The notes under the pieces: generated by a model | What the model saw: the letters and a program-made list of their open reading frames with translations, nothing else | The model's database searches: none | What the model was told of the DNA's origin: nothing | Translations under genes and position numbers: made by a program | Part shown: one piece after another, positions 1-64,000 of the stretch | Layout of the letters: each line of letters begins with the position of its first letter | Numbering within the stretch: position 1 is the first letter of the stretch | Assembly: GCA_977020255.1 (NCBI GenBank) | Contig: CDROCS010002739.1 | Span: 124,001 to 188,000 of the forward strand | Source of the DNA: Obrimoposthia wandeli | Lineage: Eukaryota | Length of the DNA stretch: 64,000 nucleotides | Reading direction: 5' to 3'

Positions 1-22
1 GGGCCATGAAGTTCATGTCACT
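1..22 (+). CDS. CDC45: CDC45 coding exon (partial, runs off window start)
   Basis: GG GCC ATG AAG TTC ATG TCA CT|GTAAGT: strong donor, phase 2, joins the 1411 exon to give AMKFMSL-CDKKCLDYGLNLAK (human [21 protein letters not shown]). Confidence 0.7.
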
Positions 23-1198
23 GTAAGTACAAACGTAATTTCGTTATGACTTTTAAATATATGAAAATATATGAAAACCAAAAAAGATTTATTATGACCA
101 AATTTTGCATATTTAAGTTATTATTAAATCATTTTTAACTCTTTGTTTATTCATTTCAATTACATCGTTTTTAAATTTGTGACATATTTAAAATATATTT
201 GAAAATATTAAAAATCTCCGACTATAACACTTCGAATGTAGCAGAAGCAGCATGCTGTGAGGATATAAGTTTAAAACATACTTAAAAAACTGAAGAAAAC
301 CAGTTCAAATTTATAAGATATATTGGTTTGTTTTGTTCTGAAGTCATGAATGTTGTTTGTCGAAAAGTTAACGTGTTCTGTCAATTTTTCTGAATTACCT
401 ATTTGTTAAACCGACTTGTGTCTAACACACTTTTTATCATTATTACGAAAATTGCATATCATTTGTCAGCTGAAGCAATATTTACACTATATGTAAGTCT
501 GCGCAGTTCAAAAATGATTGATGAACGACTATATATTGTTTTTGAGTAATCTGTTTGTGCCATTCGGAATGAAATTGTAACATCTTCATTCCTTTAATGA
601 CGCGCGTTGGCAAATTTTATTCGATGTTGATTAAATAAAGAATACGACAATTTTTCAGATCTCCCACATAACTACTATTAGTTTTTGGTTCTGGGGCTAC
701 ATGATAAGCGTTGTGTTTACTTATCCACTACGAGCAAGAAACATCAGTTGATTTTAAAGAGAAAAAAGTAATGCTATTGATAAAATATCAGAAGAAATGT
801 TTCAAGAAACGTTTTGAGAGAGTGATAAATTATTAATTCATTTCGAACATTATAAATTACTTTGTAACTTTCGTATTTTTGAAAAAAATAGCTTTTTGAA
901 ATTCTTCATTGTTTAACGATGTATACGGTGTATATCGTTATTTGAAAGTAAATCGCTTCACAAAACGGGTTACGGAAACTCGAATAGTTTGCGTTTAAAA
1001 ACATTTATACGTGAATGTTTATTTGCAAAATCATTTATTGAAATATTTTGATTTCTAAATACTCACGATGATAACCTTATGAACGTCGGGAAATTAATCG
1101 AAATTTGTTAGAAAATTTGGGACATTTGGAATTGGAAAATTACGCTAAACCTTCTGCGCGCTGACTGTCAAGGTTCTTTATACAAACATATATAGCTT

Positions 1199-1250
1199 CT
1201 GGGAATAGAACCCGTGGCCTTTCACATGTGCAGTGAACGCTCTACCACTG
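1199..1250 (-). pseudogene. tRNA-derived fragment (SINE head or tRNA pseudogene) in a CDC45 intron
   Basis: Minus strand CAGTGGTAGAGCGTTCACTGCACATGTGAAAGGCCACGGGTTCTATTCCCAG has D-loop/A box, a 5-bp anticodon stem and a B-box-like GGTTCTATTCC; no acceptor stem. Confidence 0.65.
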
Positions 1251-1410
1251 ATAATAACAGTTTCAACGGTACATTTCATCTAAACCATATCATTGAATAG
1301 CACCAAGTCAACTTTGCCAAATTACCTTAACAGTACTGTCAGCGAAATATCCTTGACATTTTCGGTGGATAATTTATTACTATTTGGTAACTCTAACTTA
1401 CTCTTTGCAG

Positions 1411-1549
1411 ATGCGATAAGAAGTGTCTGGATTACGGTCTCAATCTAGCCAAGACAATGGTGAAGGAGTTCAGTATCACTACCAAAGATATGGTGGATAG
1501 TAATGAAATCAGGGTTTCTGGCTCCTTTCTTCAGGCATCCCTCCCCAAG
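1411..1549 (+). CDS. CDC45: CDC45 coding exon
   Basis: CTTTGCAG| acceptor, AAG|GTTTGC donor; CDKKCLDYGLNLAKTMVKEFSITTKDMVDSNEIRVSGSFLQASLPK is colinear with human [12 protein letters not shown]...ISQGPFLYCSL. Confidence 0.85.
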
Positions 1550-1847
1550 GTTTGCAGTTTTTACTTATAGCTTCGTTGCGAAATATAGCTACAACTTGAT
1601 GGAGACCCAAAAACACAAATATTATTTGAAATCTTTTCTCGATACATATTCATGGACGAAATATTTATGAATATGTATCTTGAAATGTATATGTAAATTT
1701 GAAGAAAATTCATAAAAATTTGATAACTAGTACTATATTTTATTTATAGCTTTGTTCTACCTAAGATTAATTAATTTATAAATATTAGTTATTTCATTTA
1801 ATATAATGATTTTATGCATACATTATTTTATCAACCATTCCATTCAG

Positions 1848-1937
1848 AACAAGTACTTCAACCTCCTCAGTCCCATGAAACAAGATATTCTGGCCAGGTT
1901 TTTGCTGGATGCAATTTTCATCAGAAGGCCAAAAATG
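1848..1937 (+). CDS. CDC45: CDC45 coding exon
   Basis: CATTCAG| ... ATG|GTTTGT, phase 0-0; NKYFNLLSPMKQDILARFLLDAIFIRRPKM. Confidence 0.8.
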
Positions 1938-2708
1938 GTTTGTTAAAATAATGAATTTTTGTTTTATCAATACATTTTATTTGATGATTTTTCTATAGAA
2001 TATAAAATTTTCCAAATTCTGATAACATAACAAAAATAAAATATTTATTTAAATCTTTTAATAACTAATTGATACGATAATTTTAGGAACATTGGATTTA
2101 TGGTAATTGGATGTTTTAATTATTTAAAATCTGTTATTTTTCTATTTTAAAGCGATTTAATACGAAAGCGTGGTGTCATTTTACCAGCTATGAGCTTTTG
2201 TCAAAAAGAACTTATTAAAACTTTTCATCAATTTCTTCAGTTAATTTAATTTTGTTGTGTAACTGATTTTAATATTTCCATAAAATATTGTAAAGTTATG
2301 CCGAAACGTAGTACTTATAAATAAAAGTATTAAACTTTCCATTATTTTAAACAAAATCCAAATATTTTTAGCCAGTTCTAATTTGTGTTATTTGACATCT
2401 CGAAAGTATTTTAACTCTATTTTTGAAGAAAATTTTTATAGTTCTAATAGTAACACTACAACAAAAATCTAATAATAGTAAATGTCCATAATTTTCGGAG
2501 TAAATTATTGATTACTCCCTTAACATTGTGAACAATTTTTGATTTCATTTTCGCAAATTTAAGCGTTCAGATTCAGTAATGTTTAAAATCCAGATTGACA
2601 GTTTTCTCCGTAGTAAAAGTAGATTATGCAGTCTTAAACATACCAATAGAACATTTATATTTTTTTCAATTCGGAAGATTAAAATGATATTCTTAACATT
2701 CCTTTCAG

Positions 2709-2818
2709 GGCTTGGCGAAGAAAACAGAAGTCCTTCCATTTATTCTCTGTAGCGAGATAGAAGAAAACCGCATTGTTCTATACGGTATTCCTCCCCTCAA
2801 GTCAGATTTCACCAAGAA
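2709..2818 (+). CDS. CDC45: CDC45 coding exon
   Basis: CCTTTCAG| ... AA|GTGAGT; GLAKKTEVLPFILCSEIEENRIVLYGIPPLKSDFTKN matches the CDC45 signature LPLV...VTVVGIPP...RKN. Confidence 0.9.
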
Positions 2819-5122
2819 GTGAGTTACAAATGAGATTAACATGTTTAAAGAACATTTTATAATATATTATACTTGATAAACACAGGGGAAATGGCTGATT
2901 TGGAGTATAACACACAATTGTACATAAAATGACTCAGTTACAGAAATATGCATTTGAAAAATGATGTTTTAATATATAATTTATTTTGAAAATGAACACT
3001 GCAAAAGTTTTATGACATCATTCAAAATACATTGCATATAATATCCAACAAGTAGACACTATAACCTTGGGGAGTCAATGGTCAGAAACTGGAGTAAGCA
3101 GGAAAATATTTTAAGATTAGGGAAACGATCTAAGAAAGCAGATAAAGGCTGGGAATCAAGATTGTATGAACTTCTACAGTAGGTTGTTGAACATGGAGGC
3201 GTAGAGAAATGGAAATTGATGATTTTCAAGGAAGTCCCTCATTGATGTCTAAGAATAAATTAACTATTTAATAGATCCAGATCAGCAGTCTCCCAGAATC
3301 TTCTTTGCATTGTATTTCCTAGCCTTTGCAAAAATAATAACATTTATTCGAAAATGCATATATAAGACACAGTGAAGCAAAACAATTTTGTATTTCCTTT
3401 ATTTGTAGCAAGCTCAGATTAATTTTATTACTTTCTTGTTTTATATTCATTTTGTTTTTTCATCATAATAACATAATTAATGCTTAATCTTAAAGTTTTC
3501 TCAAATTTTCCATAATATTTTTTATGATGACCTTCACTGCATAATATATCATAGTTTTTTCTCTCTTAGCATATTTCAAGTCTAACTGTGTTATCATGTT
3601 ATAAAAAAATATTATTCAAAAAATTCATCAGAAAAAAATACACAAAAAAAACGCTTTGATGTTTACATACAATTTTGATAATCATGCAACACCAGGTAGA
3701 TCCGATAAAATTAGAAAAACGAATGTAAATGTGTGAAATATTTATAAACTAATTTTTATTAATTTTGTTGACATTTCGATCATCCATTTCAAGGATACTA
3801 ATAAATTTTTTTGAAGTACAACACCTAAACATATCGTATTTAGCTTTTATTTTAAGTTTCTATGCCAATTCTTGTGTTTTCATTTGTGGAATTGATCCAT
3901 CGCTTTTAAAACGATTTGAATAATATAAATAATGTCAAACCTTATCATTAGAAAACCACTTCAACAATGCTGTATCTCAGAAAATTCAGACTTTTGTACA
4001 CTTAACGAAGAGTTTACTTTAGAATTTAACTCAGTGGGCTCCTTATGAAAAATGATCGACAATTGTCGTGCTAATTTTGATTCATCAGCATTTTTTGTTT
4101 CAAACCATAATCTTTATCAAAAACAATCAGTTCACACTTTAAAAATGGCAATATTAAATATTTAGGAATTTAAAAAATGTTATAAAATTGTAAATAAAAA
4201 ATATATTCCAATAATTTATTTTTGTGAAAAAGTGTATCTATTTAACCAGACTTTAATATTTAGTTAAAAAAATCTATATTAAACGCAAAGTTAAAATATG
4301 ATGTGATTTTAAGATTATTTCCATATTACTTTTACACAACATGCAATAATCGATTTGATGCATTAATTTGACGTATTCGTATTAAAAGAAGATTTGAAAA
4401 ACATACGCTATAAACGGTTTGACACGGAAAACATGAGTGAGGTTAAAATATTCAAGTATCTTACTAAGTTATATAACTGATCCCGAAATGTTCTCTAGAC
4501 ATCGCCGTATCATCTCACATACTAATCTCTTCAGTATCTCTATACGGACATTTTACAAATTACACTGACAATTTGATAATGATACAGTTTAAAAATCTTT
4601 CAAATACATGAAATCTGAGTTTAATTTTTAAGGGCATAATGCAATTAAATAATTTTTGTCATGATGTAAAATAATACATGAATTTAATTTATTTTCCTAT
4701 TCCATGTTATCAATAAATGAGGTCAAATATAAATTTAAGACTATACAGCAAATTCTGTTTACTTTCATTAGTATAATAGTGTTTATTTATTTTTAACACA
4801 TTTAAGTTACTTCTAAATTACATTTCTAATTTATGTACCTGACTGTATTATATATATGGTAAGTGCAAAGGAACCTTGTTCCAAAATAAAATAGGACATT
4901 TGTATGATTCACATTTTATTTTTTTGATAGCATCTTTCCAAATAATATTCTAATCATTTTTCCAGTTTGACTGCATGGCCAATTATCCTTTCTAACTTTT
5001 CTAAGATTACAGTGTTTAGAGCGAACCGTGTAGCCTACCTTTGGAATCTGTCTTTGTGGCAGCATTTGTCACATTCCCGAATTGATGTCGTTAACAACTA
5101 ACCGCTACCTTTACCTTTTCAG

Positions 5123-5199
5123 CCTCTTCCGGACTCTATTCATCACTGCACTCTACAGTGCCAAATCGGAGACTGAACAGAATTGCCTCGACCATTGCA
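5123..5199 (+). CDS. CDC45: CDC45 coding exon
   Basis: CCTTTTCAG| ... A|GTAAGT, phase 2-1; LFRTLFITALYSAKSETEQNCLDHC is colinear with human [24 protein letters not shown]. Confidence 0.8.
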
Positions 5200-5358
5200 G
5201 TAAGTCTACTTTCTTACGTTTTATTTTGATAAATTATTTGAAATTTTTACCATCATACAGAAAGATGTTCAGAGAGTTAGTACGGATTTCAAATATTTCA
5301 ATTAAATTAAGTGGTATAACCACTTCAACTTGCCTTTTCGTTTCACTCGTACAGCTTC

Positions 5359-5510
5359 TATTTAGGGTCTTCATCAAACTTCATCAAGCTCCGTTCTGAA
5401 TAGTCGGTGAGTGTGGTGTGAATCTCTATTTAGGGTCTTTATCATACTGGTTGAACATATTGTTGTGCAGCTCCGTTCTGAATAGTCGGTGAGTGTGGTG
5501 TGAATCTCTA
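5359..5510. repeat. Local tandem duplication (two copies of AGCTCCGTTCTGAATAGTCGGTGAGTGTGGTGTGAATCTCTA plus TTTAGGGTCT flank)
   Basis: Directly visible duplicated ~42-nt block at about 5388 and 5469. Confidence 0.85.
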
Positions 5511-6339
5511 CCGACTCAACTTCTGAATTGTCCTCTCCGAGATAGCGAACGTACCATATACCATCTTCAGATCCTCCATTATCTCTAACATCGATTTTCC
5601 CAATTTCATGTATAACCTTTCAACTTTTCTTTCCTCTTTGGTAAATTTAAAAATAAATTAGACTAATTAGACTACCATGTTTTTGATTGATGGAGAAAGA
5701 TGCTTGTTTGGGATGGAACATCTGAATAAATTATACTAAATTCGCAAATCAGTTTCAAGAATGAAGCAATTTTAACATAAATGAGACACGGTGTGTGTCT
5801 TTCTTCAATGAAGTCACACAATTTAATTCGACAACTTTTGGCGAGAAGAACTTGCAGTGTTGGATGAATTAAAAATTGACCAAAAAACGTGGACCAATAT
5901 GCCTCTAATTATACCTGGGTTAAATGAGAAAGAAAAATGTTAACAGAAAATGTGAAATAACAAAAAAGAGTTCTTTCTGACTCTATAATACTTTTTTGTT
6001 AGTAAAGGGGATCGAAAAAATTAGTTTATATAACAGCACATCAAATATATATCAAAGTGTTTTTTTGCATTTTGATTGATTTGTAAATAGTAAGTGATGT
6101 GTTTATAAAACATAGTAATTTCTTTTTGGTCACCCTATATTAAAACTAACATTATTTAACCAGTAAAATATTGTTTCATTTTATAGAGTGAAGTAACGTT
6201 GACCAGATAAGAGTAAAGGCTGGTTATTATTTGATTTGTAATTTACTGTTAATTTGAACTAAAATACATTTTGACTTATCGACCGTTTTTCTTTATTAAT
6301 ATTCTAGAAAAATCCCATGAAGGTTCGAATCAGAAAGTT

Positions 6340-6560
6340 CTTTTAATTCCTTTGCACATCTTTAAATGGGATCTGACGTGTTATCAAATTGTTCATTATT
6401 CATGGCAATATGCCCACACATTCTCAGTATGGTTCAAATCCAGCCATTCAAACCTATTGACTTCCGCTAAGTATTTGTATAGTACCTTTAGTTGTACTTC
6501 AGTGGTATGGCTACAGCACTTTTCAAACAAAAGAACTGATGCTTATGTGGCATCATTAGA
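6340..6560 (-). mobile_element. Tc1-like transposase remnant
   Basis: Minus-strand FEWLDLNHTENVWAY is a degenerate LEWPSQSPDLNPIENVW motif. Confidence 0.55.
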
Positions 6561-6967
6561 GGAACTTTATTGCGCTGAATTAAAGTGAAATATTCAATCA
6601 TAAAAATAAGAAGAAAAATATCACCTTGCATGTAATTTTAAATTTGTTTAAGATAGAATAATTATATGAAAGTAAAAATTGAATTTGGTTTAAATATTTG
6701 TGTATAAATAAAGAAACTAATGATATTTGAGAAATAATTAGTGATGCATAAAAAGAGTTTTGAATTGAATAAAAGCAAAAATATTATGTATTAAGGAAGT
6801 GCTGGAATAATCCGTTCTAACAATGTTCCGTACTATGCAGAACCGTACTATTTGAAAGCTATTTTACTATCTAAACCAATGTTGTTAAACCACTAGAACT
6901 TTAATCGACAATTCAAACATTGCTCAAATAATTTTTATCTGACTATTTATTTCATTTTTATTTTCAG

Positions 6968-7056
6968 GAATCGAAGTGAATGAAAAAGAAAAACGAAAAG
7001 TTTACGAAAAAATCAGTTTGATATTAACAAATAAAATCAGCAATGGAATTGTGTGA
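6968..7056 (+). CDS. CDC45: CDC45 terminal coding exon
   Basis: TTTTCAG| acceptor, phase compatible; RIEVNEKEKRKVYEKISLILTNKISNGIV* vs human [21 protein letters not shown]. Confidence 0.75.
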
Positions 7057-9759
7057 TATAAATATATTTTGAGAATTATTTTTTCAGATAATTTGTTTAG
7101 AATTTTTTATATATTCTCAATCAAAGGTGTCATTTTATTGTTGAAAATCAATTCAAATTATTACAAAATAATTTATTATTTAATGAAACGAAAATAAAGT
7201 AGATTACTGACTGAATGAAGAGTGTTAACTTGCGAATTAACTTAGTACACCGGAATTATTTAGTGAACTTATTGCTTTCGAATATAAGGATGAACACGAA
7301 ACCGAAGTTAAAATAAAATACAGGGTGACAATAAAGGTAGAAATGTTTTTTAGCTATAAAAGTTTATTGAAGGTCGAATTATTTTGTTTTTCTGCATCAA
7401 AGGATTAATATTCAATTTTACATTTTTTAGAAAAAAATATTGAGCAAAAAGCCAAAGATGCAGCTTGGTAAGCAAATTTTTGAATTTTGTTTATGTTAAA
7501 TTTCATAAAAATAATTTGATTTTTAAAATTTGTACCTTGTCTTATTTTATAATAAATTACCTAAACGATCTTTACACAAACAATACCTTGATCGTAACTT
7601 AATAGTCAGACTCAGATATCGATCTTTTGCTTTGAACAAAAAATTGTGACTATTGGGCTTGTATATATTTAATTTGACTCATTTTTACTAAAACCACAAC
7701 ACAAGAAATAGTGGCATCAAACTAATTATATTAAAGTACAGGTTTTTAGGATACTTCTTTCCTTACTAAACGTTGAACAAATTTATTTCCCAATTTTAAT
7801 TATAGATATGTAATAAACACAGAATATTCAATTTATTTGATAATTACAAAAGTTCCATTAATATTTATCGAGTGAAAATTACATGATTCATAAGAAATTT
7901 GTGCAAATTTTACATCGTTATTGTAGAACTCTATTTTGTAACACATTATGAGCATAAGTATTGTATCAATCATGATTACAACTAATTTTTGTCTTTACGA
8001 CTTTTCTTCTCACGATCAATTTAATTCAACTCTAAAATGTTAACATATTTGATGGAAAATGTTCTACTATTTTCTAATTGTATTTGAATTTTTGCGATTG
8101 TAATTACTGCCTAGCCATTTGAATTCAAATCTGTAATAAAATGACCAGGTGAATTGACTCTTTCTTACTGTGAAAATAGGTGTACTAAAAAGTATGTTTA
8201 CACTCAACAATAATAGACAAACGAAATAAGCATAAAACCGCTATGATTTTAATAACATAAAAGAAACTAAGTCAATTAAAGAAACTTGGTAACTGTTAGA
8301 TCACGTTAACCCGTTAATTAAAATTTATTAATTTATAAAGAAATTTAAACCATTACATTTACCTTCAAAAAATAATTATCCTAAAATTTCGACTATAATG
8401 CACGTATAATATAATGAAAAACGTTATATTTGTTTAAATTTTATACTGGATGCGCTTTTTATTAAGTTTTTTTAATGCATCGAGATTCTTAAGGTGTGTA
8501 TTATTATCGGAATTTTATAGTAAATAAACATGAATTTAATTTCTATTTAAAATAACATACAAAATTAGCCTTTATTAAAATCAATATAAAAAGGAAGATT
8601 AGGACATCCAAATCTACCAAAAGAGCCTGTAAACGAAGCCAACCGAAAATATTGAATTTAGTGATTTTAGGTGCAGCTGCTTTAGAAGTTCTTGCATTAC
8701 AGCACCTTAAATTAGCTTTTCCTGGAATTTTTCGACAGGTTTGTGAAGCACAATACCTTGGTAAAATTAATTAACCGTCTCTGTAATGTCTGATTAATAA
8801 AACTTTTTAGTCCTGGCCAAAGACAGTGTGTTTTAAAATAATTTAATTAAAATGTCAAAAAATGTTTAAAACTAAGAAAATTGAGGCCATAATAAAGGCT
8901 AATTAATTTTGAACTTTATATGGTTACAATTAATTAAGAAAAATTTTGAGTTTCTTAGCGGAATTCTGTCTACACACCTAGAAATTCGATCATTTAAAAT
9001 TTCATTCAGCTAGAAAAGGAAGCCCAAAAGTTAGCAACAAACGAACATAGTCAGAAAATTTTGAAGGAGTCTAAGAATCTCTTGTAACCAGCACCAAGAG
9101 GCAGTGACAATGGAGAAGGCTAAACAAATTGCAATATCAATCGTGAACAATACGTGGGTTCTCATTAGGGAAGAATCAAAATAAGAAGCAGATCCATAAA
9201 CGAAAAAAAAACACATTTTTAAACGAAACGTAATCCCAAGAGAATTTAACGACATAATGAAAAAAAGTATTGAGTTATTAGTTCGTAAAAAAATCAACAA
9301 AAACTCGATTGAAGATAATATTGAATAAATACACCTGAATGCGGCGAAAATATCGAATAAATGATCACATATGAATCAATTATAGATAAGACAAAAAATC
9401 TTAAGTGATCAAAATAACAAGACAAAAATTGAATCAAATTAAAATCAATCAGAGATACTGGATTTAAAAAAAACAACTTTAAATATGTAGGACAGGTATA
9501 CTCTGAAGTGCCATGAGCAGTAACTTATGGTAGAGGAAAATTGTTAAAATGACCATTCATAAAAAAACTATATAAATATTCCGAAAACGATTGTCGGATC
9601 AAATTAATATAGACAGAATGAATTTAACTTTCAAATGTCATGGTAAATGTCAGGATGGTGAAAACTTTCCGATAGAAAGCACAAGAGTAGAAAACTAAAG
9701 TAATGTATGTATTTATAATCTCATTCGACACTAACGTTATTGAGGATATATACCTTTTC

Positions 9760-9863
9760 AAATTCAATATGGGAATAGTCAAATTCAATATGGGAATAGT
9801 CAAATTCAATATGGGAATAGTCAAATTCAATATGAGAATAGTCAAATTCATTATAGGAATATT
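9760..9863 (+). repeat. Left subterminal array, 21-bp unit AAATTCAATATGGGAATAGTC x4 plus one degenerate unit
   Basis: Units at 9760, 9781, 9802, 9823 and a partial unit at 9844. Confidence 0.95.
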
Positions 9864-9921
9864 ATTTAAATATAAATAAATTATTAATCAGAAATCATTA
9901 AAAATTTAAAAAAACCCTTAA

Positions 9922-10977
9922 ATGCCTAATCCTAGAATCAAGAAAGATGAGACCAAGGAAAAGAGAGCACAGATCCTTGCAGTTTATGCATCCGGCGGGG
10001 ATTGGAGGGCTTTGGCTGAAACATTAGGTGTAAAGTCCAGTACCTATTATAGGTGGATTAAAACCGGTGATGTACAAGACGCAAGAGGGGGAGTTCGTGT
10101 CCAAAAGATTTTTGAAACTCATGAATCATTTATGATAAATGAGATTGAAAAAAATCCCAGGGTTTCCCTCGAGGAGTTGACAGCACTTCTCAGAGGTGAG
10201 TATGATTTGGAAGTTACCAAAGAATGCGTGCGTCTACACCTTGACGCACATCTTTATACTCTCAAGGCAATACGTTATGAACCTGAAAGGGGGAATTGTC
10301 TTGAGAATAAAGAAAAAAGAAGGCTGTTCGCAGTTGATCTTTTAAACCACCAGTCAGGTACCCTTCCAATTCTTTTTATGGATGAAACGAATTTTAATAT
10401 TCACATCTCCAGGAAAGAAGGAAGATCAAGGAGGGGAACCAGGTGTACAGTGGTCACCAGTGGGTCGAGAGGGGCTAATGTACATCTAATAGGATGTATA
10501 GGGCCACTGGGCATGGTACACCATGAGATAAAAAGGGGATCGTTCAGGATGGACGCAGCTAATGAATGGATCAGGGTGTGTTTAAGGAAAGGCATGCAAT
10601 TACACCAAAGCAAGGTTGTCTTGGTAATTGACAATGCGCCTTGCCATTCCAGAATACAGGATGTTCTTGGCGAGGCCGAGTTTGAGGGAAATGTGATTTT
10701 AAGGCTGGCGCCTTATAGTCCTATGTTAAACCCCATAGAGCATGCTTGGTCCAAAATTAAAGCATCTGTGGAAAGGAGGTTAGCCGTTGAAATGCCCGGA
10801 ATTTTACGAGGAAATGGGCAAGGAGCTCTTACAACAACCGAGTTTCGTCTTCAGAAGCTTGAAGGGTTTGTTTCTGCCGCTTTGGCTGAAATTACTCCAT
10901 TTGTTTGCAACAATTTCATTGCATCTATTCAAAGATTACTGCCGGATGCATTGAATATGGTCAACATGACCTATTAA
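9922..10977 (+). CDS. IS630-like DD35E transposase (351 aa)
   Basis: N-terminal HTH; ILFMDETNF (D1), VIDNAPCH (D2), LAPYSPMLNPIEHAWS (E) with 35 residues between D2 and E; no stops or frameshifts. Confidence 0.93.
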   Translation: MPNPRIKKDETKEKRAQILAVYASGGDWRALAETLGVKSSTYYRWIKTGDVQDARGGVRVQKIFETHESFMINEIEKNPRVSLEELTALLRGEYDLEVTKECVRLHLDAHLYTLKAIRYEPERGNCLENKEKRRLFAVDLLNHQSGTLPILFMDETNFNIHISRKEGRSRRGTRCTVVTSGSRGANVHLIGCIGPLGMVHHEIKRGSFRMDAANEWIRVCLRKGMQLHQSKVVLVIDNAPCHSRIQDVLGEAEFEGNVILRLAPYSPMLNPIEHAWSKIKASVERRLAVEMPGILRGNGQGALTTTEFRLQKLEGFVSAALAEITPFVCNNFIASIQRLLPDALNMVNMTY

Positions 10978-11074
10978 TAAATTAAGCTGGACTAATTTTT
11001 ATTTTTATATTAATAAATTGAGCTGGACTAATTTTTATTTTTATAATACCTTTGTAAATTTTCATAATGCCTTT

Positions 11075-11221
11075 TACTATTCCCATAATGAATTTGACTA
11101 TTCCCATAATGAATTTGACTATTCCCATATTGATTTTGACTATTCCCATATTGAATTTGACTATTTCCATATTGAATTTGACTATTCCCATATTGAATTT
11201 GACTATTCCCATATTGAATTT
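11075..11221 (-). repeat. Right subterminal array, inverted 21-bp unit x7
   Basis: GACTATTCCCATATTGAATTT units at 11075, 11096, 11117, 11138, 11159, 11180, 11201. Confidence 0.95.
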
Positions 11222-13506
11222 GAAAAGGTATATATGAACTACTAGGGAATAATAAAAATTCCCAAATGAGTTAGTACGATCACGTTAACAATGTATGACA
11301 AGGAGTAGACTAAGAAAGTAAAATAGACACTGATACAGATTCAGTAGATGTAGACGCAACAGAGACTGTAAACAATCAGGTACTGAACAATCGTCTTCTA
11401 CAACCAGGAGAAGAAATCAAGAGCATATATTTAAGTGATCTAAAGAAGCTCACGAAGGTAAACAATCACAGTTTTAAACAAATTATACAGAAAGAAAAAA
11501 TCCTCCATCTGAATGATTTAGAAGAAACTTGCAAAGGGCCGAATAATGCTGTCACAGAACCAACAAGATATGAATGCGAATCTAAGACATAAATTCTAAG
11601 GCGGACCAGACGGAGACCCAGAAAGGAAAACTAGACACTGAAAGACATTTTGACGGACATCACCGATGAAAAAACTCTTACAAGATACATAGACAGAGGG
11701 ACTGAAATTATCGACGCACACGGTTTGGAGACAACAAGTAGTTCAATAAATACATTAGAATTGGTATGAAACATTTTAAAATCATTAAATGATAAAGCGT
11801 TTAAGTCGTAAAAAATGCCAAAGTGAAACATTAGTAAAAGTAATTAAAATACAAATGCCACAAATAAAACCACAAATAGATTTATTCGGGTATCCTACAG
11901 TAGTCGACCGAGGACACAATGGTAAAAAATCAATAATATTAAGTGACAAGCCCTCAAATAAAAATATTTTTCAACTGCCTTATCATATTTATTGTATAAA
12001 TTATCATAAGTCAATTATCATGTATATCAGGAAGCTGAATTAATTCAAACATAAGTTAAAGAATGCACAGTATAAATGAGCTATATCTTATCTTATCTTA
12101 TCTATATCGTATAAATGGTTAGTCGGAAAACATGTAAGACAGCTTTTCGTAACAGGACAACGATAATCAATTCACAGTATGATCCGATTGCTAGACAAGG
12201 AGTATGAAGATATGAAACGATAGTGAGAAAAGTCACATTAAAGCCTGACGGAGCTCGTACCATTGAAATTCGAAATATGCAAGGAATGACGGTAAAATTC
12301 GCTGAAGTCGAAGAGCGATAAACTTGAGCAGAGTCTTCCCAATCTTCTACCTACTCTTGGCTAATCAGGTCCATATATTGGGTTCTCTGTATCTCCCTCC
12401 TTCTGTTGCTGGTGCTGCTACTTCCACTGATTTTTGATTAATTAAGTCAATATATTGCGATGGTGGTGGTGTTCGTTACTGCATGTGATAGAGTTCTTCA
12501 TATAAGTGCTCCTCGAACACCACGTTCAAATCAATGTTTTTGTAGTGAGGCATAATGATGAGAAAATAATATTGACGAAGAACGAATGAGAATTGAGATA
12601 ATAATTAAATATCGTCAATGATAGCAGAGTATTCAAATATATTTTTCAAAAATTCATGGTACTTTGTTAAAAGGTTTTGTCTTTGTATGTAAGTGTCATG
12701 TGGGAAATGAAATAAAGTATTTATGTCAGTAAAGAAAGGGGAATTTGTGTGTCCTGATGAGGGACAAAATATTTATATATTTATTCAAAAATTTAAAGTA
12801 TTTTGTTAAAAGCTTCGTCCATAATTGTTGTTTTACATAACTATTCATATCTTCCTTTTCAAATAATTACAACAACAAAAACTTCTTCTGGAACCTTTGT
12901 ATTATAACTATATAACCAATTCATAAACTTTATAAAAAACAACAAATAATTTTTATCTAATCGAGCTTTTCTCAGTCTCTTATATACAAACGATGCTCAA
13001 ATCACTCAGATGAAAATCTTCATTTGCTGCATGCGCTGCTGGACAGAAAATCAATTTTGTAATTGATTTTTAAAAATTTTAATTGTATAGCCAGCAATGA
13101 CTAAAAACTAGTTTAAAACTCGTTCTTCTATACCCCCGTCTTTGACTTCACCGAGTCAACTCAAGAGAGGTATCGAGAACACAATTGCAGTAGCAAAACA
13201 TTAAAACACTTTACAAAAATTGTTGCATCTGATAATATTTGAATCCGTTGAGAGGCATAAGACAAACAAATTTATTATTTTTATTTTATTTTAAAAAACG
13301 GAACTCTGAGATTGTATTGCTGACAGCATCCTGATCAGAATGAAACTTCAGTTCAAACAAATTAACTTTCTGAAAAAAGGCAATCCATCCGCTGCAAAAT
13401 TGTGTGTCATACACCGCAAGGAACGTCCAGCCACTTGACCCTTCCGCTGAGACGTCTTTGACAAGGCACAGTTGCGATCTGGACCCCTAACCTTCAGTTA
13501 ACTAAC

Positions 13507-16500
13507 TCAACCAATACGACATAAATGTCGCAGCGCCATCTTCAAATCCCTTCCGTCGGTTAATACTGCAGCAATACGTTCCACTCCTTCCATTCCTTGT
13601 ACTATATCGACTATCCTTCCTATAGGAAATGCTCCACGTTCATTATTTCTATTCAAAACTAACACTAAGCTTCCTCTTTCCGCCAAACATTTCTCCATAA
13701 ACCATTTTGACGCATTCCTCACATTGGAACGATCTCCTCCAATCACCACGCCCAAACGTGAATAACTCTTGAATTCTTTTCCATCTCGCCTACAACCTTC
13801 CCAATGTATTTTTAAATGCAAAAAAAATAGCTGCTCCAATTAAAAAAATAATTTGGTGTCAAAGCTTTAGACTTCTTCTTGTCCATTGATTTTCTTCCAA
13901 TGGGTCGTGAATTCACCAAAGGCTCGACTTCTATTAATACCGTCACCAATTCCTCTTTGGTCACATCTACTTACTGTATAACTTTCTTCATTGCTATTTT
14001 ACTGATTTTACCATTGTTTCAAAAACACCACCAAAGTGAGCCGACCACAGAGGATTGAATACTCCTCTGATCTCGTTCTCTGCCAACTCTTTCTTTACTT
14101 TATAGCTGTCCATTACAAATTCTTTTACATCATTCACGACTCACACAAAATTTGTTCCATTATCATAAACAACAAACCCTGGTCGTCTTCTTCTTACAAA
14201 TATCTTAAAGGCTCTAAGAAATTCGTCCGTATCGAGACCATGGGCTACATCTACATCTATCGCTCTAACTAGTAAATACCTGAAAATACAAATATTTTTT
14301 CTCTCCTCTTTCCCCGATCTTGCACTGTCATGACTGGTTCTGTAAAATCAACTTCAACTCTTGCAAATGTTTTGAGAGGTTCTCTAAATCGGAACTGTGG
14401 CAATGCTGCCATTATTTGTGCCATTCTTACTGCTTTACGCCTTTTAACGCTTCGTATTGATTTTCTACATCACTAATTATTCGTCTCACCTTCGAAATCC
14501 AAAATTTAGCTTTTACCTCGTTTAGAACATGTAGCATACCACTGCAGTGCTTCAACGTCTCGTGAATTTCTTTTATAAACAACCTTGCTAAACTGCTCTT
14601 ATCGCACACAATAATCGGAAATCGTACATCATGACTTAAAAATTCAGAGTGGATAATTCTTGTATTACTTCTCAAAACACCATCATCGTCAAAAAAGGAG
14701 TAAACCTTTGTAAATCACTTAATTTTGGAATTGGCTTACTTTTGCTTATAAATCTTATTTCATCGCTAAAAAACTCATTCTTACAAATGAGTACAAATCT
14801 TGAAATCCAAGCTCTTACACATAGTAGGCGCATTAGACATGAATATATCTCTGGCTTGAAAAAAATTGTGTTTCCCACATACCCTCTAAGATTGTTTCTT
14901 ACTGGAATCCTTACAAAGATTTTTGCTTTATATCTTTCTTCTGAATTTTTGTTCTAAGTTCTGAACCTTTTGGCCACTGAGCAGCGCATTGCATTATGAA
15001 CTTCGGACCTTTCCACCACACTTGACACTTTGCTAAAACATCTAGAGACTCACCTCGAGACAGAATATCAGTCGCGTTATCCTTCGTTGGGAAATATTTT
15101 CAAATAAAAATATTTGTTTCACTCTGAATTGTTCACACTCTATTGGCAACAAACGGTTTGAACAATTTTCCTTGTTGTGATATACCCTAGATAACGTCCA
15201 TACTTTTAGTGGTGAAACGTTTGATCTGGCAGCAACAAATTCTAAACGGCTGATATTATTTGTCTGTCTTAAATAAGCTACCGATCTATATGCTTCTTTA
15301 GATGAGTCAAAAAAAACCGGTTCATAGGCTCATATTTCTAATTAAACATTGTGGTATATTAATTGTCTTTAAATTTGCACAGCCTACTATCCTGTTTATC
15401 GCTTTTCTGACAATTCTTTCTAAAACGTATTCATCCCATGCTACTCTCGATTCCCAAAGTCTTTGCATTATTATCTTTGCTGGGATAGTAACAGACCAAC
15501 AAAACCCATTGGATCAAAAACACGAGACAAGAAACCTACGAAATTTATTTTTGTTAACTTTTCAACCCTTGGTAACTCAACATTACATTTAAATACGTCT
15601 TCCTTCTGCCAACTCATATCCAATGCTTTTTCTGCCAAGTTCTCGTGATCTTCATTCTTCATATTTTGTGCTCTGTCCTCTTCAGGTATTTGTGCCAATA
15701 CGAATCTGTTAATCTTTGCTCACTTTCGCGCCACCATTCATGCTCTGTCCCATAATTGTTTAATTCTACAATCAGGCGCAATGCTTCTTTTTCCGTACGG
15801 ATGGAGTTCAGACTATCCTCTATATAGGTAGACTTTAGCACTGTCTTCACAGATTTCTACAAATTTTCCTGGTTGAATTCTGCATTTCTGTGTGATATCA
15901 ACTTAGTCAAGAATGGTGACGCATTAATTCCAAAACTTAAACGACAATATTCAGAAGTACAAACATCTCTCATATCGTCACGCAATAAAAATCAGTACCA
16001 CATACGATCTTCTGGTTTAAATGAAAACTGTAAATACATTTCTGATATGTCACACCAGTGCAATATCAAACTTACAGAAACGCAACAATATATCAAATAA
16101 ATCTCTCTGAAGTTTAGGTCCAGTTTATATCTTGTTATTTAAACAAACTCCTTGGCACTTTGCGGCAGCGTCAAATACTATTCAAACTTTCGTTGTTTCT
16201 TTAACTCTTCTTATTACTGAAATATAACTTTGTATCTTTCCTTTCTTCCTCATCGATTTTTCGTACATAAACCTTTTTGATATGATCTTCTATCGTTAAG
16301 ATGTATTCCATTTTCAGCTGTAAATGTCTATTAAGTCTACGTTCAATGCTATATAAACGAGTTCTAGCCATCTTCCAACTTAATTGTCTCGAGTGTCTTA
16401 TCCATGAGTTTCTTGTTATTAATCGACTGCTGCTCAAATGGGGAAATTGTTCCCAAAAGATTCATACTTGCTGCTCCAATCGAGTGTCGGCGTGAAATGT

Positions 16501-17010
16501 CTTTATACAATTAGTTTGATGTCTGACCAAGCCACTACATTTTACTTTCCCAACACAGGTTCAACCAAGGAGCGTTTACCTTACCATTGGTTCACCACCT
16601 TGCCATTCTATTTTTCATTATCGTCTTGTGCAGTTGAATATGGTCTGCAACAATGAGAAGATCTACTGTGTTCTTTCCTTTAAGCAAAGTAAATCTAATT
16701 GCATTTAAATGAAGAAACTTTGGTCCCTCCATCTTCCAATAATTCATTTTAAAATCTCCTGTCACTTACTTTACGGTCAAGGTGTGGAATCTTGTATTTA
16801 ACTTTATATCTGTTCTCAACATCATTATATCTAAAGGCATCGCCTGAATTCTCTCTGTCTGTCCACCAATCACTCCGTCTGAAACCCAAATAGAACTTCC
16901 ATTCAACTGCATTCGCGCACAATATTAAGCCTTACATAATTTAAAGTATTTGCCTGAAGAACCCCTCCTCTACTTTCTAATATAATCGGTTTTTGTAGCA
17001 TCCTTTGTAG
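13507..17010 (-). mobile_element. Decayed BEL/Pao LTR-retrotransposon pol
   Basis: Minus strand, in order: protease region (VDLLIxADH), RT-adjacent ARTRLYSIERRL, degenerate YVDD (TYIEDSL), FLSRVFDPMG, integrase zinc-binding IHETLKHCSG...KFWISKVRRI, DUF5641-like RGAFPIGRIVDIVQGMEG; many stops and frameshifts. Confidence 0.88.
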
Positions 17011-17039
17011 TATAAATCCATTCCCTAATTTCATTCGTG

Positions 17040-17387
17040 TTACCTATCTAATTCTTTTAAACGTATTATTGTTATTTCTAACGATTCTACTAGATGCTTC
17101 ATATCTTTACAATCTCCATATTTAAAAACTTTGAACTTTTTAACATCTTCAACTAAACTAAAATAGCTTTTTTCTATTTTTTCAATTTTATAAAGATGTA
17201 TTTGTTTTCCAAGATTAGCCGAAATTGTGATTGATTGTATTGCAGTGATTCGATTTCCAAAATGGTAAATTGATCTCAAGCAAAGGTAAATTGCATCCCA
17301 TAACACAACAACTTCTTTAAAAAATTCAATATGAAAATAAAATATAAAACTAACTTGTGGGAAAAATAACAACTGTGAAATTGTCAA
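17040..17387 (-). CDS. Orphan ORF of the virus-like cassette
   Basis: Intronless, protein-like composition; the ORF-track start is non-ATG, so the true start is uncertain. Confidence 0.4.
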   Translation of the reverse strand: MTISQLLFFPQVSFIFYFHIEFFKEVVVLWDAIYLCLRSIYHFGNRITAIQSITISANLGKQIHLYKIEKIEKSYFSLVEDVKKFKVFKYGDCKDMKHLVESLEITIIRLKELDR

Positions 17388-17732
17388 ACCTTTTCACATA
17401 TTGTCTCGGCTTCCATTCATTGAATGGTAAGTACGAAACATCATCTTCCATTCTACCTTTATAATTTATATTTACGAGTTTCATTAGACTAAAATTGTAT
17501 TCTGTAAATTCTTCTTTATATATGTCTGACCTGCTTTTTTATTGCACATTTCTTATAATTATCTTGCAAACCTATTATAATTGGATGATATATTTCTTCA
17601 AATCAATTTTGATTTTTAATATGGATTTAGTCCAATCAAATTCAATGCTTTAGTTATATTAACCAATGATATTCCTGTCTTTGTTATAAATTAGTATAAA
17701 AGAATGCGCCATTAGAGGACAAATCACAATAA

Positions 17733-18215
17733 ATGCATTCATATCAAAGACAATTATCAATGATGGACGATAGCCAACGGATATTAAGCGGTGACGAAGA
17801 TTTAGAAATGTTTGAAGAATCGGATAAGGATATGTATGAAGAAGTGAAACACTATTTCAAATGCAAAGTCAGATTCTTGAAGAAGGCTCAACTGATTGCT
17901 TTAGTAAATCCTGTGACAATTGAAAGAAGAAAGTTCAGCTACTATCTATCAAATATTCAAAAACCATATTTTCAATATCTTAAACAGAAAGTTGAAAGGG
18001 CAGTTCCAAATTTTACTTTCAATAAGAACGAATTTTATATCCGAGGAGCCGATGCAGCATTTCTAGATGACTATGGAAAAGAAATAGATGTTGATGCGTT
18101 TCCGAAAAAGAAGCAATGGACTGTAACAATTCTAATTTATGGTTACAAGAAGGTTGAAATTGGAACAATGTTGCCTATGTGGAAAATTGATCGTGCTCAT
18201 ATTCCTATGTTTTAA
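17733..18215 (+). CDS. Hypothetical protein, putative OB-fold ssDNA-binding protein (paralog A)
   Basis: Intact 160-aa ORF with TATA-like GTATAAAAG about 40 nt upstream and AATAAA downstream; shares AF.DD.G..I, W-x3-I-x3-GY and G.M.P.W motifs with the next ORF. Confidence 0.65.
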   Translation: MHSYQRQLSMMDDSQRILSGDEDLEMFEESDKDMYEEVKHYFKCKVRFLKKAQLIALVNPVTIERRKFSYYLSNIQKPYFQYLKQKVERAVPNFTFNKNEFYIRGADAAFLDDYGKEIDVDAFPKKKQWTVTILIYGYKKVEIGTMLPMWKIDRAHIPMF

Positions 18216-18380
18216 CTTTTTTCTTTCATTTGGCATGTAATAAAATGTAATCGGTTTTAATTATTTTTACTATGTTTCTTTCATTTGGCAATTAATAATC
18301 AGTTTTATTTTTCATAATATTTGTATCTTATATGTATTTTTTTATAAACATTGTTTTTTAATCAGTTTTCTTATTTTATA

Positions 18381-18845
18381 ATGGATCCTCTTCTGAGACA
18401 TGTAGCAAATTTTTATTATCCAGAAAGAATTTCAAAAGGAAAACTGTGTAATATATTAAAGAGGCATCAAATTATACGAGTTATGAAATCTGTGAAAATA
18501 TCCAAAGTGAAGAATAAATATCTCATCGAAATTTGTACAACTTCTGATATTGATCAATTGAAAAATATTTTGGGATTTAACATTCCTGATTATGTATATG
18601 AAGGAAATTATTTCCAGCTTGAAACTGATCCCAGTCTGGCTTTTAGAGATGATCTAGGATATTTGATTTCTCCAATTTTATATGAAGATCTATGGAATAT
18701 CTCAATACGTCTCAATGGATATTTTGCTGATGACGGGAAAATGCAGCCTCTTTGGACTTTGAGTGAAGTCAATATGGTGTTTTATGTTAGATTTAATAAA
18801 TGTTTTAAAAATAATTTTGACTCGTATTTTGTTTTTCTCCTCTAA
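18381..18845 (+). CDS. Hypothetical protein, putative OB-fold ssDNA-binding protein (paralog B)
   Basis: First ATG at 18381 (MDPLLRH...); clear paralog of 17733-18215. Confidence 0.65.
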   Translation: MDPLLRHVANFYYPERISKGKLCNILKRHQIIRVMKSVKISKVKNKYLIEICTTSDIDQLKNILGFNIPDYVYEGNYFQLETDPSLAFRDDLGYLISPILYEDLWNISIRLNGYFADDGKMQPLWTLSEVNMVFYVRFNKCFKNNFDSYFVFLL

Positions 18846-19019
18846 ATTATATAGATCTATTTTTCTCCTATAAATTATAAAACTGACCTAGATATTTAAA
18901 AATAATATTATTTGAAATCTCGTCTGCGATAAGCCGCCAGGGTCAATATGGATTCCCGTGGTCTTCTCTAATCATCTTTAAGATTAGCGGTAAATTTCAA
19001 AGTAAAATAAAAAAATTGT

Positions 19020-19153
19020 GTCGTCCCCCCTTCGGGTGGAATGGACACACACATGCACAAAATTTCACTCCACACATATGCACGGTTTTAAAGGACAGTG
19101 GTAGCTCTCCGGGGGGAGGGGGTGGATTACACCGGACACATCCACCTACCTAG
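19020..19153 (+). mobile_element. GC-rich element terminus (Helitron 3' end or Polinton-like TIR)
   Basis: G-run, hairpin GGTGGAT/ATCCACC (19121-19146), then CTAG|T at 19150-19154. Confidence 0.5.
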
Positions 19154-20699
19154 TTGAATATCCCAATCAGAAGTGAACTAAATAATAACTACAAATGATG
19201 GCACCTTAAACAGATGGCATCTTAAACAGAAATAACAACTTACTTTGAAACATAACGTTTATACTTTGCTGAAGAACAAATGAAGAATAAACGGGTTAAA
19301 ATGACAGTCCAAAGACGACTAATGACAAAACTAATGCTTATCTTCACACTTTATAATTAGTCCACACATCAAGTAGAAACTATTTCACCAGCCAATCACA
19401 AACATACACAGCACAATTAGACACATCAATCCCACCAATCATAAACATGTTACAGCTCTTTTAATGATTTCAGTGTTAATCGGGTTGTAGAGATATTAAA
19501 TCAGATATGTGGATATGCCATACGAATTAAAGAAACAAATATACAAGAATCGCTAGTGATACTAAAAGAAGTTCGAGTACATTTTGACACCACAAAAAAT
19601 ATTATTGTAATCGACATGGTAACTGAAACTTAAGGAATGGATTACCGCGACATAAACGCAAATTCAAGCAGTGTCAGGATTAACAAGTGTTGGTGACGAT
19701 GACGTAGTAGAAACAGAGACAAGTGCAAACATAGTGATATAGGTAAATGAAGCAGATAAAAATCCGACCAGAGTAAGAGCACACAAACGTTATGAAGTAA
19801 TATAAATAAAGAGCAACAAAGTCAAAATAAGGAATATACGATATGCTTAATGATCACCAGATGAGACGAGTAGGTATATATGTTATGAATATGAAATTAG
19901 GAAATAGAAGGATGGAGTCTAGATCAGTTGGTACCCCATGTGTGCGGACAACATCTGGAAGTGAATGTGTGTATACCGGAAGTGATTACACCATAAACAC
20001 AAAATACCAAAAAATACCAATAGCGAAACAATACCCGGCGCAAGTAACATAGAAAAGTTTAAATACATATGTTATTGATTTGTTTACACATTGCACAAGT
20101 GATCGCAAAGAAAAAAGAATTATCAGAAATTCGTCAGGAACCGTACATATTGACAAGAAGATCGTGCTAAGGACTACATTCAACCAGGTCATCGGAAAAG
20201 CCGCGAATTGGAGAGGAAAGCGAATTTAGAAATTGTCGTAGCAGTTGAGGTAGAGATCGTTGTTTAAATATGTTTAAGTATTTCAAAGTTGTATTTGAAA
20301 AATATTAAGTAAATGAAGTTATATTGAAGCATACGTTGTGCATTCAAAGGTAGTTCAAAAGAACTATATTCAGTGATAATTTTGTATTAAACGTTATATG
20401 AAGACGAAAGTCGAATTGAGTATAATACAAAGTAAATTAGTTAAAGACGGATAAGAGTTTCATCCTACTCTCTTGTAGTAATAGTTATACCGTTGTTTCA
20501 AGTAGGTCCTTTCGTCTGTATTAAAAATAGAGTTAGTGTTTAGAATAATCTCATGGATTGTGTTTATTACATAACCGACCTCGTGAAATCGTCGAGGTCA
20601 CTAATCTATAGGCTAGCCAAGAGGTAACTACGTAAAGGTGTTCGAGCCCCGGTGTATTCAGCGGATTGTTAAGCTCTGATGTATTTTTTTGAGGAGCAT
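19154..20699 (+). mobile_element. Decayed 3' internal part of an LTR retrotransposon (accessory/env-like ORF remnants)
   Basis: A-rich coding-like strand; shares 49/63 nt (YFAEEQMKN motif) with 51530-51590 minus; ends in T-run plus purine tract before an LTR. Confidence 0.5.
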
Positions 20700-20987
20700 T
20701 GTTAGCGTTGCTTGGCTCCGGCTCTGTTTCGCATATTTCGATTTATGTTTTAACCTGACTCTTTTTAAAATTAGATTCAAAACCAGCCTCACCGACTAAT
20801 TACTGCAACCCTACATTACACCACATTAGTTTTAGGGTCCCTTTTTAGTTATTGTGAACACAATTCTTTATACACAGCATCAAACAAATACCTTCAGATT
20901 TTGAGACTAGAATACAGGAAGTAAGAATAGGTAGGCCACACGTTGGGGGCCTCTGGAAGAGGATCTTGTTTCATAGAAACCTCAACA
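20700..20987 (+). repeat. 3' LTR, diverged relative of the 56934 and 60221 LTRs
   Basis: TGTT...AACA termini, preceded by TTTTTTTGAGGAGC (PPT-like); shares CCTTCAGA, GTAGGCCAC, CGTTGGGG.CCTC, AAGAGGATCT and ATAGAAACC.CAACA blocks. Confidence 0.7.
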
Positions 20988-23096
20988 AATATACTTCATT
21001 AAATTTGTTATTTAATAATATTTTACATCTTTTATGAATTTTTAAACTACTAATTTAAACAAAATAAAATCAGGTTTACTTCATACAATCACAGTATTAT
21101 TTTTTGTAATTTGAGCATCGAAATCAAATATTCCGTATATCAAAACACTGACAGGAGCAGCAAGAAGATAATTAAATATAATTACAAGTCTTAAATTACT
21201 GATTTTCGGTACGGAGTAGTGTTAATATCAAAGTCTGATGCAGATTAAGTATGAACAATAAACCTGTTTCATATATAGTTAAACACAATCAAACATAAAA
21301 CATATACTAACATGCACAAATACAGAGAACTATTGCTCACACACATATGAACACACACAAACAAAAAATTTAATTATTTTTCTAACGAATTTGTTGCATT
21401 ATCTCACACATTCAAAATAAATCAGATATATTTTCATTAAATATTTAACTGGCTTTAAAAAATCATACTATTTTATTTGTAAATAAACATGTGCTTAAAT
21501 ATAGTATTACATAAATATTTGTCTTAATTTTTGGTTGTAATTAAAATTATCTAAAATTTACAGTTAAAATATTTGTAACTATGCATATTATTTTGAAATT
21601 ATCTAACTTAAACTATACAAACTTTATTCAAAGCATAAATATATACATGTAAACAAATATTATTTTATTCAAAATCGAATTGACGAAATCTTTCGGGGTT
21701 GGATTAAAACAATTACATAACTAATATCCAGAATGTATAAAAATAATTCTAAGATTTTGATGCATCCGCGTATGGTACATAACTTTACACTGAAATATAG
21801 CCGTCACAATTGGATATATCAGTTACGAATATGAAAAAGAGCTCTTATCATTAAGTATTGATGAAGTAGTAAATTCGTTTGAAATAACATCATAAAATAG
21901 GGTATTAAGCTCATATGTGTGTAAGCAATAGGCTAATCAATAGAAGAATATTATTACTAACATTGGAAATAACCATTGACACCTTCAATAAAGAAAATAT
22001 AATCATTATGTATTAATTTTTACATCACATTCCAACTTACTTGCAAGTTATGACTTATTTTTAAGATTTCAATAAACTAATCCCTTTCTATTTAATCGTA
22101 CTTTTATAATGTTTCAACTTAATTAAATTTTTTTCTACTTGACCGTAGTTAAAAAAATTCTATTGCAACTAATTGCAACTTATAATCAAAATTTGAGCAA
22201 TAATTATTTTCGTTCTGAGATTTTAATTAAATAAACATTATCTACTTACAAATATATGTAGATGACATTTCACAAAATAAGTTTCAAAATCTTTATTAAA
22301 ATACTTCTACTACACAATGCAAAAGTAATCTATCAACATTTGTAATTTTAGCAACAATTTTTAAATAATCAAACAAAAAGTTTTAAAACTTAAAAATTTG
22401 GATAAATAAATGCTCAAATATTGATGCGTTTAAGCAAATGGGGTCAATTATTTAAATACATAATTATCTAATCTTATAATTATAAATGGTCTCTGTCAGA
22501 TTATTTTAAAAAGTGTTCTAGTATTTCTGATATTAACGAATTTGATTAAAAGCTAGCCTGGCGTAGAAATTTAACTATGTTAAATATGAAAAATAGAGTG
22601 GTACAAGCATTGTAAAAATAGTGATTTTTAAAATTTTCAGATTTAAACATTTAAACAATTCTGATGAAGTCATTTATTTCAAAGTGAAATATACTTGTAG
22701 GTTTTTGGTAAATTTTTAAAATTTCTCTTTTTCGAAATCGATAAGTAATAGTTTAAAAATACAATTAAACCAAAACAAGAACCAAATAAATCGGCATCGA
22801 TGTCAATATAAATGAAAACTCAGTCGAGTGTCTTTGTACACGGTAAAATGCAGCGAACTAATTACACAGTCCATGAATAGACACACGCGGTGAGATAGGG
22901 AGGCCTGGGGTTAGGGAATCGGAAGCAGTGATCAGATCTGTGGAGTCTAAATGCAGACGAGGCAGCGATTGTAGAGGCAGCGTGAGGGGAGAAATGGTCA
23001 CCGGGTCGCGAGCGGAAATATCCACACAGTGCAGTCAGGCATCATCGATTGATATTGCAGTGATTCGATAGTAATGAAGCTGTCTGGCAATACGGG

Positions 23097-23780
23097 TCAG
23101 GAGAGGTCCGCGCTCGAGTAGAAGAGGCACTCGGCCAGGGCACGCGCTGACTCGCAGCCGCTGATGGACAGCTCGAATAAGTGGGAGTGTCTGGCGGCTA
23201 CAAAGTGACGCGCAGACGGACTGTGCCGACAGAGGTTGCGGAGGATCATAGCCGACATGTACCGAATGTGCTTGGTGACGGGACCTTCTCTAACGGGACC
23301 TGGTTCTCTGGTTACGGCTGGTGCAGATGGCTGTTGGGGACCGGCGCTGTGCTGGTACAGCTGCAAAGTTGGCTGTGGCCGCTGAGGTTGGATCGGCTGT
23401 GCCTCTGTGGGTGTCAGTGACAGCAGTCGCATCGAGGGCTCCTTCTCAGGCGGCTCAGCAGCAGCGGTGGCAGGGCTGACTGGCGGCTCCAGGGACTTTG
23501 GCTGCTTCTCTTCTTCCTCTGGTTGCTGCTCCTGTTTAACGGTGGGTGCGCTGCTTGTTACCGGGGTCGGTGGTGGTGCTGGCTGTGGTGCTGGCTGTTC
23601 CGAGACCTGACCCTCTTGCTGCGCTGGTTGCGGCTCGTGCTGCGTGTCAGTCTTCGAGAGGCGCGCCTGCCGTGCGGACTCCAGATCGACATTGTTGCAG
23701 TGCTGCTCATTGACGTGGTTCAGCAGCGGCAGCGGTGTGCGCGGCGTCTTGTCCTTGCATCGCGCCCACAGGCACTTGCT
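23097..23780 (-). CDS. ARID2: ARID2 coding exon 16 (second C2H2 finger and C-terminal helices, stop)
   Basis: TTGCAG| phase 0; SKCLWARC...LLNHVNEQHC and REGPVTKHIRYMSAMILRNL...ESARALAECL match human EGPVTKHIRLTAALILKNI...EASSTLAKCL. Confidence 0.95.
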   Translation of the reverse strand, partial: SKCLWARCKDKTPRTPLPLLNHVNEQHCNNVDLESARQARLSKTDTQHEPQPAQQEGQVSEQPAPQPAPPPTPVTSSAPTVKQEQQPEEEEKQPKSLEPPVSPATAAAEPPEKEPSMRLLSLTPTEAQPIQPQRPQPTLQLYQHSAGPQQPSAPAVTREPGPVREGPVTKHIRYMSAMILRNLCRHSPSARHFVAARHSHLFELSISGCESARALAECLFYSSADLS

Positions 23781-23887
23781 CTGCAACACACACGAAAGTT
23801 AGTGAGCTTAGTGAACACTATATGAAAATATTTGTTATTTTGCTTTTACTAATTGGACATTTTAATTTTAAATGGTTGTTCGCATTA

Positions 23888-24816
23888 ATTATGAAATGTA
23901 CTTATAGTACTTGGTGCGTTCAATAAATAATGACACAACAATGTTTATTATAAAACAATGAATATATATAAATAAAAATACATAAGATATTATAAGAGGT
24001 CTCCCGATACTGCTAGAACACCATTTAAATCATCCAATAATTTATCATATTGATGAATAAATTTTTTTAGTTATCCATTTCAAAGCATGAAGGAAATTTT
24101 TCAATTCCTCCGAATCATCAAAATTTTAATGATTTATTTTGGATTCTAATAAGCTAAAGAGCTACCTATCCAATAAATTGAAGTCAGGCGAATATGGAGA
24201 TTGTTTTTGTTATTCAGCCATTCTGTAGCACATTCTATTCTTCGTTCCTTTTGTTTTTCAGTTAAAGCACGAGGAACCCAGTTCGAGCATACACATTTCA
24301 AGCATAACTCCTTGTGCAGGATGGAATAAATTGGAACAACACTAAAATCAGTTTCAAAGAACAATTCACGAATTGATATACGACTTTTTTCCACAATTAA
24401 TTCATTAACTTTGGCCACGTTAGCTGGAACTTTCGCAATTGGAGGTCTTCCTGATTGATGAGTATCATCAAAAGATTTCCATTTGCCTTGTTCTAAGTCC
24501 TTAAAGGTACAACAAACAGAAGCACGTGAAGGTGTTTTTTCTTTCCACGACTCTACTAGCATATCATAAATTTCGGTTTTACTTCTTCATTTTCGGAGCA
24601 TGGTTTCAATAAAAAATCTGTAATTTTCTTTACCAGATTCCATTTCCTTTTTTACACATTATCTATAGTTATAAAAATAAACTTACCGGTTCAACGAAAC
24701 TATTAATATTAATAATATTATATATTTAAATAGTTCGATATATATTTAATATTATATCACCTTTAAAAAACAAATTGTCTCAATATTTATTGAACACACT
24801 AAGTACATTTCATAAT
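23888..24816 (-). mobile_element. Internally deleted mariner element in the last ARID2 intron
   Basis: Inverted termini (...TACTTGGTGCGTTCAATAAATA / TATTTATTGAACACACTAAGTA...); SGRP, RISIREL and CSNWVPRALT mariner motifs in ORF 24146-24562. Confidence 0.85.
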
Positions 24817-25254
24817 GTGATTTTTAATTTGACTAATCAAGTGACTCTGTGTTGATAATTTAGGTCCACGTGCTCGTGTGCTTGTTTTCTGGGCTTATGT
24901 TTCTGTGTGTGGATGTCTGGCTATAAAAGATTCAAACATTCTGTTTTGATCGTCAGTCGAGTGATTTATGTCGAACTTCTATGTCGTTAGGTTTTTGGTA
25001 CGGGTAGTCCGTTGTTGGATATGACATACATTCAAAGTTGGCAAGGATTTATGGTGGGAAGCATTACAACATCGTAAATTGGAATTATTCATGTACTATA
25101 TGTTGCCAGAGAGCAAAATTGATTAATCAGATCATCTGTAGGGCAATATATGCATGTTTCGTGGTATTCAAATATTGTGTTCAGAGGAGCTTCACTACAT
25201 CCACTGGTATGAAGATTTTCTAATAAGTCAATATTTATGATCTAAAAACATTTG

Positions 25255-25660
25255 TCAGGTTATAAATATTTTCCCACAGGCCTTACCACTGACGAGGGGA
25301 TGTGTAAGCCCCCGCCTTTCAAATTCACAAGCATGTGGCTGGAAGAGCAGAAGACTGGTCCCAGTCACACACTTAAGCTTCTTCTTAGCATGACTCCATA
25401 ACTCTTGAATGCCTTGTGTATGAAACCCAGTACCAGGCTCCATAGAATTCCGAGAATGATTAACCGTCAACTGTCCATAACCATATGGCTAATTCACAAT
25501 GTTGTATGCGGCTCCTTGATGGCTGTAAGTCATAGATTCTAATGCAACCCATGATAAATAATTGGTAGTAGGGTTTTGGCATTCTGCTTAGTTACTTCCA
25601 CAAGCAATGCAGTTTCAGGTTGTTTTTCTTAAAGACCCGAAACATCCTCAATCGCAGGAT
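25255..25660 (-). mobile_element. Merlin (IS1016/IS1595-like) transposase remnant
   Basis: TVNHSRNSMEPGTGFHTQGIQELWSHAKKKLK is the Merlin TVNHS..FVDP.TG.HTQ.IE..W motif. Confidence 0.8.
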
Positions 25661-25997
25661 TATCAGCTACTCATTAATAAATATTTTATGTTTGATATAT
25701 TTTAAATTTAAGACGCTAAATTACACTATTGCTTTAAATGTTATCCTTGGAAAAATTGGTCTTTGTAAACCATAACTTACGATTAAATGTAGGCATGATG
25801 ACGGTGGGATGACGATGTGATGACGGTGGTTCAATATGATAAGTTGCGATATTTAATTTAGTTTGTTTTATAGTTTTAGTAAAATCAAACTTAATGCATT
25901 TGAGAGTCAAACAATTATATTTAAAAAAATTAGAAGTATATATTGGGTTACACACGGAGCACAGAAAAAAGAGTGTCAGCAAATCAAGTAGACTCAC

Positions 25998-26223
25998 CTC
26001 TACCTCGGTGCGCAGGGTCATGAAGTGGTTGGTGTAGACGTGCCCGTACACCTTCTGCGGCTTGTCAAAGCTCAGTAGGCAGTTGTCCCACTCGCATATG
26101 TACAGATACGGCAGGTTGTGAGGTCGCTGACTGTTGTAGCTGCGCGACTTGTTGGCCCCAGTTGTTGAGCGCACGCCAAACACGCCGCCGCCGCCGCGAG
26201 CATGCGAATTCCGGTACCGAGAC
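25998..26223 (-). CDS. ARID2: ARID2 coding exon 15 (first C2H2 finger)
   Basis: CACGCAG| phase 2, GAG|GTGAGT; YICEWDNCLLSFDKPQKVYGHVYTNH vs human [26 protein letters not shown]. Confidence 0.92.
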
Positions 26224-27499
26224 CTGCGTGCACCGGATACCAGGGTCAATACAACACAGCAGCATCTACTGCTCATTGCAGCGTGACAATGATATTTGCA
26301 AAACTATCACTGTAGTGAATATTTTGGTCAATCTGTATAATTTCGTTTTTGTTACCTTCCAAATACGGCATGAAGAACACTGTTGTCCTCTGAGTGTATT
26401 TGAATAAACGGAGAAATTCTCTGTCGATTGATTGAAAACATAAAACAGCACAATAAAGGAAGACAGTTATCATATCCGAAGTGACATTGACATTTCCAAT
26501 ATCCTATTTGGGTATTGTTGCAATTGAAAACAGCGCGATAATTTCAAATGTTGATGAACATAATATACAGTCATTTATTGTATGTTTATTGAAAATCAAT
26601 AAAATTTTATTAAATTTCCCAAATCTTATTTCGTCGTGAGAAATTAGAAGCAAAAATTTGAAAACTGTTGAACGTCAGAGTTGGAACCGACTAAAAATGT
26701 TTGGCTGACAGGTATATTATGAAAAGTCTCAAATTAACATAAATTACTACTTTAATTTTTAAGTAATATATTGTGGTATAAATTAGGTTAAACTTAGAAA
26801 TTACAAAATTAATTACAGGAAAAGAAAAACCATGTTATCTGAATGAAAAATATTTATCTAAATCTTGATAACATATAGCACATAAAAGGTGTTCGAAATA
26901 TAAGTTCCTTTGTTCCAGAATGTTGGTTAATCAGAATGGCGTTGATTCAAAAATGTTTTTTAAAACATGAAACTCAATTCGATTTTAGTCTGTAGAACAA
27001 AATAAATTGGATGGCTATTGGAATATACACTTCTTACTGGTATCCACCACAAATTTTCAATTTGGGTATATATATCGAGGTTTTATGACGCCAAACACTT
27101 TCTAACACTTTCGTTTTATTATCAGAAAGTCGGGTTTAAGTAACATTATAAATATGGATAATTATGTTGAAAATTCAATATAAGCTTTTGGTAACTGGTA
27201 GTGAAATATTAACCTTTTTGAGAATCATACACTATTTTATATAATCATTTATTACTCATGCATAACTCAGCATTACTGAACCCCCTTCATAAAGTATTCA
27301 GGGTTTTTTCAAAGGTCATGCAAGTAATATTCACAGCCATATGGTATATTCAAATTAAATTTGTTTCCATTACTAAATATTATTTCCTTCAATTCTGATC
27401 AAAGTTAATAATTGAGCTGCCAAATTAGCTTGAAGCGTCTTGTATTTTATGTATTGATACCTTTTTAGAATCTGTGTACTCTTCTACTCTTGGCCTGCT

Positions 27500-28060
27500 T
27501 CTGATACCTTTTCAAAGCTCAAAGGGAGTAATTTTCAATGTAAGCACCATTGCAATCAATACATGTCTTCCATGTCTTCACCAAGGCCTTGATTCCATCC
27601 TCGTAAGATTAACTAGGTTGATGTTTAATCTCCTCTTTGATTTCGGAATTACTCTCGCCTAGGGAGTTGGAATTTCTTACACGTAATGGAGCTTTGAATG
27701 CCAAAAATGAGAAAGTAATCCGATGAGCTAGATCCGGAGAGTAGGCAGTATGTGGTAAGTTCTTATCCCAATTTTTGTATCCTTAATGCCGTATGTGAGA
27801 TTGCGCTGTCATGTTGCATGTTGTATTTTACACGGTTGATTTGTTGCACACCTTAAGGTTTTCATGCAATATTTGGTGTACTGTAGCAGTCCCTGGTTCA
27901 ACATGAGTAGCCCATGTTGTATCAATCAATTTCCGAACGGCCTCAATATTTTCATCAGTGCTTGAAGTTCTGGGATAATCACATCGTTCAGTCACTTAAT
28001 GACGTTTTACTTCTTTAAAACGTGTAACCCAATCATATACGGTCGAATGTTTCATTTCTG
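27500..28060 (-). mobile_element. Mariner remnant
   Basis: TVYDWVTRFK, PHTAYSPDLA and WKTCIDCNGAYIE motifs with stops. Confidence 0.75.
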
Positions 28061-28285
28061 CTGTGCCAAAAAAGATGAAATAATTTTCTTGATATATCGA
28101 CGGTTGAGGATCCCTCCTTCCAAATGGGAAATTCTTCTGCTGTAGCGTAGCATTTTCTATTTTCCCAATTATGTAAGGAAACAATCCACAAATCACTTGG
28201 TTTAAAGTAGCTTTTGACAAACCAAATTAAGAACTTTCAATATGGATCACGAATTGGAAGTAACACAAACTTGTCGAATCCATAC

Positions 28286-28612
28286 CTGGTCCTGCCGAGC
28301 GGGATGGAGTTGTTGCGCTTGCTGCTATTGGTGGCTGCAGAGGGCGGCTGTACTGGGGAGCTAGTGGTTGTTGCCAGTGGGGAGCTGGGTACTCGAGCTG
28401 GTCTGCCAAACAGTCCGGCAGTGGCGGGAGCAGCAGCGACAACAGTGGCAGACACATTCTTGTCAGATGATTCCTGAGTGCCTCCGTCGCTGCTGCCATC
28501 AGTGCCACCATTCACAAGACTGTCACAGTGCACCGGGGACACCGTACTCGAGGAGAAGGCACGCATCTCTGAGTCAGAGGCCGCTCGACTCCCGACCTCA
28601 TCATTGCAGTGG
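28286..28612 (-). CDS. ARID2: ARID2 coding exon 14 (low complexity)
   Basis: ATACTCAG| phase 2, AG|GTATGG donor, GC-rich island, frame compatible with exon 15. Confidence 0.85.
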
Positions 28613-28899
28613 CTGAGTATCACATTAAAAAACATTCAACATTTCAATCATGTAAAACATGCAACAGTCATATTAAAAAATTAATAAGAAAATATCTATC
28701 TACTGAGATAATTACAACGCCAACGAATTTTATTATTACATTTCAACTTATCAATTAAAACGCTTGCAAACATTTGAAATCAGTCAGTATTTTATTCAAA
28801 TTAAAGAAAATTGCTTTAATAAAGCTCAAATTTCTACTGATAAATTCCAGATACCACAAATTATCAAAAATATTACCCAAATATCTTATCGAGCCTGGT

Positions 28900-29088
28900 G
28901 CAGTGAGCATGTATATGGATATTAGGAGTAACGTTGATGCTTGTAATTTGGTCAAAATATTCTCAAATAACAAGCAGAGTGATGGAATATTTGAAATTTA
29001 TACTCCGAATCTTTACAACAATTTATTGATGAATATAAGAAACTGTAACAATGCTGAAAAATTCAAGAAGCAGCTGAAGACTTTATAA
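28900..29088 (+). mobile_element. LINE (CR1/L2-type) 3' end remnant
   Basis: YTPNLYNNLLMNIRNCNNAEKFKKQLKTL resembles the conserved P.LWN.LP..IR...FKK.LKT terminus. Confidence 0.6.
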
Positions 29089-31199
29089 TTCAGAAAATAT
29101 TACTAAGAGAAAACCAAAGAACTGTCAAATATTAGCGCTACATTAAATATATAATCATCAATGCTAAAATGGTACATGGTAGTGTCAAATCTTTTTGCAA
29201 TTAGACCACATGTAATTAGTTTTGCAATCTGTTAAAAATTTATTATTAGTTTTATAATCAATTGAACGGGTATTTTGCAATTTTGTCTGAGGAATGTGGA
29301 AACCAGTTAAGAACAGCTTCGAGAAACGTATGAAGAATTACGTTCAGATAAAGATCCAATTTACAGATATAAGTGATTTCAAATACTATAATGTATTAAA
29401 AGCTGTGATAATAAAAGACTGGGACTTTCAATTTTATGTGAAAATTTAATGGAAAATGAAAGGAATTGTTTGAAATAAATCGAAAATTCAAATTTCTTCA
29501 AAATATAGTAACATAAGGCAAAAGTCAACTTTCCTTGTTCATTTCAGCAAACAGGAAATTATCCACAAACGAACATTACCGGAAAAATATCCCGTTAAGA
29601 TTTCAAAACCACGATTTTATTCATGTGAAAGTCAATGTTTAAGATTCTTATTTTGGGATTATAAGTAAGTAATCAATGCAAAGATAACAGAAAACCGTAT
29701 ATTTATTTACTGGAATCAACTACAAAATACTTTGTAAAATTCAAATATTTAGTTTTAAAGTCGCCTGCATATTGTTATAATGTCATAGAAATTGAAACTT
29801 CAACTTCATTTAATTTGAGAAGAAATTAAGATAATAAAAGACTGGCAATTCAGAGATATAAAAATGATAGTGTTTTTGGGGTACATGTATAGAAGCTTTA
29901 CAATAGTTTCTCAGTAAAATTTGTTGACTTATATAGGCCTTAGAAAAATAATTTTTACAATTATTAAGGAAGTGACGTTATATTAAACTTATAAATATAC
30001 TGTATTGATCAAAATAGATCATATAGACAATAATTATTTGATAATACTAAGTAGTTTGACATACAAGTTTTGCTTCTTAATGTTTTTTCATTTGGTTTTC
30101 TTACAGAGCTGCAAAGGGTTTTTAACAGTATTTGGCGCATCGGGCAACTTCACACGTAATTAGCTGATATGAATTTTTCATGGCACAACTTCTGACTACA
30201 ATATTTGGAAGTGTTGTTGGATGAAAGTTAGCTTAAAAAATCATTTAATGCTAATTTGTATGTAGACTAGTAGCCAGAATATTTCCCTGGTTAGGGCGGA
30301 ATATAGAAATTCCATTCAACAGAAAACCTTCGACCAGTCATATGTTATGGTCATTTTAATTGTGGAGGCCTGTTGTATTAAGAATTTGGTCAATTAGCGC
30401 TTTGGGTATCGGGATATGAAAAAATTCAGTGTATAACGTGGTGGAACGCTGATATATTAAACACTTCTAATAGCCAATATTTAGAAACTACCCAAGCAAC
30501 AAGAAGGTAGTAACTAATGATGATTTATACAACAAAAGCACACTTAACTAAACTCCATTCTCAATGTTTATGTCTATATCGAGTCGCAGGTGCCTCTCAT
30601 AAGTTTATTTGGCCTATTCTTGGACATTTGTGGAACATCTTCAAATTGATTAATGCGATTTAACTGAGAAAATAGTTTATTATCCATGCATAAATTTCAG
30701 AAATTTATACGCTAACCGTTAAGGACTAATCTAAGAAATAGTGAATTTTTAATATCTATTTTATATATTAGGCAAATAAACTGTTAGCATGTGTTTTTTA
30801 AATATTCCAAATGAAATAAATTATGACTGTAAGAAACCAAAATTTCAAATAAAAAGCATTATATTTCTAAGAAGGAGCAACTGTTACATTTTACAAAAGA
30901 ATTCATGTTTTAACACGTAAAGCATCGTTTGGCATGGAGGATGGCTACGACTTATCGACCTTGACCTAATTCACTATAATAATATCAAATAAGAATTCAA
31001 TTGGAAACTCTTTATACATATATTTTTGCACGCTATACTGGATTGTACCAAACACTGGGATTTCAATTTAGTTATCGTTGAATGCTCTGTCGCCTTGATT
31101 ACAATATTAAAGAATTCACATGAACATGTCGATGTTGCGATTTTTTTTACACAAAGTAAGACATTGTAGTGAATTCCAGACTACGCATCGAAAGTATCA

Positions 31200-31780
31200 A
31201 ATTGAATAGCAATAAACTTGTCCTGCGCTTTTACCAATTTTCGAAATGCTTTTTCAGTGCTTTTAAATCTTGTGAACGCGTCAGTTATTCTGTACTGTTG
31301 AAATAGAGGATACCATTTTGGTTTCGTCCTGCAATTGTCCAATGAAGTGTGCCACCTCCAATATTGTCAATAGGTTTGTTGTATGACGAATTTGAGGATT
31401 TTCAATTGTACACGGTCCCATTGAAGGGAAAAGTGCACTCGGCACGGAATGCCATTTTACAGAGAAATATAAAGGCAGTTCTAACGTGTTTTTTCAAAAT
31501 CAGACAGAACTCCAATCGTTGATCGTCATGCTCATCGTAAAGTTCTAAGGAGCACACAAACAGCAATTAGCTCAAGAAGTCGTCCAACTTTGACTCTCCA
31601 ACTTCATCGGACAATCTATCACCGTTGTTACTGGTCTCGCTGATCTGGGATGATGGTCGGTTACTGAACCAGTTTCAAGTAAAGGGATTTTAAAAAAGTA
31701 AAGAAACCTCGAACGTTTAGCTACCTTTGTCAAACTTTTGAATGAAATCATCGAAGCAGTTTTTAAAAACATTTTGGTAA
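31200..31780 (-). mobile_element. Tc1/mariner-related transposase remnant
   Basis: ETGSVTDHHPRSARP (xTGSVxD..RSGRP) and degenerate F.DECTF.LNG.V motif. Confidence 0.55.
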
Positions 31781-32634
31781 TAACTAATCGATCTATTTAA
31801 AGTCAACTAAATATTTATCAACTAAAAATTATCTGAAATTAAAATTTATGAAGTTTAAAATTAAAATAAATGTAGGATTCAAATCTATTCACTAGTTTAT
31901 TCATTAACTCATTTTTTTTTAAAATTATTAACTTTCAAAAAACTTAGTTCCACGAATAAGAATATTAAGATTTGTAATCATAATTTGACGAATGCATCAT
32001 ATAACTGTCGGTATCTATTAACAGATTCGACTTTTAAAATACATTGCTTTGCCATGTGCCAAATATCCATCTGAGGCGGCGGTTCAAACGATTCTGAATG
32101 ATACCCAAAGATTAATATTTGAGTACGAAGATAATACGACCACACGGGCAGTGCGGGCATTGGGCTCATGTCAATGTGAAGAGGCCTCGAGTGAGAATGA
32201 CTTACTTGGAACAGATCTTTTCTGCTTTGCAAATATATGAAACAGTGTTATTTGAAATAAATCCGTTGGTAAAGTTGATTTTCGTATCTTCCTCCAACTT
32301 CATCTTCTTGTTGCGACAGTTCAGTTGGTCATTTTCTTTCTCCGTGTGACCGTTCACGATCAGTTGCCTCTTTAGGTTCTTCTGCAAATCGAAATATCTA
32401 CTTCATATATGAATATCTGAATTAGCGTTTAAAAAGTAAGTCACCCTAAAATAAACTTACAAGCACCTCACAGAAATAATAACGGCAATTTCGTAAGTCT
32501 ATTATTACGAAAATAACCAGTGTCCATCAAAATATGTTACAAGTATGATTAAAAACTCAATAAAAAGTTCAAAATTCGTTAAATTCTATAAGAATTTCTG
32601 ATGCTGATTTCAAAACTTTATTTTTTTTACTATC

Positions 32635-32871
32635 TCATCTAGATTTTTGTAAAAAAACAGTTAGTGGCGTTTTGGAGATGGTGGTAGTTAGTAATCTGAT
32701 ACCTTTCGCAGCCTTAAAATGGATTTTGGTGCGGTTAATTTTGTCATCAATGTGATTGAGTGAGAAAACACGGTTGGTTGAATTTATAATTTTTAAACGA
32801 AGTGTGGAAATTATATGTTTTACATGCATTTGTGAGGTAGGGGATAAAGTCAAACCTACGTTTGACTTCAT
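32635..32871 (-). mobile_element. Non-LTR retrotransposon RT C-terminal remnant
   Basis: GLTLSPTSQMHVKHII.TLR.KII...KI.FKAA pattern. Confidence 0.5.
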
Positions 32872-33175
32872 TATAAGTATTCAAAAGATGGGAAATAAAT
32901 CTTTGTAACTATACCAATGTGTATATATTTATTAATATACAGTTTCTTTATGTTAATTGTTGGTTAAGAGTTTATAAAGAAAGTAGTTATGCCTATTTAA
33001 TCTATGATTTATTACTCAAAAGTGCCCTCTGTTTTATTATTATTCTCATAAAATTTTCTGAATAGTAAAACTATTTCTTGAATTTTTCCACATTCTTAGA
33101 GTTCCTTATATATTTTTTTCTTCTAACCAATATGCAGTCATCATCGTTGCCTCTACAATGCATCTACATGCTCAC

Positions 33176-33198
33176 GGCACCAGGCTTTCTTCCATAAC
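33176..33198 (-). CDS. ARID2: Candidate 23-nt ARID2 microexon (coding exon 13)
   Basis: CCCAAG|GTT ATG GAA GAA AGC CTG GTG CC|GTGAGC; the only phase 0 to 2 linker I found between exons 12 and 14. Confidence 0.45.
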
Positions 33199-34039
33199 CT
33201 TGGGAACTTATACTGTATTATATAACTTTAGAAACATATCTGTCAAAGTGATGCAGTTAAACAAAATAAGAAAATAAAGTTGAAAGAAAAATATTTATTT
33301 CAAATACATTACTGGCCTAACGTATCGTTGAAATTTCTTTAGTAATTTAAATGTGTTAAACGATAAGAACAACTGGAAAGATTTAACTAAGATCACAAAA
33401 GTTTGTTATCCAAATAATTACAAAATATTTTTCGATCAAAATATAGTTTTGCAACCTAAAAATACGTTCTTTAGTTCATCTTGATCTACAAATATCTATT
33501 CTTTTAATTGTCTCTTGAGCAGTCAGAACATATGATATCTCTTGGAGCGAGATTGGATGCGAAGAAGAATATTTTAAACTATGACATGATATCCATCAAA
33601 ATGCGATTAGAAAACAATTAAACAGTCATTTACAATAGTATACGTATATATGGACTTGTTAACATCGACTCTTTTTCAACGATCCTTAGATATAAATTTT
33701 CTACTTTGTTTATTTGGATGACGCAATAATCCCCATATGTAGTCTCCCATCATGGATTCATACCATCTGCCTTAATATCATTTTTCTTTTTCTGCAATGT
33801 CTCGATGGAATCACTAGCCATGCTCTTCACTTACATCGCTTAAGTTATCTTTGGAAAGTCTACATGTAAATGAAGATAATGAGTTTTTAATTTCATTCTG
33901 CATTGAGGTTCTTCAAAGCATATTATCAGATCCTCTATTAAATCTGTAATTTTCAATACACACACAATAATTCGTATGGGAAAAGTAGTAGTTTAAATGA
34001 AACTGTCACACTCCAAATGCCAAGATGTATCCAGCAAAC

Positions 34040-34284
34040 CTGTAGCGTGTTGTGGTCGCTGTTGTGGATGTTGTTGGGTGTTGTGCAGTGATTTTGAGCA
34101 TTGTTTATAGTAGGCACATGATTGATGGTGGTGTTGGAGAAGGGCACGGCAGCAATAGATGCGGGTGCCACATTGTCAACTGTGGCTTGAGTAGTTAGTG
34201 AAGGTTGTGGGGGCTTGGTGTCGTTCTCAGTGCAGGGTACCCGGTTTTGTTGGACCGGTGAAAGTAGCGACTTTGCTTGTTTAG
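34040..34284 (-). CDS. ARID2: ARID2 coding exon 12 (low complexity)
   Basis: ATATGCAG| phase 1, CAG|GTTTGC; open frame TKQAKSLLSP...DHNTLQ. Confidence 0.8.
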
Positions 34285-34713
34285 CTGCATATGGTGACAG
34301 AAGATTTTAATATATAATAATAATCCTTCAAATTATTATCAATTACATAACTAATCTCTCTCCCTTTTAACAAAATAGCTTTTTTCTAGTCTAAATTATG
34401 AAAATGATATTGAAAAATTTCAATCACATGATCAGAAAACACATTTTCATATACGTAATTACGAGTTGTCCTATATAAGAAGTTTAATTAATTATTAAGT
34501 CAGATAAGTTACAAAAGCATGAATTGCTTGCATTGATTTCTAATATTGTTGCGCATGTGAGCCAAACATTTCAGCTTACCATTTAGAAAAATTCGATTAT
34601 CTCACGAAGTCATTTAACTCACCAGAACTTATTAATAAAGGTTCTCTAAACATCTGTATTTCATAATCTGTATGGGTAATATCATTTTTCATAATACTCT
34701 CTTCAGTATCTAT

Positions 34714-35038
34714 CTAAACTAATTTATTTGAATACTGTTTAAAATTGACATTTTTGTAATTTCTTTTTTTAGAATTTCTTAACCAATCATTGTTCCTAAT
34801 ATGCATATACATCTTCCCGGCTCCAGGCTTGAATAGATAACATTTGAACTTTTGTGCGAATACATTTTTTGTTAAAAAGTAGGATCTTAAATTCAATTCT
34901 GGCAATGATCGATAACCAATAAAGCTTCATAACATTCTTTTTTGTACTATCACTTTTCTTTATTTTGAAAGTAATTCTGACGGCTTGGTTTAAAATTTCA
35001 TGAATATGATTTAATTGAGAAGTTTGAATATTAAACAA
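34714..35038 (-). mobile_element. CR1/L2-type LINE remnant
   Basis: ILNQAVRITFKIKKSD...LYWLSIIARIEFKILL is the L2/CR1 LHWL.I..RI.FKILL motif. Confidence 0.7.
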
Positions 35039-35802
35039 TAAAGAATTTAGATAATTGAGTTTGGGGTAATAATTGTAGTTATGTCAGTAGTAAGGTATTT
35101 TATAATTAAATAATTATTTGCATATTCTTATCACTTTTTTGATCTCATAATTCATTACAAGATTTTCATCAAAAAGTCTTTATTTTGTTAAATTGAAATT
35201 ATTTAAAATAATTTAGAAAATTATATCATAATCCTACATTGTTATTTATATTACATTATATCAAAGGTATCAGGGATTCCTAACCTTTCTGCGATCGGCC
35301 CTACCTAACACTGCTTCAAATAAATCTCGAACTTTCTTTTTCTTCAACTTAAATAAATAAATATAAGATACAACATAAAGTACACAACATTTATTAAAAT
35401 TGATTTTGTTGTTGACGATTACCAGCTAGAGTTTGAATGTTTTGTTAGATCACAGCGTCATCGCTTTTTCTTTCCAATCTCTTTGCTTGAAGAACAATTA
35501 AATGTGCAAATCTTTCTTCAGACAATATGAACTAAAAGATAAGTCATTTTCAAAATAAATGCCGTAATCTTCAATTTGCCTAACACAATGATTATTTTAT
35601 ATTATCTACAATACCTGCATACATTTAATATTTTTAATATAGAACATTAGTATATTATGTTTCTGCGTACCTGGAACATTTCTGAAACCCTCACAAGTAC
35701 ATTTCAATAATCATGTAACAAGTTAGAATAATGTGAAAATTTCCCCATTTATTTTTCCTGTTTCTTTTATTTGACTCGAAAGATTACATTTCAGGAACTC
35801 AC

Positions 35803-35930
35803 TCGTCGAGTCGAGTAAACAGTCGAGATCGTCTGACTTGGTCACCGACTCCTTGAGATTGAAGTAGTGAATTTCCGAAGGCCCACCCGGTATCTGGAGT
35901 TGGACTAGTTGGACTTGAGGAAACAGCACT
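35803..35930 (-). CDS. ARID2: ARID2 coding exon 11 (end of RFX-like domain)
   Basis: CTCTACAG| phase 2, A|GTGAGT; RVLFPQVQLVQLQIPGGPSEIHYFNLK vs human RTVFPN...HIHVVGVK. Confidence 0.9.
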
Positions 35931-36045
35931 CTGTAGAGAGATAAAGGACTTGATGTTACACTGCAGTAAACTCATTGCAAAGTCTATTAATTATGACATC
36001 GATTGATAATTTTAAATGGAATTCAATATGGAATTTGAGACATAC

Positions 36046-36650
36046 CGGACGATTTTGTGAAACTCCTCAGCGGAAACCATCTCGCAGTCTTTGAAGTAGC
36101 TCTGGACGGCGATCTGCAGCTGCTTGTAGATGAGGAAGAGCGGAACAGTGCTCTGTGGACTTTCTATGTAGTTGTTAGCGAGCCACTTTCTGACGTAGTC
36201 CTCCTTGTTGCGGATGACAGGCGAGGCAGCTGCATGTCGTGGCGGATTGAAGGTGTGGCAGTGTACTGTGACAGGGGTCGCCGGTGCGGTACCACTGACC
36301 CGATGCAGTCTGGGTGGAGGTGCGACTCCGCCGCGATGGGGGGTCTTGTGTCGCGATTGCTGGGGCACAGGGACATGTGCTGACGGTGTGGTGCTGCATT
36401 TGTGTTGACCTGACTGCGCTGATATGTCGCTGCGATTGGGGACACCTGTGACACGGCGAGGGGACGCTCGGGTCATCGTAGAGGCTGCACTGGGACCCGT
36501 CCGTAGGGGGGACACAGCTGACAAGGGGGTGGCGGGCTTGCTGCTGGTGGAGGGAGCACAAGACGATGGTGATGATATGCTGGAGGTGGCAATGAGATTG
36601 CTGCTGCTGCTTGTGTTGGTGCTGCTGATGCTAACGGGCTCCACTGACTT
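36046..36650 (-). CDS. ARID2: ARID2 coding exon 10 (S/P-rich linker plus RFX-like winged helix)
   Basis: CTCGCAG| ... CG|GTATGT; EDYVRKWLANNYIESPQSTVPLFLIYKQL...EFHKIVR vs human [29 protein letters not shown]...GFYKCLR. Confidence 0.92.
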
Positions 36651-37622
36651 CTGCGAGAAGATAGACGAACATTGAGAAATATAGCACAACCCAAATAATT
36701 TAGTAAAATACAGAATATTGTTCATTTCAATTCGATAAATGAAGATTAGTTGTTATGTTGAAATTATATTTTATTTATTTTGGTAAAAAAATAAAATAAA
36801 GATTAAGAATTAAGCAAATTTCAAATTGAAAATAATAGTCCAAATAAACAAACACTATCTCTAAATTGAAATGGTCTACTAGATCTCCAAACATTTTCCC
36901 ATTGACAAGGGAATATTCCATACAGGACACTTCTTATATTACAAATATGTAAATATTTAAAATATATCAGTTCTATCATTCATAACTGCTAAAAACCTGT
37001 AAAACTTGAAAAATGTTGAACTTAAAATTAATAATGGGTTTAAATAGTTCAAATTACAAACACAACTGGTTTTGAAATACTTGATATTGTTTTCTTTTTT
37101 AATAGATTTATTTAGCTATTAAGCACATATTCATCGTCTATTCAATATAATTAACGTATAAATTAAATTTATTAAGATTGAAGGATAGTGATTGGGATTA
37201 TTCCCTTGTGAACAAGTTTGGAATGACGGATTTCTTAAAATATTATAAATGAACCTATGCAAATCTTTCTTGGTAGATTGAAAGAATATATGAGGGTAAT
37301 TAAAAATAACTGTTACAACTTTAGCTCCTATTAATTTACACAATACAGTTTGTATGCATGTAAAAACTTATTAAGTATTGTATGAATAATTAGGAACTGA
37401 AGTTGTAACAGTTATTTTAAATCATCCTCAATTGTCAAATATGTTTATCTGAACAGGAATTAAACAAATTACTAATCTTTCTTTGAATAATCTAAAGGTA
37501 ATATTTTTGTTGTTGGAATAATAAAAGTTAATCCTAAACTACCTCTATAATAAATGTTATTCTGCGATGTCATGTTGGGTAAATTCCTTCGTAAACTGAC
37601 AGTGATACAGTATTAAATGTAC

Positions 37623-38085
37623 CTGGGTGAGGCCTGGTGAAGTCAGAACTGTCTGTGGAGAGGGAACAACTGATGTGTGTGACGAAGAAGGCAAAATGGC
37701 GGAGGACACTGTGGTGGGACAGGTAGAGACAGATGAGGAAGAAGCGAGGGAGAACTTCATGGTGGGCGCAGGCGGAGGCGGCATGAGGCTGGAATTGAAC
37801 TGGTGAAGGCTGATAGTGGATGCAGCAGATGCTGTGGTAGATGCAGAGGCGGGACCCGGTAGTATAAGACGACTGGAGAGAAGCATTGGTTGCTCGCTGG
37901 GACCGACCGGGACCACTGGCTGTTCCGAGAAGTGAGTTGAGGGGGCTGGGCCCGGAGCCGCAGATATGAGTGTGGGACCCTGCATCACGCGTATCCTGAC
38001 CAGGCTCTGGGTGCCCATCACCTGTGCCTCAAGGCTCAGCAGCGTACACAGTGTCGGCAAGAGCTCGTGAGAACAGTCCACCAGT
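37623..38085 (-). CDS. ARID2: ARID2 coding exon 9
   Basis: GATCCAG| phase 2, CAG|GTACAT; LLPTLCTLLSLEAQVMGTQSLVRIRVM vs human [27 protein letters not shown]. Confidence 0.92.
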
Positions 38086-38598
38086 CTGGATCGGAATGTC
38101 AATTTAAATCAAATTCAATTGAAAACTCAATTCAAATTCATATAAATTCAATTCATTCAATTTCACCTTGAATTCAAATCCAAGTATTAAATGAAAATAC
38201 ATCTAGATAGACACCTATATTTCACAATTTAAAACTAAAAATAATAAACTACAAATTGAGAAAATCTTTAATTTCAAATTAAGTAAATTAAATTGATAAA
38301 AACTAATGAAATGGGAGTTTTAAATTTCCAAACGTTTCCTCTAATTTTCAGGGTAAGCGAAAATAAGAATGGAAACCATAATGGAGTCTATTTTTGATAA
38401 CTTTTTCCCATGAAGATTGTCCATATTAATGTCTCATATTTATAAACATGCAAAGTTAACCAATGTTATATGTAGTAGATTAATTGAAACAACAAAATTT
38501 CTAAATTTAGGTAACATGTAAATATTTATTCAAACCGAAAAATCTCACAACATGTATATAAAAGTATTAGAATGGATACGTTTGAAATCACATCCAAC

Positions 38599-38788
38599 CT
38601 GCAGCAGAGGAGTCCGTCGATTTCTGATATACAAAATACTGCTTCCAAGGCCAGAACGACAATATACAGATCGTGAAGAATTGTGTTTGCTATCAGCTTG
38701 GAATAAAATGAGTCTGGAAGATTGTTGAAGAAGCCGAGATTGTCGCTCGACACCTTCAGGTCTGAAAGACGACTAACGATCTCGAGAC
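38599..38788 (-). CDS. ARID2: ARID2 coding exon 8 (ARM-like)
   Basis: TTTAACAG| phase 1, AG|GTTGGA; GLEIVSRL...DSFYSKLIANTILHDLYIVVLALEAVF vs human GMEILGNL...[26 protein letters not shown]. Confidence 0.92.
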
Positions 38789-38921
38789 CTGTTAAAGTTA
38801 TTACATTTTAAATCCAATTAAAATAGAATTAAAATTTATTATTATAAAAAATTATTTAAAAATTAAATAATGAATGATCGTATACTGATGATTGTCAGCA
38901 GTACAATATATGCAAAATTAC

Positions 38922-39278
38922 CTCTAAGCCGGTCGAAGCGGTCCTCGCTATCGACGAGACCAGGCAAAAGCTGCAGCAGAGTGGGCTCCAGCACGCCACC
39001 AACTGGGAAGCGCAGCAGCGCCAGTAGTTCAAGGCCGAGCTGGCGTAGCGCGGTGTGACTGGAGTGCGCCAGAAGCAAGATCATACGGATGGCGTGTGGT
39101 GTCTGAGACAAGAGCTGGCAGTTTGGGTCGCTGTCGAGGAGCAGGTTGCGCAACAGAGTGGCCACAAGCAGCACGCGAGCGCCCAGATCGTCAGTTGCGG
39201 CCATTTGGTCACCGGGAATCTGACCGAGTATACTTATGAGCGGGTCCATCGGCGGCGGTGGCAACTCTGACTCGGTAC
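38922..39278 (-). CDS. ARID2: ARID2 coding exon 7 (ARM-like)
   Basis: GTGCAG| ... G|GTAATT; RVLLVATLLRNL...AHSSHTALRQLGL...SEDRF vs human RVLQIAVILRNL...AHSHFISLRQLGL...SRDRF. Confidence 0.95.
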
Positions 39279-39354
39279 CTGCACGACAGCAATTAGCAAT
39301 GAGCTTGAATTGAGATAGAATTTATTTTAGACAACTGTAAACGAAAATTATTAC

Positions 39355-39421
39355 CGGTATCAAATATGGAAGGATGCAAGTATTTTCTGGCCTCTCCATC
39401 CGAGATTGTGTCATTCCAGTA
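39355..39421 (-). CDS. ARID2: ARID2 coding exon 6 (67 nt)
   Basis: TTCTGCTTCAG|TAC TGG ... G|GTAATA; YWNDTISDGEARKYL vs human FWKDIVDDNEVRDLI. Confidence 0.85.
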
Positions 39422-40899
39422 CTGAAGCAGAAATTCGTTAATTATCGTTCTGCAAATTTCACAACCTTCCAACACGATAGCAGGACAAAACAAAAGTTAT
39501 TTGATAAAAATTGAATCCCCAAAAGAGGAATGCAGTTGAGTACGTTAAGCCATTAGTGAACAGGGTATCATACAATTTATAAGTTTGTCAAAAATATTTT
39601 AATAATTAATTATTTGAAGTGTTTATTTAAAAAATTGAATATATGAAACATATTAGAGTCTTGACCAGACGGTATGTTAATTTCCCCCTACTTTTATTTA
39701 TAAATAATAAATATGAATAACTCAAGTTTAATTTTTCAACATTTTGAATGAATTACAAAAATTGCTACACAAAATATGAAATATTCTTTATTCAGATTAC
39801 AGATTATCGACACGTGATTCTTTAAAATGCTTTTTAAATTGAGGCTGAAGTAAATGAGAGAATCAGAAAAAAAAAGAAATTTATATCTTAACTTTTTCAA
39901 ATTTATTTCGCAAAATGGTGCAGATGCGCTTAAAAGACAAATATAGGTCACACAACATATGAAGGTTACTGCAATTAAATTAGACTAATTATATATTATT
40001 CAAATAAAAAGTAAATCGAAAGAAGCAAGTCATCAAAAATTAGGTTTGACTTAACAGAAACCTTTACACATTATGTAACCTCTATATTCAAATATACACC
40101 GACTTAGAGTTTGGTAGTTTTTCTGAATAGTGTTACATGTGAAAAATTCTATTTATTTAACCATGAAAATGTTTAATTTATTTAATAAAAACAACTTCAT
40201 ATTAAATTATAGCTCAATTATTTACCAACTAAACTTAAAACTTATTTTTAAATTTCAAAATACTTTTAATATTAAAAAACTTATAAAAACTTATAAATTT
40301 TTTAGAGTCATAAATATAATAAATAAATTTTAAAAATGTAACAATTAGAATTTAGAAATTCAATTAATTGATATGAAAATGAATGATTGCTTTTATTTTA
40401 TCATTTACGTGTTTTATATTTTTACTTTTTTTAACCTTTATATATATATTTTTTAATTACTAGTTACTTTAAAAACAAACAATAGAAGAAAACAATTACT
40501 GTTCTATTAATTAGTATATTAATATTATTATAAAAGTTTCTATTAAATTAATTTGTCTAGGTTTCTACTGCTTCATTCAAAATTTTAAAATATTAAATAA
40601 ATATAAATTATACAAAATCTTAGAAATTTAATTACTCCCGTTTTTCAGATGAGGGTTTTTTTGTCAAACCAAATTTACTTAAAAAGGTTTTTTTAGAACT
40701 TTGCATACATAAAATGTTAACAAATTTGAGAAACAAATGAATATTTTTCTTTCAAAAATTAGATGTTTTGTTTTCTTTTTAATTTTAAATTACATTTCAG
40801 ATTGGTGAAATGCACTTTGTGGGGATTCTTAGCTTATGCTGATTTATTTCGACTATACAATTCCACTAACATTTGTACTAAAGAAGTCATGATACTAAC

Positions 40900-40952
40900 C
40901 TGTATAAATCTCTTCATTTTTCGATCATATTTTGACAAGTTCACGATTGCAT
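40900..40952 (-). CDS. ARID2: ARID2 coding exon 5 (53 nt)
   Basis: TTGATTCAG| phase 1, CAG|GTTAGT; ...RKMKRFIQ joins exon 6 to give RFIQYW (human RDFVKFW). Confidence 0.8.
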
Positions 40953-42305
40953 CTGAATCAAAATGAAAATAACAATAAAAATAATAATAATTGACCAAAT
41001 CATTGGTTAACAATCGCTCAATGACATACAATGAAATTTCTTCAAACGAACGACGTCGATTGGTTTATTATTCCACTTCTTCCCACATTATGCTTTAGAT
41101 TTTAGCGTGTAGATTTACCTAAAGATCCCGATGCATTTTCGTAAAATATTCGCTTGGCGATCAAATTTAATTAAACACCTTTAACATGTGTATTATACAC
41201 TACATACCAGAATAATGCTGGGTTTGAAGTTGATTAGATATAAATCAGGTTTCCTCGCATTTGATTTCCTATTCTAACTTGATATTTTGCAGCCACAGTT
41301 GCTAGTCAAATGTGCCACATGAATTCTTCAAATTTGCAGAACTGTTTTCGGAATTGTCGCTAGGGGGTATATTTCCCTTTGTTTTGAAGTCTTCACAACC
41401 CTCTACTAATGCATACGAAATTTTTATTCAATTATTACACAACAATTAAATATAGATTCGTAAAGGTTTAATTTAGAGTTATATAATGAATGTGATATTA
41501 ATAAAATGATATATGTGGTTATTTTTGTTTATTTTGATTTGGGTATTTTATTCATAAAATCGGTCTTCATTTATGTTTCAGGTTCTGAAAGAGCCAACTT
41601 TAGTTGTTCTTTGTGTTTCAACAGATGGTGCATTTTTCAAACAAAAGTATTTTCTTAATTATGAAAGTGTACCATCACATTGATAGAATGAGGACGGAAT
41701 AGTGCAACATTGCATTCCTCAATTGCAGTCATACCTGGACGTTACAAGGTCAACATTAGAAACATGGCTTTCATTTGATCATAAAAGATGGAAAGTTACG
41801 AAAAGCAAAATTTTAAAGAGTCTGTAGATGGATTGTTGATGCGTGGAAAGATTTGTCGGCTATTTGCATGGCTTCTGAAAAGCTAAAATCAATAATGGAG
41901 ACATGAATGATTTCAACGCTGAAATCAAAAGGGGATAAATGTCAACTGCCTTTTTAGGAGTATTGGAGCAGTTCAAACTATGAGCTATTGATGATGCTTT
42001 TTTACTCTTTCATGTATAATGCGAATATATTTTGTATAAATTTGGTTTATTGTATCTTTCTACTTCCGAAAATGCGTGCACTATAGTCGGAATTTTCTGA
42101 TACTACGATACTCTAAATGCAGCTTGTAAATTATTTTACAATTTTGGTAAAATTGTAGATAATCTCTTAGAAAAGTTTCATAAGCATTACTGAAGGAGTA
42201 ACCAATATGTACAATTATTGAATCCTTAGTATAGCCCTATGTTGGTTGTATTATTTTACAAATCTAGGTTGAGTCCTGAACAACAGATGCATTAGTTGGG
42301 CTCAC

Positions 42306-42741
42306 CACGGTCACATAGGCCCACGGCTGCAAGCAGACAGTCGAGCAGACGCGGGTTGCGGTTGAGGTGCACCGAGTCCGGTTGACAGGACATGAGCAAC
42401 AGCGCATTCAGAGCGAGTTCAATCTCGTTGTGAAGGCCGGACCTCAGTGCCAGCTCAAGCCGATCCATCTCGGTGGGCTGCGCAAGCTGAGTACTGAGAC
42501 CGGCCGCCTCCCGACAGTGCGCTGGCAGCTGATGAGTATCGGCGTGATACACCATGCTCACTGGGTGCACCAGATTGAAGTAGTGCTGACTGTGATGGTG
42601 CACGCTACCACTGCCGCCGGCACCGCTGCTGCTTCCGTGGTGGTAGTGGCCGTTGATGAACTGGCTGGAGTGACCGCCCATGTCGCGCGCCTTGTATCGC
42701 GGGTGCACGCTCGGACTTTCAGACTCCATCTGCGTGGACAG
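42306..42741 (-). CDS. ARID2: ARID2 coding exon 4
   Basis: TTGACAG| phase 0, G|GTGAGC; DRLELALRSGLHNEIELALNALLLMS...PRLLDCLLA vs human [26 protein letters not shown]...PKIITLLLA. Confidence 0.95.
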
Positions 42742-43448
42742 CTGTCAATATAGCCCACTTCTCAGCTAACATTTGCTCTTTATTTCTGAATAATAAGCTT
42801 TACGTTTTGATACTTTAAGCTTCCAAAAAACTGCGGTTTAATGTGTGGTAAAATTTCGGTTTGGTGCTTGAATCACAAGTACTATACTCAGTCAAATTTC
42901 TTCGCCATCCATGTTTAGAAAATAAAAGTTAATATTAACTAATTCTTTGACTCTTTTTATATTGCTTTTTTCTCATGTTTTGTCTTTGTTTGGATATACC
43001 TATTTTTTTACTTTTTGAACAATCAAATTAATGATATTAGAAATTCATTTCAATTCATCTTCCGCCATGTTTAAAAATAGACTACGCGAAGGACTAGAAA
43101 TCCACTACTGCGGCATTACTTAATCTGATGCATCAAGCTAATTTCATTTGCCCAGTTATTTGGCCCGTCTGAACAAAGGCGCTTCTTGTCGCTAAAAATA
43201 TTTTACTAATTAAAATTCCTGTATATTTTAACATAGATTATATTGTATAAATAGTTTGTGTGGATTTTGCGAGAATAAATATATGTGATACAGATTTAAG
43301 AATGGTTTTATTCAAACCAGCATAGAAATAAATCCAAATACTCATATTTTTAAATAAACTAGAGAATATGTTTTCGATGCTGTTCAGTGCTATTAGCACT
43401 TAGTAATCATGAGTTCATGTCAATAAATGCAAGATCTTCTCAAAGTAC

Positions 43449-43616
43449 CTGTAGCTCCTCCTCGATCTCGTTGATTGTCGCCTTATTGCGATGTAGGCGT
43501 TCGTATGGCTCCAGGTATCGCTGGTATATACTGCGCAGGGCCATGATTGCATTGGAGCATCGCAGAGGCACCGACAGAGCCAACATTACTTCTTCCCATG
43601 CAGAGTCCGTCGTCAT
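43449..43616 (-). CDS. ARID2: ARID2 coding exon 3 (ARID C-terminal helices)
   Basis: TTTGTCAG|ATG ... CAG|GTACTT; WEEVMLALSVPLRCSNAIMALRSIYQRYLEPYERLH vs human [36 protein letters not shown]. Confidence 0.95.
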
Positions 43617-46600
43617 CTGACAAACAAGCAATGTTCTATTAAACATTAAATCAGAAATGCATTAAGCAAATTATCCCTACACATGTATTAACTATTTTCC
43701 CTTTATGACCCTTGGATTGTCACACAGTGCATGGTTTTAGTTCGATATGTACATCTGTGTTAAACAAGTGAGAATGCGATGTGAGATTGTTTTATGTGCC
43801 ATTGAAATGGGGTGTTTTTGAGGGAGTGTACAGTATTGGCAATTTGACACTATTTTTGCCTCCATTTGATTGAAGGTATCATGAGAAAATGGCAGTTCTT
43901 GACCATTTTGGAGACGCATAAACAGCCGATATTTAATTATCTTGCAAACCCTGTAAGAGTAGTTGACTGACTTAGGAATAGCCTAGATCTTAACTCTGTT
44001 GAAAATCGTTGACAGGTGGAAAAATATTGTTGAAAATGTTAAAATGTGATATAGTTATTAATAAAGATTCAAGTACTATTGGCATCGTGACGCTGATATT
44101 CAGGAATGGATTCAAAACATTCATTTTCTCGGATATTTTTAGCATACAAGGTTGACTTACATCGTTTGATGAACTGGCTGACACAACACAGCGCAATTTA
44201 GCTGTAAACGTCTATGGTTTAAATAATTTTATACATCAAAAGGGAGGTTTGTTCGTTATATCTAACGTTGAATTGTTCAAGTGCATTTTAAAAAACAGTA
44301 AAATTTTTAATATGAATTAGAGTTTTTTAATCCGCTATGACATTTTTATATACGGGGTGTGGAAATAAAAATGTTCAATAGTATTAAAATTTGAATTAAT
44401 TACAAATAGGAAAAATATTCAGGACAACTGTAATGATATTTGAATGAAAAATCACAAATATTTTTCATATTTACAAAATACTCTCAAAAAATATTTGTCA
44501 GAAACAATGTTAAAATATGAACTACCCAAAAACAGTATTAGAGATATAAACAAATTGAATAATATTGTTTAATTGTTAGGTTAATTGTTAAAGTTTCCTA
44601 TATTTAAATATAAAAAGACAATAGTGTTCGTATTTAATAAATCATGGTTTTAAAAAGGTTCCCTAAATCCGATCGGACAATTAATATCAGATTTATTGAC
44701 AATGATGCCAAAGCCAGGGATTTACAAACGAGAAGACTTAGGACAGTTTATAGAAAAGCTCCCAAACTTTTTCAATTTTAAAATATTTCTTGAAAATGAC
44801 TGAGAATTTTCTACCAGGGAATTTTTAAATACTGTAGCACTGAAAAAATATAAAATGTGTCAGAGTGTTTATCACAAAAATTCGCTTCGAAATGCATTTG
44901 AAGAAAAAAACAAATTTAGCAGTGTATTTGCTGACAAATATCTAGAAAAAAGCAGATTTGGGTGTCGAAGACTATTTCAAGAAACTTATTGAAATAAGTC
45001 GATAATTTTTAAGACATATTTTTGCGAAAACAGAACTGATATCATTCTTTCTAACTCATCAAAGAATGAGATCCAGATGTTTGAAACAACTCGAGAAATA
45101 TTAAACAATCAAAGAAGGATAATATAGAAGCAGATAAAAGGCAAGCATGCTCGTCATTTACGAAACGCATGGTCCCAGTTGTATGTTGGTAAATTGGATG
45201 GTTTTTGAAAGCAGAGGAACCTGAAACTCATTCTCAATTTTCTCAAATATGCTACAATATGATTGCTTGTTAAAAATAAGCCTATAGTGCCAGTTTTAAT
45301 AATTAGACATCTTTGGGTATTGATTTTCTGAAGATTCAACAGATGTTTCAATGGTACGGTTGCAATTGTTAATCGATTTAAATGCAAATTCCCACCGACA
45401 AGTTTACTGTACTAATGAAGTCGCCTGGGAAATTCGAGTAATACACTTCATAATAATTGAAAGTAGAATCAAAACCAATTTTAATTTCTGTTTTGTGAAC
45501 TTAATGTTGGCAGTTAATTTTTTACAATCATTTAATTCATGTTTCTTTATGATAACTTTGTAAATATAAGTTTTATTCATACACATGGTGCCGGAACAAG
45601 TTCTGAATTAAGAGGAGCTCACTGTTGGTAGCTACAAAGTAATTAAAACAACAACAAACGAGTTCTTATGAGCACTTATTTGTTACACTACTCTTCAAGT
45701 TCTTCATCACAACTAACAAGAGTAAAGTGAGAATCCCAAATCTTTTTTAACATACATGTCAGGAATAATGTGGGAATATTATCTGTCCATAAACATTCTT
45801 ATAGTTATTAAAGCTAGAATGTTAGGTTTCATAGATTTATGTATTTAAAAACATTTTAAAAACAAAAATAAATCCAGTAAATGAATTAAAAAACAATATT
45901 AATAAGGTTCCATTTAATGTCAAATAAACTTCCAAAATTTCCATTCTAAAAATGGGAATAAATTAGTTACAATTTTAACTTATACAAACATGAAAATGAG
46001 TATATCAATATCTTTTAAAATAATGAATGAGAGCAGAAATTTTGCTAACGTTTTCTTAGAATTTATAAGTAAAATTGAAAATACCATAAAAATCTGAAAT
46101 TTCTTTTGATTACTTTCTTTGTGTGTACGAAAAATATTCTATCAAAAGATTGAATGAACCCAAAAATTTCAGTCCAGTAAAAGATTAAATTATTAAATTT
46201 TGAGTCAATAATTTTCTTGAAATATTGGAATATTTTGCAAATAAATATCTGGAAATTGGAAAATATAATTGATTTCAGTCAATTTTAGTGAGACGAATAT
46301 TAAAAATGTTTAACTTAATTGGATGCATCATTTTAATTGCCACTTCTTTTATAGATAAATTGACGCTTTTTTAATATTCTGTTAGATAAAATAATTAAAA
46401 TTATTCAAACGTACAAAATTGTTTCAAAGATAACTTTATTAATTTATAAATCGTAAAGGGCAGGGGCTTGGCTTTCATGTCAAGAGTTCAAAGAGAAGTA
46501 TCTGGAAATTTTCAATGTATTTCGTTTTTCTCCCTGATGCAGTTAATTATTGGATAATTAAATTGGTTTTATTTATTTAGTTTTGAAGAAAAGAAAATAA

Positions 46601-48208
46601 TTATAAGATTTCATTTTTATCATTCACAACTGCTCTATACCTGTAATACCAAGTAATTGTATACTAAGAGAACAAATAAATTATTTTTAAATATTTTAGA
46701 TGGTCAAAATTTACAATAAATCTAGTTTTGAGAGAATTATTTTCCACGATTATGTATGTAGGTTATATAAATAAACAAATTTTATTATTTTCTCATAAAT
46801 AAAACAAAGATTAAAAACAGAAATCCTTTTTAATTTTTATAAATCGCTTTTTAGTTATCTTCTCTTAATATTTATATTTAGTAAATATTGAGCATAGTTT
46901 GACAGTCAATTTAATATTTGAAAACTATAATATTACAATTATTAAGATTGAAGGATACAGGTCGGATTAATCGTTTGTAAATATGTCAGAATGACAAATA
47001 ATATATGAATTTATCAAACACTATTTTTATGCTCGGTATTTATGCAGACCTTGTAGCACATGTGTTTTCAATCAATTTACGAACATTTCAACATTCGTTG
47101 CAACGTTCAAAAATAAATAGTAAAATATTAAGATTATTGTTCAAATTAAGGTTGATAAACTTGCACTACTTACATACATATATCAACGAAGTGCCAAATT
47201 AACTGTCAAGCTATCCTAGAGAAAACAACTGCAATTGATATGTTAGAGCAGTTTTGCTTTGTTCACATTGACGATCAATGGCTATCAGAGAAAGACGGGA
47301 CTCAAGTGTGATTGGTATGACAAAGACAATTGTTGGAGAGCACATGTCGTCACACACAAACTTAGCGACAGACATTGGTTTTCGTGGCGGGAGATTTTGA
47401 TCAGCAGTACAGCAAAAGTACAGCAGCTCTTTCTTCGTTTTCGTCATCACCATCTTCGACACACTCACAAACATACTGACATAAACATACACACATACCT
47501 ACAGATAGACATATTTAAATGCTGGCGATTTTTACGGTGAAATTCGGCTAACCTGTTCACTAACTCCCATGCCGAATGTAGACAGCTCGACAATTCACCA
47601 ACACAATACTCTACACGACCTCCACACATCCACACATGCAATAGTGTTACTATATTTAGTATCATCATCATCATTATCCAGGTATCATAGGTTCTTAGCT
47701 TGGGCTCCAGAAAACGACAGCGTGAAAACGTCAGCTGAGAAACACACACACAAACACGAAGCATGAAATTGTTAGATCAAATTTGACCTTGAACGGACAC
47801 TATTCAGTCAATCAGTGACGCAATTGACAACGCGACTGCTCAATATCCGATCAGCTGTTTCAGTAAATTATTATTATTTTCGCCACTATTATAGTAACAC
47901 AGTGTATCAGTAGTATAATGGTGGCAGTAGTTTCAACGTGTATTTCAACAGTAGCAGTTGTAGTAGCTGTGTTTTGCAGTTCTGAGGCAGACAATCTCCA
48001 AATGTGGAATCTCTTGTTACTAAAAATGGCACTAGATAATGAATTCGCTGTGTATGATAGAGATTATGTATATTTATAAATATAACGAAATCTGTTGTCA
48101 GGTCTGCGCTATTCTATTCCACTCTACATCTGCCTTTCACATCACGTGACTATCTGACTTTGGGGTTCCCCTATACGAAACAGGTAACGTATCCTTGACA
48201 ACACTAAC

Positions 48209-48302
48209 CTTCTTGATACCTCCTCGTCTGGCAACTTCATTATACATACGCATGAGATTGATTTTTCGTCCCAACACTGTTGGAGTGTGCCGAAATGGTG
48301 TA
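48209..48302 (-). CDS. ARID2: ARID2 coding exon 2 (ARID core, 94 nt)
   Basis: CTTCTTTCAG| phase 2, AAG|GTTAGT; TPFRHTPTVLGRKINLMRMYNEVARRGGIKK vs human [31 protein letters not shown]. Confidence 0.93.
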
Positions 48303-48358
48303 CTGAAAGAAGCGAAAAAACATCAATTGTGAATAATTGTCAACAAAGCACTACTCAC

Positions 48359-48486
48359 TATTGGGTTTCATGCAGCTTGATGAGTTCTTCGAGGAATTTT
48401 GTAGGGGTTTTGTCAGTCACTTGCGGTAGGTAGCTAAATACCACAGGAGCGATTACACTGGATTTTCGATTGTTACGACTCGACAT
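48359..48486 (-). CDS. ARID2: ARID2 coding exon 1 (start codon)
   Basis: TTTACACAG|ATG TCG ... TA|GTGAGT, then a 56-nt intron; KFLEELIKLHETQY vs human AFLDELRQFHHSRG. Confidence 0.88.
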
Positions 48487-48629
48487 CTGTGTAAACAATT
48501 AATCCAGATTCAATCAAAATAATTAAACTCTTCCCGAATATTATTTCCTATCACAAAAAAGCTTCAACATAATTACAATTAAAAAATAAACCACAACAAA
48601 CTATATGCAACATAATAAATAATTCTCAC

Positions 48630-48700
48630 CTTTAATGATTCATATTTGCAATATGTATGTCCAGGGGTTGACAATCTGGGACAATAGAAATCGAAGATCA
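48630..48700 (-). other. ARID2: Probable ARID2 5' UTR exon (upstream boundary not resolved)
   Basis: AAAG|GTGAGA donor upstream of the acceptor that abuts the ATG. Confidence 0.4.
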
Positions 48701-51069
48701 ATTCAATAAGAAAGGTTCTGATGTCATTAAATAATCCTTGAGATACTGACTGAATAGCAAATCAGAGTTGAATTATGCAACGCTGTTTACCGGTTAACTT
48801 CTACTTTAGAGCCAGTGAAATACACCAAGTATATTTGATCATTTACATTATACTTAAAACTTACTTTCAATTCAATATTTTCTTCTCTGAGATTACTTCA
48901 GCCTGATTTTTACTCTGTGTGTTTTCGTTCCGAATTATTACTACTGGCAGTGTATTATTCACACAGTTAGAGAAAATATCCAAACGTAAAATGATTAAAT
49001 TTCGCAGCGATAGTTCTTCAGCAGTGTAACAACTACTGCTAATTCAACAACAGCAGTAATATTAGAGGTAGTGGGACAGAGAATATTGTCTCAGTGTTAA
49101 CAACAAATACAGAGAGAAACAGAGTTTCATTTGTGCCATTGAATTTTTCCATATCTCATCTTTGTGTCGATCTGAAATATAGTTAGATTAGTTGATTGCA
49201 TTTGGTATGTGTGTTAAGATAGATTTATTGTACACAGTTGACAGAGATGATGATGATTATTGTACACATACATGCAAAGTCTGCATACAAACATACAGAA
49301 TTGTGAAATGGTTAGAAAATATTATTACTATAAATTACTATGAATACTATGTAAAGTAATAATAATAATAATGATAATAATGTCTTTATCAAAATGTCTT
49401 GCAAAGCACACCAACTTCAATTCCACTGTCATTTCTCTGCATACATACAATCTACATTCTGAAAATACACACGAACCCGGCCAGAGAGAAAAACGATGAC
49501 TATTCAGGAAATATCACAAGCCAACACAGCTGTGGATTATCTTGAATGAGAAGAAACATTTCTCTAATTATGTGTTCAGTGTGTTAGAAATCAATGATTG
49601 AGGGTATGCTTGTAATTTTCAATTTCATTAGACACACTCATACTCTCCAAGTCGATTATGTAACAAACGATTCTTGGCAGAAGTTATCTAACCCCTGAAT
49701 TTGTGTGTGTGTATATTCACAGTGTTTGTGTCGCGAATTCATCATCACTCATATCGTCGGTGACTAAAATGTATTGATTAAATATTTCTCTCTCGATTCA
49801 AGGCCACTTTGTGCCTACAACACAAGCACTATTTATTAATTTTGTCAGCTATTTTTCATTCTTATCGATGTCGCTTTCAAACGCCATAAAGCCTAATAAT
49901 TTTCTCAGTCTTCATACAGTCTGTGTGTCGTTCGTGTAGATGTGTTGGTTATATTTTGTTTTTAGTCTTTAAAGTCAGACTTAAAAATTACAGTCACCAA
50001 TTTTACTGCACTTATTTTAAGTTAATTGCAACTGGTATAACTTCAACTGTTAATTATTTGATTTGTATACATGTTTTGATGTCGGTTTTTCTTCTTAACA
50101 TACTGCTGACCAAGTTGTGAGTTGTGTCGATGGTGTGAACACGATTATTACATTCATTGTGACGCAATTTCTTCTAATTCAGTTGACTTTCGATTATATT
50201 TTGCTAAATTAGCTCTGGAATTAAGAGAATTACTGCACTACTTCTGAATACGCCTGACTTTGTAGGCATGCATGTGTCAAATTATGCCGTTTTGATTACA
50301 TTTCAAACTGAATATTACTGCTAATTCATTTATTTATGCTTCTATTACTAGGAGATTTACCATGTATTAATCGATTTTGACCACTAGGTAATTTGAATTA
50401 AAATTTAGTCATTTTAACAGAATAATTACGAAAAGTATTTAAGATTACAATTCATTTTAAATATATTTTCTGTCTGTATTTTTATTTTGTTTCAAAATCT
50501 GTACAAATTTTCATCAAACATTCTTTTAGCTGAATTTTTCATGCAGAAAACTTTTAAATTTACTATCTGTCAGATAGTACAATGTCTTATCCTTGACTAC
50601 ATACATAGTGTACATGATTGTTCCTTCAGTGATACCTATGGTGAAGAAAATTGATCCGAGATTTGGCAAAAGAAGGTGTATGAGGATGCTGTGCACGTCC
50701 AGATCAGTTAACGACAAGCATACTACTCTTCTTTTTGGGCTGTTGGCATATTTTATTCTATTTGAGATTTCTTGGACATTAGCATATACTGTAGAACTTC
50801 TAGACATGCCTTTAATTTCATTATTGAATGTCTGAAACGATACATGGATCAATTTGGGGTAATAAAAGGTTAGAGGGTTTAATTTAGTCATCTGCTTTTA
50901 AATTTAACCTTTAAGTGTGGATGATGTGTTAATCCTATATACCAACTCGTTTTATTTGTGATTGATTATGTTGTTTTAATTTTGTTGCTAATAATTTAAT
51001 TTCCTAGGTGTAATACTTAACTACAGAAAATAGTACAGAAAATAATACACTTTATAAGGTTATTTTATT

Positions 51070-53400
51070 TTAGTAAACAACGTTAACACGATAAAAAGTG
51101 TACAGGGTAACTGCAAACAGGCAATATAATAACGTATAATTGAACAAAGAATATTCACAGTAAATAGCAACGAATAAAATTAGAATAATACAGAATCCAA
51201 AGGGAGATATATGTAGGTTTTATTGTTTAATGATTGTTGTTATTAGGTATAATATATGAAGCTGGGGGTTTGCACAATGGTATATTATATGAGGGTGGGG
51301 ATTGTTGATTGTTTTCAAATGGATAGTTAGTGTATTGAATGTCCATATCATTTTATACTCACCGTTCTTATCTCTTCGTATCTCAGAGTTAGACATTTGC
51401 TATGATTCTTTGAAATCACCAGATTAATTTCGTCGACAATCATGTCAAGATGCTTCTGCGTATAGTTTAATTTTTTATTCAATTTAAAAACGACATCATC
51501 ACTCTGAATCTTACCTGTGTCTTGCCTGTTAATTCTTCATCTGTTCTTCGGCAAAAAATACAAGTTCTGTACTGAAGTAAGGTGTTATTTTTATTTTATT
51601 TTATATAACATATTGCTTCGTCTATTGAAAAGTTATTATGATCGATTAATAAAGTCATACAAATTATGAAATTTCCTTTATCTTAGATTAAAACTTTGTT
51701 ATTATTATTTGGTTCGTTTCTGATTGAAACTTGATCATTTGTAAGTGTTCTCTGATTTTAGCTAACCGTCTTTCAGTAAAATGGACGAACTTTGGTCTAT
51801 TCGTTCATAGATTATTTTTAAGGATTAATCCCGTATCTATTGCATCGATTGTTTCAGAATTTTAACCCGATTATTTCATTGTTATTTCACGTGTTTGGTT
51901 TTTTAGTCGACTGACAATAACCTTATTGTAATTACAACAGTAAGAAATTATTTTCCTCGATTCTCACGGAATATCATGCAATCTATGGTTCTTTTGTTGC
52001 ACGATCTGGTATTTGAAAATCTGTCCAAAGAGGTTTAGATTTGGGTAAAATATACTTCTACGTTTTTCGTCAGTATTTTAACACATTTATTTATTCCTGT
52101 TTTTTTCTGAATTTCTGAGTATACAGCGGTTGAATATAATATATGTTTTTAACCATGATTAAATACTTTCTCTTTTCACTCTATTTTCTTTCTTTCTACC
52201 TTATTTGTTTTATCACAATATTTTTCAGGTCCTTGATTCCGTTGTCTTTTACTTTAGTTGTGTACAGTTTAATACCCTATATTCTGGTTCATTTGACCAT
52301 GTTACATTTATAACGTGTTTTACTCAAAAGTGTAGTAATTTTGATTCGTCTATATTTTTACTGCAGCCCGATAACTATTTTAAATAAGAAATATACAATT
52401 ACTTTTTTTGTTATCATATTCATTTTTGCGAATTTTATAGGCTATTGAAATAATTTTCTAAGCACTACAAATTTACTGCGCCTAAAAAAAATTAATTCTG
52501 TTTAATAACAAACACTACTCGCTTTTGCAATTCAACAGAAATGATTAAATTTCAAAACAGGAAACTGCATTTGCACGTAGGATCAAATTTTGTCAAAAAT
52601 AGTTATTCATAAACTAAAATATTTAACTATACATATGTGTTTTGTTTAATTTTTTTAAATGAATAAAATAAGAAAAATCGAAAATGAGTGTCGCGTTTTT
52701 ATTGAAGGATGGAGAACGAAATATTTTGTTTACTCAAGTGAAAACTAAAGCTATCTGTCTGATAGGTTTGGACAGCGTATCAGTTTTCAAAGAATTTAAC
52801 ATCAAGAGACATTTTACTACTAAACATTCAGAATACGGCCTTAACTTAACTTCTGAAACTAGAAAGGAATTAGCTACGAAATTAACTCAAAATATATCTC
52901 AACAGCAAAATGTTTTACTGGCCAAAATGCAGAACAGGAAATTTCAACTAAGGTGAGTTTTATTATTGCTCATAAAATTGCCTAAAGTAGTAAGCCATTT
53001 TCAGACGGGGAATTCATTAAACAATCTATGATAACATAGAAGAACCGTCACTGTCTAAATTTTTGGCAGTGACGGTTCTTTTATGTTATTCACTTCTATC
53101 TCAATTTCTGTCATGGGTTTAATAGTTAACTTTCTGTAGATGAACTCCCTTTCTACTAATTATTTTAGATATTTAGGAAATGTTCCAATAATGGGGGTAT
53201 TCTTTATAACCTGATTATTTTCTCTCTTTTGAAGGTTTTATTGTGATTTGTACTTTCATCTGCAGTTTCTAGCTGTGTGTTGTGATAATTACCTCTTATG
53301 TCTATGTGAAAATTTCTAAAATATTTTATACTGATTAAAATGATAGTTAAAGTTAATGGCATTAAGAACGATATTATAATTACTATCTTTATTATGTTCT
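51070..53400 (-). pseudogene. Decayed env-like membrane glycoprotein gene of an LTR element, interrupted by a hAT fragment
   Basis: Hydrophobic N-terminal stretch (IIKIVIIISFLMPLTLTIILISI), NKT/NVT/NCT sequons, RVKR at 52171-52182, hydrophobic C-terminus ending at TAA 51070; stops and frameshifts throughout. Confidence 0.5.
52684..53035 (+). mobile_element. hAT (Buster/SPIN/GTF2IRD2-like) transposase N-terminal fragment
   Basis: KAICLI..SVSVFKEFNIKRHFTTKH and VSFIIAHKIA*SSKPFSDGEFIKQ. Confidence 0.85.
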
Positions 53401-55189
53401 GTAACTTGTTTCCCGTGTTATTTATTTGGTATACAATTGATAGCTTTGGTTTTGGATATGTTTTAGTTCTTACTGTATTGTCTCAAAAATTGTCTAAAGG
53501 ATAATGTATTCTATATGCCTCGGTTATGTGTTGAATATTCTAGATAAATTATGTAGTCAAGTCTTTACTTATCAAAACTGTTATCCTCAAATGAATTCCT
53601 ATCTGAATCAGTACTTTATGATCGACTTTGTAAGGTGTTCAATACTAGATTAGAAAAACAGATTAAATCAAGTTATCGAAGGTTCACAATATTTTATTTT
53701 TAATATCAAATATAAAAACACTACTAATAATGATACTCATGTATACACAAAATACAAATATCACAAGGATAAACAACGTAAAATTCTTTTAAAAAATGTC
53801 TTCTTCTCCCGATGTGTCTGGACCTACTGTGTTTAGTGCCGTTTACAGGCTGATTTTATTTGACAAAACACACTGGGTGACAGTTAAGAAAGGCTAGGCT
53901 ATTAAGACAGGCTATTTGAATTAACCCCCGATTTTACAAAATATGTTATAAGAAATGACGATGGAACCGCTTACATGTCAAAGGTTAAAATAGTATTTTA
54001 TTAATTTTATGCAAGACAAAATAATCTACTCCCCGTAATCCGGTTGATCTGTATTCAGTCTAGGTAGTCCGGGAGGTTGTTCCGAGAATTGTTTTGTCCG
54101 AAGCTTGAGTTCGTGGTTGTTTGGGTTCTTTTCTCTTCCTCTAAGATTTCTACAATTTTTTTTGTCAATCTCTCCATGTCTTCTTCTTCTTGTTATACAA
54201 TTAGCAGGTCCAATGGAATCAGGACCAATCACAATGAATTCTTTCTGGTTCTTGGGACCAGAATTCTTTGCTGACTCGTGTGCTTTTCTATTGGCTTACA
54301 AATTCAATTCTTATTTTTGTTGTGGTGTCTCAGGTGACTTATATCTGTTGACTCAGAGGTGACCGTAGATTAATTAATTATTAAATACGTCTCCATTTTT
54401 TGTTTAAATATTCCTATATTGTACCCTTCTTATTTTATTTAATTTTAATTTAATCTTTCTGGGTGATGAAATGTCTTTGCCAGGACTATAAATAAAGCCA
54501 TTTAATTTAATATTTTTCATTTTAATTCGTCCGATTCTGGACCTTAACACATGTTATGACTGTTATTTCTTTGCATCGGCTATATTAATCGATAATATTA
54601 CGTCAAAGTTTTCACTACCAATTTTTCATAATATAATTTTACTTTCATTTGATTCTTTATATTAATTATATGTTAGGATTAGGTTTTGATTAGAATTAAA
54701 TAAATAATTGTTTTTATAGTAAAATGAAAATCCTTGAAAGCAAGGTTAAGAATTAAATAAATTTTAAAATCAAAGTTAAATTATTAAAATTAAAATGGGA
54801 ATAAAAATTAGAGGACCACGAAGGTCGTGTGTGGTGCGCTAGATGTGTATATAAGTTAAGACCTCAAAAAAGAAGGGCCGCAAAAATAAATAGAAAAGGA
54901 AAGAAGATTATTGCGAAAATTGAAATTAAGAAATAAGAATCACCATCAGCGAAATCAAGTGAGAATCACCATTAGCGCCAGACAACTATTCCGGATACAG
55001 ATCATCCATTAGCGCCAGACCACTATCCCGGATTCTGAACAAGTTCTCCGAAGTCAGCAGCCTAATCGGAAAGGTAATAGCACTTAGTTAAGTGATTACT
55101 AATTACTTTTAATTTACAGAAACCCGCGATTCTACTAACGACACTCGGCGAGGAGAAAGGAAATTTGCTATAAATAGCAACTACATTAA

Positions 55190-55333
55190 CCAACGAGTAC
55201 AGAAAAGCGAAAATTATAAATTGTACCAACGAGTACAGAAAAGCGAAAATTATAAATTGTACCAACGAGTACAGAAAAGCGAAAATTATAAATTGTACCA
55301 ACGAGTACAGAAAAGCGAAAATTATAAATTGTA
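55190..55333 (+). repeat. 36-bp tandem repeat x4
   Basis: CCAACGAGTACAGAAAAGCGAAAATTATAAATTGTA, four identical copies. Confidence 0.97.
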
Positions 55334-55372
55334 TCCAACGCGCATAGAAAGTAAAGATTTTTCATAAGTACA

Positions 55373-55504
55373 AATTGATTACTCTGCCAGAAGAGATCTA
55401 TCGTCAAGTGATCAACAGCGGAAAAGAACTTCGCAGAGAATTGATTACTCCGCCAGAAGAGATCCATCATCAAGTGATCAACAGCGGAGAGGGAATTCGC
55501 AGAG
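55373..55504 (+). repeat. 66-bp tandem repeat x2
   Basis: AATTGATTACTC(T/C)GCCAGAAGAGATC...TTCGCAGAG at 55373 and 55439. Confidence 0.9.
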
Positions 55505-55568
55505 GAATCAGACCGCGGAAAGGACAGAACCACTTCCAGTAACGCAAATAGGTGAGACGAGAGGTGAA

Positions 55569-56760
55569 AGTAAAGATTTTGAATCAGACAGTAAAGATTT
55601 TGAATTAGAAAGTAAAGATTTTGAATTAGACAGTAAAGATTTTGAATTAGAAAGTAAAGATTTTGAATTAGAAAGTAAAGATTTTGAATTGAACAGTAAA
55701 GATTTTGAATTAGAAAGTAAAGATTTTGAATTAAACAGTAAAGATTTTGAATTAGAAAGTAAAGATTTTGAATTAAACAGTAAAGATTTTGAATTAGAAA
55801 GTAAAGATTTTGAATTAAACAGTAAAGATTTTGAATTAGAAAGTAAAGATTTTGAATTAAACAGTAAAGATTTTGAATTAGAAAGTAAAGATTTTGAATT
55901 AAACAGTAAAGATTTTGAATTAGAAAGTAAAGATTTTGAATTAGACAGTGAAGATTTTGAATTAGAAAGTAAAGATTTTGAATTAGAAAGTAAAGATTTT
56001 GAATTAGAAAGTAAAGATTTTGAATTAGAAAGTAAAGATTTTGAATTAAACAGTAAAGATTTTGAATTAGAAAGTAAAGATTTTGAATTAAACAGTAAAG
56101 ATTTTGAATTAGAAAGTAAAGATTTTGAATTAGACAGTGAAGATTTTGAATTAGAAAGTAAAGATTTTGAATTAAACAGTAAAGATTTTGAATTAGAAAG
56201 TAAAGATTTTGAATTAAACAGTAAAGATTTTGAATTAGAAAGTAAAGATTTTGAATTAGACAGTAAAGATTTTGAATTAGAAAGTAAAGATTTTGAATTA
56301 AACAGTAAAGATTTTGAATTAGAAAGTAAAGATTTTGAATTAGACAGTGAAGATTTTGAATTAGAAAGTAAAGATTTTGAATTAAACAGTAAAGATTTCG
56401 AATTAGAAAGTAAAGATTTTGAATTAAACAGTAAAGATTTTGAATTAGAAAGTAAAGATTTTGAATTAGACAGTAAAGATTTTGAATTAGAAAGTAAAGA
56501 TTTTGAATTAGACAGTAAAGATTTTGAATTAGACAGTGAAGATTTTGAATTAGAAAGTAAAGATTTTGAATTAAACAGTAAAGATTTTGAATTAGAAAGT
56601 AAAGATTTTGAATTAGACAGTAAAGATTTTGAATTAGAAAGTAAAGATTTTGAATTAGACAGTAACGATTTTGAATTAGAAAGTAAAGATTTTGAATTAG
56701 ACAGTAAAGATTTTGAATTAGAAAGTGAAGATTTTGAATTAGACAGTAAAGATTTTGAAT
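55569..56760 (+). repeat. 21-bp minisatellite, about 57 units
   Basis: AGTAAAGATTTTGAATTA(GAA/AAC/GAC); no spacers. Confidence 0.98.
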
Positions 56761-56933
56761 AAAGTACATATTGATTTGGAATTACTGAATTTAAATTATT
56801 AGAGTAAGGACTCAAATAAACTAACCGACCTTAGCGTAAAATCGATACGTGGTTCATCCCCACTGGTGTAGAGACTTGCATAAGTCTTAGGAATTTTTAC
56901 CATACTTTTTAGAAAATACGTACGTAAACGTAT

Positions 56934-57170
56934 TGTTGTGTTTTAGTTTAGTGTGTTACCAATAAACGATTTCCTACATTAGAACACGTTGTTTTAAACC
57001 CTTCAGATTAAGAGACGTCAAACCAAACACCTTCAGATAAGCAATAGAGATAGGCAACTATAACACTAAGTAGGCCACGACCAACTTTAAGACCTGCTTC
57101 TATTCGAACTCACGTTGGGGCCCTCCGCACATAAGAGGATCTATACAAGTCTCGTATAGAAACCCCAACA
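56934..57170 (+). repeat. Solo LTR (237 bp), same family as the 60221 LTR
   Basis: TGTTG...CAACA termini, roughly 85-90% identical by eye to 60221-60455; no PBS after and no PPT before; TSD not clean (GTAT/TATA). Confidence 0.85.
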
Positions 57171-57639
57171 TATATGTACTTTTATTAATGTTGTTCTATC
57201 GCATTTTGTTAATGTCACTTTATGACTTTATGCTATGTCAAGGAATCTGTGTTCAGGATAACGTGAGTTTGTCTTTCGGGCCCCCCCCCCCCCCGAAGAA
57301 CCAGCGCCAGAATCTTTTTTCTGCAAATTTCTGTCAAAATCTTTTGAATATGCTACTTTTCGGACAAATTTAGACGATTCGTTTGAAAAATTCAGTCAAT
57401 ATTCGGTCATTTTCGGTCATTTTCGGACATTTTTAGACGGATAAAACCGTGTGTCTTTCGGGCCACCTCGATTACTGAGGCTATTTGAGTGACTTTCAGG
57501 TAAATTTTGAAATATTTCCGGGTAGATTTCCCACGTGTCTATAGGGCCAAGGCAAATTTACAGGCAAAAATTTGAATATTGAGGCCTTTTAAGGGATTTT
57601 ATTTTGAAACACATAATGTTAAGTAAATCTTTTTCCCAA

Positions 57640-58500
57640 TTCTTCGATAAATAAATCAAGTCGTTTTGCAAAATTTTCACCCAACTTTGAGCTTTTGCTG
57701 GAGAATATGCGGAGTACAAGTGGAAAAGTAAGATTTGTCGCTTTTCAACAGCGGACTCCCAAAAAGATTCAATTTCATTTTAAAACTATATTTACTGCTG
57801 CTAACTTTTCCAATACAAGTTGGTTCTTCCCGTGCGCTTTATAAAATTACAAAAGAAAAATTTATCATAATTCCACGCTTCTACTTTGGCTAAAGGAATT
57901 TTCGTGGTTCTTTTTCAAGGAAATTTTATATTTCTTCTTTCAATGTGCAAAATGCTGGACTCAACCGTCTTCCTTCTGTATGGCAGAATAAGTCGCTGCA
58001 CTCTGCATCTACATGTTCAAGAAAAGCCCTATAAGATCTACGTTTGAGTCCACTAGATATGGTGTAATTTACATTGGAATCTACCATCTGCAATACATGT
58101 TCTAACTTTAAGAATTTGCTGCATACACTCTGGACATGAATTATAGATTGATGTTTAATTATTTTTCTCCCGATAAATATCTCAAGTAGGGTAACCACAC
58201 CAATGTTTTCCCCACATTGCAGAGGCATCGTCTGTACAAATTGCTTCCAAATTGATAAAATAAGAACTCATTTTTTCAATCGCGCTCTTTCTCACTTCAT
58301 TGAGGATCCCTTTTCCTGTAGTGCATCCTGATATGGAGCACAAACAGCAAGTTCCTTAGTAATTTCAAAATTCTCATCAACATCTATAATAAAATCGAGA
58401 AGTTGCTGATATATTGTATATCTAGCTTTCCCGAAATAAAGAAACAGTATTAGGTCAAAAAGATTATGGAAAGGAGCATCTGATCGCATATACAAGCAGA
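57640..58500 (-). mobile_element. hAT (Buster/SPIN-like) transposase remnant
   Basis: FEITKELAV; VNYTISSGLKRRSYRAFLEHVDAECSDLFCHTEGRRLS...LKEEI is a degenerate HTEVRWLS block. Confidence 0.85.
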
Positions 58501-58829
58501 TTTTTGAACAAAGCAGAATCAGGTTATATTTCAGTCGAGAAAAAATATTTACCTATACCAGACATTATTTTAGAAACAAGATAACTTTATACACACATAA
58601 TAAATTGATCTAATGTTTTATGTTTCTAATTTTAATTAATAATATTAAAAAGAAAACAAACTAAAAATATAATACCTTGCGAAATCGAATAAATAACACA
58701 TGATATTTTTTTAATCATATTTGTATCATATTATTGTGTAATTTAATAATAATTCATCATAATTTTTAAGGATTATGATAATTATTATGATAGTTATGAT
58801 GATGCTGATGATACATAAATTTACAAGAT

Positions 58830-60220
58830 CCCAGATTAAAAGACATAAATGTAATAGAAGTAATAATAGAAACACAACTTAAAATTCGTAACAGAACACA
58901 ATATGTAATATTAGGGCACATACAATTAAATTAGACAAAAGATAATATTTTGAACCGTCTAAGAACTTAATAATTAAAACAATGAACTTCCGATCGTATG
59001 TTCAATAGGATATGCAATTATAATAAACTACCTGTAAGATTAATGAATCCAGCAAATGATATTATTGTACAAGAATAAGCAAATTAATCAGACTAGACGT
59101 GCTACACATAGAAGGAAATTAGATAAACAAGTTGAAGTGACGGATAATTACGAGGAAATAAAAATATAGTCTACGAGATTTAATCAACAACAAAAATTTA
59201 AATTTCTTGAATTAATTAATAGATTTCCAAAATAAATAGAATCAATACGATTTGCGAGAAACACCAGTAATTAAACACACAATACCTTTAACTGAAAACA
59301 AAGTTGTACGTAAACGCTCATACAGAGTACCGTTACACCAACAAGGATAAGTAAAATAGCAATTCGACACTATGTTAAAAGCAAGAGTAGTCAGACCGAG
59401 TTTCTCACCTTTATCAGCACCAGTGGTGCTAGTCCGCAAAAATGATGGAAAGACGTGATTCTGCATCGATTTCCGCGATTCAAACAAAATAACTAAAAAA
59501 TACGTGTAAAAAATGAAATTCATAGAATCGAAAAAATATTAGATAAATTAGGAAACTCGGGTTATTTTACAACATTACATCTCCAAAGTGGTTATTGACA
59601 GATCGAAATAGAGGAGGAAGACAAACACAAAACAGTTTTTTTCCTGCAGAGAAGGATTGTACGTGAGTGAAAAGATGCCTTTCAGCAACATTTCAGCGAT
59701 GCATGGATTTTGTGTTAGCAATAGACATATATAATAATTTTCTCAAATTCTTTTGATGAACTTTTTAAAAACAAATTAATTGTATTTTAAAGGTTAGAAA
59801 ATGCTAAACTTAAAGTTAAATCAACAAAGTGTGAATGGGACAAAAAAAGTAACATTCCTAGGTCACATAGTTTCGAAAGAGGGGATCAGACCTGATCCTG
59901 GTAATATTGAGAAAGTAACAGAACACCTCGTACCGACAACCGTTAAACAAATTAAAAAGTTTTCTAGGTTTAGTTAATTATTATCGACGTTTTGTGAAAC
60001 AGTTTTCAGAGATAGCAGGACCAATAAGAAAGCTCATAAAGAAAGACGAGACATTCGTCTGGGGAGCTGAAGCACAAAAAGCATTTGAGGAATTAAAACA
60101 AACTTTATTCAAGCTCCCATTTGAGCTTTTCCTGACATAAACAAACAATGTATATGACTGATGCTGGTAACTACGCTTTAGGAGCAGTACTAAGTCAAGA
60201 AGATGACGAAGAAAAAGTAT
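58830..60220 (+). mobile_element. Decayed Gypsy pol (RT and start of RNase H)
   Basis: RKRSYRVP, SPLSAPVVLVRKNDGKT*FCIDFR, LQSGY*QIEIEEEDKHKT, HFLGHIVS, TDAGNYALGAVLSQ; truncated by the LTR at 60221. Confidence 0.9.
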
Positions 60221-60455
60221 TGTTGTGTTAAATCTAGTGTGTTAACAATAAACGATTTCCTACATTAGAAAGCATTGTTTTAAACCCTTCAGACTAAGAG
60301 ACATCTAGACAAACACCTTCAGATAAGTAATTGAGACAGGCAACCATAACATTAAGTAGGCCACGACCAACTTTAAGACCTGCTTCTACAGAACTCACGT
60401 TGGGGCCCTCCACATTCAAGAGGATCTATATAAGTTTCATATAGAAACCCCAACA
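60221..60455 (+). repeat. 5' LTR (235 bp) of a young Gypsy-type element
   Basis: TGTTG...CAACA termini, followed by PBS, leader and intact gag. Confidence 0.92.
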
Positions 60456-60463
60456 TATTAAAG

Positions 60464-60482
60464 TGGTGCCACGAGTGAGGAT
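60464..60482 (+). promoter_or_regulatory. Primer-binding site
   Basis: TGGTGCCACGAGTGAGGAT, 8 nt after the LTR; resembles the complement of a tRNA-Leu 3' end (tRNA identity is inference). Confidence 0.7.
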
Positions 60483-60521
60483 AGCTCATCGGACACAGCG
60501 AATTCACATAGAATAGAGAGC

Positions 60522-60846
60522 AAACTGAGAATAAGTTACAGAAGAAATAAGTAAATTGAGAATAAGTTACAGAAGAAATAAGTAAATTGAGAATAAGTTT
60601 CAGAAGAAGAAAATATATGTAAATTGAGAATAAGTGTCAGAAGAAGAAAATATAAGCAAATTGAGAATAAGTTTCAGAAGAAGAAGATATAAGCAAATTG
60701 AGATAAGAGAATTGATAAGTTTTGAGAAATCGAGTAGATTTGTTCCTCGAGTTGAGAATTTGATAAGTTTTGAGAATCGAGTGGATTTGTTCCTCGAGTT
60801 AAGTAAAGTTGATAAGTTTTGCGAGTCGAGTGGATTGTTACTCGAG
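60522..60846 (+). repeat. Tandem repeats in the retroelement leader
   Basis: About 5 copies of a 31-38 bp unit AAATTGAGAATAAGTT(A/T)CAGAAGAA..., then 3 copies of a ~48-bp unit TTGATAAGTTTTGAGAATCGAGTGGATTTGTTCCTCGAG. Confidence 0.85.
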
Positions 60847-61293
60847 GTAATTAATTGAATAGGTTAAGTCGAGAGACGTGTCATCGAACTAATTAAGAGA
60901 TATAAGAAATCGTAAAATAAGAATTGTGAAATAAGATAAAGTAATAAGTAAATTGATATCGTAAACGAATACATAATTGATAAGACAACGGATAATAGAA
61001 AAGGACCCGCGTTTAATACTAGAAGACAAAGTCAGATTCCCCAGGAAGAGATAAATAATAATAAATTTAACCGAATTGTACAGGTTCCCCAAACAGATAA
61101 CAAGACTAGAATCAAAGAAAACGTATCAGAAAGAGACGTGAATCAATCAGCAGTTTCAACCGACAGTTTTGATCTGATTGAGTTGTTTGGTGACATAAAC
61201 CCAGAAGAATTTGAAATTGCCAATCCAGTAGAGGTTGAGGAAGTTCAATTGAATAATATTGAAGAAATAGTTGAGGAGGATATAATTGAAAAT

Positions 61294-64000
61294 ATGGCTC
61301 AACCAGGAGCTCAAGCAGATAATAATGCAGGAAATAATGTAGGTGACATGAATGCAGAACAGTTGGCACTAGCCTTAAATGCGACGTTGAGACCCAACTT
61401 TTCGGGATCATTGCAGATTACAAAGTTTAAAGGAGATGAGGAAAGTATTTGTGACTTCCTCGCAGAATATTCGAGTTGTGCAGATGTTCAAGGATGGAAC
61501 GATAGAGAAAAATGTGTCCGTGTACAGGCACATTTAACCGGATTAGCACTTGAAGTGTATAAACATTTGACAGAAGCAGAACGTTTAGATTGGGCAACGT
61601 TGGAAAATGCTTTTATTGGAAAATTGGTATTGGGAGATTTAGCAAAAGTGAATAAGCGAATCATGAGAGAACGGAAACAGAAACATGACGAAGGCGTGAA
61701 TGAATACGCGTATGTTTTGAGAACCTTGGCCGCAAGAGCGTACCCAAGAAGAGTAATGAGAAATCAGGACGGTATTCCTGTAGCTCCAGAAGCACAAGTA
61801 GCGGAAAATAACCGGAACCAAAATGAAATGGCAGAAGTTTTGTTAGACATATTTAGAGGAGGACTGAAAAAAGATATTAAAGTGTTATTAGCAGTATCGG
61901 ACACGAATGATTTTGATAACGCCGTACGAAAGGCGAGAGAGATTGAGAAAAATATAAAAAATAACGCAGCAATGGCAATTTACGCAATGACCGCAGGCGA
62001 TGACGATAAGACAAAAGTATTCGTGAATAAAACAGAACCGAGTAATTTTCAGAATCGAAATTATGGACAAAATAAGTTTGAAAAAGGAGATGAATCCAGT
62101 AACGGAAATAGATATAATTTCCGAAATAGGAATCGAGATGATTCGAGAGGTAGAAATAATAGTGAGTCTTGGAACAGGAATCGAGATGATTCAAGAGGTA
62201 GAAATAGTAATGATTCGTGGAATAGAAATAGAGATGATTCCAGGAATAGATTTAGTAGAGATAATTCAGGAAATCGCCAACCTTGGAGAGGGGACGATAG
62301 GAATTACAACGCAAACAGAGGAGAGCGAAGTGACTCTCGATTTGGAAATAATACAGGAAGTAGTGACGGAAGATTCAATAATCGAGGAAGCGGCTTTGAA
62401 TCGAATTTCCGAAGAAGTGATTTTAGAGGACGATATGATAATAGACAGAATAGTCGTCGAGTACAGTTCGAAGATGAACAAAATAAGATAGATATTCGAG
62501 GGAGAATAATGTGTTATACGTGTAAACAAATGGGTCATTATTCGAGAGATTGTACGAGAAGTAAAGAGTTCGGAGCTAACAGATTTGGAAATAATAATTT
62601 CGGTAATAATAATTTTGGAAATAATTATAGAGGATATAATTCATCCCCGCCATGGAATAGAGGTGGTGGATATACTCCGCAGCAATGGAGACCGAATAAT
62701 CAGTATACAGATAGACAACAGTCACCAGGTAGATACAATAACTATGCAGACAGACAGCAAGGAGTTGAGAGATACAATAATTACGTAGGACAGCAAGGAG
62801 CTGAGAGATATAATAATTCCGGTCGATATAATAATAATAATGTTGACAAGACAAATAGTCGCGAGAGTTCGCCGAAACCGAAAGGAAATTTTAGTTATGT
62901 AAACGATGACAGCGATAGGAATCGCGAGACCGAGCTTCGACGCGAAATAGATTTTGAAGATAGTGATAGTAAATTTGAACGAATGTTGGGAATAATTAAA
63001 GATTCCCCTCACACAAAGTTGGCGAATTCATCTACGTTGTCGAAACACGAAAAAAGTCTACACTCGAGAGAAGAGATGAATGATTTAATGAACCAAATAC
63101 TAGAAGCGTATGAGACACCAATAGAGAAAACGTGTAACGCACAACCTATGACTGATCATATAGAAGCAGCAAGAAATGCTACGAGTATGGAAAATGTAAA
63201 AAAGATAATTAGTGAAGCTAAGGAGACGTTGAATCAACCGTTAGATGAAACGAGTGAAGCTCCAGAAGTTTTGGCCAAATTGCAAACAATTAAAGCGCAC
63301 AGATTGGAAGAAGTGCGAGCAGAATTGGTCAAACATAGTCATAATAACTTGGGCTACAAAGAAGTATCACGAGGATTATTGAAAGGATATTGTCGTTACG
63401 TACAGAGATCAAACCAAAAAGGAACGATGGAAATTTCTCTTAGATTAATTTCCGGACAGATAATACATGAAAAACTTAACGTGTATCAAACAATGAAAAC
63501 TATTCGAAAAAAGTTGGCCGAGAAACTTGAAATTGATGGAATGAACATGTTGTTCCATTATAAAGGAAGATCACTAGATGATGAAGACGTACCAGTCGAG
63601 TGTGGATATCCGATAGGAAACGAATTAGAGGAAAAAATTGATGTCATCACTGTAGGACGTCAGGAGTTAGTAGATAATGAAGGATTAACTGAGATATTAA
63701 ACTCGGCGTTAAAAATGATAAAAACGCCTATAGAAATTTTAGACAGTTCAAGCGAAAGCGGAGATAATGATGTAGCTGAAGCTTGGAACAAGACATCCAC
63801 ACCAGAACCGTACGTAGCTGAATTACAAGACGTGGAATTAGAAAATGAGTTGACGACTCCAGTGGTCGAAGTACCACCAGAACCAGAGATAATTCAAATC
63901 AGACAAGATGAAGTCACGGATACAGCTAACCAAGTGAGACAAAACGAAAACGTAAACCAACTAGTAGGAGAAGACGAAATCTCCGAGATTGTAGATTTGG
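61294..64000 (+). CDS. Gag (or Gag-Pol) polyprotein, open to window edge (at least 902 codons from first ATG)
   Basis: I read every codon 60952-64000 and found no stop; capsid-like FLAEYSSCADVQGWNDREK...RKQKHDEGVNEYAYVLRTLAARAY...FRGGL; CCHC knuckle CYTCKQMGHYSRDC at 62512-62553; Ubl-like segment 63427-63657. Confidence 0.92.
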   Translation, partial: MAQPGAQADNNAGNNVGDMNAEQLALALNATLRPNFSGSLQITKFKGDEESICDFLAEYSSCADVQGWNDREKCVRVQAHLTGLALEVYKHLTEAERLDWATLENAFIGKLVLGDLAKVNKRIMRERKQKHDEGVNEYAYVLRTLAARAYPRRVMRNQDGIPVAPEAQVAENNRNQNEMAEVLLDIFRGGLKKDIKVLLAVSDTNDFDNAVRKAREIEKNIKNNAAMAIYAMTAGDDDKTKVFVNKTEPSNFQNRNYGQNKFEKGDESSNGNRYNFRNRNRDDSRGRNNSESWNRNRDDSRGRNSNDSWNRNRDDSRNRFSRDNSGNRQPWRGDDRNYNANRGERSDSRFGNNTGSSDGRFNNRGSGFESNFRRSDFRGRYDNRQNSRRVQFEDEQNKIDIRGRIMCYTCKQMGHYSRDCTRSKEFGANRFGNNNFGNNNFGNNYRGYNSSPPWNRGGGYTPQQWRPNNQYTDRQQSPGRYNNYADRQQGVERYNNYVGQQGAERYNNSGRYNNNNVDKTNSRESSPKPKGNFSYVNDDSDRNRETELRREIDFEDSDSKFERMLGIIKDSPHTKLANSSTLSKHEKSLHSREEMNDLMNQILEAYETPIEKTCNAQPMTDHIEAARNATSMENVKKIISEAKETLNQPLDETSEAPEVLAKLQTIKAHRLEEVRAELVKHSHNNLGYKEVSRGLLKGYCRYVQRSNQKGTMEISLRLISGQIIHEKLNVYQTMKTIRKKLAEKLEIDGMNMLFHYKGRSLDDEDVPVECGYPIGNELEEKIDVITVGRQELVDNEGLTEILNSALKMIKTPIEILDSSSESGDNDVAEAWNKTSTPEPYVAELQDVELENELTTPVVEVPPEPEIIQIRQDEVTDTANQVRQNENVNQLVGEDEISEIVDL

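What the first reader, a model, noticed from the sequence alone, without database searches (positions are those of the whole stretch)
63427..63657. Ubiquitin-like domain embedded in an intact retrotransposon Gag polyprotein
Seen: MEISLRLISGQIIHEKLNVYQTMKTIRKKLAEKLEIDGMNMLFHYKGRSLDDEDVPVECG aligns without gaps to ubiquitin 1-60, with identities at M1, I3, G10, I13, T22, K29, K33, I36, G47, L50 and D52 and conservative core matches (V5/L, V17/L, I23/M, V26/I, I30/L, L43/F, F45/Y, K48/R). The end is SUMO-like (D.P.E.G) and there is no terminal diglycine. It lies about 290 residues after the CCHC knuckle in a frame open for more than 1000 codons, with no protease D[ST]G motif seen yet. Knowledge: Gag budding and turnover engage ubiquitin/ESCRT and SUMO pathways, and ubiquitin inserts are known in pestivirus polyproteins; I do not recall an integral Ubl in Gypsy Gag. 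Inference: a captured Ubl module for proteasome/ESCRT recruitment, decoying of SUMO-dependent TE silencing, or processing. This is the best candidate for a new system in the window. The ORF track missed it because the ORF has no stop in the window.
Basis: partly seen in the sequence, partly recalled or inferred. Interest (0 to 1): 0.82.

Follow-up and report, generated by a model that had tools for sequence, protein, structure and literature searches.

The report
Ubiquitin-like domain inside a retrotransposon polyprotein
A jumping-gene copy cut off by the window's end encodes, after its RNA-binding zinc knuckle, a small and very diverged ubiquitin/SUMO-like domain; I found no published precedent for this, but I found no intact related copy, so its conservation and role stay untested.

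Summary
Bases 63427-63657 lie in a frame open for 1016 codons (60952 to the window end). They encode about 80 residues that match the ubiquitin superfamily weakly but consistently by every method used: Pfam ubiquitin E 7e-4 (below the curated cut-off), weak matches to solved ubiquitin, ISG15, SUMO, NIP45 and RAD23 chains, and a single library hit that is a protein made of Rad60 SUMO-like repeats. A low-confidence AlphaFold model has beta-grasp topology, and its 50 best structural matches are all ubiquitin-like proteins. There is no terminal diglycine, so it is an integral domain and not a conjugatable modifier.

The setting is the 5' part of an LTR retrotransposon: an LTR-like repeat, a primer-binding-like site, a repeat-rich leader, a weak Retrotrans_gag match and one CCHC knuckle. 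The element is inserted into an older decayed pol gene.

"Intact", "Gypsy" and "in Gag" cannot be shown, because protease, RT and integrase would lie beyond base 64000. No relatives turned up in any collection. The only other trace is a decayed relic of the same domain at 9534-9677.

My preferred reading is a built-in, non-covalent docking module, possibly paired with a SUMO-interaction-like acidic motif 24 residues downstream. This is a new variant of a known kind, of moderate interest.

The parts
60213..60458 (+). 5' LTR-like repeat of the element (bounds approximate to about 10 bases; TGTTG...CAACA termini inside it)
   Evidence: 88% identical to a second copy at 56926-57173. It directly interrupts an older RNase H-like reading frame.
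60464..60480 (+). Primer-binding-site-like motif starting with TGG, 5 bases after the end of LTR homology
   Evidence: Read directly from the sequence. The match to a tRNA 3' end was not tested.
60522..60854 (+). Leader with two tandem-repeat arrays (31-37 nt, about 5 copies; 47-48 nt, 3 copies)
   Evidence: Tandem Repeats Finder.
61294..63999 (+). Long reading frame of the element from its first ATG. The frame is open from 60952 and runs off the window end, so the 3' bound is unknown.
   Evidence: 1016 open codons, against 26-134 stops in the other frames.
61528..61764 (+). Capsid-like Gag region (weak)
   Evidence: Pfam Retrotrans_gag PF03732, E 0.0025, 18.4 bits, below the cut-off of 24.1. 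The AlphaFold model is all-helical but at pLDDT 44, so it is not usable.
62040..62900 (+). Asn/Arg/Gly/Tyr-rich low-complexity stretch on both sides of the knuckle, with in-frame tandem repeats
   Evidence: Composition by 50-residue blocks; coding tandem repeats at 62125-62257, 62583-62640 and 62731-62816.
62512..62553 (+). CCHC zinc knuckle (nucleocapsid-type)
   Evidence: Pfam zf-CCHC, E 9e-6, 26 bits, above the cut-off; motif position.
63418..63672 (+). Ubiquitin-like (beta-grasp) domain; the finding's 63427-63657 is its core
63730..63765 (+). SUMO-interaction-motif-like stretch: four residues with a hydrophobic x hydrophobic hydrophobic pattern, then eight residues of which seven are Asp/Glu/Ser. 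It begins 24 residues after the finding's stated end of the domain (19 after the modelled fold) and opens a long acidic tail.
   Evidence: Motif scan of the frame. It is the only one of 11 hydrophobic cores with such an acidic/Ser run. That it is an interaction motif is inference.
9534..9677 (+). Decayed relic of the same domain (one part; one in-frame stop; flanks unrecognisable)
   Evidence: tblastn 36% identity over 53 residues, E 5e-4 in the window. phmmer of the domain against all 1416 six-frame pieces gives E 3.2e-5, and the next best is 0.89.

Best explanation
The segment encodes a real but strongly diverged, non-conjugatable ubiquitin-like domain. It is an integral part of the single long reading frame of an LTR retrotransposon in an animal genome. 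It sits after the capsid-like region, the CCHC nucleocapsid knuckle, a low-complexity stretch and a helical linker, and before whatever follows (protease expected, beyond the window). I take it to be an accessory docking module. It cannot be attached to other proteins, and with no diglycine it would not be released by host deubiquitinases, so it would act by non-covalent binding. The partner is more likely of the SUMO/SIM type than a ubiquitin receptor. The helix of the domain is strongly basic, the Ile44 position of ubiquitin is not kept, the best library relative is a SUMO-like repeat protein, and an acidic SIM-like motif follows 24 residues downstream. That motif could pair with the domain within one polyprotein or between polyproteins, or the two could plug the particle proteins into the host's SUMO-dependent machinery. 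Shown: the frame, the knuckle, the LTR context and the ubiquitin-superfamily likeness. Inferred: that the domain folds, that it is kept by selection, and what it binds.
For: Ubiquitin-superfamily signal from independent methods: Pfam, PDB sequences, the exhaustive library search with Pfam typing of its only hit, a shuffle control 0/2000, hhalign 89%, and single-sequence AlphaFold topology with all-Ubl Foldseek hits in PDB and in viral models. Element context: LTR pair, nested insertion into an RNase H-like remnant, zf-CCHC, weak Retrotrans_gag, and a 1016-codon open frame. A second, decayed copy of just this domain lies 54 kb away. This shows the domain is part of repeated DNA, and that it stays recognisable where its flanks do not. 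SIM-like motif and acidic tail. His at the Ile44 position (alignment).
Against: Every single-domain score is marginal and below Pfam's curated cut-off. The strong E-values come from summed repeats. The model has pLDDT 57, and four of five models are below 46. Pfam Rad60-SLD does not match, and the C-terminal half alone is not clearly SUMO-like. No sister element was found, so constraint on the domain is untested. The SIM-like motif is short and lies in an acidic region where such patterns arise easily. The partner and effect are pure inference.
Confidence: 0.55

Rival explanations
1. Ddi1-like arrangement: the ubiquitin-like domain is the N-terminal part of the protease-bearing product, so that a retropepsin follows it just beyond the window. 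That is the order seen in the cellular Ddi1/Ddi2 proteins. The domain would then steer or regulate the protease, or the unit would reflect exchange with a host Ddi1-type gene.
For: The domain lies far (291 residues) behind the knuckle, where the protease is expected next, and the frame is still open at the window end. Ddi1/Ddi2 carry a retroviral-like protease, which PMC7072860 describes as originating from retrotransposons or retroviruses. That they also carry a ubiquitin-like domain N-terminal to that protease is my own knowledge, supported only by a cited title in that paper's reference list.
Against: No D[ST]G occurs in the 114 residues after the domain. No Ddi1 or Ddi2 chain appears among PDB sequence matches up to E 10. 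No helical Ddi1-type domain was detected after it.
Confidence: 0.2
2. Passenger: a fragment of a host ubiquitin-like gene picked up by this lineage and carried without use to the element.
For: No relatives of the element with or without the domain were found, so nothing shows selection. Retroelements do pick up host sequence (established knowledge; ubiquitin inserts in pestivirus polyproteins came back as fold matches).
Against: There is no close donor: only one hit in 1.84 billion representatives, at 21-31% identity, so the capture, if any, is old. The frame is kept open through and beyond the domain. A second, decayed copy keeps similarity in this domain only.
Confidence: 0.15
3. Chance resemblance: the segment is part of a linker and does not fold as a ubiquitin-like domain.
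For: The match is sub-threshold at Pfam (19.7 against 25.4 bits). Across 64 kb in six frames and 24,736 families, about one match of this score to some family is expected by chance (my arithmetic). The model is of low confidence.
Against: Different methods all return the same superfamily and nothing else: Pfam, PDB sequences, the sole library hit, Foldseek on PDB and on viral models. No shuffle reaches the score. The predicted order of strands and helices is that of a beta-grasp.
Confidence: 0.15
4. Ubiquitin mimic, the reader's first idea: the domain stands in for ubiquitin attached to Gag and recruits ubiquitin receptors of the sorting (ESCRT) or proteasome pathways.
For: The ungapped likeness to ubiquitin 1-52. 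That Gag proteins of retroviruses use ubiquitin and ESCRT is established knowledge.
Against: The position of Ile44, centre of ubiquitin's receptor-binding patch (established knowledge), is His in HMMER's alignment. No envelope gene or budding motif is visible in the part of the element that the window holds.
Confidence: 0.1

Closest known systems
Integral SUMO-like domains of the Rad60/Esc2/NIP45 family (Pfam Rad60-SLD)
   Same: A ubiquitin-fold domain built into a larger protein, with no diglycine, acting by non-covalent binding. Members combine such domains with SUMO-interaction motifs in one chain (established knowledge). NIP45 came back as a weak named hit, and the only library hit is a protein of Rad60-SLD repeats.
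   Different: Those are cellular genome-stability proteins, whereas this domain sits in a retrotransposon frame. Pfam Rad60-SLD itself does not match it.
Ddi1/Ddi2 (ubiquitin-like domain followed by a retroviral-type aspartic protease)
   Same: A ubiquitin-like domain in one chain with retroelement-type machinery. The order 'Ubl, then protease' is possible here (PMC7072860).
   Different: No protease is visible in the window. No Ddi1 chain is among the sequence matches. Here the domain follows Gag and a zinc knuckle.
Ubiquitin inserts in pestivirus polyproteins and viral ubiquitin genes
   Same: A ubiquitin fold inside a viral-type polyprotein. These were the top fold matches among viral models.
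   Different: By established knowledge those inserts are near-identical copies of host ubiquitin and end in the diglycine that host enzymes cut. This domain is about 21% identical to ubiquitin and has no diglycine.
Accessory domains of LTR retrotransposons (for example chromodomains of chromoviruses, dUTPase)
   Same: An extra host-type protein module carried in frame in the element's polyprotein (established knowledge).
   Different: The module here is a ubiquitin-like domain placed between the nucleocapsid and the expected protease. I found no description of such a case in four literature searches.
Host UBL-UBA shuttle UBQLN2 acting on Gag-derived PEG10 and RTL8
   Same: Links Gag-like proteins of Ty3/Gypsy descent with ubiquitin-like domains and the proteasome (titles and abstracts listed: PMC12772957, 10.1101/2021.04.21.440788).
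   Different: There the ubiquitin-like domain is on the host factor, not in the Gag-like protein.

Membership tests
Ubiquitin superfamily (beta-grasp ubiquitin-like domains) | Match to a ubiquitin-like family profile at the curated threshold | tested here: not met
   PF00240 scores 19.7 bits, E 7e-4, against a cut-off of 25.4. It is consistent, but sub-threshold.
Ubiquitin superfamily (beta-grasp ubiquitin-like domains) | Strand-strand-helix-strand-strand-(short helix)-strand topology | tested here: inconclusive
   The best single-sequence AlphaFold model shows this order, but at pLDDT 57.
Ubiquitin superfamily (beta-grasp ubiquitin-like domains) | Structural match to solved ubiquitin-like proteins | tested here: inconclusive
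   The 50 best Foldseek matches are all NEDD8, SUMO, ubiquitin or ISG15, but at E about 4e-3 and TM 0.4-0.5, from a low-confidence model.
Conjugatable modifiers (ubiquitin, SUMO, NEDD8, ISG15) | C-terminal diglycine exposed or exposable by processing | tested here: not met
   There is no GG at or after the last strand, and the frame runs on.
SUMO-like domain (Rad60-SLD, PF11976) | Match to the Rad60-SLD profile | tested here: not met
   Not reported up to E 10. Only the indirect likeness to a protein made of such repeats supports it.
LTR retrotransposon | Long terminal repeats at both ends with target-site duplication | not testable with these tools
   A 5' LTR-like repeat with a second 88% copy in the window is present. 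The 3' end lies beyond base 64000.
LTR retrotransposon | Primer-binding site next to the 5' LTR | tested here: inconclusive
   A TGG-starting motif lies 5 bases after the LTR homology. There is no tRNA in the window to compare.
LTR retrotransposon Gag | Capsid-like domain and CCHC nucleocapsid knuckle | tested here: inconclusive
   zf-CCHC is met (E 9e-6). Retrotrans_gag is only at E 0.0025, below the cut-off. No PDB match and an unusable model.
Ty3/Gypsy lineage | Pol order protease-RT-RNase H-integrase and RT phylogeny | not testable with these tools
   Pol is outside the window, and no relatives were found to stand in.
Ddi1-like Ubl-retropepsin proteins | Retropepsin with D[ST]G downstream of the ubiquitin-like domain | not testable with these tools
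   There is none in the 114 residues left in the window. The sequence beyond is not available.
Pestivirus-type ubiquitin insert | Near-identity to host ubiquitin, ending in diglycine | tested here: not met
   21% identity over 52 ungapped residues and no diglycine.

The most novel reading that the evidence does not exclude
A lineage of animal LTR retrotransposons carries its own SUMO-like domain plus a SUMO-interaction-like motif in the Gag-Pol precursor. The pair would either link precursors to each other during assembly or mimic a SUMO-modified protein towards the host, which uses SUMO in silencing transposons. Alternatively, the domain directly precedes the protease and preserves in a mobile element the Ubl-retropepsin arrangement known from cellular Ddi1.
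Probability: 0.25. Interest if true: 0.8.

Novelty: new variant of a known kind. Interest (0 to 1): 0.5.

Why it matters
LTR retrotransposons and retroviruses depend on the host's ubiquitin and SUMO systems, but as far as I could find they borrow them and do not encode a ubiquitin-fold domain in Gag-Pol. An element that carries its own non-conjugatable ubiquitin-like domain would be a new kind of accessory module. If a protease follows directly, it would also bear on the open question of how the cellular Ddi1 family (ubiquitin-like domain plus retroviral-type protease) relates to mobile elements. At present this rests on one truncated copy and one relic, so it is a lead and not an established system.

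Tried and rejected
Relatives of the element:
- Three word-index protein searches found nothing: the whole frame, the capsid-like part with long candidates, and the capsid-like part with shorter candidates.
- The exhaustive search with 62902-63999 found only the SUMO-like repeat protein P0001.
- Two metagenome scans and one viral scan confirmed nothing.
- Exact look-ups of six complete window ORFs found none on record, so the source genome seems absent from the collections.

Other checks that led nowhere:
- Rfam and tRNA scans of the window were empty, so I could not name the organism or test the primer-binding site.
- The AlphaFold model of the capsid-like region is too poor to use, so I ran no fold search on it.
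- The helical region before the domain and the acidic tail after it gave only chance-level matches.
- Subfamily (SUMO-like or ubiquitin-like) is unresolved. The C-terminal half alone gave one chance hit (a methyltransferase), then RAD23 and NIP45 at E about 1.
- The relic alone matches no family or solved structure, and its flanks match no other part of the frame.

Readings rejected:
- A host gene of the Mpe1/RBBP6 type (ubiquitin-like DWNN domain plus zinc knuckle). The idea came from a reference seen. No DWNN match was reported and the order of domains is reversed.
- LTR A and LTR B as the two ends of one element. The sequence after LTR A has no primer-binding-like site, and the sequence before LTR B is mid-pol.

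I did not build an alignment-based structure model from distant ubiquitin-like proteins.
Full report
**1. What is in the sequence**

They lie in a frame with no stop from 60952 to the last full codon of the window (63999). That is 1016 codons, with the first ATG at 61294. The other five frames over 61294-63999 carry 26 to 134 stops. The ORF list omits the frame because it runs off the window.

One CCHC knuckle lies at 62512-62553 (Pfam zf-CCHC, E 9e-6, above the cut-off). The domain starts 291 residues later. The frame has no D[ST]G and the domain has no terminal diglycine.

**2. Is the likeness more than chance?**

Each score is weak, but all point the same way.

- Pfam ubiquitin (PF00240) scores 19.7 bits, E 7e-4, on the 77-residue piece. 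The curated cut-off is 25.4 bits, and the whole protein gives E 0.03. Over 64 kb in six frames and 24,736 families, a score of this size to some family is expected about once by chance, so it cannot stand alone.
- Among solved structures, the matches up to E 10 are, apart from two monomethylamine methyltransferase chains, all ubiquitin, ubiquitin-fusion, ISG15, SUMO, NIP45 and RAD23 chains. The best single-domain E-values are 6e-4 to 4e-3. The 1e-9 rows are polyubiquitin chains in which nine 5-bit matches are added up.
- The exhaustive search of 1.84 billion representatives with 62902-63999 returned one protein, P0001, with its best stretch on the domain. Pfam types P0001 as nine Rad60-SLD/ubiquitin repeats. 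Its E of 3.7e-16 is again a sum over near-identical repeats. One repeat is worth about 20 bits.
- A profile I built from eight of those repeats gives the domain 19.6 bits. None of 2000 shuffles of the domain exceeds 8.7. hhalign gives 89% probability over 34 columns.
- AlphaFold without an alignment gives pLDDT 57 for the best model, and the other four are below 46. The order of elements is that of a beta-grasp, over 63418-63672.
- All 50 top Foldseek matches in the PDB are NEDD8, SUMO1/2, ubiquitin or ISG15 (E about 4e-3, TM 0.4-0.5). Among viral models, the top matches are mostly ubiquitin inserts of pestivirus polyproteins and ubiquitins of giant viruses and baculoviruses.

I put the chance that this is a true ubiquitin-fold domain at about 0.8. 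The subfamily stays open. Pfam Rad60-SLD does not match, and the C-terminal half alone gives only E about 1 to RAD23 and NIP45.

**3. The setting**

A repeat of about 246 bases at 60213-60458, with TGTTG...CAACA termini, has an 88% identical copy at 56926-57173. Five bases after it comes a TGG-starting motif at 60464-60480 that looks like a primer-binding site. An 830-base leader with two tandem-repeat arrays follows, and then the ATG.

The N-terminal region gives a sub-threshold Retrotrans_gag match (E 0.0025) at about 61528-61764. The knuckle is flanked by an Asn/Arg/Gly/Tyr-rich low-complexity stretch with in-frame tandem repeats. A helical-looking region without matches follows, then the domain, then a strongly acidic tail to the window end.

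Directly upstream of the LTR lies a decayed pol remnant of another element (59240-60228), broken by several stops and several frame changes. I count at least six stops and at least four frame changes. Its last stop-free piece, which abuts the LTR, matches the RNase H-like domain of reverse transcriptases (RT_RNaseH_2, E 7e-5). The element is therefore a younger insertion nested in an older one.

The window also holds a Pao-type remnant on the minus strand. Since BEL/Pao elements are known only from animals (established knowledge), this points to an animal genome. Protease, RT and integrase of the element in question would lie beyond base 64000. For that reason 'intact', 'Gypsy' and 'in Gag' cannot be shown.

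**4. Relatives**

No search found any relative: three word-index protein searches, the exhaustive search, two metagenome scans and one viral scan. Exact look-ups of window ORFs also failed, so the source genome appears not to be in these collections.

The one exception lies within the window. At 9534-9677 (+) there is a decayed stretch with one in-frame stop that matches the domain at 36% identity over 53 residues. Against all 1416 six-frame pieces it scores E 3.2e-5, and the next best is 0.89. Its flanks match nothing else in the frame, and alone it matches no family. It shows that the domain belongs to repeated DNA of this genome. It also hints that the domain stays recognisable longer than its surroundings.

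**5. How it most likely works**

With no diglycine and the frame running on, the domain cannot be a modifier, and I would not expect host deubiquitinases to cut it out. It has to act as a built-in binding module. Three observations lean towards a SUMO-type partner and away from a ubiquitin receptor:

- In HMMER's alignment the place of ubiquitin's Ile44 is His.
- The helix of the domain is rich in Lys and Arg.
- Twenty-four residues after the domain comes a hydrophobic four-residue core followed by eight residues of which seven are Asp/Glu/Ser (63730-63765). It is the only one of 11 hydrophobic cores in the frame with such a run. This is the textbook form of a SUMO-interaction motif (established knowledge of the motif's consensus).

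Integral SUMO-like domains combined with such motifs are known from the Rad60/Esc2/NIP45 family. My preferred reading is a docking module that pairs with this motif, within or between precursors, or that connects the precursor with the host's SUMO-dependent machinery. I give 0.55 to the overall statement that this is a real domain, belongs to the element and acts as a binding module. I give much less to any specific partner.

The rivals are:

- a Ddi1-like Ubl-protease unit (0.2; it needs the sequence beyond the window);
- an unused passenger (0.15);
- chance resemblance (0.15);

**6. Comparison and novelty**

Accessory modules in LTR-retrotransposon polyproteins are a known kind. Ubiquitin inserts in pestivirus polyproteins and ubiquitin genes of large DNA viruses are also known, but those are near-copies of host ubiquitin.

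Five full-text searches found no description of a ubiquitin-like domain encoded in an LTR-retrotransposon Gag or Gag-Pol. The nearest literature concerns SUMO sites in errantivirus Gag (PMC3383448), the retroelement origin of the Ddi1/Ddi2 protease (PMC7072860), and host UBQLN2 acting on PEG10 and RTL8. The library is limited to open papers, so absence there is not proof.

I rate this a new variant of a known kind with interest 0.5. It is a real oddity, but it rests on one truncated copy and one relic, with marginal scores and no test of constraint.

**7. Slips and rule-keeping**

- While surveying decayed regions, my scripts printed raw frame translations with stop marks. These outputs show where the breaks lie. 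I do not repeat those places here.
- I built no joined, repaired, consensus or ancestral sequence.

Noticed in passing
window 9534-9677 (+): A decayed relic of the same ubiquitin-like domain (36% identity over 53 residues, one in-frame stop). It lies 68 bases before the inverted repeat of a DNA transposon, and its flanks are unrecognisable.
   Followed up: partly
window 9746-11244: A Tc1/mariner-type DNA transposon with an open 351-residue transposase (9922-10977; Pfam DDE_3 E 5e-19, HTH_23). It has long inverted ends made of 21-base tandem repeats (arms about 9746-9868 and 11015-11244, up to 96% complementary).
   Followed up: partly
window about 13510-15329 (-), perhaps further: A remnant of a BEL/Pao-type retrotransposon pol on the minus strand (Peptidase_A17 E 5e-6, weak Integrase_H2C2, DUF5641 E 5e-8). 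The strongly negative GC skew over 12-18 kb fits this. It points to an animal genome.
   Followed up: partly
window 55189-56760: A large minisatellite block: 36-base unit, 4.2 copies; 66-base unit, 2 copies; and a 42-base unit (21-base sub-period), 28.5 copies at 96% identity. It is open in several frames on both strands and gives spurious ORFs of 357-527 residues.
   Followed up: no
window 56926-57173: A second copy of the element's LTR-like repeat, 88% identical. No primer-binding-like site follows it. It is probably a solo LTR or the end of another copy. I could not settle a target-site duplication.
   Followed up: partly
window 59240-60228 (+): A decayed pol remnant (RT to the start of RNase H) of an older retroelement, broken by at least six stops and at least four frame changes. 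It is cut off by the insertion of the element under study.
   Followed up: partly
window 60522-60854: The leader of the element holds two tandem-repeat arrays (31-37 bases, about 5 copies; 47-48 bases, 3 copies) between the primer-binding-like site and the ATG.
   Followed up: no
window 62040-62900: Asn/Arg/Gly/Tyr-rich low-complexity sequence on both sides of the zinc knuckle, built partly from in-frame tandem repeats of 48, 30 and 36 bases. This prion-like composition swamped the first word-based protein search.
   Followed up: no
window 63730-63765: A SUMO-interaction-motif-like stretch (hydrophobic core plus a Ser/Asp/Glu run), starting 24 residues after the finding's stated end of the ubiquitin-like domain (19 after the modelled fold), at the start of a long acidic tail.
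   Followed up: partly
window about 57280-57310: A run of 14 C in the sequence that follows the second LTR copy.
   Followed up: no
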